Assembly: GCA_964016885.1 (NCBI GenBank) | Contig: OZ024740.1 | Coordinates: 264,740,001 to 264,804,000 of the forward strand | Source of the DNA: Eledone cirrhosa | Taxonomy: Eukaryota | DNA length: 64,000 bases | Direction: 5' to 3' | Part shown: one piece after another, positions 1 to 64,000 of the stretch | Layout: each line of letters opens with the position of its first letter | How positions within the stretch are numbered: position 1 is the first letter of the stretch | Translations under genes and position numbers: made by a program | Notes under the pieces: generated by a model | Told to the model about the DNA's origin: nothing | Databases searched by the model: none | The model's input: only the letters and a program-made list of their open reading frames with translations

Positions 1-663
1 CGCTGGGGTTGTTGCGTGGCCACGCCCGGCTTCCACGGTCAAGTTTGCAATAGTCTTCAACTAGTACAACTATGTTGTTAGTCCGTACAGTTTGAGGAAG
101 GTTCCAGATGATCTGTTGAGGCAGGTGGTGAAGAGGTTCCTCCTTTTGTTGATTACTCGAGCTCCTCTCTAGCAAACACGACGGCTGGCAAACCCTTCAA
201 GGAACTCATATGTATGCTGGACAGAGAGAAGCTTTATAAACACTGAAATCCTCAGCTCCTGAGGAATTTAAAACAGACTAATAAGTCTTTGAAAGTTAAG
301 TTTGTCATTGTTGAGGACAGTTCAAGTAGCAGAGCATTAGTTTTCAAAATGACAAAAGACCAAGGTAAACAAATTAAATCAATTCTTTAATTTCTACGTC
401 AATTTCAATACGATTACAAAAGCACATTACAAACAATCGGAAATAATTAAGTAGCAATCATTAACACTATACATAATACATATAACTGCATTTCTTCAGG
501 AAATATAAGAAGGAACAACATTTTCCAAATTTAATAAGAGTACACCCCATATCAGCACTGAGTGTAAACAAGCAATTACATATGAAAGCATATTGTTCAT
601 TAAGATTTTGTAATGTGCAAAATTATAGGTTTGGGTGAAAAGCATTACAATATTTATAATATT

Positions 664-852
664 GAATTGGCAGTATCGGTTGAGGGTCGGACGCCATGCT
701 TTGACGCATAGAGTTACGGCCCTTGCCATTCTGAGTTCAAATCCCGCCGAGGTTAACTTTGCCTTTCATCCTTACGGGGTCGATAAAATAAAGTACCAGT
801 AATACACTAGGTATTTGCTGGCCTTGTGCCAAAAGTAGAAACAATTATTATT
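664..852 (+). mobile_element. tRNA-derived SINE (family A)
   Basis: A-box-like TGGCAGTATCGG, B-box GAGTTCAAATCCC, central GCCTTTCATCCTTACGGGGTCGATAAAATAAAGTACCAG and (ATT)n tail; about ten copies in the window. Confidence 0.9.
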
Positions 853-2319
853 AATTTGCTTATACATTTAGAATAATATTAGTTGCTAGATTTGCAGTAG
901 TGTAATTTATTTAAGAGGTAGTGGTAAGTTTACTGCGACAACTTAAATACTACTTCATGCAGATATTTCTGTCAAAATAATTTATGTAATATACTTTTGT
1001 ATTTTGAGGGCATGATTATTAATTGTTATATTTTGGTTGTTTCGGTTGTCGTAAATGGAAGGTATCTATGGAAGAGTCCATAAGCGGATTTACAATTAGT
1101 TTATTGTTCGTTGCTTTGCATGCTCTCCAATTCTTCATCGACAATAGTACTACAAAAACTGGGCCCGACCTTGCACACTTTATCAGAACCTTACGTAATA
1201 GGTTGGTCTACTGAAATAGCAAACAAATTTCCCCCAATTCACACTGTGTCGTTTTAAACTGGAAAGGCCTATTTGAAAACTTAATCCTATATACACTAAG
1301 CCCGAATTACGATGGTATGATAGTATCGGTGATGCTTTGGTCACAATGTTTCTATGAATAACCAACAACTGCGAGAAACATATCAGGTTTACTTTTTTAA
1401 ATGACGGAAGTATATTTGTGTCTTGATCTCTCCCTCTTCTATAGAATGTACGAAGTGATATTTGTTCTTCTTTATTAATCGTATTTTATTTTTCATAGCT
1501 CTTTATTCAAAACCAAAACACACTATTAAAGGAGATAAAAAAAACAAAAAAAAAAACATTACATGTGATACCAATCATAGTTAACGATTTTCTCTGTATC
1601 TACAAATATTTACAATGAGGATTTAATCTGTACAATGTCATAACAACTATAATGAATGTGTACCTGAGCGCCACACGACATGTGGTTTCAATTTCAGAAG
1701 AATCGTATAATGGCGTATAAACTAATATATATAACAGCAAATACCGTACACCACGTGGTATTTAGCCTTCCAAAAACATGAAGATTTATCATTTACATCA
1801 CCGTGTTGACATGACGAAATGATCGATAAGTGTAAATTAAAGAAAACAGATTTTCTGTGTGTATCGTGTGTATTTAAATGGTTAAAATACCTCTTCTACT
1901 ATGTAATTGCTTTATTTCCAATGCATCGTCGCAAATAAAGTCACTTACCAGACAAGTAAAACATTGATATAATATAAAACAATAAATTTAAGCTGCTTGA
2001 TTTTGTATTTTTACGACAATGAATCATGCGGTTTGATTTTGAATTCCATTTACAGCTACCACAATTCAGTGGAAAATATGATTGACGTTTTATTCCATAC
2101 TACAATCAGCTTCATCATAGAATATGAGGCTAAGGCGAGTTTTGATTTAACTCTAAACATTTTGTAATTATTTTATAGGACATATTAATAAGCATTTGTT
2201 AATTAAAATGTTTATAGTATATGTAGAAAGGCACCGATCGTTGTGAAAATGTGCAGTATTTGTATAAAAACTTGATTCGTTTAACTTGGCGCGGTTATAG
2301 TGCTATTTTGTTACCTTCA

Positions 2320-2800
2320 AGAATGTCTTGCTTATGTGGTCTCGTGTGGTACAAAACGTTAATCGTTAATCTCCTTTTTTGAGCTGCCGTCCTGAATTAA
2401 AATTGATCCGAGGTATTTAAGTTGTTGCCCTTAAACGTAACATATGGATGGACCAGCCCCCAATGGAACTTGTATAGTCTCGTGCATAATATTACCCTGC
2501 ATGATGGCGAAAGCAGTGGGGAGAAATAGTAACAGTGTCGAACACCAACTGTAATTATAAAGAAATCACCGATATTGTTTTTCAGGTGAACTGCGGCGTT
2601 TTAATTTTCGTGGACCGTTACAATCGTTTAGATGAGGTAGCTATCGATGCGGATCATAATAGACAATTTCCCAAGTCACATATGACCGAAAGTATTTTTA
2701 AAGTCAATGAATCCCCGGTTGTTATCGCATTGGTGATGTAAATGTTTGTTGATCAGCAATATATATTTTGCCTCGGCTTTGAGGATCTCTATCTCCTTCA
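2320..2800 (-). mobile_element. Decayed RTE-type LINE reverse transcriptase fragment
   Basis: Minus-strand translation gives FIDFKNTF, ITVGVRH..SPL and KYLGSILIQDG, with stops and frameshifts. Confidence 0.6.
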
Positions 2801-2834
2801 ACTTATGGAGGATTAGAAGATATCAGTGATATTT

Positions 2835-3396
2835 ATATAAATATATATATATGTATGTATGTATAGACGTATGTATGTATGTATAGACGTATGTATGTAT
2901 ATATATATGTATGTATGTATAGACGTACATGCACACATGCATACCTACATACACATAGGCACACACACGTACACACGCCTGCATACGCACACTCACACAC
3001 ACACAAACACACAGACACACACACACACACACACACACATTATATTTATGTATATATATATATATATATATATACATATATAGTTCTGATATAGCATATT
3101 AGAATATATTATCTTTCAAAACTCGCTCAATAATAAGTATTAGATATATATATATTTTTTTTTTTTTTTACCTGGATGAAGATAATCTCCACTACTGTAT
3201 AAAAAGCATAGGGCTTCCGAATTTATTCTTTTTTATTCAACATAAAATAACTATCTTTTCATACCTGACTATGCTTATCTTTCTATTTATCTATCTTATT
3301 TACTTTTTATGTCTTATAGTTATTTTTGTTCCCTTAGAGACTTTTCCCTTTTTCCCCTCATCGGCAGGCTATTGCAATGATATATGCATGACAAAA

Positions 3397-3476
<80 letters not shown>

Positions 3477-3905
3477 AGAGAGTGTGTGTGTTTTAGACAG
3501 AGAGACAGACAAATATACATATATATATATATATATATAAATAGATGGATAGATAGACAGAGATATATGACTTCAAACATTACTCACAAAGATGTATTCA
3601 AACATATAGGTCTATATAATACATACATGTTTAGGTAGAAACATAATGACGAAGACACATTTACTTTTATATACATTTACACATACGCTTGTTATGTGCA
3701 TATATATACGCACATATCGGCACACCTCAACTGTAAATCTTCCATTACAGAATTTGGCAGGTTTCTCGATGTAATATTATTATACCATATGGATAAAAGA
3801 CAGTGATTGTCTATCTCTGCCAGACATGTATCACGTATTTTCTTACGTCTTCTACCGCCACCTCATCTCATTCTCTCTCTCTCACACACACACTTACACA
3901 CACAC

Positions 3906-3996
<91 letters not shown>
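2835..3996. repeat. Microsatellite cluster (TA/TATG/CA/GA)
   Basis: Direct inspection; explains the YI/HT/CV ORFs. Confidence 0.95.
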
Positions 3997-3999
<3 letters not shown>

Positions 4000-4430
4000 A
4001 CATAGCATCAATCCTATATTTGCTTCGTTATTACTTTCCCCGCCTCTGTCTCTCTTATTCGCTCTCTCGCTTTGTTTTGTTTTGTCATTTTTTGTCCTCT
4101 CTTATTAGGTATTAAATTTCAATACACCGCATTTCTCCCACTTCTTCTGTGGCCATTTTGTTCCTCCCAATAAATGTTTTTCATATCTTTCTTACTTTTA
4201 CATCTCTTCAATGACACATTTTTTTCAGTTTTCTAGCTGTCTCTCGGTATTTCTCCAAGTTTATTTTTTGTCAATCTATCCCTTTCGCGATAGCTATCTA
4301 CTTTGTTCTAGGACTATGTCTACATATTTTTGTCACTTTCTAATATTTCTCTTTCTCATTTCCTCTTTGTCTCTCTTTCTTCTTAAATAGCTGACTTTCT
4401 CTTTCGGAAGCTGAGCAAATTAACGTGTAA

Positions 4431-4600
4431 TCTATATTATAAAAGAAAATCTCTTTCTCCGTCTGTCTGTCCGTCACACATATATGTAGAATGAGGGAAC
4501 ACGAAAGGAATGAAAAGGGGAGGCAACCCATCTTTAAGCTGTGCGGAGAAGGGGATCATTTGTGTCATGCATATAGTTTATTGCAAGGCTTAGATCTATT
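4431..4600 (+). mobile_element. Non-autonomous Helitron-like 5' remnant (second copy at about 39387-39515)
   Basis: A|TCTA..TATAAAAGAAAA..(GTCT)n start; shares TATAGTTTATTGCAAGG with the 39.4-kb copy. Confidence 0.5.
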
Positions 4601-5920
4601 AATGTAGAGATCTGTGGGAGGAGCTGTGATAATTTGTCAGTGGGTAGGGGCCACCAAGTATAATATATATCATAAGAATACAGTTACTTCGAAACTAAGT
4701 TCAACTTACAATGGATTTGGTTTTACTGTATCAATATCTCAAGCAATCATAGACGCAGGCATAGTTATCTGGTTAAGGAGACTGCTTCGCAACATAGTCT
4801 CTTCTATTATAGACATCAGTTGAGCAGTGCATTCAGAAGAAATTTTTTTTAGCGAAAACTGTAAAGGCACGTCATATACTTATTTAGGAGTGAGTCTATG
4901 TAGGTATAAATTTGTATGCCTGTGACTATGTTACCGTCTATTTTTATATCCAGTAAGTCAGATACACAGAAAAAAAGATCGATAAAACCGGGTCTGATAA
5001 GACCGACTAATTCAATGTGAGGCAGTAGTCAACTGACTGAAAGCATAAAATAATAAATGAATAGTTGTACGATTTCAATTTATGACACAGTTTGACGAAG
5101 TCTCGGAGACAAACAATTTGTGTGGTGGGGAAAATTCGTTACATTGACCCCTGAAGGATGAAAGGCAAAGTTGACGTTAACGGAAATTAAAGCAAAAAAG
5201 GTAAAATATTTATACAAGGCTAATAAAGAGTTTTGTAGTGACATGATATCCAAAAATATATTCGTACTCATTTAGCCAACACAGCCCCCGTTACAAAGTA
5301 TACATTGGTGAATATAGGCGTGAATAAACTATGCCTATTTGCAGGATGACCACGACTGGAATGATATTGCTCAGCTGTCTACTTCACGTTATGCAATAAT
5401 CAGCAGTAAACGTAAACTTTAAGGTTAATATCAGAATTAACAAGAATCATCAAACTTTAACTGTTCAAGAATATATACCTAATATTGTATTTATAGTCCA
5501 TTTGCAAATAATGTGAAATTGGCTGGTTCTAATAAATTCACATTTTTCTTTACTATGTGAAATGAGCATCCCCGGCAAATGTTCATTCTGCAAAGGCTCT
5601 AGATTATTTTTGTCTCTGTGTCACGCCGAATTTCCTTGAGTAGTATGTTGAGGATACGCGTGTCGGTGGAATGCTCTGCAGCTTGTTCGTTAATTTTACG
5701 AACAGGCACTTCTGTTGATCGTATCAACTGGAATGCTCTTCATCGTAACCGAGGGAATGCGAGTTTAAATACAAATGTTTCAAACGGGAAATTTGCATAT
5801 TTAACATGCAAATGATGCGAATCAATACCAATTTGTTTCGTCTTCCATTTTAATTTAATTCAATAACGTGTAATATCTCCAAAATGGCATCACCCCCTCC
5901 ACAAATTGACTACGCAAATA

Positions 5921-6308
5921 TTCAATGTGGGAGTCAGACTCCGTAAAGGGTGCGCACTGTTTCCTCTTCTGTTCATTATTTACATGAACATGATTGACAT
6001 GCCTAGCCGGTTGGAAGTAGTATTATGACTGGCAGGTGTAGAATCAGTCGGCTGGAATTTGCAGACGACATGGTATTACTTCACTCGATATAAGGTGATC
6101 TCCGACTTTCCCTGGATAGGTTTGATGCAGTTTCAATTATCGGAGGGCCGTGTTCACGAGTGATGGATGGCAGGAGGCTGAATAAAGAGCAAGAATTGCA
6201 ATAGTGGTGCCAGTTTCAGTATTCAGTACTCAGAAGAAGGAAGGCAAGCGTAAAAGCCAAACTCGCAATCTTCACTTCAGTATTCGTGCCAAACCTTACC
6301 TATGGTCA
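5921..6308 (+). mobile_element. RTE (Expander/Rex3-like) LINE RT fragment
   Basis: Translates to VRLRKGCALFPLLFIIYMN, EFADDMVLL and AKLAIFTSVFVPNLTYG. Confidence 0.8.
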
Positions 6309-6390
6309 AGAAGAAGAAGAAGAAGAAGAAGAAGAAGAAGAAGAAGAAGAAGAAGAAGAAGAAGAAGAAGAAGAAGAAGAAGAAGAAGAA
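6308..6390 (+). repeat. (GAA)n microsatellite
   Basis: Pure GAA tract; source of the poly-R/poly-L ORFs. Confidence 0.98.
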
Positions 6391-6515
6391 ACATGCGATA
6401 TGAGCCAATAAAAAACAGAAATATGATTGAAATAGCCCAGCACAGAAGCTTCGATGTCATTCTTCCTCGTACCAAATTTCGATTAAAAATATATGTTATC
6501 AACTCATAGATACAA

Positions 6516-8696
6516 CTAGCAGATGTACCCGGCGTTACTCGGGGTTTGAAATTATGCTAAGAATATACAGCTAGGAAGTAAAAGAAGAACATTATTTGTC
6601 CCCAACCTGTCAAATAAGCAGAAATCTTCAATAATTAATGCAAACGAATATTTAGTGCAATTTTTTACACATAAAACTATGCTAATAATGTAGGAAAACA
6701 CTGAACAGGATGTAGTTATACAAATGATTAAAGACAATACACGTTGCAAATCTATAAAAAAAACAGGCAGTTTTTCTAAAGTACAAAAAGTTGTAATGAA
6801 AGCAGAGTTGTGTACAAACAAAAAAACAATGAGAGTAGAATAAGAGAAAATCTATTCTTTGAGAGCATCCTTTGCTGTGTATGGTTAAATGTTTAACTTA
6901 TAATCCAAAATATCCTGCATCACATATTCATTTGTATGTTTTGTAATGAGTAAGGTGAAGTCAAGGCAGAGCTGTAATAAGTTTTTTTGTTAACACTTCA
7001 GGATAGACGATATTCTTTGTTTTTCTTTTCAGAACAAACGCAAAGAGATTATCTCGACTGCTAACTCGTGAGCAGGCAACGTAGAATTGTCCGTGCGAAA
7101 AGCAAGGTTCATCCAAGTGAATTCCAGCGACGGACAGAGTTTGACCTTGCGACTTGTTTATGGACATCGCAAAGGCAACACGAAGGGAAAATTGGGTTCG
7201 GGGAAATGAGAAGGGAGTATTTATTATCACATCCTCGCCTTTTCCACATCAGTATAGAATGGTAGCGTCAATACTAAGTGGAGACAGTTTTATAACTACA
7301 AGGCGTGTACCATTGCATAGTTTTGGAGGAGTGATATTTCTCAGCAAAATAACTGGTGTTCCCTCTTTCAGAACCAATGTATTTGGAGGTAAACCAGGAG
7401 GATTTAAAGAATTTAGAAATTCAACTGGATAATTGACCGCATCCTGTGGATCACATAGAGTATCAATAGATTTATATATCCGTGGACATCCAGGAAGAAG
7501 CTGAAGAAGCTGATCGTTAATACAGCTAACCGTGATATTTTTTAGTGCAAGAATGGCTCTTTCGCATAGCCAATCAAAATTCGTATAGTTATCACGCAAG
7601 TTCGGGAATACACTCGCCTTGAGATCATCGACAGTTTCAATTACATTGCAGATGTGATCAATTGCTATGTGTCCATCTGTATCCGGAGGTAGGTTACCAT
7701 CTCCTATTGTAAGAATGTCTCTAGAAAATGTTGATGACAGAGGGTCCCCATGCAAACTCGCACGCACGTTGGTAGTTAGTTTTAATCATGTCACTTGTCG
7801 CCACAATGGTGAAGACATAAGACATGCATTTACCGCATCTGCTCTTGTTCCTTTCGGTATTATAGGAAGAGTCTGTCTGAAGACTCCTGATAGCAGAAGG
7901 GTGACACCCCCATAACATCACTGCAATCGCGTATGTCTTGCAAAGACCTGTCTAGTGCCTCAAGAGCACCTTTGTGCGCCATTGTGCACTCATCCCAAAC
8001 AATAAGGTGACACCTTCGCAGCAGATGAGCCCTTTCGGAGTCTTTGGTGATATGACAAGTAGGAGTTTCCAATTTTGCCAAATCAAGGGGCAATTTAAAA
8101 ACTGAATGTGCCATCCTTCCACCAGGGAGCAAAGTTGCTGCCTTTCATATTTTTGTACTGTCTCTGCAGATCTTGCTGCAGCAGTATCTGTAGCATCCAT
8201 AGCAAGGCGTGTTTCACGTTGCTCTGTAGTCTCTGCAGCCTGTGCTGCAGCAGTTGCTTTAGCATTATTGGTTCGCCGCACTAACCGACGCTCAGCGGCG
8301 GACAAAGATGTTGCAATCACCGCATTTAGTGATTGTCTATTTTCGGTTATCGGCGGAGCGTCATTTACACGCAATATTTTCTTCGACCGATAGCCAATAT
8401 GTGCGTCCTTTCTTTTACGGGGCATATTTGGTGAAAAGGTTATCTCCCTTTTTTATAAAGATTGTCAATAAAGTTTATTATCTCCCTTACATCAATTTTT
8501 CTACCGATAAATTTGATATCGATTTTTTATTGCTCAACGTGGGTCGATTTGAAAAATGTTTCGGATGTGACAATCTTAGTGACCTGTGCAACGTGCACAG
8601 ACAATTTGGTCAAATTCAGTTGGTAATTGTGAAAGCCTTATGCATGCAAAGTTGTACACAGACACACACACATCCTCGCTTTTATATATATAAAGA
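6516..8696 (-). mobile_element. Internally deleted Helitron (STPR-like N-terminus joined to PIF1 helicase C-half)
   Basis: Minus strand: A|TCTTTATATATATAAAAG 5' end at 8696; hairpin CCCGAGTAACGCCGGG then CTAG|T at 6516; helicase motifs IVWDECTMAH, LCNGTRL, FAMSINKSQGQT, FSHGQFYVACSRV. Confidence 0.92.
6961..8143 (-). pseudogene. Helitron PIF1-family helicase C-terminal half, frameshifted
   Basis: ORFs 7860..8132, 7249..7767 and 6961..7230 are colinear PIF1 pieces; Walker A is absent. Confidence 0.9.
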
Positions 8697-8885
8697 TATA
8701 GCCTCATTTTTGGGAGGTAGCGGTGTAGGAAATAGATTATAATTAACTGCCAATTACTTTCGTAGCGGTGGAACAATTTGAACTTGTAAAGATATTATAT
8801 ATGTAAAGTACAGTATACATACTTAAGTAATGTATATATACTTGCTAAATCCATGAAGACATGCAGCTATATGCACAAATATTTG

Positions 8886-8921
<36 letters not shown>

Positions 8922-9020
8922 ACACACCACACATATACACGCACCCGTATTTTAGCACGGTTGTATGAATACTCCCACTATATATATATATATATATATA
9001 TATATCTGTGTGTGTGTGTT

Positions 9021-9092
<72 letters not shown>

Positions 9093-9706
9093 TCTCTCTC
9101 TCTCTCTCCCTGTGTGTGTGTGCGTATTTAATTCACAGTTTTGTGTTTGCAAGACCTGATTTGGAAGTCAATAGATAAAAGGTTTGAAAGAAGTTAGTCG
9201 ACTGAGGATATAGATATCATATTTAATCTATCTCCATACGAAAGTCTTTCTTTGTTTTCCATGTTTCGAACCCAAAATGAAACCAAATATATCTTTATCA
9301 ATTGATGTCTGATGTTTTTTCTTTTTCTCTTTCTAAATAAAAAAAAGATTTGCAGCAATTGTATCATTTCTCTTCGTTATATATGAACTCTGTAATGTAT
9401 ATTATTCATACTTGATAAATAAAATAAAAAGTATATATGTAGTTATATATCTTGCTTCAATTGTTTATTTGTGCTCTATATTATCCATATATCTTCGATA
9501 AATAGGATCGTTTGCTTTTTGTTGCCTTATTATGGTTAGTGCAATAGATAGTGTATCGATATTTTCCAATAGTTTTATTAGTTCCTTACTTTCTTTTTAA
9601 ACACTAGGTCATAAAATACCTTTTAATAATGATAACAATTTTGTTTAACCTACATAATGTTTGGAGTTCAGGATTGGTATCTCGTATATCACAAAATTAC
9701 CAGATA

Positions 9707-9924
9707 TGTGAGGGTCAGCTGAAAAGTTAATAGACTGAAAGGTTCATATCCTGACCAAGATACTTTCATAGAATGACCAATTGAGTTTTACTTTTCAAAA
9801 TAGTCCCTGGAAAGAAACAATCCAGTTATTAATAAGAAGAGCCGAGATTAATTCCTGCAAGATGCCACAACTCCAGAATCACTCCTTCATAGTCAGCCTA
9901 TGAACCTTTCAGCCTGCCCTCGTA
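9707..9924. mobile_element. Tc1/mariner-like MITE
   Basis: Imperfect TIRs GAGGGTCAGCTGAAAAGTTAATAGACTGA and TCAGCCTATGAACCTTTCAGCCTGCCCTCG, followed by TA. Confidence 0.7.
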
Positions 9925-10067
9925 GGAATATAATCATAAAAAAAAAGAAAAAATAGCATTGCGATGAATTAATGGTTTTCCCAAGAGAAAGTCTACAATA
10001 CATTTTGATTAACGTCAAGTAGAAGAGATTAAATGTGCGAACGATATTTTATTATATAATTTCCTTT

Positions 10068-10290
10068 AGGGCGGTGGATTGGCAGTATCGGTAGAGGGTC
10101 GGACGCCATGATTTGCAGCATAGAGTTACGGCCCTTTATAATCTGAGTTCAAATCCCGCCGAGGTTAACTTTACCTTTAATCCGTATGGGATCGCGAAAA
10201 TAAAGTACCAGTCACGTACTGGGGTCGATTTAATCAACTTCCCCTCCCTCAAAATTGAAGGCCTTGTGCCTACATAAGAAACCATTTTAT
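10068..10290 (+). mobile_element. tRNA-derived SINE family A, full length (long 3' variant)
   Basis: Same A/B boxes and central domain as 664-852. Confidence 0.9.
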
Positions 10291-10779
10291 ACTTTCCTTA
10301 ATATTACATATATGTTCAGTGTATAAATATAATTAAGAGAAGTGTCTAAACGTGAACGTAAATACATCTAGAACAAACCAACAGGGCCCACGTATAAATA
10401 TCGAATTAATTATATGAGTTACTTCGGAGAAATAACTATTTACAAGGGAAAATATAGCGTTAGAACCCAGAAACTTGCTACTGGAAATCAAAGTTTTATT
10501 GTAGCAATATGACTGATATGGAAACTTTATTGTGTATGCGCGTATGAGTGTGTATAATCGAGGTACAAATGTATATATAAACACACACATAGCATATTGT
10601 TTTATTGTTTATCTCAGAATTATATGTTTTCAAACATTATTTCTAAACTTTAACAATAACAGCGGCAATACTAATAATAATTGCATTAATAATAAATATT
10701 TTTATTATAATATAGATTTTTTTTTTTTCATATCTCAGTAATTGTTGTTATTTAACAGGAAAATTTGCTCTAATGAACA

Positions 10780-13300
10780 TCAAGCTGCTACCTAGGGCCT
10801 CATATATCGGAGGGTCCATTCCTTATGGAGTTTTCCATAAAAGAGGGCTGGGCTTATGTTCTGTAACCAACCTTGGAAGTTCTTAGATATAGTGCCCAGT
10901 GTTCTTATGAAGATGGGTTCTTAGGACGATACGAAGCTAGATATTTTTCCTTCTCAAAAACCACGAGGTACGGTTTATTGTGTTTTAATTATTTGTCCTT
11001 TTGTATCCTGAAATCCCACAGATCTTTACCCGGTCATTTACTATAACCAAATTTGGCTTATGCCCAAACCATTTCTCAGAATGAAGTTACTTGCTCAGTT
11101 TGCAAAAATACCAATGAATCACATATCCTATGATATCATGGTTCTATCCTTTATTGCGATTCTGGGCTAGGTGTTGACACTCGGATACGATGTGAGCCAG
11201 TTTCCCCTCCTTTTCTCTACAGGGATTCTACAGAGTACTCTAGCACAAGGATTCTACAATGTGCGCTAGCATCCTCCTTGACAATATGGTGTTTCGCTTC
11301 GTTCGAAGGGCTTGCTCTTGTGCAGCCAGTAGCATTCCAGCAGTAGCTTTCTTAAGCCCGCGCCCCGTTTAAACTAGTTCCATGTCTGTGAATCGATGAA
11401 TTTTTTTTTCTTCTAAAGATGCTATGAAGGGCTATTTAATTCAGGTTATTCTTCCTCTTTATTGTTACTAATTTATTGGACATCCCCTGGTCTATTGATG
11501 TCCCTTTCAATACAGCCTTAAGCATTCGTCCGTTACTCTCAGACACATATTTGTGTAGACAGCTTTTCACCATCTGAACACAGTCCTGCACGCTGTTATG
11601 ACCTCTTCCACCTGCAGGTCTCTTTAAGTACAGTCTATCAACATCACCATTATTATGAAACATACTGTAGGTACTCATTCATTTCCTTGTCCTTCAATCC
11701 AGTCCTTTTGTTCGCTTACATTCAATTTAAGAATTCCTGCACTATACCTAATAATTGTTTCTAATTTTGGCACAAGTCCAGCGATTACCCAGTACATTAC
11801 TGGTACTTTGTTTTATTAACTCCATAAGGATGAAAGGCAAAGTTAACCTCGGCGGGATTTTAACTCAGTCCGTAAAGAGACGTAACTGTGCTGCAAAGAA
11901 TGGCGTCCGATCCTCCACTGATACCGTACCTAATAATAGACACACCTCAGAAATGTATTGCACTTATAATATTTCTCCTATTCAGCTGTGATTTTAATAT
12001 GTTCATTACTCTTATATATTCAGATCTTATCATCTCATTCATTTTAATGCCCTTGGTGTTTCAACCGAGATACTGAAATCAGGTTGTTGTTGTGGTTTTT
12101 CACTAACCTCATTTTTAACGGTCTCACTCCACACTGCCTGACTATTATGCTCAACATCCTTCTCCCATATGCTCCTCCAAAATATGTTGGTCCGTTCAGC
12201 CTCACGAATAGCATTGTCGTCTCTTTCTTTCCCGTCAATCTGTTCTCGTAACATCTTCTGGTTGTTGTCGAACATGTAGTCGTGTCTATATTGGCTAACT
12301 CTGCTCTTATATCTTTTACTTTTTTCACTTTTGGCTATGGCACGTTGCTTTATTTCCTCTATTATAACATATAGCCATTTTCCCTTTGTGTTATATTTCC
12401 TTGTCAATATATCTTTAGTATCTATGTTTTGTAATGTCCCGTTTAATACAGACTCAAGTCTCCCGATGACCTTTCTTATTTCTTTCATTTGATCATTCAA
12501 CCACTTCTTCCACCAAGGTTCTGGTTTTTCTCGTCTGGTATCCCTTGATTTGATACCAAGCGATTTTTCACCATATTTGTGGCTATTTTGAGTATGTTTT
12601 TACATTGTTTGATTTTTCGCCTCAAGGTATGGGACAACCCTGTTTACCTTAGCTTTCGTTTCTTTTAACTTTTTTCTATCTACATATCTTTGATTCATAG
12701 GTTTTCCACTATTTTTATTAATTTCAACCACCATTTAAAATCCCGCCAAAGTTAACTTTGCCTTTCATCCTTACGGGGTCGATAAAATAAAGTACCACTA
12801 ATGCATTGGGTAATTGCTGGCCTTGTACCAAAAGTAGAAACAATTATTAATTTCAATCACTATTAAATTCAGAACATCTACAAAATCATGCCCTAGCCCG
12901 TCGCACTCATTTTCGCAATGGCCGAATTTTTCCACCAGATGTTATTTATCTCAAACCTTAGATCATTGTTTGTATCGGTCACTTCCTCTGGTCTCATAAC
13001 TACTTCACACTCACTTTCTACTGTTTCATTTGCTTGGTTCACTCCACATTCTACGGGATCATTTTCCTGATCTACTTCACTTTCCGTTTCCAGCTTAATC
13101 TCTCTACTCAGTTCCTCCAATTCTAACTCAAGTATCCATCCATTAGTTCTTTGTCTAATTGAAATAGACCAATATTGTTCCAGATTTTATGTATTTGTTT
13201 CCTATAGCCTTTCTTAGTTGGATCACTTTTTAGATAACACTTCATTACAGTTTTATTCAATTCCTTCGTCCAGTTGGTTCTTGCCTCATTCCTTCTTCCT
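10780..13300 (-). mobile_element. Decayed R4/Dong-like RLE non-LTR retrotransposon, RT core missing, with two SINE fragments inside (about 11755-11925 and 12738-12850)
   Basis: Motifs WTKELNKTVMKCYLKSDPTKKGYRK, FWRSIWEKDVEHN, RLYLKRPAGGRG, HIVSECQHLAQ..HD..IHW and PIFIRTLGTISK. Confidence 0.8.
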
Positions 13301-13549
13301 ATAACACCAGAAGTATTTGGATCATAGCTAGATCCATGCTGCTGAGTCTTTCACATGAAGTTCCAGCCTCCTTTTCACCGTTATTTGAAATTATTAATTT
13401 TAAACTACTCATATATAGGATTAGTAAATTTGAGGTTATACTAACACCAGTATTTTTAACGTGTCATCATCACTAAATTTGTGGAGGGATTTATGCGTCA
13501 ATTTTATCATTATTAAAATTAAAGTTATTTTTGCCGTCTTTAATGTTTT

Positions 13550-16500
13550 CTTTCAAATCAGACACAAAGGGGTCAATACAATCCCGGACGACGTGAAGTT
13601 GCCGGAAGGGTAAGGAATTCAAATAATCACTGAAGGTAGAGGCCACACTGTATCGTCTGTGGTGAAGCCACACACCTGTGAATCTTTTGCCCCAGCTGAA
13701 AACTGCAGGGGGCCACTAGCCTCTGTTGCTGCCAACAACGGTGCCTGGACAAACCATCATACAGGTAATAACACCGGCACCAACAACAGCAAGAGTAGAA
13801 ACTGTACCATCAGCAACAGCAGCATCTAAACCACCACCATATACAGAATCAACTCTAGGTGAAAATGAGGAAAACCCTCCCACTCTCTCTCCCTTTCCTA
13901 AAACACACACACACACACACATGCACTGTCACACTCACACAAAAACATTACCATGATTAAAATGTCTCAGCTACAGAGACTTCTTACTCTCGGAGTGAGA
14001 GTCAGAAACCCAAAGAGCCGAATAACTAAAAGGTGAACCAAAACATCCTCCAAGCTATCAACATACACAACAATTCAAAACCAAGAAAACATAAAAACCA
14101 CACAGACAACAAACACAGAGAGATCCACAGCAACATGAACGCCACCAACGCCAACACAATCGCTTCCACAATCACCTAAACATAAACAAGCACTTCGTGT
14201 TGGTGAGAAGAGACAACGAGAAGTTCATGGCCTTCATAGCACAAAGTAAAGAAATTGAGAAGGGCGAAATATTTGGCATGTGCACATTTCGAGCACAAGA
14301 AGATTTGATGATGGTAAGAATGTCGCTGAATATCGTCAATGCCATTAGAGAGAGCTTTCCACGTGATGTGGGAACACCTAGTATTAAAGATACGAGAAGG
14401 TTGTTAAAGGGGTTCCCAAAAACCCACACCAAACATGGTGGTAGAACGACCCTACATCCACAAGCACCAGTATGTAAGTAAACCTTTCTCTCTCGTTCAA
14501 CCAGCCAGCATGGCTATCTTAAGTGTAGGTTGTTTAAATTGTTGTGGCCTGGGGTCACCCTGGAAGCAGGGTGGTTTGCTTGACAAACATCAAGACATTA
14601 GATATGGATGTGACAACCTTGACTGAGACCAGAATTTCCGACACACGCGCACTAGACACTATTTTCGACGTCTATAAGATATTCGCATCGATTAGTCGGC
14701 CAGGAATTGCAGATGGGTTGGCAGTGCTCTTTAGGAAAGGCCTACATCTCAAAGTACGAACGATCTTCCTGGACCCGCACGGTAAGTTGGTGGTCCTGGA
14801 CGTGAGCAATAGTGAAGGTTGTACCTTTAGACAAGTGCCGTCTAAGCCTTGACAAGGATCGGATGGTCGGATTTCTTTAGGCACCTGGAAATCTTTCTGG
14901 GAACGTCTCACACTTTACGGAATTGGCTGGAATTGGCTGGGAATAGCCATAAATGCCTGATCAGCCAGTTCCAGCTATTTTACAGGTAGCGACTGGATTT
15001 CCCTAGTGTGCCAATGTAGATCTGGACAAACCGCATAAGGTCACCGAGATCTTATATAGATATCTTTTTTTTATTTTTAGGTCAGTAGATAAGTATAGTA
15101 TAGGTGGTCCACATTTCCGAAAGGTCACGTATTCAGATCAAAATTTGTGATCTGCATGGTTGATATAGAAAAAACTTATAGGTTAGGACCTAGTTACTGG
15201 AAGCTCAATACGTCATTCCAGCTTGTAAGGCTTACAGGGCCCGATTCACCACTTAGGTTAAGTAGAAGATGACAGGGATTTCGTCAACAACAGGTGGTGG
15301 AGACTTTCAAGAGAGAGATAGAGTAGTGCCAATAGGTTTGACTAAAGAAGTAGCGTCAGAAAAAATATAAAAGCGAGGAGCTGGTAGCGTAATTAGACGA
15401 GGTGATTAGATGTGGCACTGCAAGTAACGTGCTAGTGACGAGTATGGCGTTAGACAATTTCTTCAATGCAAGTTACGAAGATTAGATTGTCAGAGCTAAG
15501 GAGCGTGATCTACGAAACGAGGGAACAAAAGCTTTTCGATGCGCCCGGGTGGCAGAGGTAAAAAAATACATGATTTGTACTTTGATGAACCGAGACGAAC
15601 GTGTACTGAACGTTTCCAAGCAGTTGTGCGTCCTTTCACCAGCACTTTTCTTAACTTTTCAAGGAGAGTAAGGGGTCGGAGATGGTGGGTACTTCAGTTC
15701 CTATCTTAACCTCTTCTCGCAACTGACAGCGGAACGGGAGTATTCCCAGTTTTGTGAGCCGGTAGTGACGCTGATGAGGGAAGACGAGGACATGATAGAG
15801 ACTTTAGATAATTTCTGGCCCATAACCCTGCTCAACACAGAGTTTAAGATTTTGACAAAGGTGTTAGCAAAGAGGTTAGCTTGTCGTCGATGAGTTTGTA
15901 GGGGAGGCGTATTGATTCTCAAGCCTTTATTGCGGAAGCTGGATGTATTGCAAGGCATCCGCTCGATCCGGGACACAGAAGGGCTGTGTCGACATACGCG
16001 GACGACATCACCGTGATGTTGTCGAACACCTCGGAAATTGAGGTTGTCGGCACCCTCTTGGAAGAATATGAAAAGTTAACGGAAGAAAAACTAAACCCGG
16101 AAAAATCGGTGGGCTCTCCGTTTGACACGTGCAGAGGAATGTTCTTGCCGTACAACAACATCGTCGGGCGCTGGATGGACGGACTGGTAAAGTTGCTCGA
16201 TGTTTGGTTCAGACCAGTTCTCCAGATGGATAAGAGTTGGGATGAGGTAACGATTATGGTAGCTACCCTCACCCAGAAATGGGCCGAGAGGAAGCTGTCT
16301 GTGTAAGGTCGGGTGTAGGTGGTGATCGCGTACATCGCGCTCCGTCATCTACTACAACATGACCATCGTGACTTGCCCCCGACTTGGTCTATCTGCTGCC
16401 AGCTCCCTCTACCAAGAGGGCTAGGCATACCGTGGCTAATGATGCGCTGATATGCTCTGAGGCTCCGGCATCTCCAGATATTCTGCCTTAACGGCGAACA

Positions 16501-16738
16501 GGTGTGGTCGAAGTTCGTGGGACGGGCTTTTCCGCAGCTCGTCTCTTTGAATGAGCTGCAGGCCTGGGTCAAGAAGATACAGAGATTTGGCACCTGGCAT
16601 CTGGAATGTTGCCAGACGCCCACTGTCCTCGACAAGGGGAATTTTTTTAGTTTTTGTTTATTTTTTTTTACTCGTTTGTATGTAATCCCCCACTGTCACC
16701 ATCTATGTTTGATGCTCAGGCCAATAATAATGAAATCA
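13550..16738 (+). mobile_element. Decayed Tx1-clade LINE, same family as 19109-24620
   Basis: CIVCGEATHL..CP zinc knuckle, MAILSVGCLN endonuclease start, YADDITV RT motif, 3' UTR homology (CCCCCACTGTC); many stops and deletions. Confidence 0.9.
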
Positions 16739-16752
16739 TGACGACATACGAC

Positions 16753-16801
<49 letters not shown>

Positions 16802-17037
16802 GTCGCTATGCATGCATTTATAACCTCATATACTATATACATGTGGATATGCATGCATACATAGAGAAACACAGATATAATATAAGCTGCACTTACAAAG
16901 TGAAAAACAATACAAAGCGAACGTTGTTTCGTTTGATAGAAATAAAAGATAAGTATGCAGATGGACAGAGACACACACAAATATATATATATATATTACC
17001 AGCTTCAATAATTTTCGGCGGAAGCAGGGGAGTACGT

Positions 17038-17079
17038 GGCTCTGATGAACGCCAACCAGCGTGAAACAGACTGTCAGCT
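17038..17079 (+). ncRNA. Minimal type-I hammerhead ribozyme motif
   Basis: GGCT-CTGATGA-ACGC(caacca)GCGT-GAAA-CAG(a)CTG-TC-AGCT; GUC cleavage after 17075. Confidence 0.75.
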
Positions 17080-17897
17080 TCTCTCCTTTCTTTCGCCGAA
17101 AGGATGTAAGTAACATAGTCACTACTTTAAAACTGTCTTTGTGTGTAATTATCCTCGACGCTCCACATAACGGCGTATTATCTTCGCATTTTCGCGTTCA
17201 TTGCCTGGGAACGTCTTCACGTACCAAAGTATCGTCTTCCTGTTTTCCTTCGATTGCAACGGTTTCGAAATATTTACTTCTGCGTTCACATATTGATTTT
17301 TTTTTAGTTTCAGTAGATCAGATCCCGTTAAGGGTGAAAGCAGCGGTTCTTTGCTTAAACTTTAATCTGTTATTTTAATAAATATTTGCTCTATGGTTTT
17401 TATATGTTTGATATATATTTATCTTCATCGAGCCCTCTTCGGATTTTAGATCCGTTCCATATACAGTACCGATTGTGTTGTTATTTCTTTTTACCTTTTA
17501 CATACACACACACACACGCGCATATATATCTATCTATCTATATATATATATATATTTATAAAAACAAAATTTCGCTCTACATGGCTGAATATAATAAACG
17601 TAACCTGAGTTTTTCGAATATTAATAATAACATTCGATTCGTTTACAATTAAGCAAACACGCCTAAATTTTATAGCCATGTCAGTGGAATGAACACTTCA
17701 TTCTTGCTTTTGTGTTGGCATGCGAACAGAACGGCAGACACTAATGTTTCTGGGTATCACCCTTTATCAGTACAGCTCACTGTTCACCTGCCAAACTGGA
17801 ATAATTGGAATAATACGGCAATTACATTTCTACGGTTTAATTCTTTATTAACATAGTATTTTTTTATTTCAGATTGAACAAACACACACACACATAT

Positions 17898-18004
<107 letters not shown>

Positions 18005-18181
18005 TAATAATAATAATATTTATATTTATATATGAGTTATATACAATTATAAATATGAAAGTGTATATGTATTTATATATATATATGTATGTATGTATAT
18101 GTATATGAATATATATTTATATATATATATATATATATACATGTATATATATATATTGTATATATATTTATATATGTATAA

Positions 18182-18261
<80 letters not shown>

Positions 18262-18657
18262 TTACTAAGATAGCATGCTAAGCCAGGCAGCTGCGCGACA
18301 AGAATGTTGCAGAAGTGACAAACACTTTAACTAGCACCTGTAATGTGTAGATGCAGGAAATAATCCTTCTGTTTAGTGTAAGATTGATTATGGTACAATA
18401 TTCCCTAACATTCAGGAATTGTTCACATCTTTTGTATACTAAATTCTTTAGAACAAAAAACAACAACAAAAGCATAATTATAACAGTATAACAAAAGTTT
18501 GAGAATGATATATTCAGCTATTTTTGTATCACTAAGATTTGTTTTATTCATTGGCTGACTGAAATATGTTTAACTTCATGTCTCGCTGATTGAAATAATC
18601 GTTGCAAATTTAGACACAATTCGAGAAAATGTGAGGGAAGAGGAAAATTAATTATAT

Positions 18658-19108
18658 TGGTCATGAATATTGGGTAATGACCGAAAGAAAACGTTCACGA
18701 ATACAAGCGGTCGAAAGAGGCTTCCTCTTAAGGGCCTTTATGGTAACGTTACTCGATAGAGTGCGTAGCTCAGACATAAGAGAGTCACTCCAATTAGATC
18801 CATCACAACTCCCATAATCTGGCTATGTAGTTAGAATGTCACAGGAAAGAGTCGCAGGAAAGATTTTATGGACAAAACTGTCCGGTAAGTGACCTAGGGG
18901 AGCGCTCCGAGAAAGATGGTTGGTTAACATCTATGAGCTTAACTGGTCTTGCTTGAAGATCCAGTTGGATCAGTTTGAGACGTTTGCTTCTGACTGGAGC
19001 CGCTGGAAGGAATATTTGATAACTCTCACCCAAAGACATACTCGGGAATAAGTGGGCGAAGAAGAAGAAGAAGAAGAAGAAGAAGAAGAAGAAGAAGAAG
19101 AAGAAGAA
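18658..19108 (+). mobile_element. RTE LINE 3' end with (GAA)n tail
   Basis: GHEYWVMTERKRSRIQAVE..LLDRVRSSDIRESL..VVRMSQER..PRG..RW, then a GAA tract at 19058-19108. Confidence 0.8.
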
Positions 19109-19380
19109 TGAATTCATTTATTAGCCACAAGGGCCGACATGTAGGGGACAATACAAAGACAGGGACAGTGGGGGTTTACAATAAGGTCGAGTAAAAGTGC
19201 ACAATGGCAAGACTAATTTAACAATGAAAATATAAAATAAACTATGCATAAATATAACAAAATAAATTCCCCGATAGGGGGTGGACGACCCTGGGGTGAT
19301 TCGGGTACCCCACCAATCCTGAACCACCCTGCGCTTCTAGGGCACCCAGGGAGAGCACCCCTCTACTCAAGTTAGCTAGC

Positions 19381-22300
19381 CTATAGGCGCATGGTCAGAG
19401 TAGGCCCATTCACACGAGCCATTCTCGCCACATTCGCCCACCTTTTAGCAAATGTACTGGGGGGGCAGCACTTCTCTCTCCACCCCACCTTCCTTTCCAG
19501 GTGAAACTTGAAGAAGTTGATGAGGGATTGGCCGAAGAGAAAAGTGTCTGTCTTTAGTCCTTTCAACCTGGTCCACCATATAATCTCTTTCGCAACTGCC
19601 ACCAGACAGAGAAAAATTTCCTGCTCTTCCTGACCTAAGGAAGGCGGTGGATCGATCTTCACTATGGACTCGGCCTATAGCCGGATTCGTTCTACACGCG
19701 ACAGTAGCTGTTCGACATAACTCCACGAGTCAGTAATGCACGGACATTGGACAAGTGCGTGCAGAACGGTTTCGTCGTTCTGTGCGCATCTTGGGCAGGT
19801 CCGTCTGACAGCACTTCCGTGCCTGCAGAGTTTATCCCGAACCGGCAGTGCCCCCCAGTAGCACTGCCAAGCGAGGGATTTCTGGAAATTGTCCATCGTC
19901 CCCGGTTCAAAAGTCCTCCGGTACAGACTGGTCAGTTCGACTTCGTCGAGGCCCAAAGCTTTTCCGAGTGCGTCATCGCACTTTCCCACCACTAATCCTC
20001 TATAGAACTCGAGACTGGAAGTTCCGCTGATCGCATTGCCCGCTTGGTAGAAGGCAGTGAGTGTCTGGCAACATTCCAGGTGCCAGTCACCCAGTCTCGG
20101 TCTCTTCTTGACGCAGGACTGCAGCTCGGTCAAAGAAATGAGCTGCGGAAAGGCCCGTCTGATAAACAGCGACCACACCTGTTCACCATTGAGGCAGAAT
20201 ATCTGGAGATGTCGCAGCCTCAACGCATGTCTGCGCATCATTAGCCACGGCATGCCCAGCCCTCCGCGTAGAGGGTGCTGGCAGCAGATGGACCGCCTCA
20301 CCAACGGAACTTGTCCCCTCCACAATAATTTGAAGAGGAGCCGTTCCAACTTGACGAGGCGCGGACGGGGGCAAGACACGACGGTCAGGCGGTAGTAGAT
20401 GACGGACGCGATGTACGCATTCGCCACCTCCGCTCGACCTTTCAGTGATAGCTTCCTCGCAGCCCATTTTTGGGTGAGACTGGCTACTCTGCTCGTTACC
20501 TCGTCCCAATTCTTTTCCACCTGGAGGTCTGGTCTGAACCAAACCCCGAACAACTTTCCCGGTCCGTCCGTCCAGCGCCCCACGACGCTGTTGGACGGCA
20601 TGGGCTTGCCTCTCCATGTTCCGAGCTGCAAGCCCACCGACTTTTCCGGGTTAAGTTTGGCTCCTGTGAACCTTTCATATTCCTTCAATAAGGTGCCGAC
20701 CACCTCGATTTCTGAGGTGTTCGACACCATAACGGTGATGTCGTCCGCATAAGCCGACACCGCCTTTCCGCGTCCCGGTTCGAGCGGGATGCTCTGCAAC
20801 AGCTCCAGCTTCCACAGTAAAGGCTCGAGAGTCAATACGTACAGAAGGGAAGAGAGAGGGCACCCTTGACGGACCGATCGGGAGAGCCGAAATGGTTCCG
20901 AGAGGTAGCCATTAACCTTGACCACCGAGCGTGTGCCGCTGTGCATTGAAACGATCCAGATTCTAAAGACAGGGCCGAAGCCAGCTGCTTTGAGGACAAA
21001 CTCCAGATACCGATGGTCGGCCCTATCGAATGCTTTCGATTGATCTAAATTGATCAGTGCCCCACCGAAGCCAGGTTTACACCCCACCCTCTCTATGATG
21101 TATCGCATGAGGTGGAGATTGTTGTGTATGGACCTGGCTGGGATTGCGCAATCTTGCGCCTCCCCAGCCAAATCCTCGACGACAAGCGCCAATATCTTTG
21201 CTCACACCTTGGCCAAAATCTTAAACTCTGTGTTGAGCAATGTTATGGGCTTGAAGTTGTCTAATGTATCCCTCTTGTTCTCGTCTTTCCTTATCAGCGT
21301 CACCACGCCCCTGCTCACAGAACTGGGAATACTCCCATTCTGCTGCCAGTTGCAGTAGAGTGCTTCGAGGAGTTCAGAGAACAAGTCTGGCATATTTACG
21401 TAAAGCTCGTATGGCAGGCCATCCAAACCGGGTGACTTGCGCCTCATGCAGCCGACAAGGGCGTCCTGAATTTCGGCTGAAGTAATCGGCCTTTCGCAGC
21501 GCTCAGCGTCGACCGTCGAGATGCGCGGCAAGCCGTCAAGGTAGGGACTGAAATCCGCTACTCTCACTGACTCGCCACTCTCCCTGAACAACCGAGCAAA
21601 GTGCTGGCGAAAGGCCTCATACATCCGCTTTGAATCGATTATCTCGTGTCTGTCTCGGTCCGTCAAAGACCGAATTGTGGTTTTATTACCACGCTGCGCC
21701 TCCGCCACGCGGGCCCATCGAACAGCTTTAGTTCCCTCGTTTCTCAGCGCACGCGCCTTAGCTCTGACAATGTAACCTTCGTGTTTGGCATTGAAGAAAT
21801 GGTCTAATGCCATTCTCGCTGCTAGCACGTCAGTTGCGATGCCACTACAAATAGCCTCGTCTAACTTATCTACCAGCTCCCCCTCCTTCCTATTTTTCTC
21901 TAACGGTAGTTCTTTGCTGAACTCTATCGAAGTTACTCTAATCTCTTTTTTGAGAGCCACCCACCATCTGTTGTTGGTGATCCCCCAGTCAACTTTTGCT
22001 TAAGTAAATTGTTGACTCGGTCCCTGTAAGCCTTACGTGCCGGACATGACATGTTCAGCTTCCAGTAACCCGTCCTAACCTACGCGTTTTATTTAGGTCG
22101 ACCATACAGATCACAAATTTGTGATCTGAATAGGCGACCGTTTTAAAAAGTGGACAGCCCACACTATTTCTATCTATTTTCCTAATGACGATCCTATCTA
22201 TATACGATCTAGATGACCCCATTCGGTTGGTCCATGTCCATACTGGCACATTGGGGAAATCTAGTCGTTACCTCTCAGACAGTTGGAACTGGCTGAGTAG

Positions 22301-22800
22301 GTGTTTGAGTCTTTTGCACCCCCCGCTCCTATCGGCTACTCCCACACAATCCCAGCGTGCGTCTAAGATGCCATTCCAGTCCCCCGCTAACAGTAAAGGG
22401 CGAGACGTACCCAGAAAGGTCTCCAGGCACCTAAAGAAGTCAGGTCGTCCGGCCCCTGTAGGGGCATAGGCGGCCAGCAGTCTAAAAGCACCACCTTCGC
22501 TACTGCTCACATACAAGACCACCAACTTACCGTCCGGGTCCCGGAAGATCGACCTTACCTCATGATCCAGTCCTTTCCTAAACAGCACTGCCACCCCACC
22601 CCCATTCCCGGCCTGCTAACAGATGCGAAGATCTGATAGTCGTCGAAAATGGGGGCTAGTGCGCGCGTGTCGGAAATTCTGGTCTCGCTTACGGCAATCA
22701 CATCCATTTCCAGCGACCGGAGGTCGTTGAGCAGGCGACCCTGCTTCCAGGGTGTCCCCAGGCCGCGAACATTTAAACTTCCTACTCTTAATATGGCCAT
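19381..22800 (-). pseudogene. Tx1 ORF2: AP endonuclease, reverse transcriptase and C-terminal zinc finger, split over six ORFs
   Basis: SLNVRGL, SET, AGDWN, SYIDRI, SDH, KSPGLDGLP, DQSKAFDR, RQGCPLS, YADD, CPRC..ETVLHALVQC. Confidence 0.95.
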
Positions 22801-22809
22801 ATTGGTAAG

Positions 22810-24615
22810 CTAAGAGAGAGAGGGGGAAGGTTTACTTACCTCCCGGGTCCTGTGAAGGTCGGGTGGTTCGACCTCCATGGTTGGTGGGGTTTCTTTTGGG
22901 AACCCCTTTAAAAGTCTTGATGTGGGTTTCACATTCGGTGTTCCCACGTCTTGAGGAAAGCTCTCTCGAATTTCTTTGAAGGAATTGAGTGACATTCGGA
23001 CCAGAAGCAAATCTTCTGGCACGCAAAATGTGCTCATTTCAAAATTCTTCCCCTCTGTTTGAATGTCCTCGCTTCGCGCTAAGAGGGCCATCAGTTTATC
23101 GTTGGCCTTTCTGACAAGCACGAAGTTCTTAACATTTGTTTTCGTTTTGGTGACTGTGGTGGGGATGGTTTTGGTGGTGTTGTTTCGAGTATGTCTATGT
23201 TTGTTGTAGGTGTGGTGTCTGCAATTTCAGGTATTTGTGTATTTATTTGTACTTGTGTTTGTTTAGGTTGTTTGCGTTTCGGGGATTGTGGAGGTGGTGT
23301 CGATGTTGCCCGTTGGGGATGATGTTATTGGGAAGTGTTTGCGTTAGTGGGGTCTGTATTTTTTGTTGTGTATGTTTTTTGTGTTTTGTTGGGGCTTTTT
23401 TTTTTGTGAGTTTTCTCTGTGTTTTTGTACTTTTGGGTTTTTCTTCATCTTCGCTGCTGGAAGACAAAGGGTCTGTGTCTGTGCGTGTCTCTGTGTCTGT
23501 GTGTGCGTTTATTGTTTTGTCTATGTGTATAATTGAGGGGCTAGGGGGAGTGGGAGAGCTTTCCTCGTTTCCTGCTTGGATTGGTTTTGGTGTTGGTGGT
23601 GATCCGGCTGCTTTTGATGTTGGTGTCCGTGTTTTTGTTGGTGTTGTTTTCGGTGGTGATGGTGGTGCAGCTTTCCGTGCTGACACTGGCGTTGGCAACA
23701 AAGGAGGTTTGCGACCCCCTGCATTTTTGTGCTGAGGGCAGAAGGCTTGAAGATGATTGCTTCCCCGCAGACGAAGCAGCGTGGCCTTCTTCCGTCAATA
23801 ATCAGTTGGATTGTTGTCCTGTCCTGCAGGCGGGCAAAATCCGGGATGTTATTCATATCCTCCCGTTTCATTTGGAGAAGAATCTCCAAATCCATTCCGG
23901 ACCACTCCTCTCTCTCTGTCCTTTTGATATCCAGGAGGGTAGTGTCTGTCCCCTCCTCGATTACGCATCCCAGCAGCCACCATATGTTAATTCCTGGTGG
24001 GATGCTGGGAATGCGTACCATTACTGTCCTTTTAACCATGTAGGACGGATGCATGATAATGCGTTCCGTTCTGCAGGGGGTCACCGAGTGCTTAATAGCG
24101 AGAGCCTCGGTTTTGAACAGAACCGAGATGGTACCGAACTGTTTGCCTCTTCCTTTGTACTCTATGTTACTTCCGATGTACTCCAAAGCAGCCTCTACCT
24201 CTGCTTGGCTCGCAAGTTCCACTTTTCGTGTCTGCACCGAAATACATCGAAAGAACACCGTCCTCCTTTGCATGGCCGCTATTGCCTCGTCCGGGATGGT
24301 CAGGTTTGCCCAGGACTTCTCCCGTTTAATTAGCCTCCACGCTTTGGCCAACTGTTCGTCTTCATCGCTAATATCAATATCAATATTCAATAAGCGCTTT
24401 GTTTTTGCTGCTGCTGCAGCAAATGTGGTGCTTCTGATGCTCTTGTTGTTGGTGTTGTCATTCTTGCTGTTGTTATTGGTGTTGCCACTGCCATCCGTGT
24501 TTACATTGAAGCTGTCGGTGTTATTGTCGTTATTGCTCTGAGTTGTTGTTGTTGTGGTGGTGGTGGTGGTAGCGTTGGTGGTGATGTCGTTTTCAGATGA
24601 TACTGCTGCTATCAC
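22810..24615 (-). pseudogene. Tx1 ORF1 (nucleic-acid-binding, CCHC knuckle, P/T/K-rich tail), frameshifted
   Basis: RCFVCGE..NHLQAFCP is restored by a 1-nt frameshift near 23760; ORFs 23521..24615, 23243..23701 and 22810..23121 are colinear. Confidence 0.8.
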
Positions 24616-25544
24616 AATAATATTGGATCGGTGTTTTATTTCATCAATCTTGCAAGGATGTCAGGCAACGTTCAGCCTAGCGAGAGTTGTACTTGGAACT
24701 TAAACACCCAGATCAATAAAGCAGGGCATATTTTTAGCTCTGAAACAAGCAAAATGGTTTCAACCGATTATTTGTAAGTACCATTTTAATATGATGGATT
24801 GAGCAACAGAAAAATAAATATTTCTGCTGGTATTATGTGTGTGATAAAACAAACAGCGCAGGTAGAAGGACCATAAGAAACCTTTTGTTGGTTTGAGAGC
24901 TGATAAAGGTGATTATGTGTGTGTAAACTTGTCTTGTACCGAATTACTTTATTTCCTGTTTCAATCTTTTCTATGCGCCCACATACTTCTCCTTATCCCC
25001 CCTCTTCTTTGAATATTTTCTATATTCATCTGCCTGTCACCTATTTTGTGGAATGTCTCTCTGTTGAACCATGGCCACTGATCTCTGTCCTCTTAGGCAA
25101 TTTTTCCCATCACTGTCTTTGACAGCATTTACCTGTTTTAACGGCTGTTCTAACGATGAGGTTTCTCATTTTTGTATGTATCGAAATACACTCTCACTTC
25201 ATCTCGACCAGAGACAACATTGGTTTTTTTGTATCAATTTATCATAGCTAGGATTAGATTTCTGTTCAGGAGAGACATCATAGCTTGAGGTCCACTATCG
25301 CATTATTTTCTTTTCTTTGATTTTTTGGTCCTTCTATCTGTGTCTATTTTATCACACTCACAGCATACCATCAAGAAGATGTATTATTCTGTTGCTCGTT
25401 CCAGCATTTCAAAATGTTTCTCTCAATGAAATTGTGTTAAACCATTTTGCTGGTTTGAAAACTGATGAGGCTGGTGTGTGTGTGCGTAAACTTGTCTTGT
25501 ACAGAGACAACATTGTTTTTTCATATATATATATGTGTGTATGT

Positions 25545-25612
<68 letters not shown>

Positions 25613-25631
25613 GTTCTGTGTCTTACTGGTT

Positions 25632-25825
25632 TAGAGATTTGGATTCACAATCGTAAGGTTGCGTGTTTGGAGCGGGCAATTCGTTGTGCCCCTGAGCAAG
25701 GAAGATTATTTCACATTGCTCCAGTTCACTCAGCTGTAGAAATGAGTTGCGACGTCATTGATTTCAAGGTTTATCGGCCTTAGACATTCTCTTGGATAAC
25801 ATCTTTGGCGTAGAGAGGGGAGGTT
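25632..25825 (+). mobile_element. SINE family B (CORE-like); relatives at about 39255-39350 (-) and 61745-61830 (-)
   Basis: TTGTGCCCCTGAGCAAGG..TTTCACATTGCTCCAGTTCACTCAGCTG motif repeated in the window. Confidence 0.7.
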
Positions 25826-25834
25826 TTCTTTCTT

Positions 25835-27320
25835 TTGTCCAATCTTTCCACCTTGCGCTCAAATTCACCGCCTCTGTCTCCGAATCTTCTGTCGCTTTTC
25901 TAGATATCTCTCTATCTATTAATCACTCTCACCACACTCTCTCTACTTCTATCTAAATTAAACCAACATACTCGCAATCAAATCTCGACTTCACCTCCTC
26001 CCATTCAACCCACACCAAACACTCCATACCCTATTCCCAATTCCTCCGTCTTTGTCGACTCTGTACTCAGGACGACGATTTCGAAACCATTCCCTTCGCA
26101 TGGCTTCCTCCTTCATCCAGCGTGGATATCCCCCCCACCTTGATCCAAGCTGCTCTCACTCGCGCCCGTGAAACAGACCGCCCCACAGCCCTCTCACCAC
26201 ACCCCCGCCATCCCAACACCCGTCTTCTTTTCCCTCTCATCTACCACCCCATCACTCTACCACTCCGGCGACATATCCTCCGTTCCTTCCGTATCCTCTC
26301 TTCTGACCCCGTCACTTCTCGCTTTTTTCCAAACCCACCTTTAGTGCTTTTAAGCGCGCCCGAAACCTCTGCGACCTCCTGGTTCGCAGTTCTTTTTCGT
26401 CCTCTCCTACGACTACACCCTGCTCTCATCCTTGTTCCCGTTCTCGCTGCAACACTTGTCCCTTTATTTCCAACCTCACTATTCTTACATGCCCTAACGG
26501 GTCTTCCGCATCCGCCATTCCTTCACCTGCACATCCACCCACGTTGTCTATGCCCTCCGGTGTTCCCTTTGCGGGTCTTTATATATCGGACAAACGGGAC
26601 GCCGTATGGCCCACCGTTTTGCCGAACATTTTAGGGACATCTGACTCGGTTTGGATACTCCTGTCACCACCCGTCATTTCTTTCCTCCTGGTCATTTTCC
26701 ATGTTTCAGTCCTGGGTTTTATTTTACGTAATGGATCACAGGCCTCGCGCAACAGGACTGAACGAAGTCTGATTCACCGTCTTAGGTCCTGTTTCCGTCT
26801 TGGACTCAACTCACCTCCCCAATTTCTCTAATACTCCGTCCATTATCACACCTCTAGATTCCTATCGCTTTCTCTTTGCTCATAGCTTCGTACCTACATG
26901 CACATACACTCTTTTATTCACATATACACACACATTTCTTCTTAGCGTCGTACGGACCTATAATAACCCCCCCCCCCCCCAACACACACACACAAACTCA
27001 TGCTTACGCACGTGCTCAAGTATAGCTTTTTACAAAACATTTTTTTTTCCATTTCAGGTAGACGCGCGCCATGATCTACTTTTCTAAAAAAACAAATCAT
27101 ACACAAAACGCCAGCCCCAACAGTTTTATATAAGATGTCAACATGAATGGACCTATTATTTTCATCTACCATTAATCTATTTTATTTCTCATTTTTTCTT
27201 CTGATGAAGGACTAGCGTCCGAAACGTTAAGACCCTCTTCCTGCTATAACAAGCGTTAACCTAATATATACCTTCCATATAATGTACCGATTGTGTTGTT
27301 ATTTCTGTTTACCTTTTACA
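25835..27320 (+). mobile_element. Penelope-like element 3' part: RT thumb, GIY-YIG endonuclease and 3' repeat with hammerhead
   Basis: FLDI..KPT..SSH..HTKHSIPYSQFLRL; FTCTSTHVVYALRCSLCGSLYIGQTGR..RFAEH..GLN. Confidence 0.88.
27197..27232 (+). ncRNA. Minimal type-I hammerhead ribozyme in PLE 3' repeat
   Basis: TCTT-CTGATGA-A-GGAC(tagc)GTCC-GAAA-CG-TT-AAGA; palindromic helix III, GUU site. Confidence 0.75.
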
Positions 27321-27362
27321 TATATATATATAGTTATGTAATAAACAACATAAGATAATTAT

Positions 27363-27421
27363 TTCATTTACCTGTGGTTTTGAAAGCAGATATTATATCT
27401 GTTTTCAGTCGTCAGAATGAA
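27363..27421 (-). ncRNA. Hammerhead motif, degenerate (G12 lost); mirror of 31977-32037
   Basis: TTCATT-CTGACGA-long helix II-AAAC..GGTA-AATGAA. Confidence 0.55.
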
Positions 27422-27684
27422 TGAAATGCAAGGCGCTTTTATTAAATATGGATTTGAAAACAAAATTTAAGAAATATGAAGGTGAGGCTGAGAAAAAACC
27501 GGGCGAAAAAGAAGAGGGGAAAAAATATATATATATAAACAATAAATATCCAGAACGTAAACATACACACACTAAACTACGCGCATATACTTAAAAAGTA
27601 CGAAGACGTATACTTTTTCACATAAGCGTATTAGCGTCTACAGACAGGGACATAAATACATACACATACATATACAAAAAGTAA

Positions 27685-28789
27685 TCTACTTATATATATA
27701 ACCAGCAATTTCTCTGTCTGTCTGTCCGACAGTGGAAACACGTGCGCGCGTGCGAATGTTTTTTGCACACGCGTAGAGAGAGAGTGAGAGTGAAAGAAAG
27801 AGACAGACTACGAGAGGGGGAGAGCGGGAGGGAGAGAGGGAGAGAGAGAGTGAATAGCCGCTAAAACACATGCTACAGAAATATTACCTTCACCTTCCTT
27901 TCTCCACTTTGGTACTACCAAGAGAAACACTGTCGCTATAGAAACATTACCTTCCCCTCTCCACTGACTTTGGTCACTGAGGCCGAGGGAATCGCTGGTT
28001 GCTATAGAGACACCTTGCACAAGTTAGAAGTAACCAGTTCGAGGCAGTTCTGACTTGACACCATGCCAAGGACCATTTGAAGAAGGTCACCATTGAATTT
28101 GTGGTTTGAAGAAGGTTGCCATTGAATTTGTGGTTGTTGCTGCTGATAATAAGGACCATTTGAAGAAGGTTGCCATTGAATTTGTGGTTGTTGTTGCTGA
28201 TAATAAGCACCATTTGAAGAAGGTTGCTGCTGATGAGGTAATTTATTAATCAGATTGCGCAGTTCCATAACCTACGTTTGATTTGTTCAATTTTTTTCTT
28301 CAATTTTTTTCTTCAATTTTTTTTGTTGTTTTTTTTATTTCTTATTGAAAAAATATAAATAATAAAATAAGGTTAAAAATTTAAATAAAATTAAATACGA
28401 TTTAATTTCCATTTCCAGCAGCCAATGACCAGTGTTCAATTTCATAAAAAAATTGGAAATAATTCAAAAAATTGAAGTTTAACTTTTGAACATTTGTTTT
28501 GACAATAAAAAAACATTTCCTTATTCACACCTAATGGTATGATTAAAATTTCATAGAAATATTTTTTTCTAACCGCCAGTTATTTATTTTCTCCTTTTTC
28601 GTTTTAACATATATTTATTTCAAAGATTTCACCGTATAGATAACATATATATTTATTCATGCATAAAAGACACACCGACAGACGGTGAACATGTGGTGCC
28701 GAAAACATTTATCATCCAAATCTCAACAATGTCAGTATATACACTAGATTTGCTAGCAGAAAACCGCCCACCGGGTGGCTTTCTGCTAG
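27685..28789 (+). mobile_element. Non-autonomous Helitron 1 with repetitive cargo
   Basis: A|TCTACTTATATATATAA..(GTCT)n 5' end; GC hairpin plus CTAG at 28786-28789. Confidence 0.8.
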
Positions 28790-29681
28790 TCTATATATAT
28801 AAAACTGAGGATGTCTGTCTGTGTGTGTGTGAGTTCGAATCCATAAAACACGAGAACCACCCAAACGACTGTTTTCAAACTTTAGAGTGTTCTGAGCAAA
28901 AAGAATTTCAAATTTTCTATGCCCCATGGACTACATTAGGCGATTTAGCGATCTCGCTCTATAATTCTTAGTCTTTCTCTTTTTAGATAGATACATACTT
29001 ATAACGTCGCGCCCTTATAATATATGTCTATATGTCCGTCTGTCTGCATTACGTCACTTCTTTGATGATGTGTGTGTGTGTGTGTGTGTGTGAGTTTGAA
29101 TCTCTAAAACTCGAGAAGTACCCAACCGATTTTTTTCCAACTTAACATGTGTATTACTTATGTTTCAGGGTGTGTTATGAACATAAAAATTCAACTTTTT
29201 GTATCTCCCAGGACCCACATTAGGTGAAAAACTGCGTTGTTTAACATTTTTAGGGGTTTTTTGAGGCGTTACGTCAGACCGATTTCCTTGAAATTGTAAC
29301 TATGTATTAGTCAATCTCTTCTTCATACCGTAAGCAAAGAAAATCTAACTTTCTTATGGCCTAGGGCCTGCATTAGGTGAAAAACTTCATTTTTTCAGCT
29401 TCTTATGGTTTTTTGGAGGCGTTACATCTAGCGGATTTTCCCGAAATTGCAAGGCCTATTATGCACATAAAAAAAATTCATTTTCTTGAACCCCTAAGGC
29501 TCGCATTAGGTGAAAACTTGCATTTTTCCTGCTTCATCGGGGAAAATCTTAAAGATTATCCATCCATCAGAGTATTCGGTTTATTTTCTTTACATATTGT
29601 CCAGGCATGCAGTTTTTAGGTCTATTGGCGGCCCGCGTTCCAAAATATCTTCTACCGTGCAACGCCGGGTACCACTGCTAG
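28790..29681 (+). mobile_element. Non-autonomous Helitron 2, head-to-tail with the previous one
   Basis: TCTATATATATAAAACTGAGGATGTCTGTC start; CCGTGCAACGCCGGGTACCACTGCTAG|T end. Confidence 0.88.
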
Positions 29682-31396
29682 TAAATAAATAAAAACAAAA
29701 AATACACAAATTCAAAAACGAATTAAAGACAAAAAGGAGACGTATTGACAACGATAAGTATGAGTGTGTGGAGGGAGAGTGGGGATAAAAACACTTAAAA
29801 TTAAACAACTACACGAGATGTGCATATACATAAATATATATATAAATATACACATACATACACACGCACATACACATATACATGAATAGATAACCATACA
29901 CAGATATAAAAACACACGCATATGCATGTGTATATATATATATATACAAAAATATAAAATAAACATACGTACACATACACATACACATGCGTGCAAAAAT
30001 ACATATACACATATACAACCACACGCATACAAAGAATCCTATACGTAAATCCATACACACATAATAACCCATATATACAAAAGCATATATACAGCCGCAT
30101 ACACACACACACACATATACGTAAACACATACATATAACCATATATAAATATAATACAAACATACAAACACACATATATGTATATATATACACAAACACA
30201 CACACAAATATATATATATATATTATATATATATATATATATGTATATACGTACACACACACACATACACGCATACAATTAAATAATCAACATACTATAA
30301 ATGTATGTACACATAAGCCTGTCTGCATATGCTCCCGCAGACAACCCTATGTGAGTACTTTAAAAAACCTAGTGGGTAAGTAAGGACAAAAGGTGAGTAA
30401 AATTGAAATAAAATAATAAACACAATTATTAAGAACAGGTAAGAGAAAAAAGTGTTGTAAAATGTTTGTGATGAAATCTAGATAAGAGTATCTGGTTAAA
30501 AAGTGAACCGAGTAAAGGATAAAGGTGGTGGGTGTGTATGTGTAAAAGGTAAGGTAGAAAGTAAGGGGGATTATAAGTCAACCGAAAAAATGATAAAACT
30601 AAAAATAAAGAGATAAAAATAAAGAGATATATAGAAGGAGATGAGGGAGAAAAAGTATATATGGGTAGAATGTATGGGTTCATAAGTTAATAATATTCGC
30701 GGTGAGTGGAAGGCGTGATGAGTAAAGAAGAAGCTCAAGGTGGTTGAGTAATCAGAGGAATATTAATCCTGTTAAAAAGTAGATGCGATTTCAGATGCGG
30801 ACAAAATCTGAAGATCTTCGTCTTAGAGTTGAGGCGTTCAAGTTTTGGAGAATTCTAAACTTTTCCGTGGTGCACAAAGAACATTTCTTTGTGCCCCTTT
30901 GGTATTCTCTTGAATGGTCTAAAATAGATCAATCAATAGTGTACGGAATGTTTTTATCTTTGAACTCCCACACTTTATTTGCCAGCGCCGTTGCTGTTCT
31001 TTTTTCAGGGTGTTTGAAAAAGCGACATGTGCATAATACCTGGTTTTGAATCTGTCCTGAGTCATGCCAGTTTATCGTTCACTCCTGACTGGCTGGTTAT
31101 TAATCATCGGTCTCAATTTGGCCTCATACACAATGGATTTGGTATTACATTTACCCAGTAATGGGCATTCTTCCGGCTTCCTGCAAATGTATCCTAGATT
31201 TATTCTCGTTCGATTAGAGTTGGTAATTTTAGTCTTGATTGATGAGCATCAAGAGTAATTGAATTTGACTACATTTCTATTGAATATGCATGTTTATATA
31301 TACGTGTTTATGCGTATGGTTGTATATGTGTATATGTATTTTTGCACGCATGTGTATGTGTATGTGTGCGTATGTTTATTATATATGTTTGTATAT

Positions 31397-31454
<58 letters not shown>

Positions 31455-31976
31455 GCATATGTGTGTGTTTTTGTATACGTGTGTATGATTATCTATGCAC
31501 GTATATATGTGTGTGAGCGTGTGTATGTATGTGAATATTTTATATATATATATATATATTTATGTATATGCACATCTCGTGTATTTGTTTATGTTTAAGT
31601 TATTTTTATTTCCCCTCCCCCCACCACCACACACTCATAATTATCGTTGTCAACACGTCTCCTTTTTGTCTTTATTTTGCTTTTGACTTTGTATATTTTT
31701 TGCTTTTATTTATTTATTACTTGTATATGTATGTGTATGTATGTATGTCCCTGTCTGTAGACGCTAATACGCTTATGTGAAAAAGTATACGTCTTCGTAC
31801 TTTTTAAGTATATGCGCGTGGTTTAGTGTGTGTATACTTACGTTCTGGATATTTACTGGTTATATATATATTTTTTTTCACCTCTCCTTTTTCGCCCGGT
31901 TTTTTCTTAGCCTCAACTTCATATTTCTTAAATTTTGTTTTCAAATCCATATCTAATAAAAACACCATGTCTTTTA

Positions 31977-32037
31977 TTCATTCTGACGACTGAAAACAAA
32001 TAAAATATCTGCTTTCCAGAAACCAGTGGTAAATGAA
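31977..32037 (+). ncRNA. Type-I hammerhead ribozyme motif
   Basis: TTCATT-CTGACGA-imperfect helix II-GAAA-CCA(g)TGG-TA-AATGAA; GUA site after 32031. Confidence 0.7.
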
Positions 32038-32135
32038 ATAATTATCTTATGTTGTTTATTACATCACTAATAAGCTCTGTAGCCTACATAGAGCACTCTT
32101 TTTCTCCTGTATCTTTCCGACAGAATTACTTCATT

Positions 32136-32198
<63 letters not shown>

Positions 32199-32209
32199 TA
32201 AGAGAGAGC

Positions 32210-32283
<74 letters not shown>

Positions 32284-32372
32284 TGGCTTGTAGATACATT
32301 CCTATATTAAACTTGATGTTTACAATCTACTAATGCATTGTGTACCTTACTGTGGGGACCCCATTGAACCCG

Positions 32373-32607
<235 letters not shown>

Positions 32608-32865
32608 AAGGTATATATTGAGTTAGAAACTCAAAATAGTCTCTTACAATAAAATAGCTCTAGGAAAGAGATTTTTCCGAGCCGTATATCATAATTGAAT
32701 ATAAAAGAGCTAAAGACAGACATATACATATATTTGTTCAAATCGTAAGGGACCAGGTTCGCTAAGGTGAAAAGAATACTAACTATGGACAATATGGTTT
32801 GCCAGACTCAATTTAACAATAAATCAAGAAAATAAATACAAACCGGAATTGTGGTAATTACCGAT

Positions 32866-32944
32866 CACCCATACAGCGTTTGGCCATGCTGTTTCGCAAA
32901 TGAATTGTGAAGAGAATTACCAAATTCTTGTTCGTCAGTGGTTG
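32866..32944 (-). ncRNA. Type-I hammerhead ribozyme motif
   Basis: CAACCA-CTGACGA-ACAAG..TTTGC-GAAA-CAGC(atggccaaac)GCTG-TA-TGGGTG. Confidence 0.7.
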
Positions 32945-32960
32945 AAAATTAGTAAACTCC

Positions 32961-33032
32961 CCACTGACGAGCAAGAATTGGTAATTCTCTTCACAAATAA
33001 TTTGCAAAACAGCATAGCCAAACGCTGTATGG
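32961..33032 (+). ncRNA. Type-I hammerhead motif with G12A substitution
   Basis: CCA-CTGACGA-GCAAG..TTTGC-AAAA-CAGC(atagccaaac)GCTG-TA-TGG. Confidence 0.6.
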
Positions 33033-33194
33033 ATGATCGGTAGTTACCACAATTCAGGTTTGTATTTATTTTCTTCATTTATTCTTAAATCGAGTCTGGC
33101 AAACCCTATTGTCCATAGTGATTATTTTTGTCACCTTAGCGAACCTGGTCCCTTATGATTTGAACACATATATGTATATGTCTGTGTTTATCTC

Positions 33195-33270
<76 letters not shown>

Positions 33271-33276
<6 letters not shown>

Positions 33277-34142
33277 GAGAGTATACAAATTATTGTGAGC
33301 GTGAAGCCAACAGTATTTCATAATATATAAGTGACTATAACGTCAAAATGCAAAATAATTAACGTTAGATGTGGGAAAATAATTCAAACTCAATTTTTAA
33401 AAAGATCAAGACATAGATTTATCCATAGAATTTTGTGAAATCCAGGGAAAAATCTATAGAGTCATAACTCTGAATAAAATAAAGTTTAAATACTCATCCT
33501 TCAATTTGGAAAAAATTCAAATGCTCTATATAGTCTTAAAAAGACTATTTCACAAAACTGTCAGTTGGGAAAGTCACGGTTGGAATCGTTCATCAGTAGA
33601 GCTCAACACGATAACCCTAAACTACTGCCAGAATATACCAAAAAGGCAATTTAAAAGCAGGCTAGTTCAACTCATGCGTAAATATGAAAATAAACGCACA
33701 TGGAGAGACATGGCTGGTGACGTCAGAATGAGATGAATGTCTGTTTACAGGAAACAGCAGTCAAAAAACATTCCGAAAAAAACTCCCCAAATGTAAGGAG
33801 ATCAGCAAAATAGCAATATTATCGCGGTTTTTTTTTTAAAAAGACCGGGGTTAGTCACAAATAATGTTAAGCACTCTAGGAAAAAATTCCGAGTATAAAT
33901 ATAAATGAAAGTATAGAAATTATTGTGAGCGTGAAGCCAACAGTATTTGATAATATATAAGTGACTATAACGTCAAAATGGAAAATAATTAACGTAAGAT
34001 GTGGGAAAATAATTCAAACTCAATTTAAAAAAAATCAAGACATAGATTTATCCATAGAAATTTGTGAAATCCAGGGAAAAATCAATAGAGCTTTAACTCT
34101 GAATAAAATAAAGTTTAAATACTCATCCTTCAATTTGGAAAA
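33271..34142 (+). repeat. Direct duplication of about 240 bp (33271-33513 and 33901-34142, period 630)
   Basis: Near-identical blocks by direct comparison. Confidence 0.92.
33523..33602 (-). ncRNA. Type-I hammerhead ribozyme motif
   Basis: GCTCTA-CTGATGA-ACGA..TTGT-GAAA-TAGTCTT(ttt)AAGACTA-TA-TAGAGC; AUA site. Confidence 0.8.
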
Positions 34143-34376
34143 TTTATGTATATAATTTATATCTACATCAGAATATCAAACGAAAGAGTGCAGATACTTC
34201 TTTAGAATGAATTCATAATTACAAATCAGTACTTCCCTTATGATTCTATGAAAACAGATGTCAACTACATAGGATGCAGACATGTCTGAGTGGTTATAAT
34301 TTTAGCTTTGCAATAATGTGGCTGTATGATCGATCCCACTGCTTGCACCCTTGGAGAAGGCGAATATCTTTACTGT

Positions 34377-34654
34377 ATTATAAGTTGAATTACTTATATA
34401 CATAAATTTTCCAAATTGAAGGATGAGTATTTAAACTTTATTTTATTCAGAGTTAAAGCTCTATTGATTTTTCCCTGGATTTCACAAATTTCTATGGATA
34501 AATCTATGTCTTGATTTTTTTTTAAATTGAGCAAATCCCGCCGAGGTTAACTTTGCCTTTCATCCTTACGGGGTCGATAAAATAAAGTACCAGTAATGCA
34601 CTGGGTAATTGCTGGCCTTGTGCCAAAAGTAGAAACAATTATAAGTTGAATTAC
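34377..34654 (+). mobile_element. 5'-truncated SINE A plus an inverted copy of local DNA, between 17-bp target-site duplications
   Basis: ATTATAAGTTGAATTAC at 34377-34393 and 34638-34654; 34394-34531 is the reverse complement of 34019-34155; SINE starts at 34532. Confidence 0.85.
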
Positions 34655-34899
34655 GGGGAGAAAAATTGGATTGATTTCATCAGTAATGCAGTTTCAGTTT
34701 TGTCTTGTAGTGTGTCAGCAATTCTCAACCACTTGCACATTAATACCCCACTAATAGCAAGTCATACCTTCGGCTGATTGAACAACGGAATGATTATCCA
34801 AAAAAGTCGCTGGAGGATCCATTATCAGCATAGTTATGTACCGTTCACAAGGATGTTTTCTTTCATCAAATTGATCGACTTTGCAGGAGAGATTTTAGC

Positions 34900-35010
34900 T
34901 CTTTCCTTAACATTTGAATTAACAATGTTCCAGGGCCCTAAATCTAAACCAACTGGCTTTGACCTACCCAGAAAGCAATGGGTGTCTCTTAATTTGATCC
35001 ACACGATGCA
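34900..35010 (+). mobile_element. Non-LTR retrotransposon C-terminal remnant
   Basis: KPTGFDLPRKQWVSLNLIHT resembles the PPGFDLPR.W..LNR.RT motif found after LINE RT domains. Confidence 0.5.
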
Positions 35011-36024
35011 GGACAGCCCATCATCTCCATCGATGCAAAATGAATGACAGCCCAGCACGTGACTGCAGGACCCTGACCGGGCAGTATTGATGTTGTTTGT
35101 GATTGCCCCTCATACGTTTTCCTAGCCATCTTAAGGCAATCCATAATTCTGCAAATGACGCCTTGGTCTGGTTCGCTGGTCTCAGCCTGCCTCTCTAAAT
35201 ATTGTGCATACGTCATAGGACAACAAGAAGAAGACTATGCTTTCACGCATTGGAGTTTTTCTTGAAACTGATTTTCTTCTTTTCATGTATTGTTTTATTG
35301 TTGACTTGGCGTTACCTGGGCTTCTAAACATAGATTGGCATGTTTATCCCTCCTTTCTAAAACAGTGCAGAGAAGTACGGAATACCTCGGACTGGGGATG
35401 GAGTCTACATTTTGTGCTTATCAAAAAAATTCGTCGTAAATTACCAGGGATTTAACTTAATTGGGTGCCTGAGTGTAAAATGTTCTTCCCACGAAAGCCA
35501 AGACGATAGGGTTAAGTAAAAAGGCATTCGTCAAACCGAACATGTATTTGTTGTGCTATGGTACAATGAAAGTTACAGAACAGTAAACATGTGGGACTGC
35601 AGTGGTAAAGAGCATGAAGGAATTTAGTTGGATACTTTTAAGTTTTCAAAAATCTACCCAATCTGATATAGACCGAACTGTTATATCGGATGCCGAACGC
35701 TTCGGAATTACTATTGGGGTCACCATCAACAATTTGAAGGGATGTACGTTTAAGTAGGGATAATATAGTCAATAAAGAGAGGTAACTCTTTCAAAATATT
35801 AAAGAGTTGTCTCTCTTGAACATTGTAGACAAAATTTCCGAACTGACAAAAAGGGCTTAACATTTTAGTGAAAAAAACGCCTTTAACAACAGAGAATTGA
35901 GAAATAAAAGCTGTAGTTAATATCTTTAGACCGCGCGGAATATATAAATGAAAGTTTGAAGTCAATCGGAGTAGAAATGTGGATTTGTATAGACTTTTCA
36001 AAATTAGGACACACACGGACAACT

Positions 36025-36115
<91 letters not shown>

Positions 36116-36119
<4 letters not shown>

Positions 36120-36198
36120 TTATTCTATTATTCGATAGCCAAGTACAGGAATGTTGATTGGAGAAACCTTGAGGCCTAACAACATCGCCAACATCATC

Positions 36199-36244
<46 letters not shown>

Positions 36245-36323
36245 ATGTTGTCGATGTTGTTAGGCCTCAAGGTTTCTCCAATCGACATTCCTGTACTTGA
36301 CTATCGAATAATAGAACAAAACT
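36116..36323. repeat. Fold-back inverted repeat (about 83-bp arms, (TA)n(GA)n spacer)
   Basis: Arms are near-perfect reverse complements. Confidence 0.92.
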
Positions 36324-36699
36324 CGAAATTTGCTAACGATTCAGTTTACTCTCCGAAATAGAGATTACTATGCTCTAAGTATTTATTTCACACCCCACAT
36401 GCAATGAGACAAACCCATCATTTTTTAAACTAAAGGTAATATAAAAGTAGTCATTTTAATGAGTATTTGGGAATATATTATCCAATTGTTTTCCTAAGGA
36501 AAACAGTGGGGGTTGATTGAATATATATGTGTCAGTTATGTACCACAGACACAGTGATCAGGTGTAGTTTATTTTGTTGTTTTCGTTGATCTTTTATTGA
36601 CTTTCGAATCATAACAATCCACCTCTCTTCCCATTTCTTCTTTCTATGATATCATTTTTACTGTCATCTTTGTTATTGCTATGATTGTTTTCGCTCTTG

Positions 36700-36878
36700 C
36701 TGCAAATTTCAGGTTGAAATCGATTAAGTCTACCCCATGCCATTACACGTACTTTATTTTATCGATCCCGTACGGAGGAAAGGCAAACTTATACTCGGCG
36801 TGATTTGAACTCAGAACGTAAATGGCCGTAACTACATGCCACGAAGTATGTCAACCGATACTGCCAATCCACCACCCT
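36700..36878 (-). mobile_element. SINE family A, diverged copy
   Basis: TACTTTATTTTATCGA..AAAGGCAAA..GATTTGAACTCAGA..GATACTGCCAATCC. Confidence 0.8.
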
Positions 36879-37764
36879 CAACACCGAAATAATAAAAGAC
36901 ATTAAATTTCAGCATAATTTGAACAGCACAAAAATCCGGAGTATTGGAAGGAAAAGTTAGAAGCACTTTATGCAAAATATGAAATTAAGATTCTTGACTC
37001 TGAATGAAATACATTTGCTCATAGATTTCCTGAATCACGATTGAGCTAAGCGACAATGATTACTTGAATTATGAAATCTATATTCTTTTTAAAACACTGA
37101 AAATGTGTTTACACGTTATACATCAATACTCGACATTATCCAATATATTGAATTGTTCCCAAGAAAATCTGGAGAAATATAAGACGTCTCTTAGCCGTTA
37201 AAATATAAACACTTAGAGCGAATGTACATACATATCGAACCCAGTAGTAACACAATGGAACATCTAGATTCGTGCATAGAGGGGACGTAAATGCTAGGAA
37301 GTTATTTGTTCCAACGAGTACTAACATTCTCAACCATAAAGTTTAAACGGTAAACCTTTGTGAACATCATGTATAATTAGATGATATAACAAGTTAGAGA
37401 CGCCTAACACAAAATGAAATTTAAAATAATTGTACTGAGAAGGTATATACAGAAAGTACATATACAGGCTCTACCAGCTTAAAACACAAGCAGCTATTTC
37501 AACAGCCATAACAGTAACATAGTGCAGAAAAAACAAAAATAGTCTAGGACACTTAAATTTTTGGTGGAGCGTCTCAAAAACTCTAAAAAGGAATGATATT
37601 GACGTAGAAATAAAATCATATTATATTCTACCATATCAGAAATTAATGAATTCATTTTGAAAGTAAGTGATGGTTATCAAATACCTCAGTCATTGTTAAT
37701 TTTTCTGGCGCTCGATTTGTTTAATTTTATTATTCATCTTTGTGGTTGTACAAGTACTATTAAT

Positions 37765-37840
<76 letters not shown>

Positions 37841-37912
37841 GGAAATGAAAAATGGCGTGCTCCGTTGTTGCGAATATGAACATATAAATAAAAATGGACC
37901 GAGAAACAAGAA

Positions 37913-38016
37913 TGTCCTTCATCAGTAGCCTCCTGTTTATCATTGGTATTTCTTCTCATTAAAGACTAGACACCTAAAATCAGTGCGAGCGATAACTAAA
38001 TTAAGTTATCGGGACA
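37913..38016 (-). ncRNA. Permuted hammerhead-like RNA, copy 2 (partly decayed)
   Basis: Same 104-nt register as 38438-38541; GUC site; substitutions in the k-turn G and in helix c. Confidence 0.65.
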
Positions 38017-38437
38017 GAGGAAAACAGAGGAAAGGAAACAAACAACATGGTAGTAATGTAACGTAAAGAGAGGAAAAGAGAGACAAGTCAATGAATCTTG
38101 TGGGCTTAAATCCGACAAATAAAATGACGAGAAGAAACAGGCGCGTCTGAGCCACGAGAAAAGTGAGAGAGGAAAGAAATTCACGCAGGTGAGACGGGAG
38201 GATGTGAGAGGAGGAGTAGCAGAGAGTGAGTGAAAGTGTGAGGAAGGGGCCAGCAGCGGGAGTGGAGGAAAGCAAGAGGTGAAGGAGAGAGAAGAGGGAG
38301 AGAGAAAGAGGAAAGCAGTAAGGTGACAGAAAATATACGCACCACAGCGAAGGGAAAAAATATATGTGAATGAAAAATGGCGTGCTGCGTTGTTGCCAAT
38401 ATGAACATATGAATAAAAATAGACCGAAAAACAAGAA

Positions 38438-38541
38438 TGTCCTTCATCAGTAGTCTGCTGATTATCATTGGTATTTCTTCGCATTAAAGACTAGATACCT
38501 CAAATCAGTGCGAGCGATAACTAAATTAAGTTATCGGGACA
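38438..38541 (-). ncRNA. Permuted, k-turn-containing hammerhead-like RNA, copy 1
   Basis: TGTCC CGATAACT taattt AGTTATCG c TCGCA CTGATT TGA GGTA TC TAGTCT ttaa TGCGA A GAAA TACC AAT GAT AATCAG c AGACTA CTGATGA A GGACA. Confidence 0.72.
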
Positions 38542-38571
38542 GAGAAAAACATATATGTATGTATATATATT

Positions 38572-38619
<48 letters not shown>

Positions 38620-38812
38620 CATATTGTGTCAGGTCGATCTTCAACGCTACTGGTAACATGTAACCCAGTACAATCTGTGCATAGTCGGGTCGTCGGCGAT
38701 TAAACCGACAATCCCACAAGGGTTGCTTCGCAATGAGGGTGATTTTGGACACCCTGTGAGATGAAAAACAAAACCCGTTAAAGGGTGCAGTAACGCAAGA
38801 AAGTCAATAGCC

Positions 38813-38930
38813 CTTCTTCTTCTTCTTCTTCTTCTTCTTCTTCTTCTTCTTCTTCTTCTTCTTCTTCTTCTTCGCCTGTAAAATCTGTCCAGTGAATCTT
38901 TCCTGAGACATCCTAACCATATACACATAA
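38813..38930 (-). repeat. (GAA)n tract abutting a short RTE remnant
   Basis: Minus strand VRMSQERFTGQILQAK, then (GAA)n; matches the RTE at 18.8 kb. Confidence 0.7.
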
Positions 38931-39973
38931 TATCGGAACTATAACCTCTCAATTCAGGTTTCCTTCTTGTATTACTGAAATGTAACGAATGTTTGGGAGA
39001 GTGATAGTGTCTTTGCGTTAGTATGTTTGCACAATGTTTGCATATCGTTGTATATTCTCTTGTACAGACATTGAGTCAGTTCTCTGCTTTCGAAAACATC
39101 TAAGGATGGAAATGGAGGCAAGACATGAAAGAAATTTATGTGCACGTGATTTAGAATTTCAGAAGCACGGGCACACTTAACATAGTTCTTAGAAGGATCC
39201 AACAATAGAGAGTGTGTCACAAATCAGGCTTTTAAATTGCAGGTACAACACGTTTCGTCCAGCTGAGTGAACTGGAGCAAAGTGAAAGAGAATCTCTTGC
39301 TCAAGACAAATGTGAGCGAAACACCCCATTCACTGGGCCATGTGCCTTCACAGTGTATTGTTATATTTTTTCTTTTACTTTTTTAATCTAATCTATAAAA
39401 GAAAACCTGTCCCTCAGTCTGTCTGTCTGTCAAACATATATATAGAAGAGAAAGTTGAAAGGAGAAAGAAGATAACTTATGACATGCTTATAGTTTATTG
39501 CAAGGGTTAGATGTAATAGGTAGGCGAATGTCATCTCTAGGAGGATGTTTTGCTCAGGAACCAGTTGGGAGAGGGTAGCAGAGAACGTTCCTATTGATTT
39601 TTTTTTTTTTACACATTAGCTTCTAATGAGACCTCCCTCAATCTATTCAAGTGAGTATCATGTGTGTCTATGAAACGTTAGTATTATCATAAACATATGA
39701 AACAGTGTTTCCTCTTTCAGCAATAGAGGTCGTGCAGTGCTTCATGGAAAGGTAATATATTTGTGTCATTTAAGGGCTTGGCAGATTACATCTGTAATGT
39801 CTATCGCATAAATATGACATTATCGACAATCTCGCTCGTAACTTCAGGGTTTATATAAGTGTAAATATTCACGTCTATGTGTGTATAAGTAGGATTGAAT
39901 ACATACATTTGCATAGTTTTGCAAAACGTTTCAAAGATTGAAAGCGACACCATACAGTGAATATACAGACACT

Positions 39974-42530
<2,557 letters not shown>

Positions 42531-43256
42531 ATACATATATATTTCCAAATAACTATCATCAAGTGATATTTGAGAAACATTTTATATTTCATTCTTCTTA
42601 TTTTACTTACTTGATAATTTTCTCTTTTCACGATTATCAATCATTGTTATTGTTGGTGTTAATATTATACAGAAATAATTCCTGCCAGTGGAAAATATTA
42701 CCTGAAACCAATGTAACAATTTGTAGCGATTTCTGCCTGATGCTAGTAATCTAACTTTTTATTAAGAACAGTTGTTAATATTGTTATACAATGAAGGATC
42801 TATTAAAGGATTATAAAAACAAAATAAAGTAATATAAAAAAAAACGGGGGATGGGTTGAAAAAGGACAGATATGGCTGTATGGGAAAGTAAAAGAATGGA
42901 CTATAAATACCATAAATGAGAAGAAGAAGGGAGAAAGAGCAAAAACTATAGAGAATGAGCAATGTTCTTATAGAATATGTATTTATTTTTGTTTGATTTC
43001 TATTAGGTTTGCTGGTTTTCCTCGCGTATTACTTCAGAGCTCTCTTTTGTTCACCAGCCTCAATGTAGAGTTATGTCTAGGATAACAATCGGTTTATAAA
43101 ATAATGAAGGTTAATGTCAAGTATGGATCGGTTATTTTATTGATGCTTCTTTAGGAGAGATTATCACCAATTATAGAAGGCTGCGTTCTTTTACAATTTA
43201 GGGGGAGTTCGTTTCCCTAGCTTGGCTGCTAGACATCTCTTCTATTTCTTTTTAGG

Positions 43257-44380
43257 TGTAGGTAAACAATTAAGCAAAAAGGACATACCTCGAGATTATA
43301 TGTACATGAACATTTTAATCAGAGCAATAAACAAAACAGGTTATCATATCAGTTGCTCCATGATTAGTAATTCGTAATTATCATTTCGTGGCGGTGTTCA
43401 AATATCCCGTGAACGCATGGTGCAATATCGCTGTTTCGCCACAGTGAAACGCGTCTGCTCGCATCAACATACCAAGTTGAAAAGAGTGTATTCAGCTACT
43501 GACGTCAGAACTAGGGCAGTTAATCGACTGTCTCCAAAGTCAAAGCTAGGTGGCGTGATCTTCTACATGGCCCCCCCACCAGATTTTTAGAAAAAGAAAT
43601 AAAAATCGATTCATCGGACCATGTATGTAGAAAAACGATGAGCAACTAGCAAAAACCCTAAACCATGGAGCAATCAGCCCAACCGAGCATGAAGGGCACA
43701 ACAAATTTCAAAAAAAACATATGAAACAAGCATGCAAGAATGAGAAAGAAAAAAAATTATAATAAAACGTAAATACTATTTTTAAAAGTTCAATAGTTCA
43801 AATAGGAAATACAGGATTAAAGCGCAGCTTAAAAATATAGTGCTACACAGTTTTTTGCAAAAAGGCTCCAGTGGCCAGTTCATATAATAACAGTTTGGAA
43901 GAGTTCTTTGGCTAGTGGACTCTTCGACCGGAACGGGTCGTGGTCTTGTATCTTGGTGATGGGGGGGGGGGGGGGGGGGGGGGGCAAAAAAACAGGTGTG
44001 TATGCAAAGGAGAAAGACGGGGGTGTATGTGGCTCAGGTGTGATAGCGTCTGTATTCAAATGTGCTCGTTTGAGTCGATCAATAGAAACCGTCTCTCTGG
44101 AACCCTTAATGTCTACAGTGAAATGTTTCTCGGAACGAGCTAATACACGGTAGGGTCCAGAGTAGGGTTGCGTGAGAGGTGGTCTCACAGCATCGTTTCT
44201 CACAAACACATGAGTCGACGAGGCAATATCCCTCGGGACTGCAGACTTTACAGTTTGCTTCCTCGTATCCATCGGCAGCAGATCCTGAAATTAAGAACGC
44301 AGACGGGATACGTAGGAAATCGGATTTTGTGCAGCAAGATCGAGAGGGACAAGCATTTGCCCAGGTAACGTTAGAGGAGC
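43257..44380 (-). mobile_element. Ty3/Gypsy LTR retrotransposon 3' end: integrase C-terminus, PPT and probable 3' LTR (43257-43567)
   Basis: HVFVRNDAVRPPLTQPYSGPYRVL..TVSIDRLKRA (GPY/F module); purine tract GGTGGGGGGGCCA before TGTAG...CTACA; truncated by the gap. Confidence 0.82.
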
Positions 44381-44580
44381 NNNNNNNNNNNNNNNNNNNN
44401 NNNNNNNNNNNNNNNNNNNNNNNNNNNNNNNNNNNNNNNNNNNNNNNNNNNNNNNNNNNNNNNNNNNNNNNNNNNNNNNNNNNNNNNNNNNNNNNNNNNN
44501 NNNNNNNNNNNNNNNNNNNNNNNNNNNNNNNNNNNNNNNNNNNNNNNNNNNNNNNNNNNNNNNNNNNNNNNNNNNNNNNN
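44381..44580. other. Assembly gap (200 N)
   Basis: Run of N. Confidence 1.
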
Positions 44581-44629
44581 GTAGTTTTCCTAATCTCTCT
44601 CTCTCTCTATCTCTCTCTCTATGTGTATA

Positions 44630-46063
44630 TATTGAAGGGAGATACGGAAACTAAAACTGTGTTGTCATATAGAGAGTGAAGAGCGACAGAGAGAGTAAAG
44701 CAGTTAAATTATAGAGAAGGGCATTGATCTTACATACATACATGCAGACATACATACATTCATACATACATACATACATACATACATATAAAGTATAGAT
44801 ATGTGTGCGTGTTTGTGTATGTGTATGTGTGTTTGTGTATGTGTGTATGTGCATGTGTGTGTATGTATGTTTTGTTTTGATGTTATCCGGCAATTGGCGA
44901 AATTAGGTGTGAATGTATGTGTAGTTGTGGGTGTGGGGTGGGGATGGGGGTATATGTGTGTGGGTGGGTGGTTGTGTGTGTGTGTTACTTATGCGAGCAG
45001 CGACGACAGAAAAAGTGTGTGGGATACAACCATTATTATATTTTTCTGCATTTTCGTTCTGCAACCATTATATTATATTTGTATCCAAATGATTTTAGAT
45101 GTATGTATTACCTTCTTGCCCGTCCCTCTGTTTCTCTTTCCCTGTCTCTTTCTCTCTCTCATCTCTCCTCTCTCTCTCTCTCTCTTTAGATGTGTGTGTG
45201 TGTGTGTGTGTAGTTTTCCTAATCTGTCTCTTTCATTTTGTCTCTCTAAGAGGGTTGCCTTTTGATGTATGTATTACCTGCTTGTGTGTTGACTGAATTT
45301 GAAGGAGGTTATCCTTTTGAAATAAACATACATACGACGCTCATCTCTATGTCTCTATGTTGATATATGATATAAATAATGGGATTGATGAGTTAATATC
45401 TGTATTCAAAAACTACAACGGTACGCGATGGGGCCCACCCACAACCCCGGTGGACAGAATGGAGAAGGCGTTTCCCCGGAGGACGGCGAGTGAGACGCGC
45501 TGGAAAAGCCAATCCAACTCGCGGGGCTCACACCTGCGGCTGGCTAGCTCAGCGCCTTTGGTGGTGAGTAAGGAGGTAGCCTTGGGGCCGAGGATACTAG
45601 AAGTCTCTACTGCCAGGGGTACGACCGCAAACCTGTCCGAGAGCGACCGGTATTTGAGGAGTTTGGATACGAAAAGTAAAAGAGTGTTGTCATATAGAGA
45701 GTGAAGAGAGACAGAGAGTAAAGCAGTTAAATTATAGATAGGGTGGAAGAGCGAGAGAGAGAGAAAGACGACGCTCAGCTTTATAATATTTGAGAGTGAA
45801 GAGCGACTGTGTGAGTAAAGCAGTTACATTGTAGAGAAGGGGAATGATCTATTACAGAGAGAGGGAAGAGCGACGGAGAGACTAAATCTAGGAAACTATA
45901 GGGAGGTGTGTAGGATACATATATGTTGACCGAATTTACATACGACGCTCATCTCTACGGAAAGTAAAAGAGTATTGTCATATAGAGAGTGAAGAGAGAC
46001 AGGGAGTAAAGCAGTTAAGTTATAGAGAGGGTGAAAGAGGGAGAGAGAGAGAGAGAGAGAGAG

Positions 46064-46118
<55 letters not shown>

Positions 46119-46353
46119 GATAGAGAGAGAGAGAGAAAGAGAAAGAGAGAGAGACGACGCTCATCTTTATAATATTTGAGAGTGAAGAGCGACAGAGAGA
46201 GTAAAGCAGTTAAATTATAGATAGGGGGAATGATCTATTATAGGGAGTGGGAAGAGCAACGGAGGGAGTAAAGCTAAGAAACTATAGGGAAGTGTGTAGG
46301 ATGCATACATACATAATACATACATACAACGCTCAGCTTAATAGTATTATAGA
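44630..46353 (-). mobile_element. Helitron-like element with internal tandem repeats
   Basis: A|TCTATAATACTATTAAGCTGAGCGTTG 5' end at 46353; unit GAGAGTGAAGAG..GAGTAAAGCAGTTAAATTATAGA at about 44672, 45697, 45791, 45984 and 46178. Confidence 0.6.
45445..45660 (-). mobile_element. CRE-like RLE retrotransposon C-terminal fragment
   Basis: KYRSLSDRFAVVPLAVETSSILGP...EPRELDWLFQRVSLAVLRGNAFSIL. Confidence 0.75.
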
Positions 46354-46899
46354 TATATATATATAAAGAGAGAGAGAGAGAGAGGGAGAGAGGGGGAAAA
46401 AGAGAGAGAGAGAGAGAGAGATCATGGGGTTAAACGAGCAGGAATGTGCGGACCATATTATTGTTGGATGGCTGTGAAACATGAAAAGAAGCGTTCAACA
46501 ACATATATAAATGGTGCAAGGTGGAGCATTATATAGTATAAACAATCGGAGGCCAAAATCAGTAGGTTCAGGTTTATTTAAAACTCCGTTATACTTATTT
46601 CACTGTGGACTATCAGTTATGATGAGGCGAGTTTGAATGTACCGTTAAAATTATAGTGTGTTAAATGCTTCTTAAGAAAGCATATTATAACAAAGGGAAA
46701 TATCTCACAGATAAACAATTGAAATGTCTATGTTAGTATTTGTGTGTTAGTGTGAGCGAAATATAGCATATGTATGGTAGTATGAAGTGGTATGTAAGAT
46801 AGAAGTGTTTATATTTATGAAGCTATGGAGTTCAGTAGTGTAGAAGGTTTACCGTATTGTGTAAATGTGGAAAAAAGAGAAGTTAAGAAAATATTAATC

Positions 46900-47520
46900 A
46901 ATATTAAGGTGGTTCAAAATCAGTTGAATTCATTGAGTATTTCAACTTAGCGAGGAGTTGGCCTTTGAGATGTAGACATTCTCTAAGGGTTGTGTTCTTA
47001 GTGTTCAAATCATTACTGTTCATATGACCAATGACCTTCCACTCTTGGTTTCACGCCAACATTTTTCAACGTATTGATTTTATTTCATTCTATAATCACT
47101 AGATAATCTCCGTAAATGATCCACCGTTGGTCTCAGAGAATATATTTTCCGAAGTATCAATTCTTTGAAGCAGTGTCAATTTGTTATGAGTTGTTGGGGT
47201 TTTCCGTGGAAGAAGAACAAAGGAAGAATGATATCATGTAGGTGTCAGTTATATGAATCGTTAGAAGAGGCAGCATGTAAGTGCTTATTATACACAGTGA
47301 AGATTTCGGATGATATAATTGAATCTTTCAATACCGCAGAGTTCATAGAATGCAGGTCATTTATCGTTCATGTTCTGATTTTCGAGAATAACGAAGTATG
47401 TTGCCACACGATTGTAAAGGCAAGATGTTAAGTTAAAGACGAACACCCAGGAAACTTATTTATGCAGGAAACTTAAGGACGAGCTTTAAGGACGGTTTGA
47501 ATTAGGTAAATTTATTTGAG
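46900..47520 (-). mobile_element. Highly decayed Naiad-like PLE remnant
   Basis: ..LNTKNTTLRECLHLKGQLL resembles the C-terminus at 30.8 kb; weak. Confidence 0.35.
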
Positions 47521-48999
47521 ACACCCTTTGAAAGGAAGAGGTAGGCCCGATGAAATAAAAGAAAATTGCGGTTGCAATGGGAGTTTCATTTTCGTTCGAT
47601 ACATTTGATTTTACAAACTGTCTTCACTTTGCTATATTTTCGACCCTCGATACTTCTCTTGCAATTTTAATATTCCTTAGAAAGTAAAACAAACGAACCG
47701 AAATACCTAGACTTCTGGGCTTCTCCTTTTGTCTTGTTTTGTGTTATTATATAGTGAAATATATAATTAAGAGGCGACTATTAAGTATCTCTAAAGTATT
47801 TCTCTAAAAATGCCATCTTACCTATCGATCAACAACAACAGTGCCAAACACGATAACCATATACTTCGTTTCCTTAAAACAGAATTGTCGATGTGTGGCT
47901 CATGTACTTTGAAAGCTTCCCTTAAGCTAAGAAAACCATTCACTTTCCACAACCAAACTGAAGTGAATGTGTCCGTTTTTTTTTTTTTAGATATATTTGT
48001 TTGTTTTATCTCATGTGACGAATTCATTAAATTAGTCATCAAAGCCAGGAGCAACAGCAGTATCAAATGTCGAATGACCTCATAACATGTTTTCCTGTTA
48101 ACAAAAAAGAAAAGAGACATATTGTCAGACAGTACTATCGCAGCACCTCTATGTTTTTCTTTCTATTTTGATGTTTACTAGTACGTTGTTGAAACGTTGT
48201 TTAGTTTGCAGTCACCTATCCGACCAATTCTCTTTAGCTGATCAAATCTAGCTTTTGTCCACATTCGCTTTGATGGCGATTATTCTAATTACTTGACCCT
48301 TAGCTACAATTATCATTCAAATATCTATTTTCGATCTTAGTGTTCATTGCTATTTCTGGATATCCTTATAAACAATGCGTTTAATTTAGTAATGTACATT
48401 GAATATCTGTCTCTCAAGGGTATATCCTCTCACGCTTCCTTAATGTATATCCATAGGTTATATCTGTGTTTTCTTCTTTTCTCTCTACATTTAGTGTACC
48501 AGTACGGAATACTTAATATTCTAGCATTACGTTGGCAATTACCATTACTATTTACAGTATGATTCCAATATCACAAGTATTATTTTCAGTCGATGTTTTC
48601 AAAGTAGTTTCTGATCTTAACGAAGATGTTTTTCTTATTTCCAATATTTCTTTGTTATGTTCTTTTAAACTACTCTGCTCTTGTAACATTACAAGTTAAA
48701 TATAATCTATATTTAATAATAATATCTTCTGAGTATTCTAAATTATGTTTTGCCTGTATATCAATTTCCCTAAAAGTTTACTGGCAAATAATACTCACAA
48801 CTAGAAGCAGAACCATGGACATAGCTAATACAAAAATCAAAACAAAAAGAAACGTAATATATATTGTTTTATAGTAGGAGATAACATGACACGAGATATT
48901 TCAGAATCGGTTTTCCTTTGAGCAAAAGTATCTTGCAATAAACATTTAAAAGCATTATTACACGAAAAAATATTTAAATTAGGTTTCTCATAAAACGAT

Positions 49000-49182
49000 A
49001 ATTGTTTCTACATTTGACACAAGGCCAGCAATTAACCAGTGCATTACTGGTACTTTACTTTATCGACTCCGTAAGGATGAAAGGCAAAGTTAACCTCGGC
49101 GGGATTTGAAGTCAGATGGCAAGGGTCGTAACTCTATGCTGCAAAGCATGGCATCCGACCCTCTACCGATACTGCCAATCCA
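49000..49182 (-). mobile_element. SINE family A
   Basis: Reverse complement of 664-852. Confidence 0.9.
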
Positions 49183-49369
49183 CTGTCACTACTGCCAATC
49201 CACAACAATGCGCTTTAGTGTTCAACAGGATTTTACTGGGGAAAGTCTAAGTCTAAAGTCTATCGCAAGACAGGAGGCTCATCAGACCGGTGTTTATCCT
49301 GGTTTCCTGGTATGAAGCGACTGAGACTACAAGTCTACCCCTGATATATGTGGGGGGGGGATGTAACCA

Positions 49370-50215
49370 AGCAGTGGAGAAAGGAATTACCCCGGCTCAT
49401 TGGAGGATCAGTAACATCCTCCCGGCACACAAGAAGGGAGATCTCTGAAACCAAAACTACAGGGGCATCACATTGACGTCACTTGTGGTAAAGACACGCA
49501 ACAGGATTATTCTTAACCGGATTCAGCTTGAGATAGAGAAGAAACCCAGGGACAACCAGAATGGCTTCAGAGTGGGAAGATCAACCATCGATAACGTCCT
49601 GATGCTGAGGAGAATTCTAGAGGGAGATAGAGCAAAGAGCCTTCCTGCTGTCATAGTTTTCATTGACTTCAGGAAGGCCTTTGATTCTGTGAACAGAGAC
49701 TGCCTGATAAAGATAATACAGGTTTATGGAATGGCAAAGACGATACTGAACCTGATAACACTGTTCTACACCAACCAAGTTATTACACCTGACGGGATGA
49801 CAGATTTCTTTGAGATACTGGCTAAAGTGCTCCCGGGCGATACATTGCCTCACTACCAGTAGACTACTGTAAAAAGTATTGCACAGGATAAACACCAGGA
49901 CTCGGGCTTCACTGTAGCACCAGCTCAGAGCAGGAGAGTTATGACTAAAAAGAGATCAGATGCTGAATTTTCTGACGTCTTATAACTGGTGACAAACACA
50001 GTGATCAATTCAGAGGAGTTGATGTAAGAGGTGGAGAGTGTGGGGCTGAGAATGAATGAGAGTAAGACGAAGTATCTGGTGGAGAACATCAGAGAGCCAG
50101 AGAATATTATGAATGTGGGCGTGAAGCCGCAAATGTTAGTTAAGGACTTCCTGTATCTGGGAACAAGGATTAGGAACACATAGGATGATGTAGTGGAGAG
50201 GAAGTGCAAAGCTTG
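49370..50215 (+). mobile_element. RTE-clade LINE RT fragment
   Basis: NYRGITL, NQNGFR.GRST, FIDFRKAFDSV, GDTL, DFLYLG. Confidence 0.88.
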
Positions 50216-50580
50216 TGTGTAGGGGTGTGGGGTTTGTCTGGAACATTGCTTGTATTATGCAATGGGCTGTCCGGCACACTTAAAGGACATGATTTCAGAG
50301 ATATCATCTAATGAATGATTACATAATCCAATAAGTGCCACGTCTGAGATCTCGGTTGCATCTATGTTAATGTGTGATCATCTTTCGGCATAAAGTATCT
50401 ACTGACAGGTTTTTACAAAGCTTGAGAAGTCTTCAGAACGGTGCGTTGAATGATTTGCGAAATTCGTTCCGTCTCATTGCGCTCAATTTTCCCATTCATC
50501 GTGTGAAAGTGCTGGGGTTGTTTCTTTCTGTATATCTCATTTCACTTCCTTTTCTCTATTCACTTCAATACACAGTATAC

Positions 50581-50658
<78 letters not shown>

Positions 50659-50746
50659 ATAATAATAAATTTGAAGACTAAAATCCAAAGAGGGCTCGAT
50701 AAGGATAAATATATATCAAATATATAAGAACCGTAGAGCAAATATT

Positions 50747-50862
50747 TATTAAAATAACGGATTAAAGATTAAGAAAAGAATCGCTGCTTTCACCCTTAAC
50801 GGGATCTTCTGAAGGGTGAAAGCAGAGCTTCTTTGCTTAAACTTTAATATGTTATTTTAATA
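50747..50862. repeat. Short fold-back; family also at about 17320-17435
   Basis: CTGCTTTCACCCTT / AAGGGTGAAAGCAG core with matching outer arms. Confidence 0.8.
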
Positions 50863-51455
50863 TTAGACTTAGCTATTGACCAGTTAATTTTATTGTTCAT
50901 TTTTTGTCGATTCTATTAAATGATGATTAGCTCCTGTTTATTTTAACATGTCTATTGAGCACTCTTATTCGATATGTGATTTTCCACATTTTCCCGAATA
51001 TTTTTCGCGGATATAGAGGTTATCTCCCTTGCTGAATTCCATGTGCGTTTTCAGCTAGGGTTGTGCCTTTTTATTCGTTCGGACAAAAGCTCGTTGATAA
51101 AGTAATTCCTGTCCGCTGCTCCCTAGAAGTCTTATATATTTTTATGTGGGCTGATAGTGGGCGATTTAAGGATTTACAGAAACCCTAGAAGTTAGATTTA
51201 CCATCTTTCTAGCGGGTCCGGGTAAGCTTTTTACATTCATATGATTTATTGATTTATGACCTGAGTCTGAGTGACTCGAATCTTCCAGATCGTAATTTTT
51301 CGGTCGTATGGTTGATTTTAGACATGATCGATGTGTGTTGGTATGTTAACGATAGTTATAGCTCTGATTTATCTGAATGATTGAGCCCTCTGCCACTCAT
51401 ATAGAATTTTGTTTATCGTGAACTCGTGCGCCGATTTTTCGATACTCGATTATTC

Positions 51456-51644
<189 letters not shown>

Positions 51645-51699
51645 CATATATATACATATATATAATATAAGATCAAAAGATGGTTAAAGGAGTTCAATA

Positions 51700-51770
51700 T
51701 ATTTTATTATGCGCATTTCAAAAACAAACATCATCAAACAATAATATTTGTGTTTTCATCAGATAAAATA
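51700..51770 (-). ncRNA. Type-I hammerhead ribozyme with palindromic helix III
   Basis: TATTTTAT-CTGATGA-AAACACAAATATTATT(gttt)GATGATGTTTGTTTTT-GAAA-TGCGCA-TA-ATAAAATA. Confidence 0.85.
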
Positions 51771-51880
51771 GGAGAACATGATATGAAGGCTAAAAAAACA
51801 CTTGTTGATAGTGCAGTTTTAAATCAACATATCCGATATCTGCATTGCTTTATTGTACTACAATAAAACTCACCTCCTAC

Positions 51881-52046
<166 letters not shown>

Positions 52047-52055
52047 GTATATATG

Positions 52056-52201
<146 letters not shown>

Positions 52202-52216
52202 TATATATATATAGGT

Positions 52217-52289
52217 GATGTGTTGGTGTAAATGGTAACACATTGGTTACGGATAACCAAAGATGTGGGTTCGACTCCCATGTACATCA
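52217..52289 (+). tRNA. tRNA-like cloverleaf (pseudogene or SINE head), isotype unassignable
   Basis: Acceptor GATGTGT/GTACATC, D-stem GTGT/ACAC, anticodon stem TTGGT/ACCAA with 8-nt loop, T-arm GTGGG-TTCGACT-CCCAT, downstream TTTTT. Confidence 0.6.
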
Positions 52290-52479
52290 ATACTCATCTT
52301 TTTCCATTTCTCCGAGGGTTCTTAACCCCATATCAGGCTAAATAATTTCTTTAGTCAAAATACGGCGATAGATTACATTTATAATAATTTCAAACCCGCT
52401 CGCTGTTTCGAAAATATTCTTACTATATATATATATATGAATGAATTTATAGTTTACTTGAAGCATTGTATATGTTATA

Positions 52480-52821
52480 AAGAATTCGAAGTTTGAAAGC
52501 GACGACAATGCAGGTTTAGACGGAGAGTAATAAAATCGTAAAAAACAGAGTTTGTTTGTTTACCTTAATTTATTCATGTCTCCTGATATTTCGAGATTAA
52601 TATCTCTTCTTCCGAGGAAAATAAAGGAGCTACTCCAATGTCCGATGTGACCAGCAAGCCACATCGGACAATGGAGTATTTCCTTCATTTTCCTTAGCGG
52701 AAGAGATATTAATCTCGATATATCAGTATATGTGAATAAATTAAAGTACACAAACAAACCCTATTTCTTACAATTCTCCGTCTAAAGCTACATTGTCGTG
52801 GCTTTCAAATTTCGAGTTCTT
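52480..52821. repeat. Fold-back (about 165-bp arms) containing a hammerhead-like motif with U4G (52581-52618, minus)
   Basis: TCCT-CGGAAGA-A-GAGA..TCTC-GAAA-TA-TC-AGGA; arms are reverse-complementary. Confidence 0.8.
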
Positions 52822-52834
52822 CATATATATAAAT

Positions 52835-52957
52835 ATTGTTATACTTGGTGAGGGTCATGTTGTTGTAATAATATTGTCAGAAATAATAGTGAGTGTGCTC
52901 TGTTATTAATTCTGGGTATATTATTACAACAACATGACCCTCCCCATGTATAACAAT
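52835..52957. repeat. Fold-back (about 60-bp arms); a single arm recurs at about 60133-60207
   Basis: GAGGGTCATGTTGTTGTAATAATAT / ATATTATTACAACAACATGACCCTC. Confidence 0.88.
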
Positions 52958-53027
52958 AGTTGTTTCGACAAACGATTTCATATCAAAGACCTTGCAAAAC
53001 AAATATATATATATGTATATATATATA

Positions 53028-53097
<70 letters not shown>

Positions 53098-53099
<2 letters not shown>

Positions 53100-56000
53100 C
53101 AATCAATGTGTCAAATAGGGCATACGATACATTGCATTATGTTCTTGTATTCCCAAAAGGTGAAAATGGATGGAACATGTCTGTTCATTTAGATGATCAC
53201 GAGAATCACCATCAACAGGGAGGTGGCAATAGACAATAAATCAATTCGCGACTTTTACGCGTTCCATTTGAACGAGAGGAATCAACAGAGAAATGCACTA
53301 TTTCAAGCCAGCAGATTGTTCCAGGAATACTGTTGTATGGCATTCGCAAAGATCGAAAATCAAAGGCTAAATTATATAGCTACACATCAGCAACATATCA
53401 GAGCTGAATTGTATAATAATATACAAGATGCGATAACAGCCGATGATGCCAATTACTAGCAAATTGGTCGACGCATCATTTTGCTATCGCCGTTCATCGG
53501 CGGCCCGAGATATATGAACATTCGCTATCAGGATGCAATGGCTATTGTCAGAAAGTTTGGAAAACCAGATTTGTTTATAACGGTTACATGCAATCCTGAA
53601 TGGACTTATATTAAGGATGCCCTTTTTCCAGGACAACAGCCATAGGACCGTCCTGATATTGTGGCAAGAGCATTCAAAGGATATCTGAAAAAGATAAAGG
53701 ATGATGTGGAAAAAGAGGGAATCTTTGGAGGTATAGTTGCTTTTACATACATAATTGAATTCCAAAAAAGAGGATTGCCACATGCACATTTACTGATCAT
53801 TTTACATAGAGATTGCAAATTGAGATGTGCTGAGGATATTGAAAGTAATGTGTGTGCTGAACTGCCGGAGAATGAGGCACTACGCAACTTGTTGGCAAAG
53901 TTAATGGTGCACAACCAATGCGGAGTTAAACATCGGAGAGCGCCTTGCATGAAAAATGGCTAATACAGTAAGCACTTTCCGAAATCTTTTGTCATGAACA
54001 CTTTCTGGAACGATTGGGATGCTCAGGCCTCATACAGAAGACGGCCGCCTGCCGATGGTGGTTTGGTCGAAAATATAAACTGTCGACAGATTACAAATCA
54101 ATGGGTTGTGCCATACAATCCATATTTGATTATGAAATATCGTTGTCATATTAATGTGGAAATTTGAGGCCCAGTGAAAGCTTGCAAATATCTATTCAAA
54201 TATGTTTACAAAGGTCATGATCGGGCAATGATCAATGTCAGGAATGAGGAAGCGAACCAAGGAGATGATGTTGGCAGGTTCCAGGATGTTCGCTCGATTG
54301 GATCTAGCGGAGCTTGCTGGAGATTGTTCGATTTTCATCTCAATGAACGCAAACCCAGCGTTCAGAAACTGACGGTTCACTTAGAGAATAGTCAAAAGGC
54401 TCTGTTTTCAGGACACTAGAAGAGGTGTCGAAAGAATTGCTAACGCACCACATCCTAAGACGGAATTGACTGAGTGGTTCAAGCATAATAGGGAACATGC
54501 TTTGAACCCGGATCAAAGGCATCTCTACTGCGATTTCCCTTCGCACTATACGTGGGATAAGAAGGGAAAGAAATGGAATGATAGAAATCAAAAGTTGAGA
54601 TTCATGACTATTGGACGGGTTTGTAATGTCCATCCAGCATCTGGTGATGTGTTTCATCTCCGAATTCTGTTGCATAAGGATTTTTCGAGAGGTAAACAGA
54701 GCTTGGCTGATTTGAAAACAATCAATGGCGTGGAATATGAAAGATACCAGGCTGTGTGTCAACATCTGGGACTCCTTCAGGATGACGCTGAATGGAATAA
54801 CGCCATGGAAGCTGCAGGAACAACACAGATGCCAGCTCAAATAAGGCTGTTGTTTGTCACGATTCAAGGATTCTGCAATTCTGCCGATCCAAGAGAGTTA
54901 TTTGAATGCCATTGGGGAATTATGGCTGATGATTTCAGGCATCATCTTCAGGTCGATGATGACAATTTGATGATGGCTATTGTTTTGCTCAATATTGAGC
55001 AACTGCTTGAACTTCATTTCAAATGTTTAACAGATTTCAATTTGTCAATTCCTGATGAAGAAATACGGCAACGTGTCTTAGCATTGAACATAAGATTGCA
55101 GCTTAGACGGCTGCGCCTTTATCGGAGGGAACTATTCCAGTTTGATCCACTGGAGCAGCAACGTATTGTGGATGAACGTATGCCAATGTTGACCCAATTT
55201 CAGAGAGAATTGGTCGATGGCGGTCTCCACTCGATTTCCACTAATGAGCAACTTTGTGCTTTCACAGATGCTTCAGGAGGCACCGGAAAGACATTCTGTT
55301 TCAACACTATGTTATCGGCAGTCAGAGCTCTGAGGAAGATTGCTCTCCATGTGGCCACCAGTGGGATCGCTGCCACTTTGCTGAGTGCTGGAAGGACCTT
55401 CCACTCATGCTTCAAGGCTCCATTGGCTCCGGACGAGTTGAGTGTATGTAAAATTACAGGACAAAGTGAACTGGCGGGCGTTATAAGCAATGCGTCTCTG
55501 ATTATTAGGGACGAGACTCCAATGGCACACAGATATTTGCTGGAAGAATTGGACAGAACTTTGAGAGATATCTGCGGTAGTGACCTGCCATTCGGTGGTA
55601 AGACTATTGTTCTTGGTGGCGATTTCAGACAGGTGCTACCAATTGTTAGGAATGCTCAGAGAGTGCAAATTGTCGAATCATGTCTGAACAAATCCCCGTT
55701 GTGGGGCCATTTAAGAGTTTTGCGATTACACGATAATATGCGATTTCGTATGTTCGGGCAAAACGAAGAGGCTGAGACATACGGCCGATGGTTGATGCAG
55801 TTGGGAAACGATGAATTGCCTCACGTTGGTGATAATCAGACTGTAAGAATCCCAGACCATTTGGTCATGCCACTGGATCGCCAAGCATTGATTGACTGGG
55901 TGATCCCTAATTTGAATGCTTTTTGGCAGAATATCTCCTGGATATCGGAACGCGTTATTCTAACTCATACGAACGCAACGGTCGATGAAATAAATTCACA

Positions 56001-56563
56001 AGTAGCCGGAATGTTTCCTGGAGAGGTATCGTTGACCGTCAGTGCGGATGCAATGGAGCCTATTCAGCAGAACAATATGGAAGTTCCGACTGAGTATCTG
56101 AATTCACTTGAAATACGGATTTCCCCCACATATTTTGAGGTTGAAAAAGGGTATGTCGATTATATTGCTTAGCAATATCAATCATAAAATGGGTCTTTGC
56201 AATGGTACCAGTTTGATTGTTGAGAGATTGATTAACGGAAGAGTTTTAGAAGCTAAACACCCATGCAGAGGGGAATCGATTCTCATTCCGAAGATCATGC
56301 TGAGACCAAGTGAAGATCTGCTGCTATTTATTTGGCAAAGGAGTCAGTTTCCCGTCAATTTGACCTTCTCCATGACTGTCAACAAGGCACAGCGACAGAC
56401 TTTCAAGCGACTCGGTGTCTACTTGAATCATCCAACATTCAGCCATGGGCAACTGTATGTTGCTGCATCTCGAGTGTGCGATCCTGATGGTATAAAAGTT
56501 GCAATTGATACCACTAATAGAGGAACAACCCTGAATATTGTCTATAATGAAGCTTTGAGCTGA
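53098..56563 (+). pseudogene. Helitron RepHel (HUH Rep plus PIF1 helicase), 5'-truncated, with stops and frameshifts
   Basis: GKPDLFITVTCNPEW, RPDIVAR, EFQKRGLPHAH (HUH), KYLFKYVYKGHD (Y2), GGTGKTF, GGDFRQVLP, FSHGQLYVAASRV. Confidence 0.96.
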
Positions 56564-57114
56564 TGTATGCATATCTTTAATGCTATCAATAAGCGACGTA
56601 CATGATTCTGACATTGGTGTCTTTTGATCAGTATTGTGAGCTTTGACAGAGTTATCATTTCTGTTCAATGTCATTTATTGTCGATAATGAGCAACTAAAC
56701 CAACAAGTATTGGTAGAAATTGCCTTCAAATTTATCGCTTCTGATAACGGTGGTAATAAAACCTCATCATGTTCTGAGTCTGGCAAAAAGTTTGGTGCCT
56801 ATGGCCGGTCAGGCCTAGAGTAATATTGAAAAACAATTCTATTTTCGAAGTAGAAGGATACGCCATTTGGAGTTCAAACCAGGTCACCTCCCCGAGTTGA
56901 ACTCTGGGTAATATTGGCTGTCTGTTACTCAGTGGCTAAAACCTGGAAATTACTGAATAAATGTTTGTGTCATATAATTTGTTGTTTTATTATTATAGCT
57001 GACTACTTATAGATAATCATGTTATCCATATCCATATTAATTTAGCATTTGTATAAACCATTTCAAATAAATGGGGACCCTTTTTACATTGACGGACATC
57101 TTTTATATTAATTA

Positions 57115-57474
57115 TCTATATCTATATCTACATATAATATAAAAGATTGGAACTTCCATCATCCTTTTGAGAAACGTGGAACAACCACGTCTATGCAATG
57201 ATACACGATTTACAGTCAGGCAGAAGATGAACCATCTCCTAGAGATCATTATTCTAGGTGGGAGCACCTAGATTTGTTCATATACTATGCACAAACCTTA
57301 CAACGAATAATCTGGTACATCTGGAAGATTTTTTTTACTGTTTTTTGTATCACACAGACAACACGGACTCACCTCATACTGTAACCAGACAAACATCCAA
57401 TACAGTCATTTTCTCTTTTAACTGTCTTCTCTTATCATCTGTTTACTCGGGCGAAGCTAGTCTACGTTAGCTAG
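57115..57474 (+). mobile_element. Short Helitron-like unit, or the 3' terminus of the RepHel element
   Basis: A|TCTATATC..TATAAAAG start; CGGGCGAAGC..GCTAG|T end with a decayed hairpin. Confidence 0.55.
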
Positions 57475-57540
57475 TATATTCTTATAGCAAGTTATACAAA
57501 GTGAACAGATAAATAAACATATATAGCTACAGATATATTA

Positions 57541-59400
57541 TCTTACATACAAAGTGAAGTTGGGCGTTGTTTGTTTGTTTGGTGTCCCGAACTTGCAGGC
57601 TACACCGTTCATCCGATTTTCATGAAACTTGACACACATATAAAACTCGACCCGTAGATTGGAATACGCTGGAGCAAATTTTCGAAAAATCGATTAGCGG
57701 TCTCCCAGAAGCCAAAAATCAATATTTTCAAAAATCGTCCGATTTCGATGAAACTCGACGCAAGTGTGTATTTTGATCCGCGGATTAACGTGCGCTACAT
57801 TGAAATTAAAATCGATAATTGGATCACCAGAAGGAAAAATCGATTCAAATGAAATTTGACGTAGGCATGTATTTTGATGCGGGTGTAAACGTGCGAAAAT
57901 CCGGCAACCGAAAAACGCCATTCTCTTGCTTCCATTTGTCGCGACTCCCGCCATGCAAAAAACGTTCAATCTATCAGGATTATCCACAGTAAGTCTCTTT
58001 AAATTAACGCTCACCATATTCAGAAAAAACTTTTATGCCGATTCTTCCATTTCTTATATAAGGACTATCAAGACTACACCGCCGCTCATCAGCCTGTATT
58101 GCCCCCAGTCTTCTCAAGCGATCATCGAGCCTCCATGCGCTCTCTTCATTCCCGTTGTCCCACTACCGTAGCATAATGAGGCATCCGTCAACCCCTGCCC
58201 TCTCCCTTCCCTGCACGCCGTCGATCCACTGAATCGATGTGCATCACCATGCGCATCTCAGCCTTGTCAGCCACAATTCATTCCTCGGCTCTTTCCATTG
58301 CTTGCCCTCCGTGATCCCTAAGGACTACCATGGCTCAACATGCCGAATCCCTGCCACTTTCAAGTAGCAACACTTTCATTTCTCCTGACATGCCTTTCTG
58401 TCAATTATGGCCGAGAAGCATACTGTGTAGCATCACTTCTTCCCAAGCGATCAGCGTGCCTTCCACTGTCCTCACAATTGACTCACAACGCCGCATCTCT
58501 TCCCTACGATGCCCCTAAACATCATCAGCATGGCTTATTTTTCTGCCGCGTTTAACCGGCCCTCATTCTAGGCCATAAACAACAAAACCGCACGAGGATG
58601 TTGCGTAAGTCTATTTATATTAATGGTCAACATGTTCAGCAATACAATTGTACCAATTCTTACTCTTCACCTCCAAGGCTTATCCATTACATCTTAGAGG
58701 TCGGGATTCGCAATTTCTACGATTTCAATATTGACACAACAGTCCGTCAGGTTTTTCGGCACATGTTCACAAACCATACTTGAAGACACGTTGAGGCTGC
58801 TGCAAAGGGCAATAACCCTAGACACAATTTTGATCAAGTTCTTTTCACCTATAGCAAATTTACCGGGACAGGTTTTTAGCTACTCAAATCTACTTCAAAG
58901 ATCAGGAATTCATGTGAAAAATCAATAAAACTGAAGCGGGGGTTCGACTTTGCGTAATAAACAAAGTTGCACATGGGAAAACCTTTTACAGGAACGTCCG
59001 ATTTTCTTGAAAACTGTCGCAAAAGACACGCCATTATGCCGCGGTTCAGATAAAGCCCCGGTTATTTCTTCTTCTGCACATGTGAGCGCGAAAATTGTAA
59101 AAAAGAAAAATGTGAAAAAATCGACTTTTTCACCCTGCTTCAAAAATCAACTGAAAATTCAATTTCAAGTGAATTTGACTTCCGTCAGTCGTGCAAAGAA
59201 CAATTTCAACGATACACTGTGAACCTACAATTGAACCATTATTTATGCTCAATTACACACCTGCGTCTACTAACCTCTGTTTTTTTTCCTTGAGGTTCGA
59301 AGGTTTTTGCACCTGTGATGCGCGGGAAGTAACTTTCACACATTTTAACAGCAGAGCAGAGATCGACTTACACCTGGGCAACGCCGGGTACTTCTCCTAG
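57541..59400 (+). mobile_element. Non-autonomous Helitron with unidentified internal sequence
   Basis: A|TCTTACATACAAAGTGAAG..(GTTT)n..CCGATTTTCATGAAACTTG; CCTGGGCAACGCCGGGTACTTCTCCTAG|T. Confidence 0.85.
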
Positions 59401-59473
59401 TATATATATATATATATATATATGATAATAAGGGCGCTGCGGAGTTGCAAATGGATTACATATGAAAAAAGTT

Positions 59474-59577
59474 TGTCCTTCATCAGTGATCTTCCAACTA
59501 TCATAGGTATTTCATCGCTTTAAAGACCATACACCTCCGGTTGGTGCGAGCAACGGCTAAAAAAAGTCGTTGGGACA
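59474..59577 (-). ncRNA. Permuted, k-turn-containing hammerhead-like RNA, copy 3 (diverged, covarying)
   Basis: TGTCC CAACGACT tttttt AGCCGTTG c TCGCA CCAACC GGA GGTG TA TGGTCT ttaa AGCGA T GAAA TACC TAT GAT AGTTGG a AGATCA CTGATGA A GGACA. Confidence 0.72.
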
Positions 59578-59761
59578 CGTAAATAAAGGGGACGCGAGGG
59601 TAAACAAACAAAATGGTGAGGCAACAGAAAGTGAGGAAGGAGGAAACAAGTCCCAGATTTCTATGAATTTAAGTTCGGTGAAATCGTGAACGAGAGAATA
59701 AAGACCATCAAACCTGGTTGAAATGTGAGCAAGGAAGGAATTTCGCACAGGTCTAACGGGA

Positions 59762-59844
<83 letters not shown>

Positions 59845-59858
59845 TATATATATATATT

Positions 59859-60011
59859 CAGTGACTAATTTGTTATTTTGTGTCTCTCCTTTGTTCTGTC
59901 CTACACCATCTTGTTTCTCTGTGCAACCCAAGTACACACCACACAATTAACAAAATCAAGATGATGTAGGACAGAAGAAAAGAGAGACACAAAATAACAA
60001 ATAAGTCACTG
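59859..60011. repeat. Fold-back (about 55-bp arms)
   Basis: CAGTGACTAATTTGTTATTTTGTGTCTCTC / GAGAGACACAAAATAACAAATAAGTCACTG. Confidence 0.88.
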
Positions 60012-60217
60012 GGGAGATCACAGAATTTGTTTCGAAAGAGCTTTGACAATAAACCAATAAACACATAAACAACGATCCGGTAATTAAACTAAGCAAATGG
60101 AAATTTATAATAAATTGAAGTGTTTTTTATTGGCAACATGACCCTCCCAAAGTATAACAATATGTTTTAACACACGTTTTCAGATTAGGAATCTTGCAAA
60201 ACAAATACAAAAATGCA

Positions 60218-60288
<71 letters not shown>

Positions 60289-60454
60289 TATATTTAAATG
60301 TGTTAAATGTGTATGTAAATACAAAATTGTGTAAAGTTAAATCGCAATTAAAAATCTATTTTTAATAATAACATACTATAAACATCATTTATATCGATAT
60401 GTTGAAAATAACTTTAATTGAACATCTATTGAAAGTATATAGTATAGTGTTTTG

Positions 60455-60528
<74 letters not shown>

Positions 60529-61567
60529 ACATATATACATATATGTGTGTGTACTTATAATATATATAAATTTGTTCCCCAAAGGATATATTTATAAGTG
60601 TGCAAACTCTATCGATAATTCGCGAGAAATATTTCAGTTCGACATTAATTTTATCTTGACAATAGGCATAATCCATCAGTGCTGGCTGCAGCTTAACTTC
60701 ACCGTTTCGACATCCATCTACAAACCGAAAAATTATGAAAAGATATTTTCCTCAAGAAACATATCTCGCGGATGTTCTCACACATTAACAAGAAATTGTC
60801 TTCTATTATTGTTACTTTGCAAGTGATTTAAGTTTCTATATCATTCAGGAGAGGAGACGAACCAGATAAGAATCAAGAACTTGAGGGTATTTCTAAAATT
60901 AACGGGACGAAGCCAATCTATTTGTATCAAGCAGAAAAAAGATAGCTGCAGGTGGCCATTATATTTGGTTGAACAGCTTGACAGATTCAATCTGGTAATC
61001 ATCTGGGTAAAATTAGTGGGAGGGGTGCATATTCCTAATTTTATGATTATTTGCAAATATGTTTAGGGCTTATTTTACATTAAAATTATTGTTGGCCTCA
61101 AGCTTTTCTTTTAATAGTTTTCATTTTTCCTTAAAGCAAATTCCTTGAGGGGAAAATAACAAACATATTAATACAAGCATCATCTCCAAATAGACACAAA
61201 TAGCCCTCTTTATAGTATTAATGAAATTTTCTAAAATCACCTGTTTCTATCGTGTACAAGAAACGTTATACAATCACACAAGCGTGATGTGTAAGTTCGC
61301 ATACAAACAGCTACATAAGGTTTAGTTAGGACGCTTATAATTATATATATGCTCATGTATCTATCTGTATGTATAATCTATAAATAAATATATATATATA
61401 TTTATAAATTATACATACATGATCATATATATATTTCTTTCTCTATTTCTGTCTCTCTACTTTCCTATTCTATATGTCTTCTCCTGCCCGCCTCTCTCTC
61501 CATACTCCCCATGCATTGAGTACTCCCATGATTAGTTGTCTCCTCGGTCTCAGGCATGCAGATCCTT

Positions 61568-61599
<32 letters not shown>

Positions 61600-61872
61600 C
61601 AAATACATAACACACACACACAGACACACACCTATTATATATATATATATACATATATTTTTAGGAACGATCGACTTTCGTCAAATCGGATCGAAGGAAC
61701 AATGTTTCAGTTGGTCTTTCCAATTGCTAATACTATCTATCGGTCGCAACTCCAGGTAGAAGGAGCAACGTGAAATAAAGTGTTTTGCTCAAGGACATAA
61801 CGCATCACCTGGTCCACGAATCGTACACTGTTCGGCAACCATCGTTGCCATTTTGTTCAACACTGACAAAGG

Positions 61873-61917
61873 TACGATGAACTAGTTTCTAGCTTATTAG
61901 CTGTCATCAGCACCGTA
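61873..61917 (-). ncRNA. Minimal type-I hammerhead with palindromic helix III
   Basis: TACGGTG-CTGATGA-CAGCT(aata)AGCTA-GAAA-CTAG-TT-CATCGTA; GUU site; C.A mismatch at 10.1/11.1. Confidence 0.75.
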
Positions 61918-62359
61918 TACATTCCTGTCATTTGATTGAACGTTTGAAAGTATATACTTTCCTCATGCATATTAACGGCTGAGCAGAATAATTTGCATAT
62001 CGAGTGAGTTAGTCGACCGGGCGCACCGGGAACGATAAATGGAGAAGTGCTCCGGCTCTAATTATAAACACACCCACCGACACTCTCCAGTTTCTGCTCT
62101 GTAGTCTTGTAGTCTCCGTTTTCTCTCTCCTTCTGTATTTTTCTTTCTACATCTCTTCAACTCGTACTAGAATGGTCTCTGATCTTTGGGGCTTGTTAGT
62201 CTCACGACTATTCCAGTTAGCGTCTCCCATCCAAATATTTCTTATTCCTCTCAACATTCTTATCGTGTTCAATGGCTCAGACAATCTATGAACCTCTACT
62301 CCAAGTCGTTCCTTTCCAGAAGTTGGGTCTTCTGGAGCTCGTTTCTTGATTGTGCTCTA

Positions 62360-63005
62360 AATACCTGAATAATATTGGTGTCTTATATAGGCACAAGGCT
62401 AGCAATTTTGGGGGAGGGGGAAGTCGATTAAATTGAAACCAGTGCGTGACTGGTACTTTATTTTATCGACTCCGTAAGGATGAAAGGCAAAGTGAACCTC
62501 GGCGGGATTTGAACTCAGATCATAAAGGGCCGTAATTCTATACTGCAAAGCATGGCGTCCGACCCTCTACTGATACTGCCAATCGACCGCCCCGAATACA
62601 TGAATAATAATTGTTTCTATTTTTGGCACAAGGCCAGCAATTATCCTAGTGTATTACTGGTACTTTATTTTATCGACTCCGTAAGGATGAAAGGCAAAGT
62701 GAACCTCGGCGGGATTTGAACTCAGATCATAAAGGGCCGTAATTCTATGCTGCAAAGCATGGCGTCCGACCCTCTACTGATATGCCAATCGAGCGCCCCG
62801 AATACCTGAATAATAACTGTTTCTATTTTAGGAACAAGGCCAGCAATTATCCCAGTACATTACTGGTACTTTATTTTATCGACCCCATAAGGATGAAAGG
62901 CAAAGTTAACCTCGGCCGGATTTGAACTCAGATCGTAAAGGGACGTAACTATGCTACAAAGCATGTCCGACCCTCTACCGATACTGCCAATTCACAATAA
63001 TAATA
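62360..63005 (-). mobile_element. Three tandem SINE A copies
   Basis: Units at about 62378-62593, 62610-62800 and 62816-62993, separated by AATAC(C/A)TGAATAATA. Confidence 0.92.
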
Positions 63006-63784
63006 ATATCTATTGAGTACTTGCATTTCTCTTTTATGGCTAGACGTTATATAATCAGATGAAATATTTCAACGAACATCGTACGGAAGGAAGAATATAT
63101 TTTCTGAAAAGATATGACTAGAGATTGAATGTATTTTTAATTAATATTATAATATTGAATATCTATAAAAGAAATTGATTTGCTATTAAATAATATGTGC
63201 GATCGTAATTTTCTCATATTTCGGTTTTCATACACTTTATTTCCTTGTTAGTATAACTCGTAGGTCGTGCAATACACCTTGAACAACATTCAGGTGTACA
63301 GCTTATAACATATTAAAACCTGCAAAAATAAGAAATATATAAAAGATTTGAAATTATTTAAGAAGTATTTGAAATCTTTAGTTTTGGAATTAAAATAAAA
63401 ACCCTAATCGACTCAATGGGGCTATTGCAAAGCTAGGTTCTGATTTTGCTTTGCTACGTTCTAATGGGAAATATTAGGATATTGTTAAGACTAACATGGT
63501 TGTTATAGATGGTGTTTGGTGGTGTAAATAAGAAGGAGGAGGATGTCGGATTCCATTCGTGCAGTCACTCCTGCACCAACTTTATCGTCTACAGTTATAT
63601 TTTACCGAACTTAATCAATTATTGTTTCTGGTTATCATCAATTACTTATCGATGTATGCATCGTAGTTAGCATATTTTCCACATTCCTCAACGTTTTGTA
63701 CATAGATACATACACACACTCACGCATACATATATATGTATATATATATGCATATATATGCATATACATATATATATATATATA

Positions 63785-63862
<78 letters not shown>

Positions 63863-64000
63863 TATACAAAATTTGTTTAATGAAGTATGATACGTAGCCT
63901 TATGTACAGTTCATTATAATAAATTATCGTATTTTGAGCCGCTTTAACTTCTCCACGCACTTTGTTTCCACTTTTTATATTTAAACCCTAATATATATAT

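Follow-up and report, generated by a model that had tools for sequence, protein, structure and literature searches.

The window, i.e., the whole 64,000-nt stretch of Eledone cirrhosa DNA that was analysed, contains three copies of a hammerhead-like motif, at 59474–59577, 38438–38541, and 37913–38016. All are on the minus strand, 104 nt long, and gap-free, as the original prediction had it, and a profile search revealed no further copies in the window. The 59474–59577 copy differs from the 38438 and 37913 copies at 26 and 29 positions, respectively, and the latter two differ from each other at 6; the three copies represent two lineages only, and statistical support for the motif comes from genome-wide subfamilies. 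The features are as follows.

59420–59764, minus strand: 5′-truncated subfamily-B copy (345 nt) of a non-autonomous tandem retroelement (monomer ~620 nt), 98–99.7% identical to a subfamily-B monomer
59474–59577, minus strand: hammerhead-like motif of S-G-C order with leader helices P1–P3 and a kinked stem III
59573–59577, minus strand: P1 5′ strand UGUCC, partner GGACA (10.x strand) at 59474–59478
59551–59572, minus strand: P2 hairpin, with one A·C mismatch in subfamily B
59545–59549, minus strand: P3 5′ strand UCGCA, partner at 59515–59519 (11.x strand); putative functional stem II
59531–59544, minus strand: 5′ part of block S, with the P4 strand (59539–59544), the non-bulged kink strand GGA (59536–59538), and the stem III strand plus U16.1 (59531–59535)
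59529–59530, minus strand: predicted cleavage position, 3′ of H17 (A59530), placed by structural analogy only
59520–59529, minus strand: stem I strand UGGUCU and the 4-nt linker UUAA to P3
59494–59514, minus strand: block G, with U11.1, GAAA (59510–59513), stem III strand, 3-nt bulge (59503–59505), GA-U kink strand, and P4 strand
59474–59492, minus strand: block C, with stem I strand AGAUCA, CUGAUGA (59480–59486), A10.1, and GGACA
59420–59473, minus strand: 3′ tail with its end in (TA)n, at the CAUAU site +54; other subfamily-B copies end at +14 or +64
59401–59423, no strand: 3′-end target tract of (TA)n; another one starts at 59765
37835–38551, minus strand: subfamily-A insertion, a 5′-truncated partial dimer with motifs 38438–38541 and 37913–38016, 525 nt apart

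Read on the minus strand from 59577 to 59474, the first part of the motif consists of UGUCC, a hairpin, C, UCGCA, CCAACC, GGA, GGUG-U-A, UGGUCU, and UUAA, and the second part of AGCGA, U, GAAA, UACC, UAU, GAU, AGUUGG, A, AGAUCA, CUGAUGA, A, and GGACA. The 5′ to 3′ order of blocks is S (cleavage block), G (GAAA), and C (CUGAUGA), a non-circular S-G-C arrangement that fits the permuted hammerhead proposed earlier and is not the circular C-G-S order of the classical types I, II, and III. The three window copies have exactly the same CUGAUGA, GAAAUACC, and UGUCC/GGACA, and the A-U pair at 10.1/11.1 is indeed present in the 59474–59577 copy. UGUCC/GGACA does not amount to an ordinary stem II: the stem II strands pair instead with the 5′ leader, as P1 (UGUCC/GGACA) and as a fifth, previously overlooked helix, P3 (UCGCA/UGCGA). 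The host unit, first placed at about 59425–59765 between (TA)n tracts, does have such tracts on both sides, but it is really a 345-nt 5′-truncated piece of a larger monomer, the monomer spacing in subfamily B being 619–626 in eight of nine tandem pairs.

Other elements lie nearby. Helitron-like Rep/helicase frames occupy 54385–56560 (plus strand), and a hairpin followed by CTAG at about 59365–59400, left of the (TA)n tract, is taken by us to resemble a Helitron 3′ end. Another helicase-like frame is found at 7252–7785 (minus strand), a decayed R4/Dong-like LINE, 67–78% identical to a family whose ORFs are intact at other genomic loci, at 10944–13438 (minus strand), and L1/Tx1-like RT, endonuclease, and ORF1-like frames at 19678–24660 (minus strand) and 15902–16344 (plus strand), a region with an inverted repeat (15959–16339 versus 20407–20787). 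An Rfam tRNA match of 47 bits at 52217–52289 (plus strand), beside (TA)n, is possibly the head of a tRNA-derived repeat.

The motif resides in a dispersed non-coding tandem repeat with one hammerhead-like motif per monomer, the organization characteristic of retrozymes. Monomers are 470–720 nt long, with 38–45% GC and 67–71% pyrimidine on the ribozyme strand, and contain no credible ORFs. A tighter core pattern yielded at least 23,057 matches in the 3.0-Gb assembly versus 18 in the control; a loose G-to-C block pattern yielded 25,677 versus 347 in a reversed control, so the motif is not a chance occurrence. Divergence in subfamily E is 0.8%. A DNA similarity search with the copy at L015:2654–2757 gave no match, and a pattern found the same subfamily in thousands. 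The pattern scan of JGI metagenomes returned two matches, both unpaired and taken as chance, and two patterns returned none in IMG/VR; sequencing-run contigs from two other organisms (two and one, respectively) are not numerous enough to demonstrate that the motif exists in further species.

Among 44 terminal copies of subfamily B, 14 end at +14, 13 at +64, and 3 at +54, and 36 have (TA)n; among 42 terminal copies of subfamily A, 15 end at +31 and 7 at +78, and 26 have (TA)n. The 3′ ends thus cluster at two or three CAUAU sites with (TA)n. Of the 58 insertions, 18 or more contain an inverted 5′ copy. Every insertion extends through the intact predicted cleavage site and ends downstream of it, and 5′ truncations do not accumulate at this site (two interrupted matches out of 46 begin at −1/0).

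Within the window, the 38438 and 59474 copies are related by seven double compensatory changes, two changes to G-U, and three broken pairs. The single double change in helix I is as originally described. The proposed covariation in the hairpin and in CUGAUU/AAUCAG, which becomes CCAACC/AGUUGG, is likewise seen, with three double changes in each, although an A·C mismatch in the quoted hairpin helix and a C·A mismatch in CCAACC/AGUUGG had gone unflagged. The k-turn G·A pairs, which had been considered retained, are kept only in part: the non-bulged G is missing from the 37913 copy and from 28 of the 29 other top subfamily-A matches listed (U in its place; A in one). Being so rare among these matches, it is a private change of the 38438 copy. 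Similarly, the cleavage triplets read AUC, GUC, and GUA as quoted, but GUA (59474 copy) and GUC (37913 copy) are private mutations, the triplet being AUA in the 29 other top subfamily-B matches listed and AUC in subfamily A. Correcting these details (k-turn G2n, triplets, stem II, and unit size) leaves the inference of selection standing.

For the genome-wide comparison, 290 near-full profile matches were collected from fetched loci. Thirty-seven matches with indels were left out, one 2-nt-shorter group being re-extracted as subfamily R (12 copies); 253 indel-free matches were kept, with 13 left unassigned. Sorting produced 21 subfamily consensuses, the samples of subfamilies A and B having been picked for closeness to the query, and four consensuses with fewer than three copies were dropped to leave 17 for the tree count. 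In stems I, III, and P4, the majority of positions are paired in 20–21 of the 21 consensuses, and the terminal pairs in 17 and 18. In an unguided scan of 2628 column pairs, the best five all belong to the proposed structure. When the 17 subfamilies were connected by a minimum spanning tree, double changes numbered 37, one-sided changes preserving the pair 17, and broken or restored pairs 26 (the subfamilies are related, so the counts are not fully independent); this is the comparison of compensatory and disruptive substitutions on subfamily consensuses that had been suggested at the outset. When partner columns were permuted 5000 times, the number of double changes averaged 4.3 and never exceeded 15. 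The helices that covary across the 17 consensuses are stem I, stem III, and P4, the helix beyond the 3-nt kink. In the drift of individual copies from their consensus, 28 double, 119 one-sided pair-keeping, and 193 broken or restored changes were seen; double changes thus make up 37 of 80 between subfamilies versus 28 of 340 in drift.

Real copies gave a similar picture. Over 30 of them, 91.9% of cells are paired and the covariation score is 0.655, compared to 0.246 for shuffled and at most 0.15 for slid alignments. Stem I is paired at 96% with two-sided changes at all six pairs, and P3 at 86% with two-sided changes at three of five. In a set of 15 full-length, closer copies, 96–97% pairing is seen for P1 and P2; two-sided changes affect two of the five P1 pairs (96% of cells paired) and none of the P3 pairs. 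P3 is the weakest helix in the tree count (13 broken or restored versus 5 kept changes). The 11 core sites have 0 changes versus 212 at 65 other sites, a contrast partly imposed by the search, as several subfamilies were found by patterns requiring GAAA, GA, and CUGANGA. The catalytic letters are present in sets collected without imposing them, namely subfamilies A, B, and C (DNA similarity), V (leader pattern), and the LINEs described below (protein). Substitutions that are random with respect to the proposed pairs are contradicted by the permuted, shuffled, and slid controls. The covariation indicates that the motif is a real RNA structure under selection in more than one subfamily, as the original prediction had inferred.

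The core has the letters of a hammerhead. CUGANGA, U16.1, and H17 occur in 21 of 21 consensuses and GAAA in 20 (partly pattern-imposed); U16.1-A15.1 is found in all 21, and H17 is never G. The same core letters occur in LINE copies found by protein, and stems I and III adjoin the core and covary, as a hammerhead requires. A hammerhead stem II, formed by the strands that follow CUGANGA and precede GAAA, is reduced to 0–2 bp: no pairs in 7 consensuses, one in 12, and two in 2. The 10.1-11.1 pair itself is formed in only 14 of 21, and in three subfamilies, as well as in the LINE, positions 10.1 and 11.1 are also engaged by the leader. With so short a stem II and so inconstant a first pair, a core built like that of known hammerheads is not guaranteed. 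Subfamily V, an old one, has its two leader strands side by side and lacks an intervening P2 hairpin. Subfamily E (L121, L131) and L194 each have a one-base deletion after CUGAUGA that moves G into 10.1, with C now at 11.1; the resulting G-C pair is seen in these two separate lineages.

Stem III runs on past the invariant 3-nt bulge into P4. Kink-turns of the box C/D type consist of a 3-nt bulge followed by G1b·A1n and A2b·G2n between two helices. Here, the 3-nt bulge and G1b-A2b are present in 21 of 21 consensuses (GA in 22,150 of the 23,057 genome matches), A1n in 19, and G2n in 13, with U in the remaining 8, making the kink canonical in 13 of 21 only. The full G·A/A·G/U·U set occurs in subfamily V and several others; in two consensuses, Watson–Crick pairs replace both G·A pairs and leave a plain 3-nt bulge. 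The bend in stem III may be k-turn-like, and, the full signature being limited to these 13 consensuses, we refer to it as a k-turn-like bend. Nested minimum free energy folding of the 59474–59577 copy did not favour the motif (z −0.86; pseudoknots are outside the model) and is uninformative for the S-G-C topology.

By analogy with known structures, the motif is predicted to self-cleave as an S-G-C variant of the hammerhead ribozyme, and we consider such cleavage very probable. With either gathering or E-value thresholds, Rfam gave no hammerhead match in the window, in the region, or at the LINE loci. A canonical hammerhead spanning the tandem junction or lying on the other strand was considered and rejected: neither strand of 14 doubled monomers has a GAAA in the 60 nt downstream of a CUGANGA. 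Type-SGC hammerheads (HRIMA-1 and SGC variants), whose cleavage was validated in vitro, were described by Eckert et al. 2023 (PMC10085705), who searched RefSeq and metagenomes; they reported no SGC RNA in genomes of known organisms, and non-circularly permuted hammerheads were limited to metatranscriptomes and metagenomes plus one weak bacterial candidate. The published SGC pattern (G10.1-C11.1 and 2–6 further stem II pairs), re-coded by us and run without a positive control, recovered 0 of 252 copies in strict form and 3 of 252 when relaxed, which would explain why the motif went unnoticed. In the literature searched (Repbase Reports, most subscription journals, and bioRxiv supplements were outside the scope), the term “type-SGC” occurs in Eckert et al. 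2023 only, and within the same scope we found no publication that combines a hammerhead ribozyme, a k-turn, and a retrotransposon.

The same fold is carried by LINEs. A spacing-only pattern run against GTDB gave 12 matches, 11 unpaired and one, L322, paired (6/6, 4/4, 6/6, and 4/5) with new sequence; P1 is weak there. The match lies on CAMQSH010000302.1 (L322/L355), a 2.7-kb contig inside a bacterial bin that reads as animal DNA; its LINE fragment and tRNA-like genes resemble teleost host DNA and point to probable contamination of the bin. The motif directly follows the C-terminus of a restriction-like endonuclease (RLE) for which R2 is closest among solved structures, and the nearest named proteins are teleost RTs. 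The LINE fragment was absent from 11 other genomes of the family to which the L322 bin is assigned, and IMG/VR yielded no relatives of the LINE protein. Two fish protein read-throughs (P0041, P0048) end in peptides resembling the translated motif, an observation that is suggestive only; evidence from a second taxon thus comprises one DNA contig and these two read-throughs.

A search of the octopus genome with the L322 C-terminus uncovered LINE copies in which the stop codon is followed by this fold. An SGC descriptor matched within 500 nt of 18 of 34 RLE C-termini (L322 included, counted by locus) and of none in reversed controls; 16 of the 18 loci belong to or adjoin one LINE family, and several of the failures are visibly decayed homologues. 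The consensus of the main family (15 copies) is Watson–Crick at 38 of 38 positions in six helices, with P1 in a 9-bp version and P3 formed by GGGUC/GACCC (GCUCC/GGAGC on L322). The element has a single ORF with RT and RLE. Judged by C-terminal motifs and by descriptions of the clade (PMC4640811, PMC10294476), the LINEs carrying the motif appear to be R2-type and HERO-like. In one partial tandem (L356), a complete copy of 3.6 kb comes after 611 nt of 3′ end, the LINE tail runs straight into the LINE 5′ end at three loci, and some terminal copies end within the letters of this junction, which fits a continuous (circular or multimeric) template. HERO-like copies are few and broken among those scored (150 of 51,905 RT candidates). 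Common ancestry of the repeat and LINE motifs has, in our estimate, a good probability, and the repeat likely arose from the 3′ UTR of HERO-like LINEs.

S-G-C motifs occur in other RLE-LINEs as well. In another family (L364:6480–6620), which is among several equal-scoring matches (G000:C18) to the L322 C-terminus, the motif has a GUC triplet, an 8-bp helix beyond the 3-nt bulge, and a broken stem I. Motifs with other spacings, mostly decayed, are found ~350–370 nt after the ORF (L353/L360, L354/L361) and in L351, L352, and L362.

A link to Penelope-like elements (PLEs) is provided by one locus pair, L022/L093, where the repeat is fused directly, through a 4-nt microhomology and with no (TA)n between, to a young element encoding an 879-aa RT + GIY-YIG protein. 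Each partner has its own 3′ end in (TA)n, and the young element has many near-identical open copies. The fusion is an isolated case, a further four “PLE1” labels probably being low-complexity matches, and no pLTR sequence is shared between the repeat and the PLE. We also asked whether an autonomous PLE or Naiad could have the motif as its pLTR ribozyme and rejected this for the two PLE families sampled, in which the hammerheads are of ordinary or degenerate form rather than S-G-C. The pLTR of the abundant young PLE (879-aa ORF; L109:~165–205 and the matching 3′ repeat; L093) contains a degenerate hammerhead-like stretch with UUGAU, a 4-bp hairpin, and GAAA, in which G8/A9 are apparently absent. 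A second, Neptune-like PLE (L172:968–1087, L094) has an ordinary minimal type I hammerhead in its pLTR (CUGAAGA, 5-bp stem II, GAAA) and shares (TA)n tracts with the repeat at several loci.

We propose the following model. Stem III would point away from the core, and the 3-nt kink would bend its extension, P4, back, so that P4 continues via one nucleotide into stem I and via 0–1 nucleotide into P3. P3, made of the leader and the 11.x strand, would stack on the core as the working stem II, P1 and P2 would stack on each other, and the 4-nt linker between stem I and P3 would substitute for the usual contact of loops I and II. The modelled fold is cage-like, with a core junction and a distal junction at which stem I, P3, and P4 meet via 4-, 0–1-, and 1-nt linkers. 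Tandem loci would be transcribed, and cleavage at sites equivalent to that between 59530 and 59529 would free monomers of 470–720 nt, whose ends, clamped by ~21 bp (P1, P3, P4, and III), could be ligated into circles. An RT would then nick (TA)n, start 12–80 nt downstream of the ribozyme, and copy through the intact site; such read-through copying would yield truncated, inverted, and more-than-monomer insertions. Circular RNA intermediates seem to us somewhat better than an even bet, and we lean to about the same degree towards a Penelope-type RT as the present driver of the repeat. The explanation as a whole (an S-G-C ribozyme, LINE-derived and Penelope-spread) we hold to be probable. A longer history, in which a HERO-like LINE clade spanning fish to octopus has an overlooked 3′-UTR hammerhead of this permuted, leader-completed, and kinked design and propagates, as PLEs do, through ribozyme-made circular RNA, the motif was captured by the repeat, and a switch to Penelope brought more than 23,000 copies, is tentative and falls a little short of even chances.

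Several alternatives were weighed against this model. The pairings could be accidents of a few master copies, with no structural selection; the subfamilies are indeed related, which makes the counts not fully independent, and 26 pairs are broken or restored along the tree. Yet double changes are far more frequent between subfamilies (37/80) than in drift (28/340), slid and permuted controls score far lower, and the same six helices recur in the LINE with unrelated sequence, all of which makes an accident extremely improbable. A domain-swapped dimer, in which an RNA lends its block C to the S and G blocks of a second RNA, would avoid a multiply pseudoknotted single chain. It would accommodate the tight 1-nt joint between P4 and stem I and the 0–2-bp stem II, and covariation is blind to the difference between cis and trans pairs. 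Dimer cleavage is known for Penelope hammerheads. For an axolotl retrozyme, poor cleavage as a monomer and dimer-dependent cleavage have been reported (PMC7229834). On the other hand, linker lengths are almost invariant across the 21 consensuses and between LINE and repeat, the kink appears to be placed where P4 would return to stem I, and single-chain SGC ribozymes cleave (PMC10085705); we regard the dimer as quite unlikely.

Hardly more likely is a protein-binding RNA handle near the start site, with cleavage slow, protein-dependent, or dispensable and uncleaved multimeric RNA as the template. Such a handle would agree with insertions that all read through the intact site and end downstream, with the lack of a truncation peak at the predicted cut, and with a lizard PLE whose ribozyme mutants still insert and whose cleavage needs protein (PMC11167929). 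It would not account for the persistence of the catalytic letters CUGANGA, GAAA, and UH while every helix sequence turns over, and the repeat and the LINE would have to bind unrelated RTs yet retain the same core. Finally, the ribozyme and its cycle could be as proposed, with the repeat being SINE-like and driven, through a shared 3′ structure, by an R2-type LINE, either an unseen active HERO-like element or the abundant R4/Dong-like one. The LINE 3′ UTR does have the same fold, some LINE copies also end in (TA)n, intact R4-like ORFs of more than 1100 codons exist, and with 150 of 51,905 RT candidates scored there is room for an active HERO-like element. The HERO-like copies scored are, however, few and broken while subfamily E is only 0.8% diverged, no inverted 5′ copy was noticed among HERO-like matches (these were not counted), the two R4-like loci examined lack the motif, and the sole verified chimera joins the repeat to a PLE. 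We consider a LINE driver rather unlikely, and the Penelope-spread S-G-C ribozyme remains the preferred reading.

These results place an S-G-C hammerhead fold in an animal genome, in tens of thousands of copies and with deep covariation, and show why standard and SGC search patterns miss it. If the motif cleaves, stem II can come from a separate strand and a kink can replace the loop–loop contact, which would widen the hammerhead fold. With a ribozyme at its 3′ terminus, a partial-tandem R2-type LINE would offer a direct test of the use of circular RNA templates by LINEs. The findings also suggest re-screening elements said to lack hammerheads, such as Naiads, with permuted patterns.

The motif shares with type-SGC hammerheads (PMC10085705) the S-G-C order, CUGANGA, GAAA, UH, and stems I and III. 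Type-SGC RNAs have a normal stem II of at least 3 bp, G10.1-C11.1, and an additional helix between stems I and II, whereas the octopus motif has a stem II of 0–2 bp, leader-paired strands (P1 and P3), and a kinked, extended stem III, and is found in animal retrotransposon DNA; the linker from stem I to the 11.x strand is 3 nt in type-SGC RNAs and 4–5 nt in the octopus repeat. The LINE resembles RLE non-LTR retrotransposons of the HERO clade (PMC4640811), reported in cephalopods and bivalves (PMC10294476), in its single ORF with RT and C-terminal PD-(D/E)xK nuclease and in the lack of a fixed target or its microsatellite bias. No description of a ribozyme in HERO elements was found in the literature searched, which included PMC13580325, PMC7650587, and PMC13725137, with Repbase Reports outside the scope. 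R2 has an HDV-like ribozyme at its 5′ end (PMC13580325), whereas the partially tandem octopus LINE has its hammerhead-like motif in the 3′ UTR.

PLEs have been described to have 5′ inversions and 3′ ends clustered with (TA)n (PMC11167929; 10.1101/2021.04.23.441226). The marks of Penelope-type insertion are all found in the octopus repeat: as in PLEs, there are partial tandems, 5′ inversions, an optional 30–50-nt tail, AT-rich or (TA)n targets, and a ribozyme upstream of the insertion end (PMC11167929; 10.1101/2021.04.23.441226). Unlike PLEs, the repeat has no ORF. Metazoan non-LTR retrozymes, for which PLEs have been proposed as drivers (Cervera and de la Peña 2020; PMC7229834), likewise are non-coding tandems with one hammerhead per monomer, less than ~45% GC, and thousands of copies. 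They carry type I hammerheads in self-paired monomers of 150–450 nt, and their circular RNAs have been shown (PMC7229834); the octopus repeat, in contrast, has S-G-C order, monomers of 470–720 nt, and 67–71% pyrimidine. The repeat is a variant of retrozymes.
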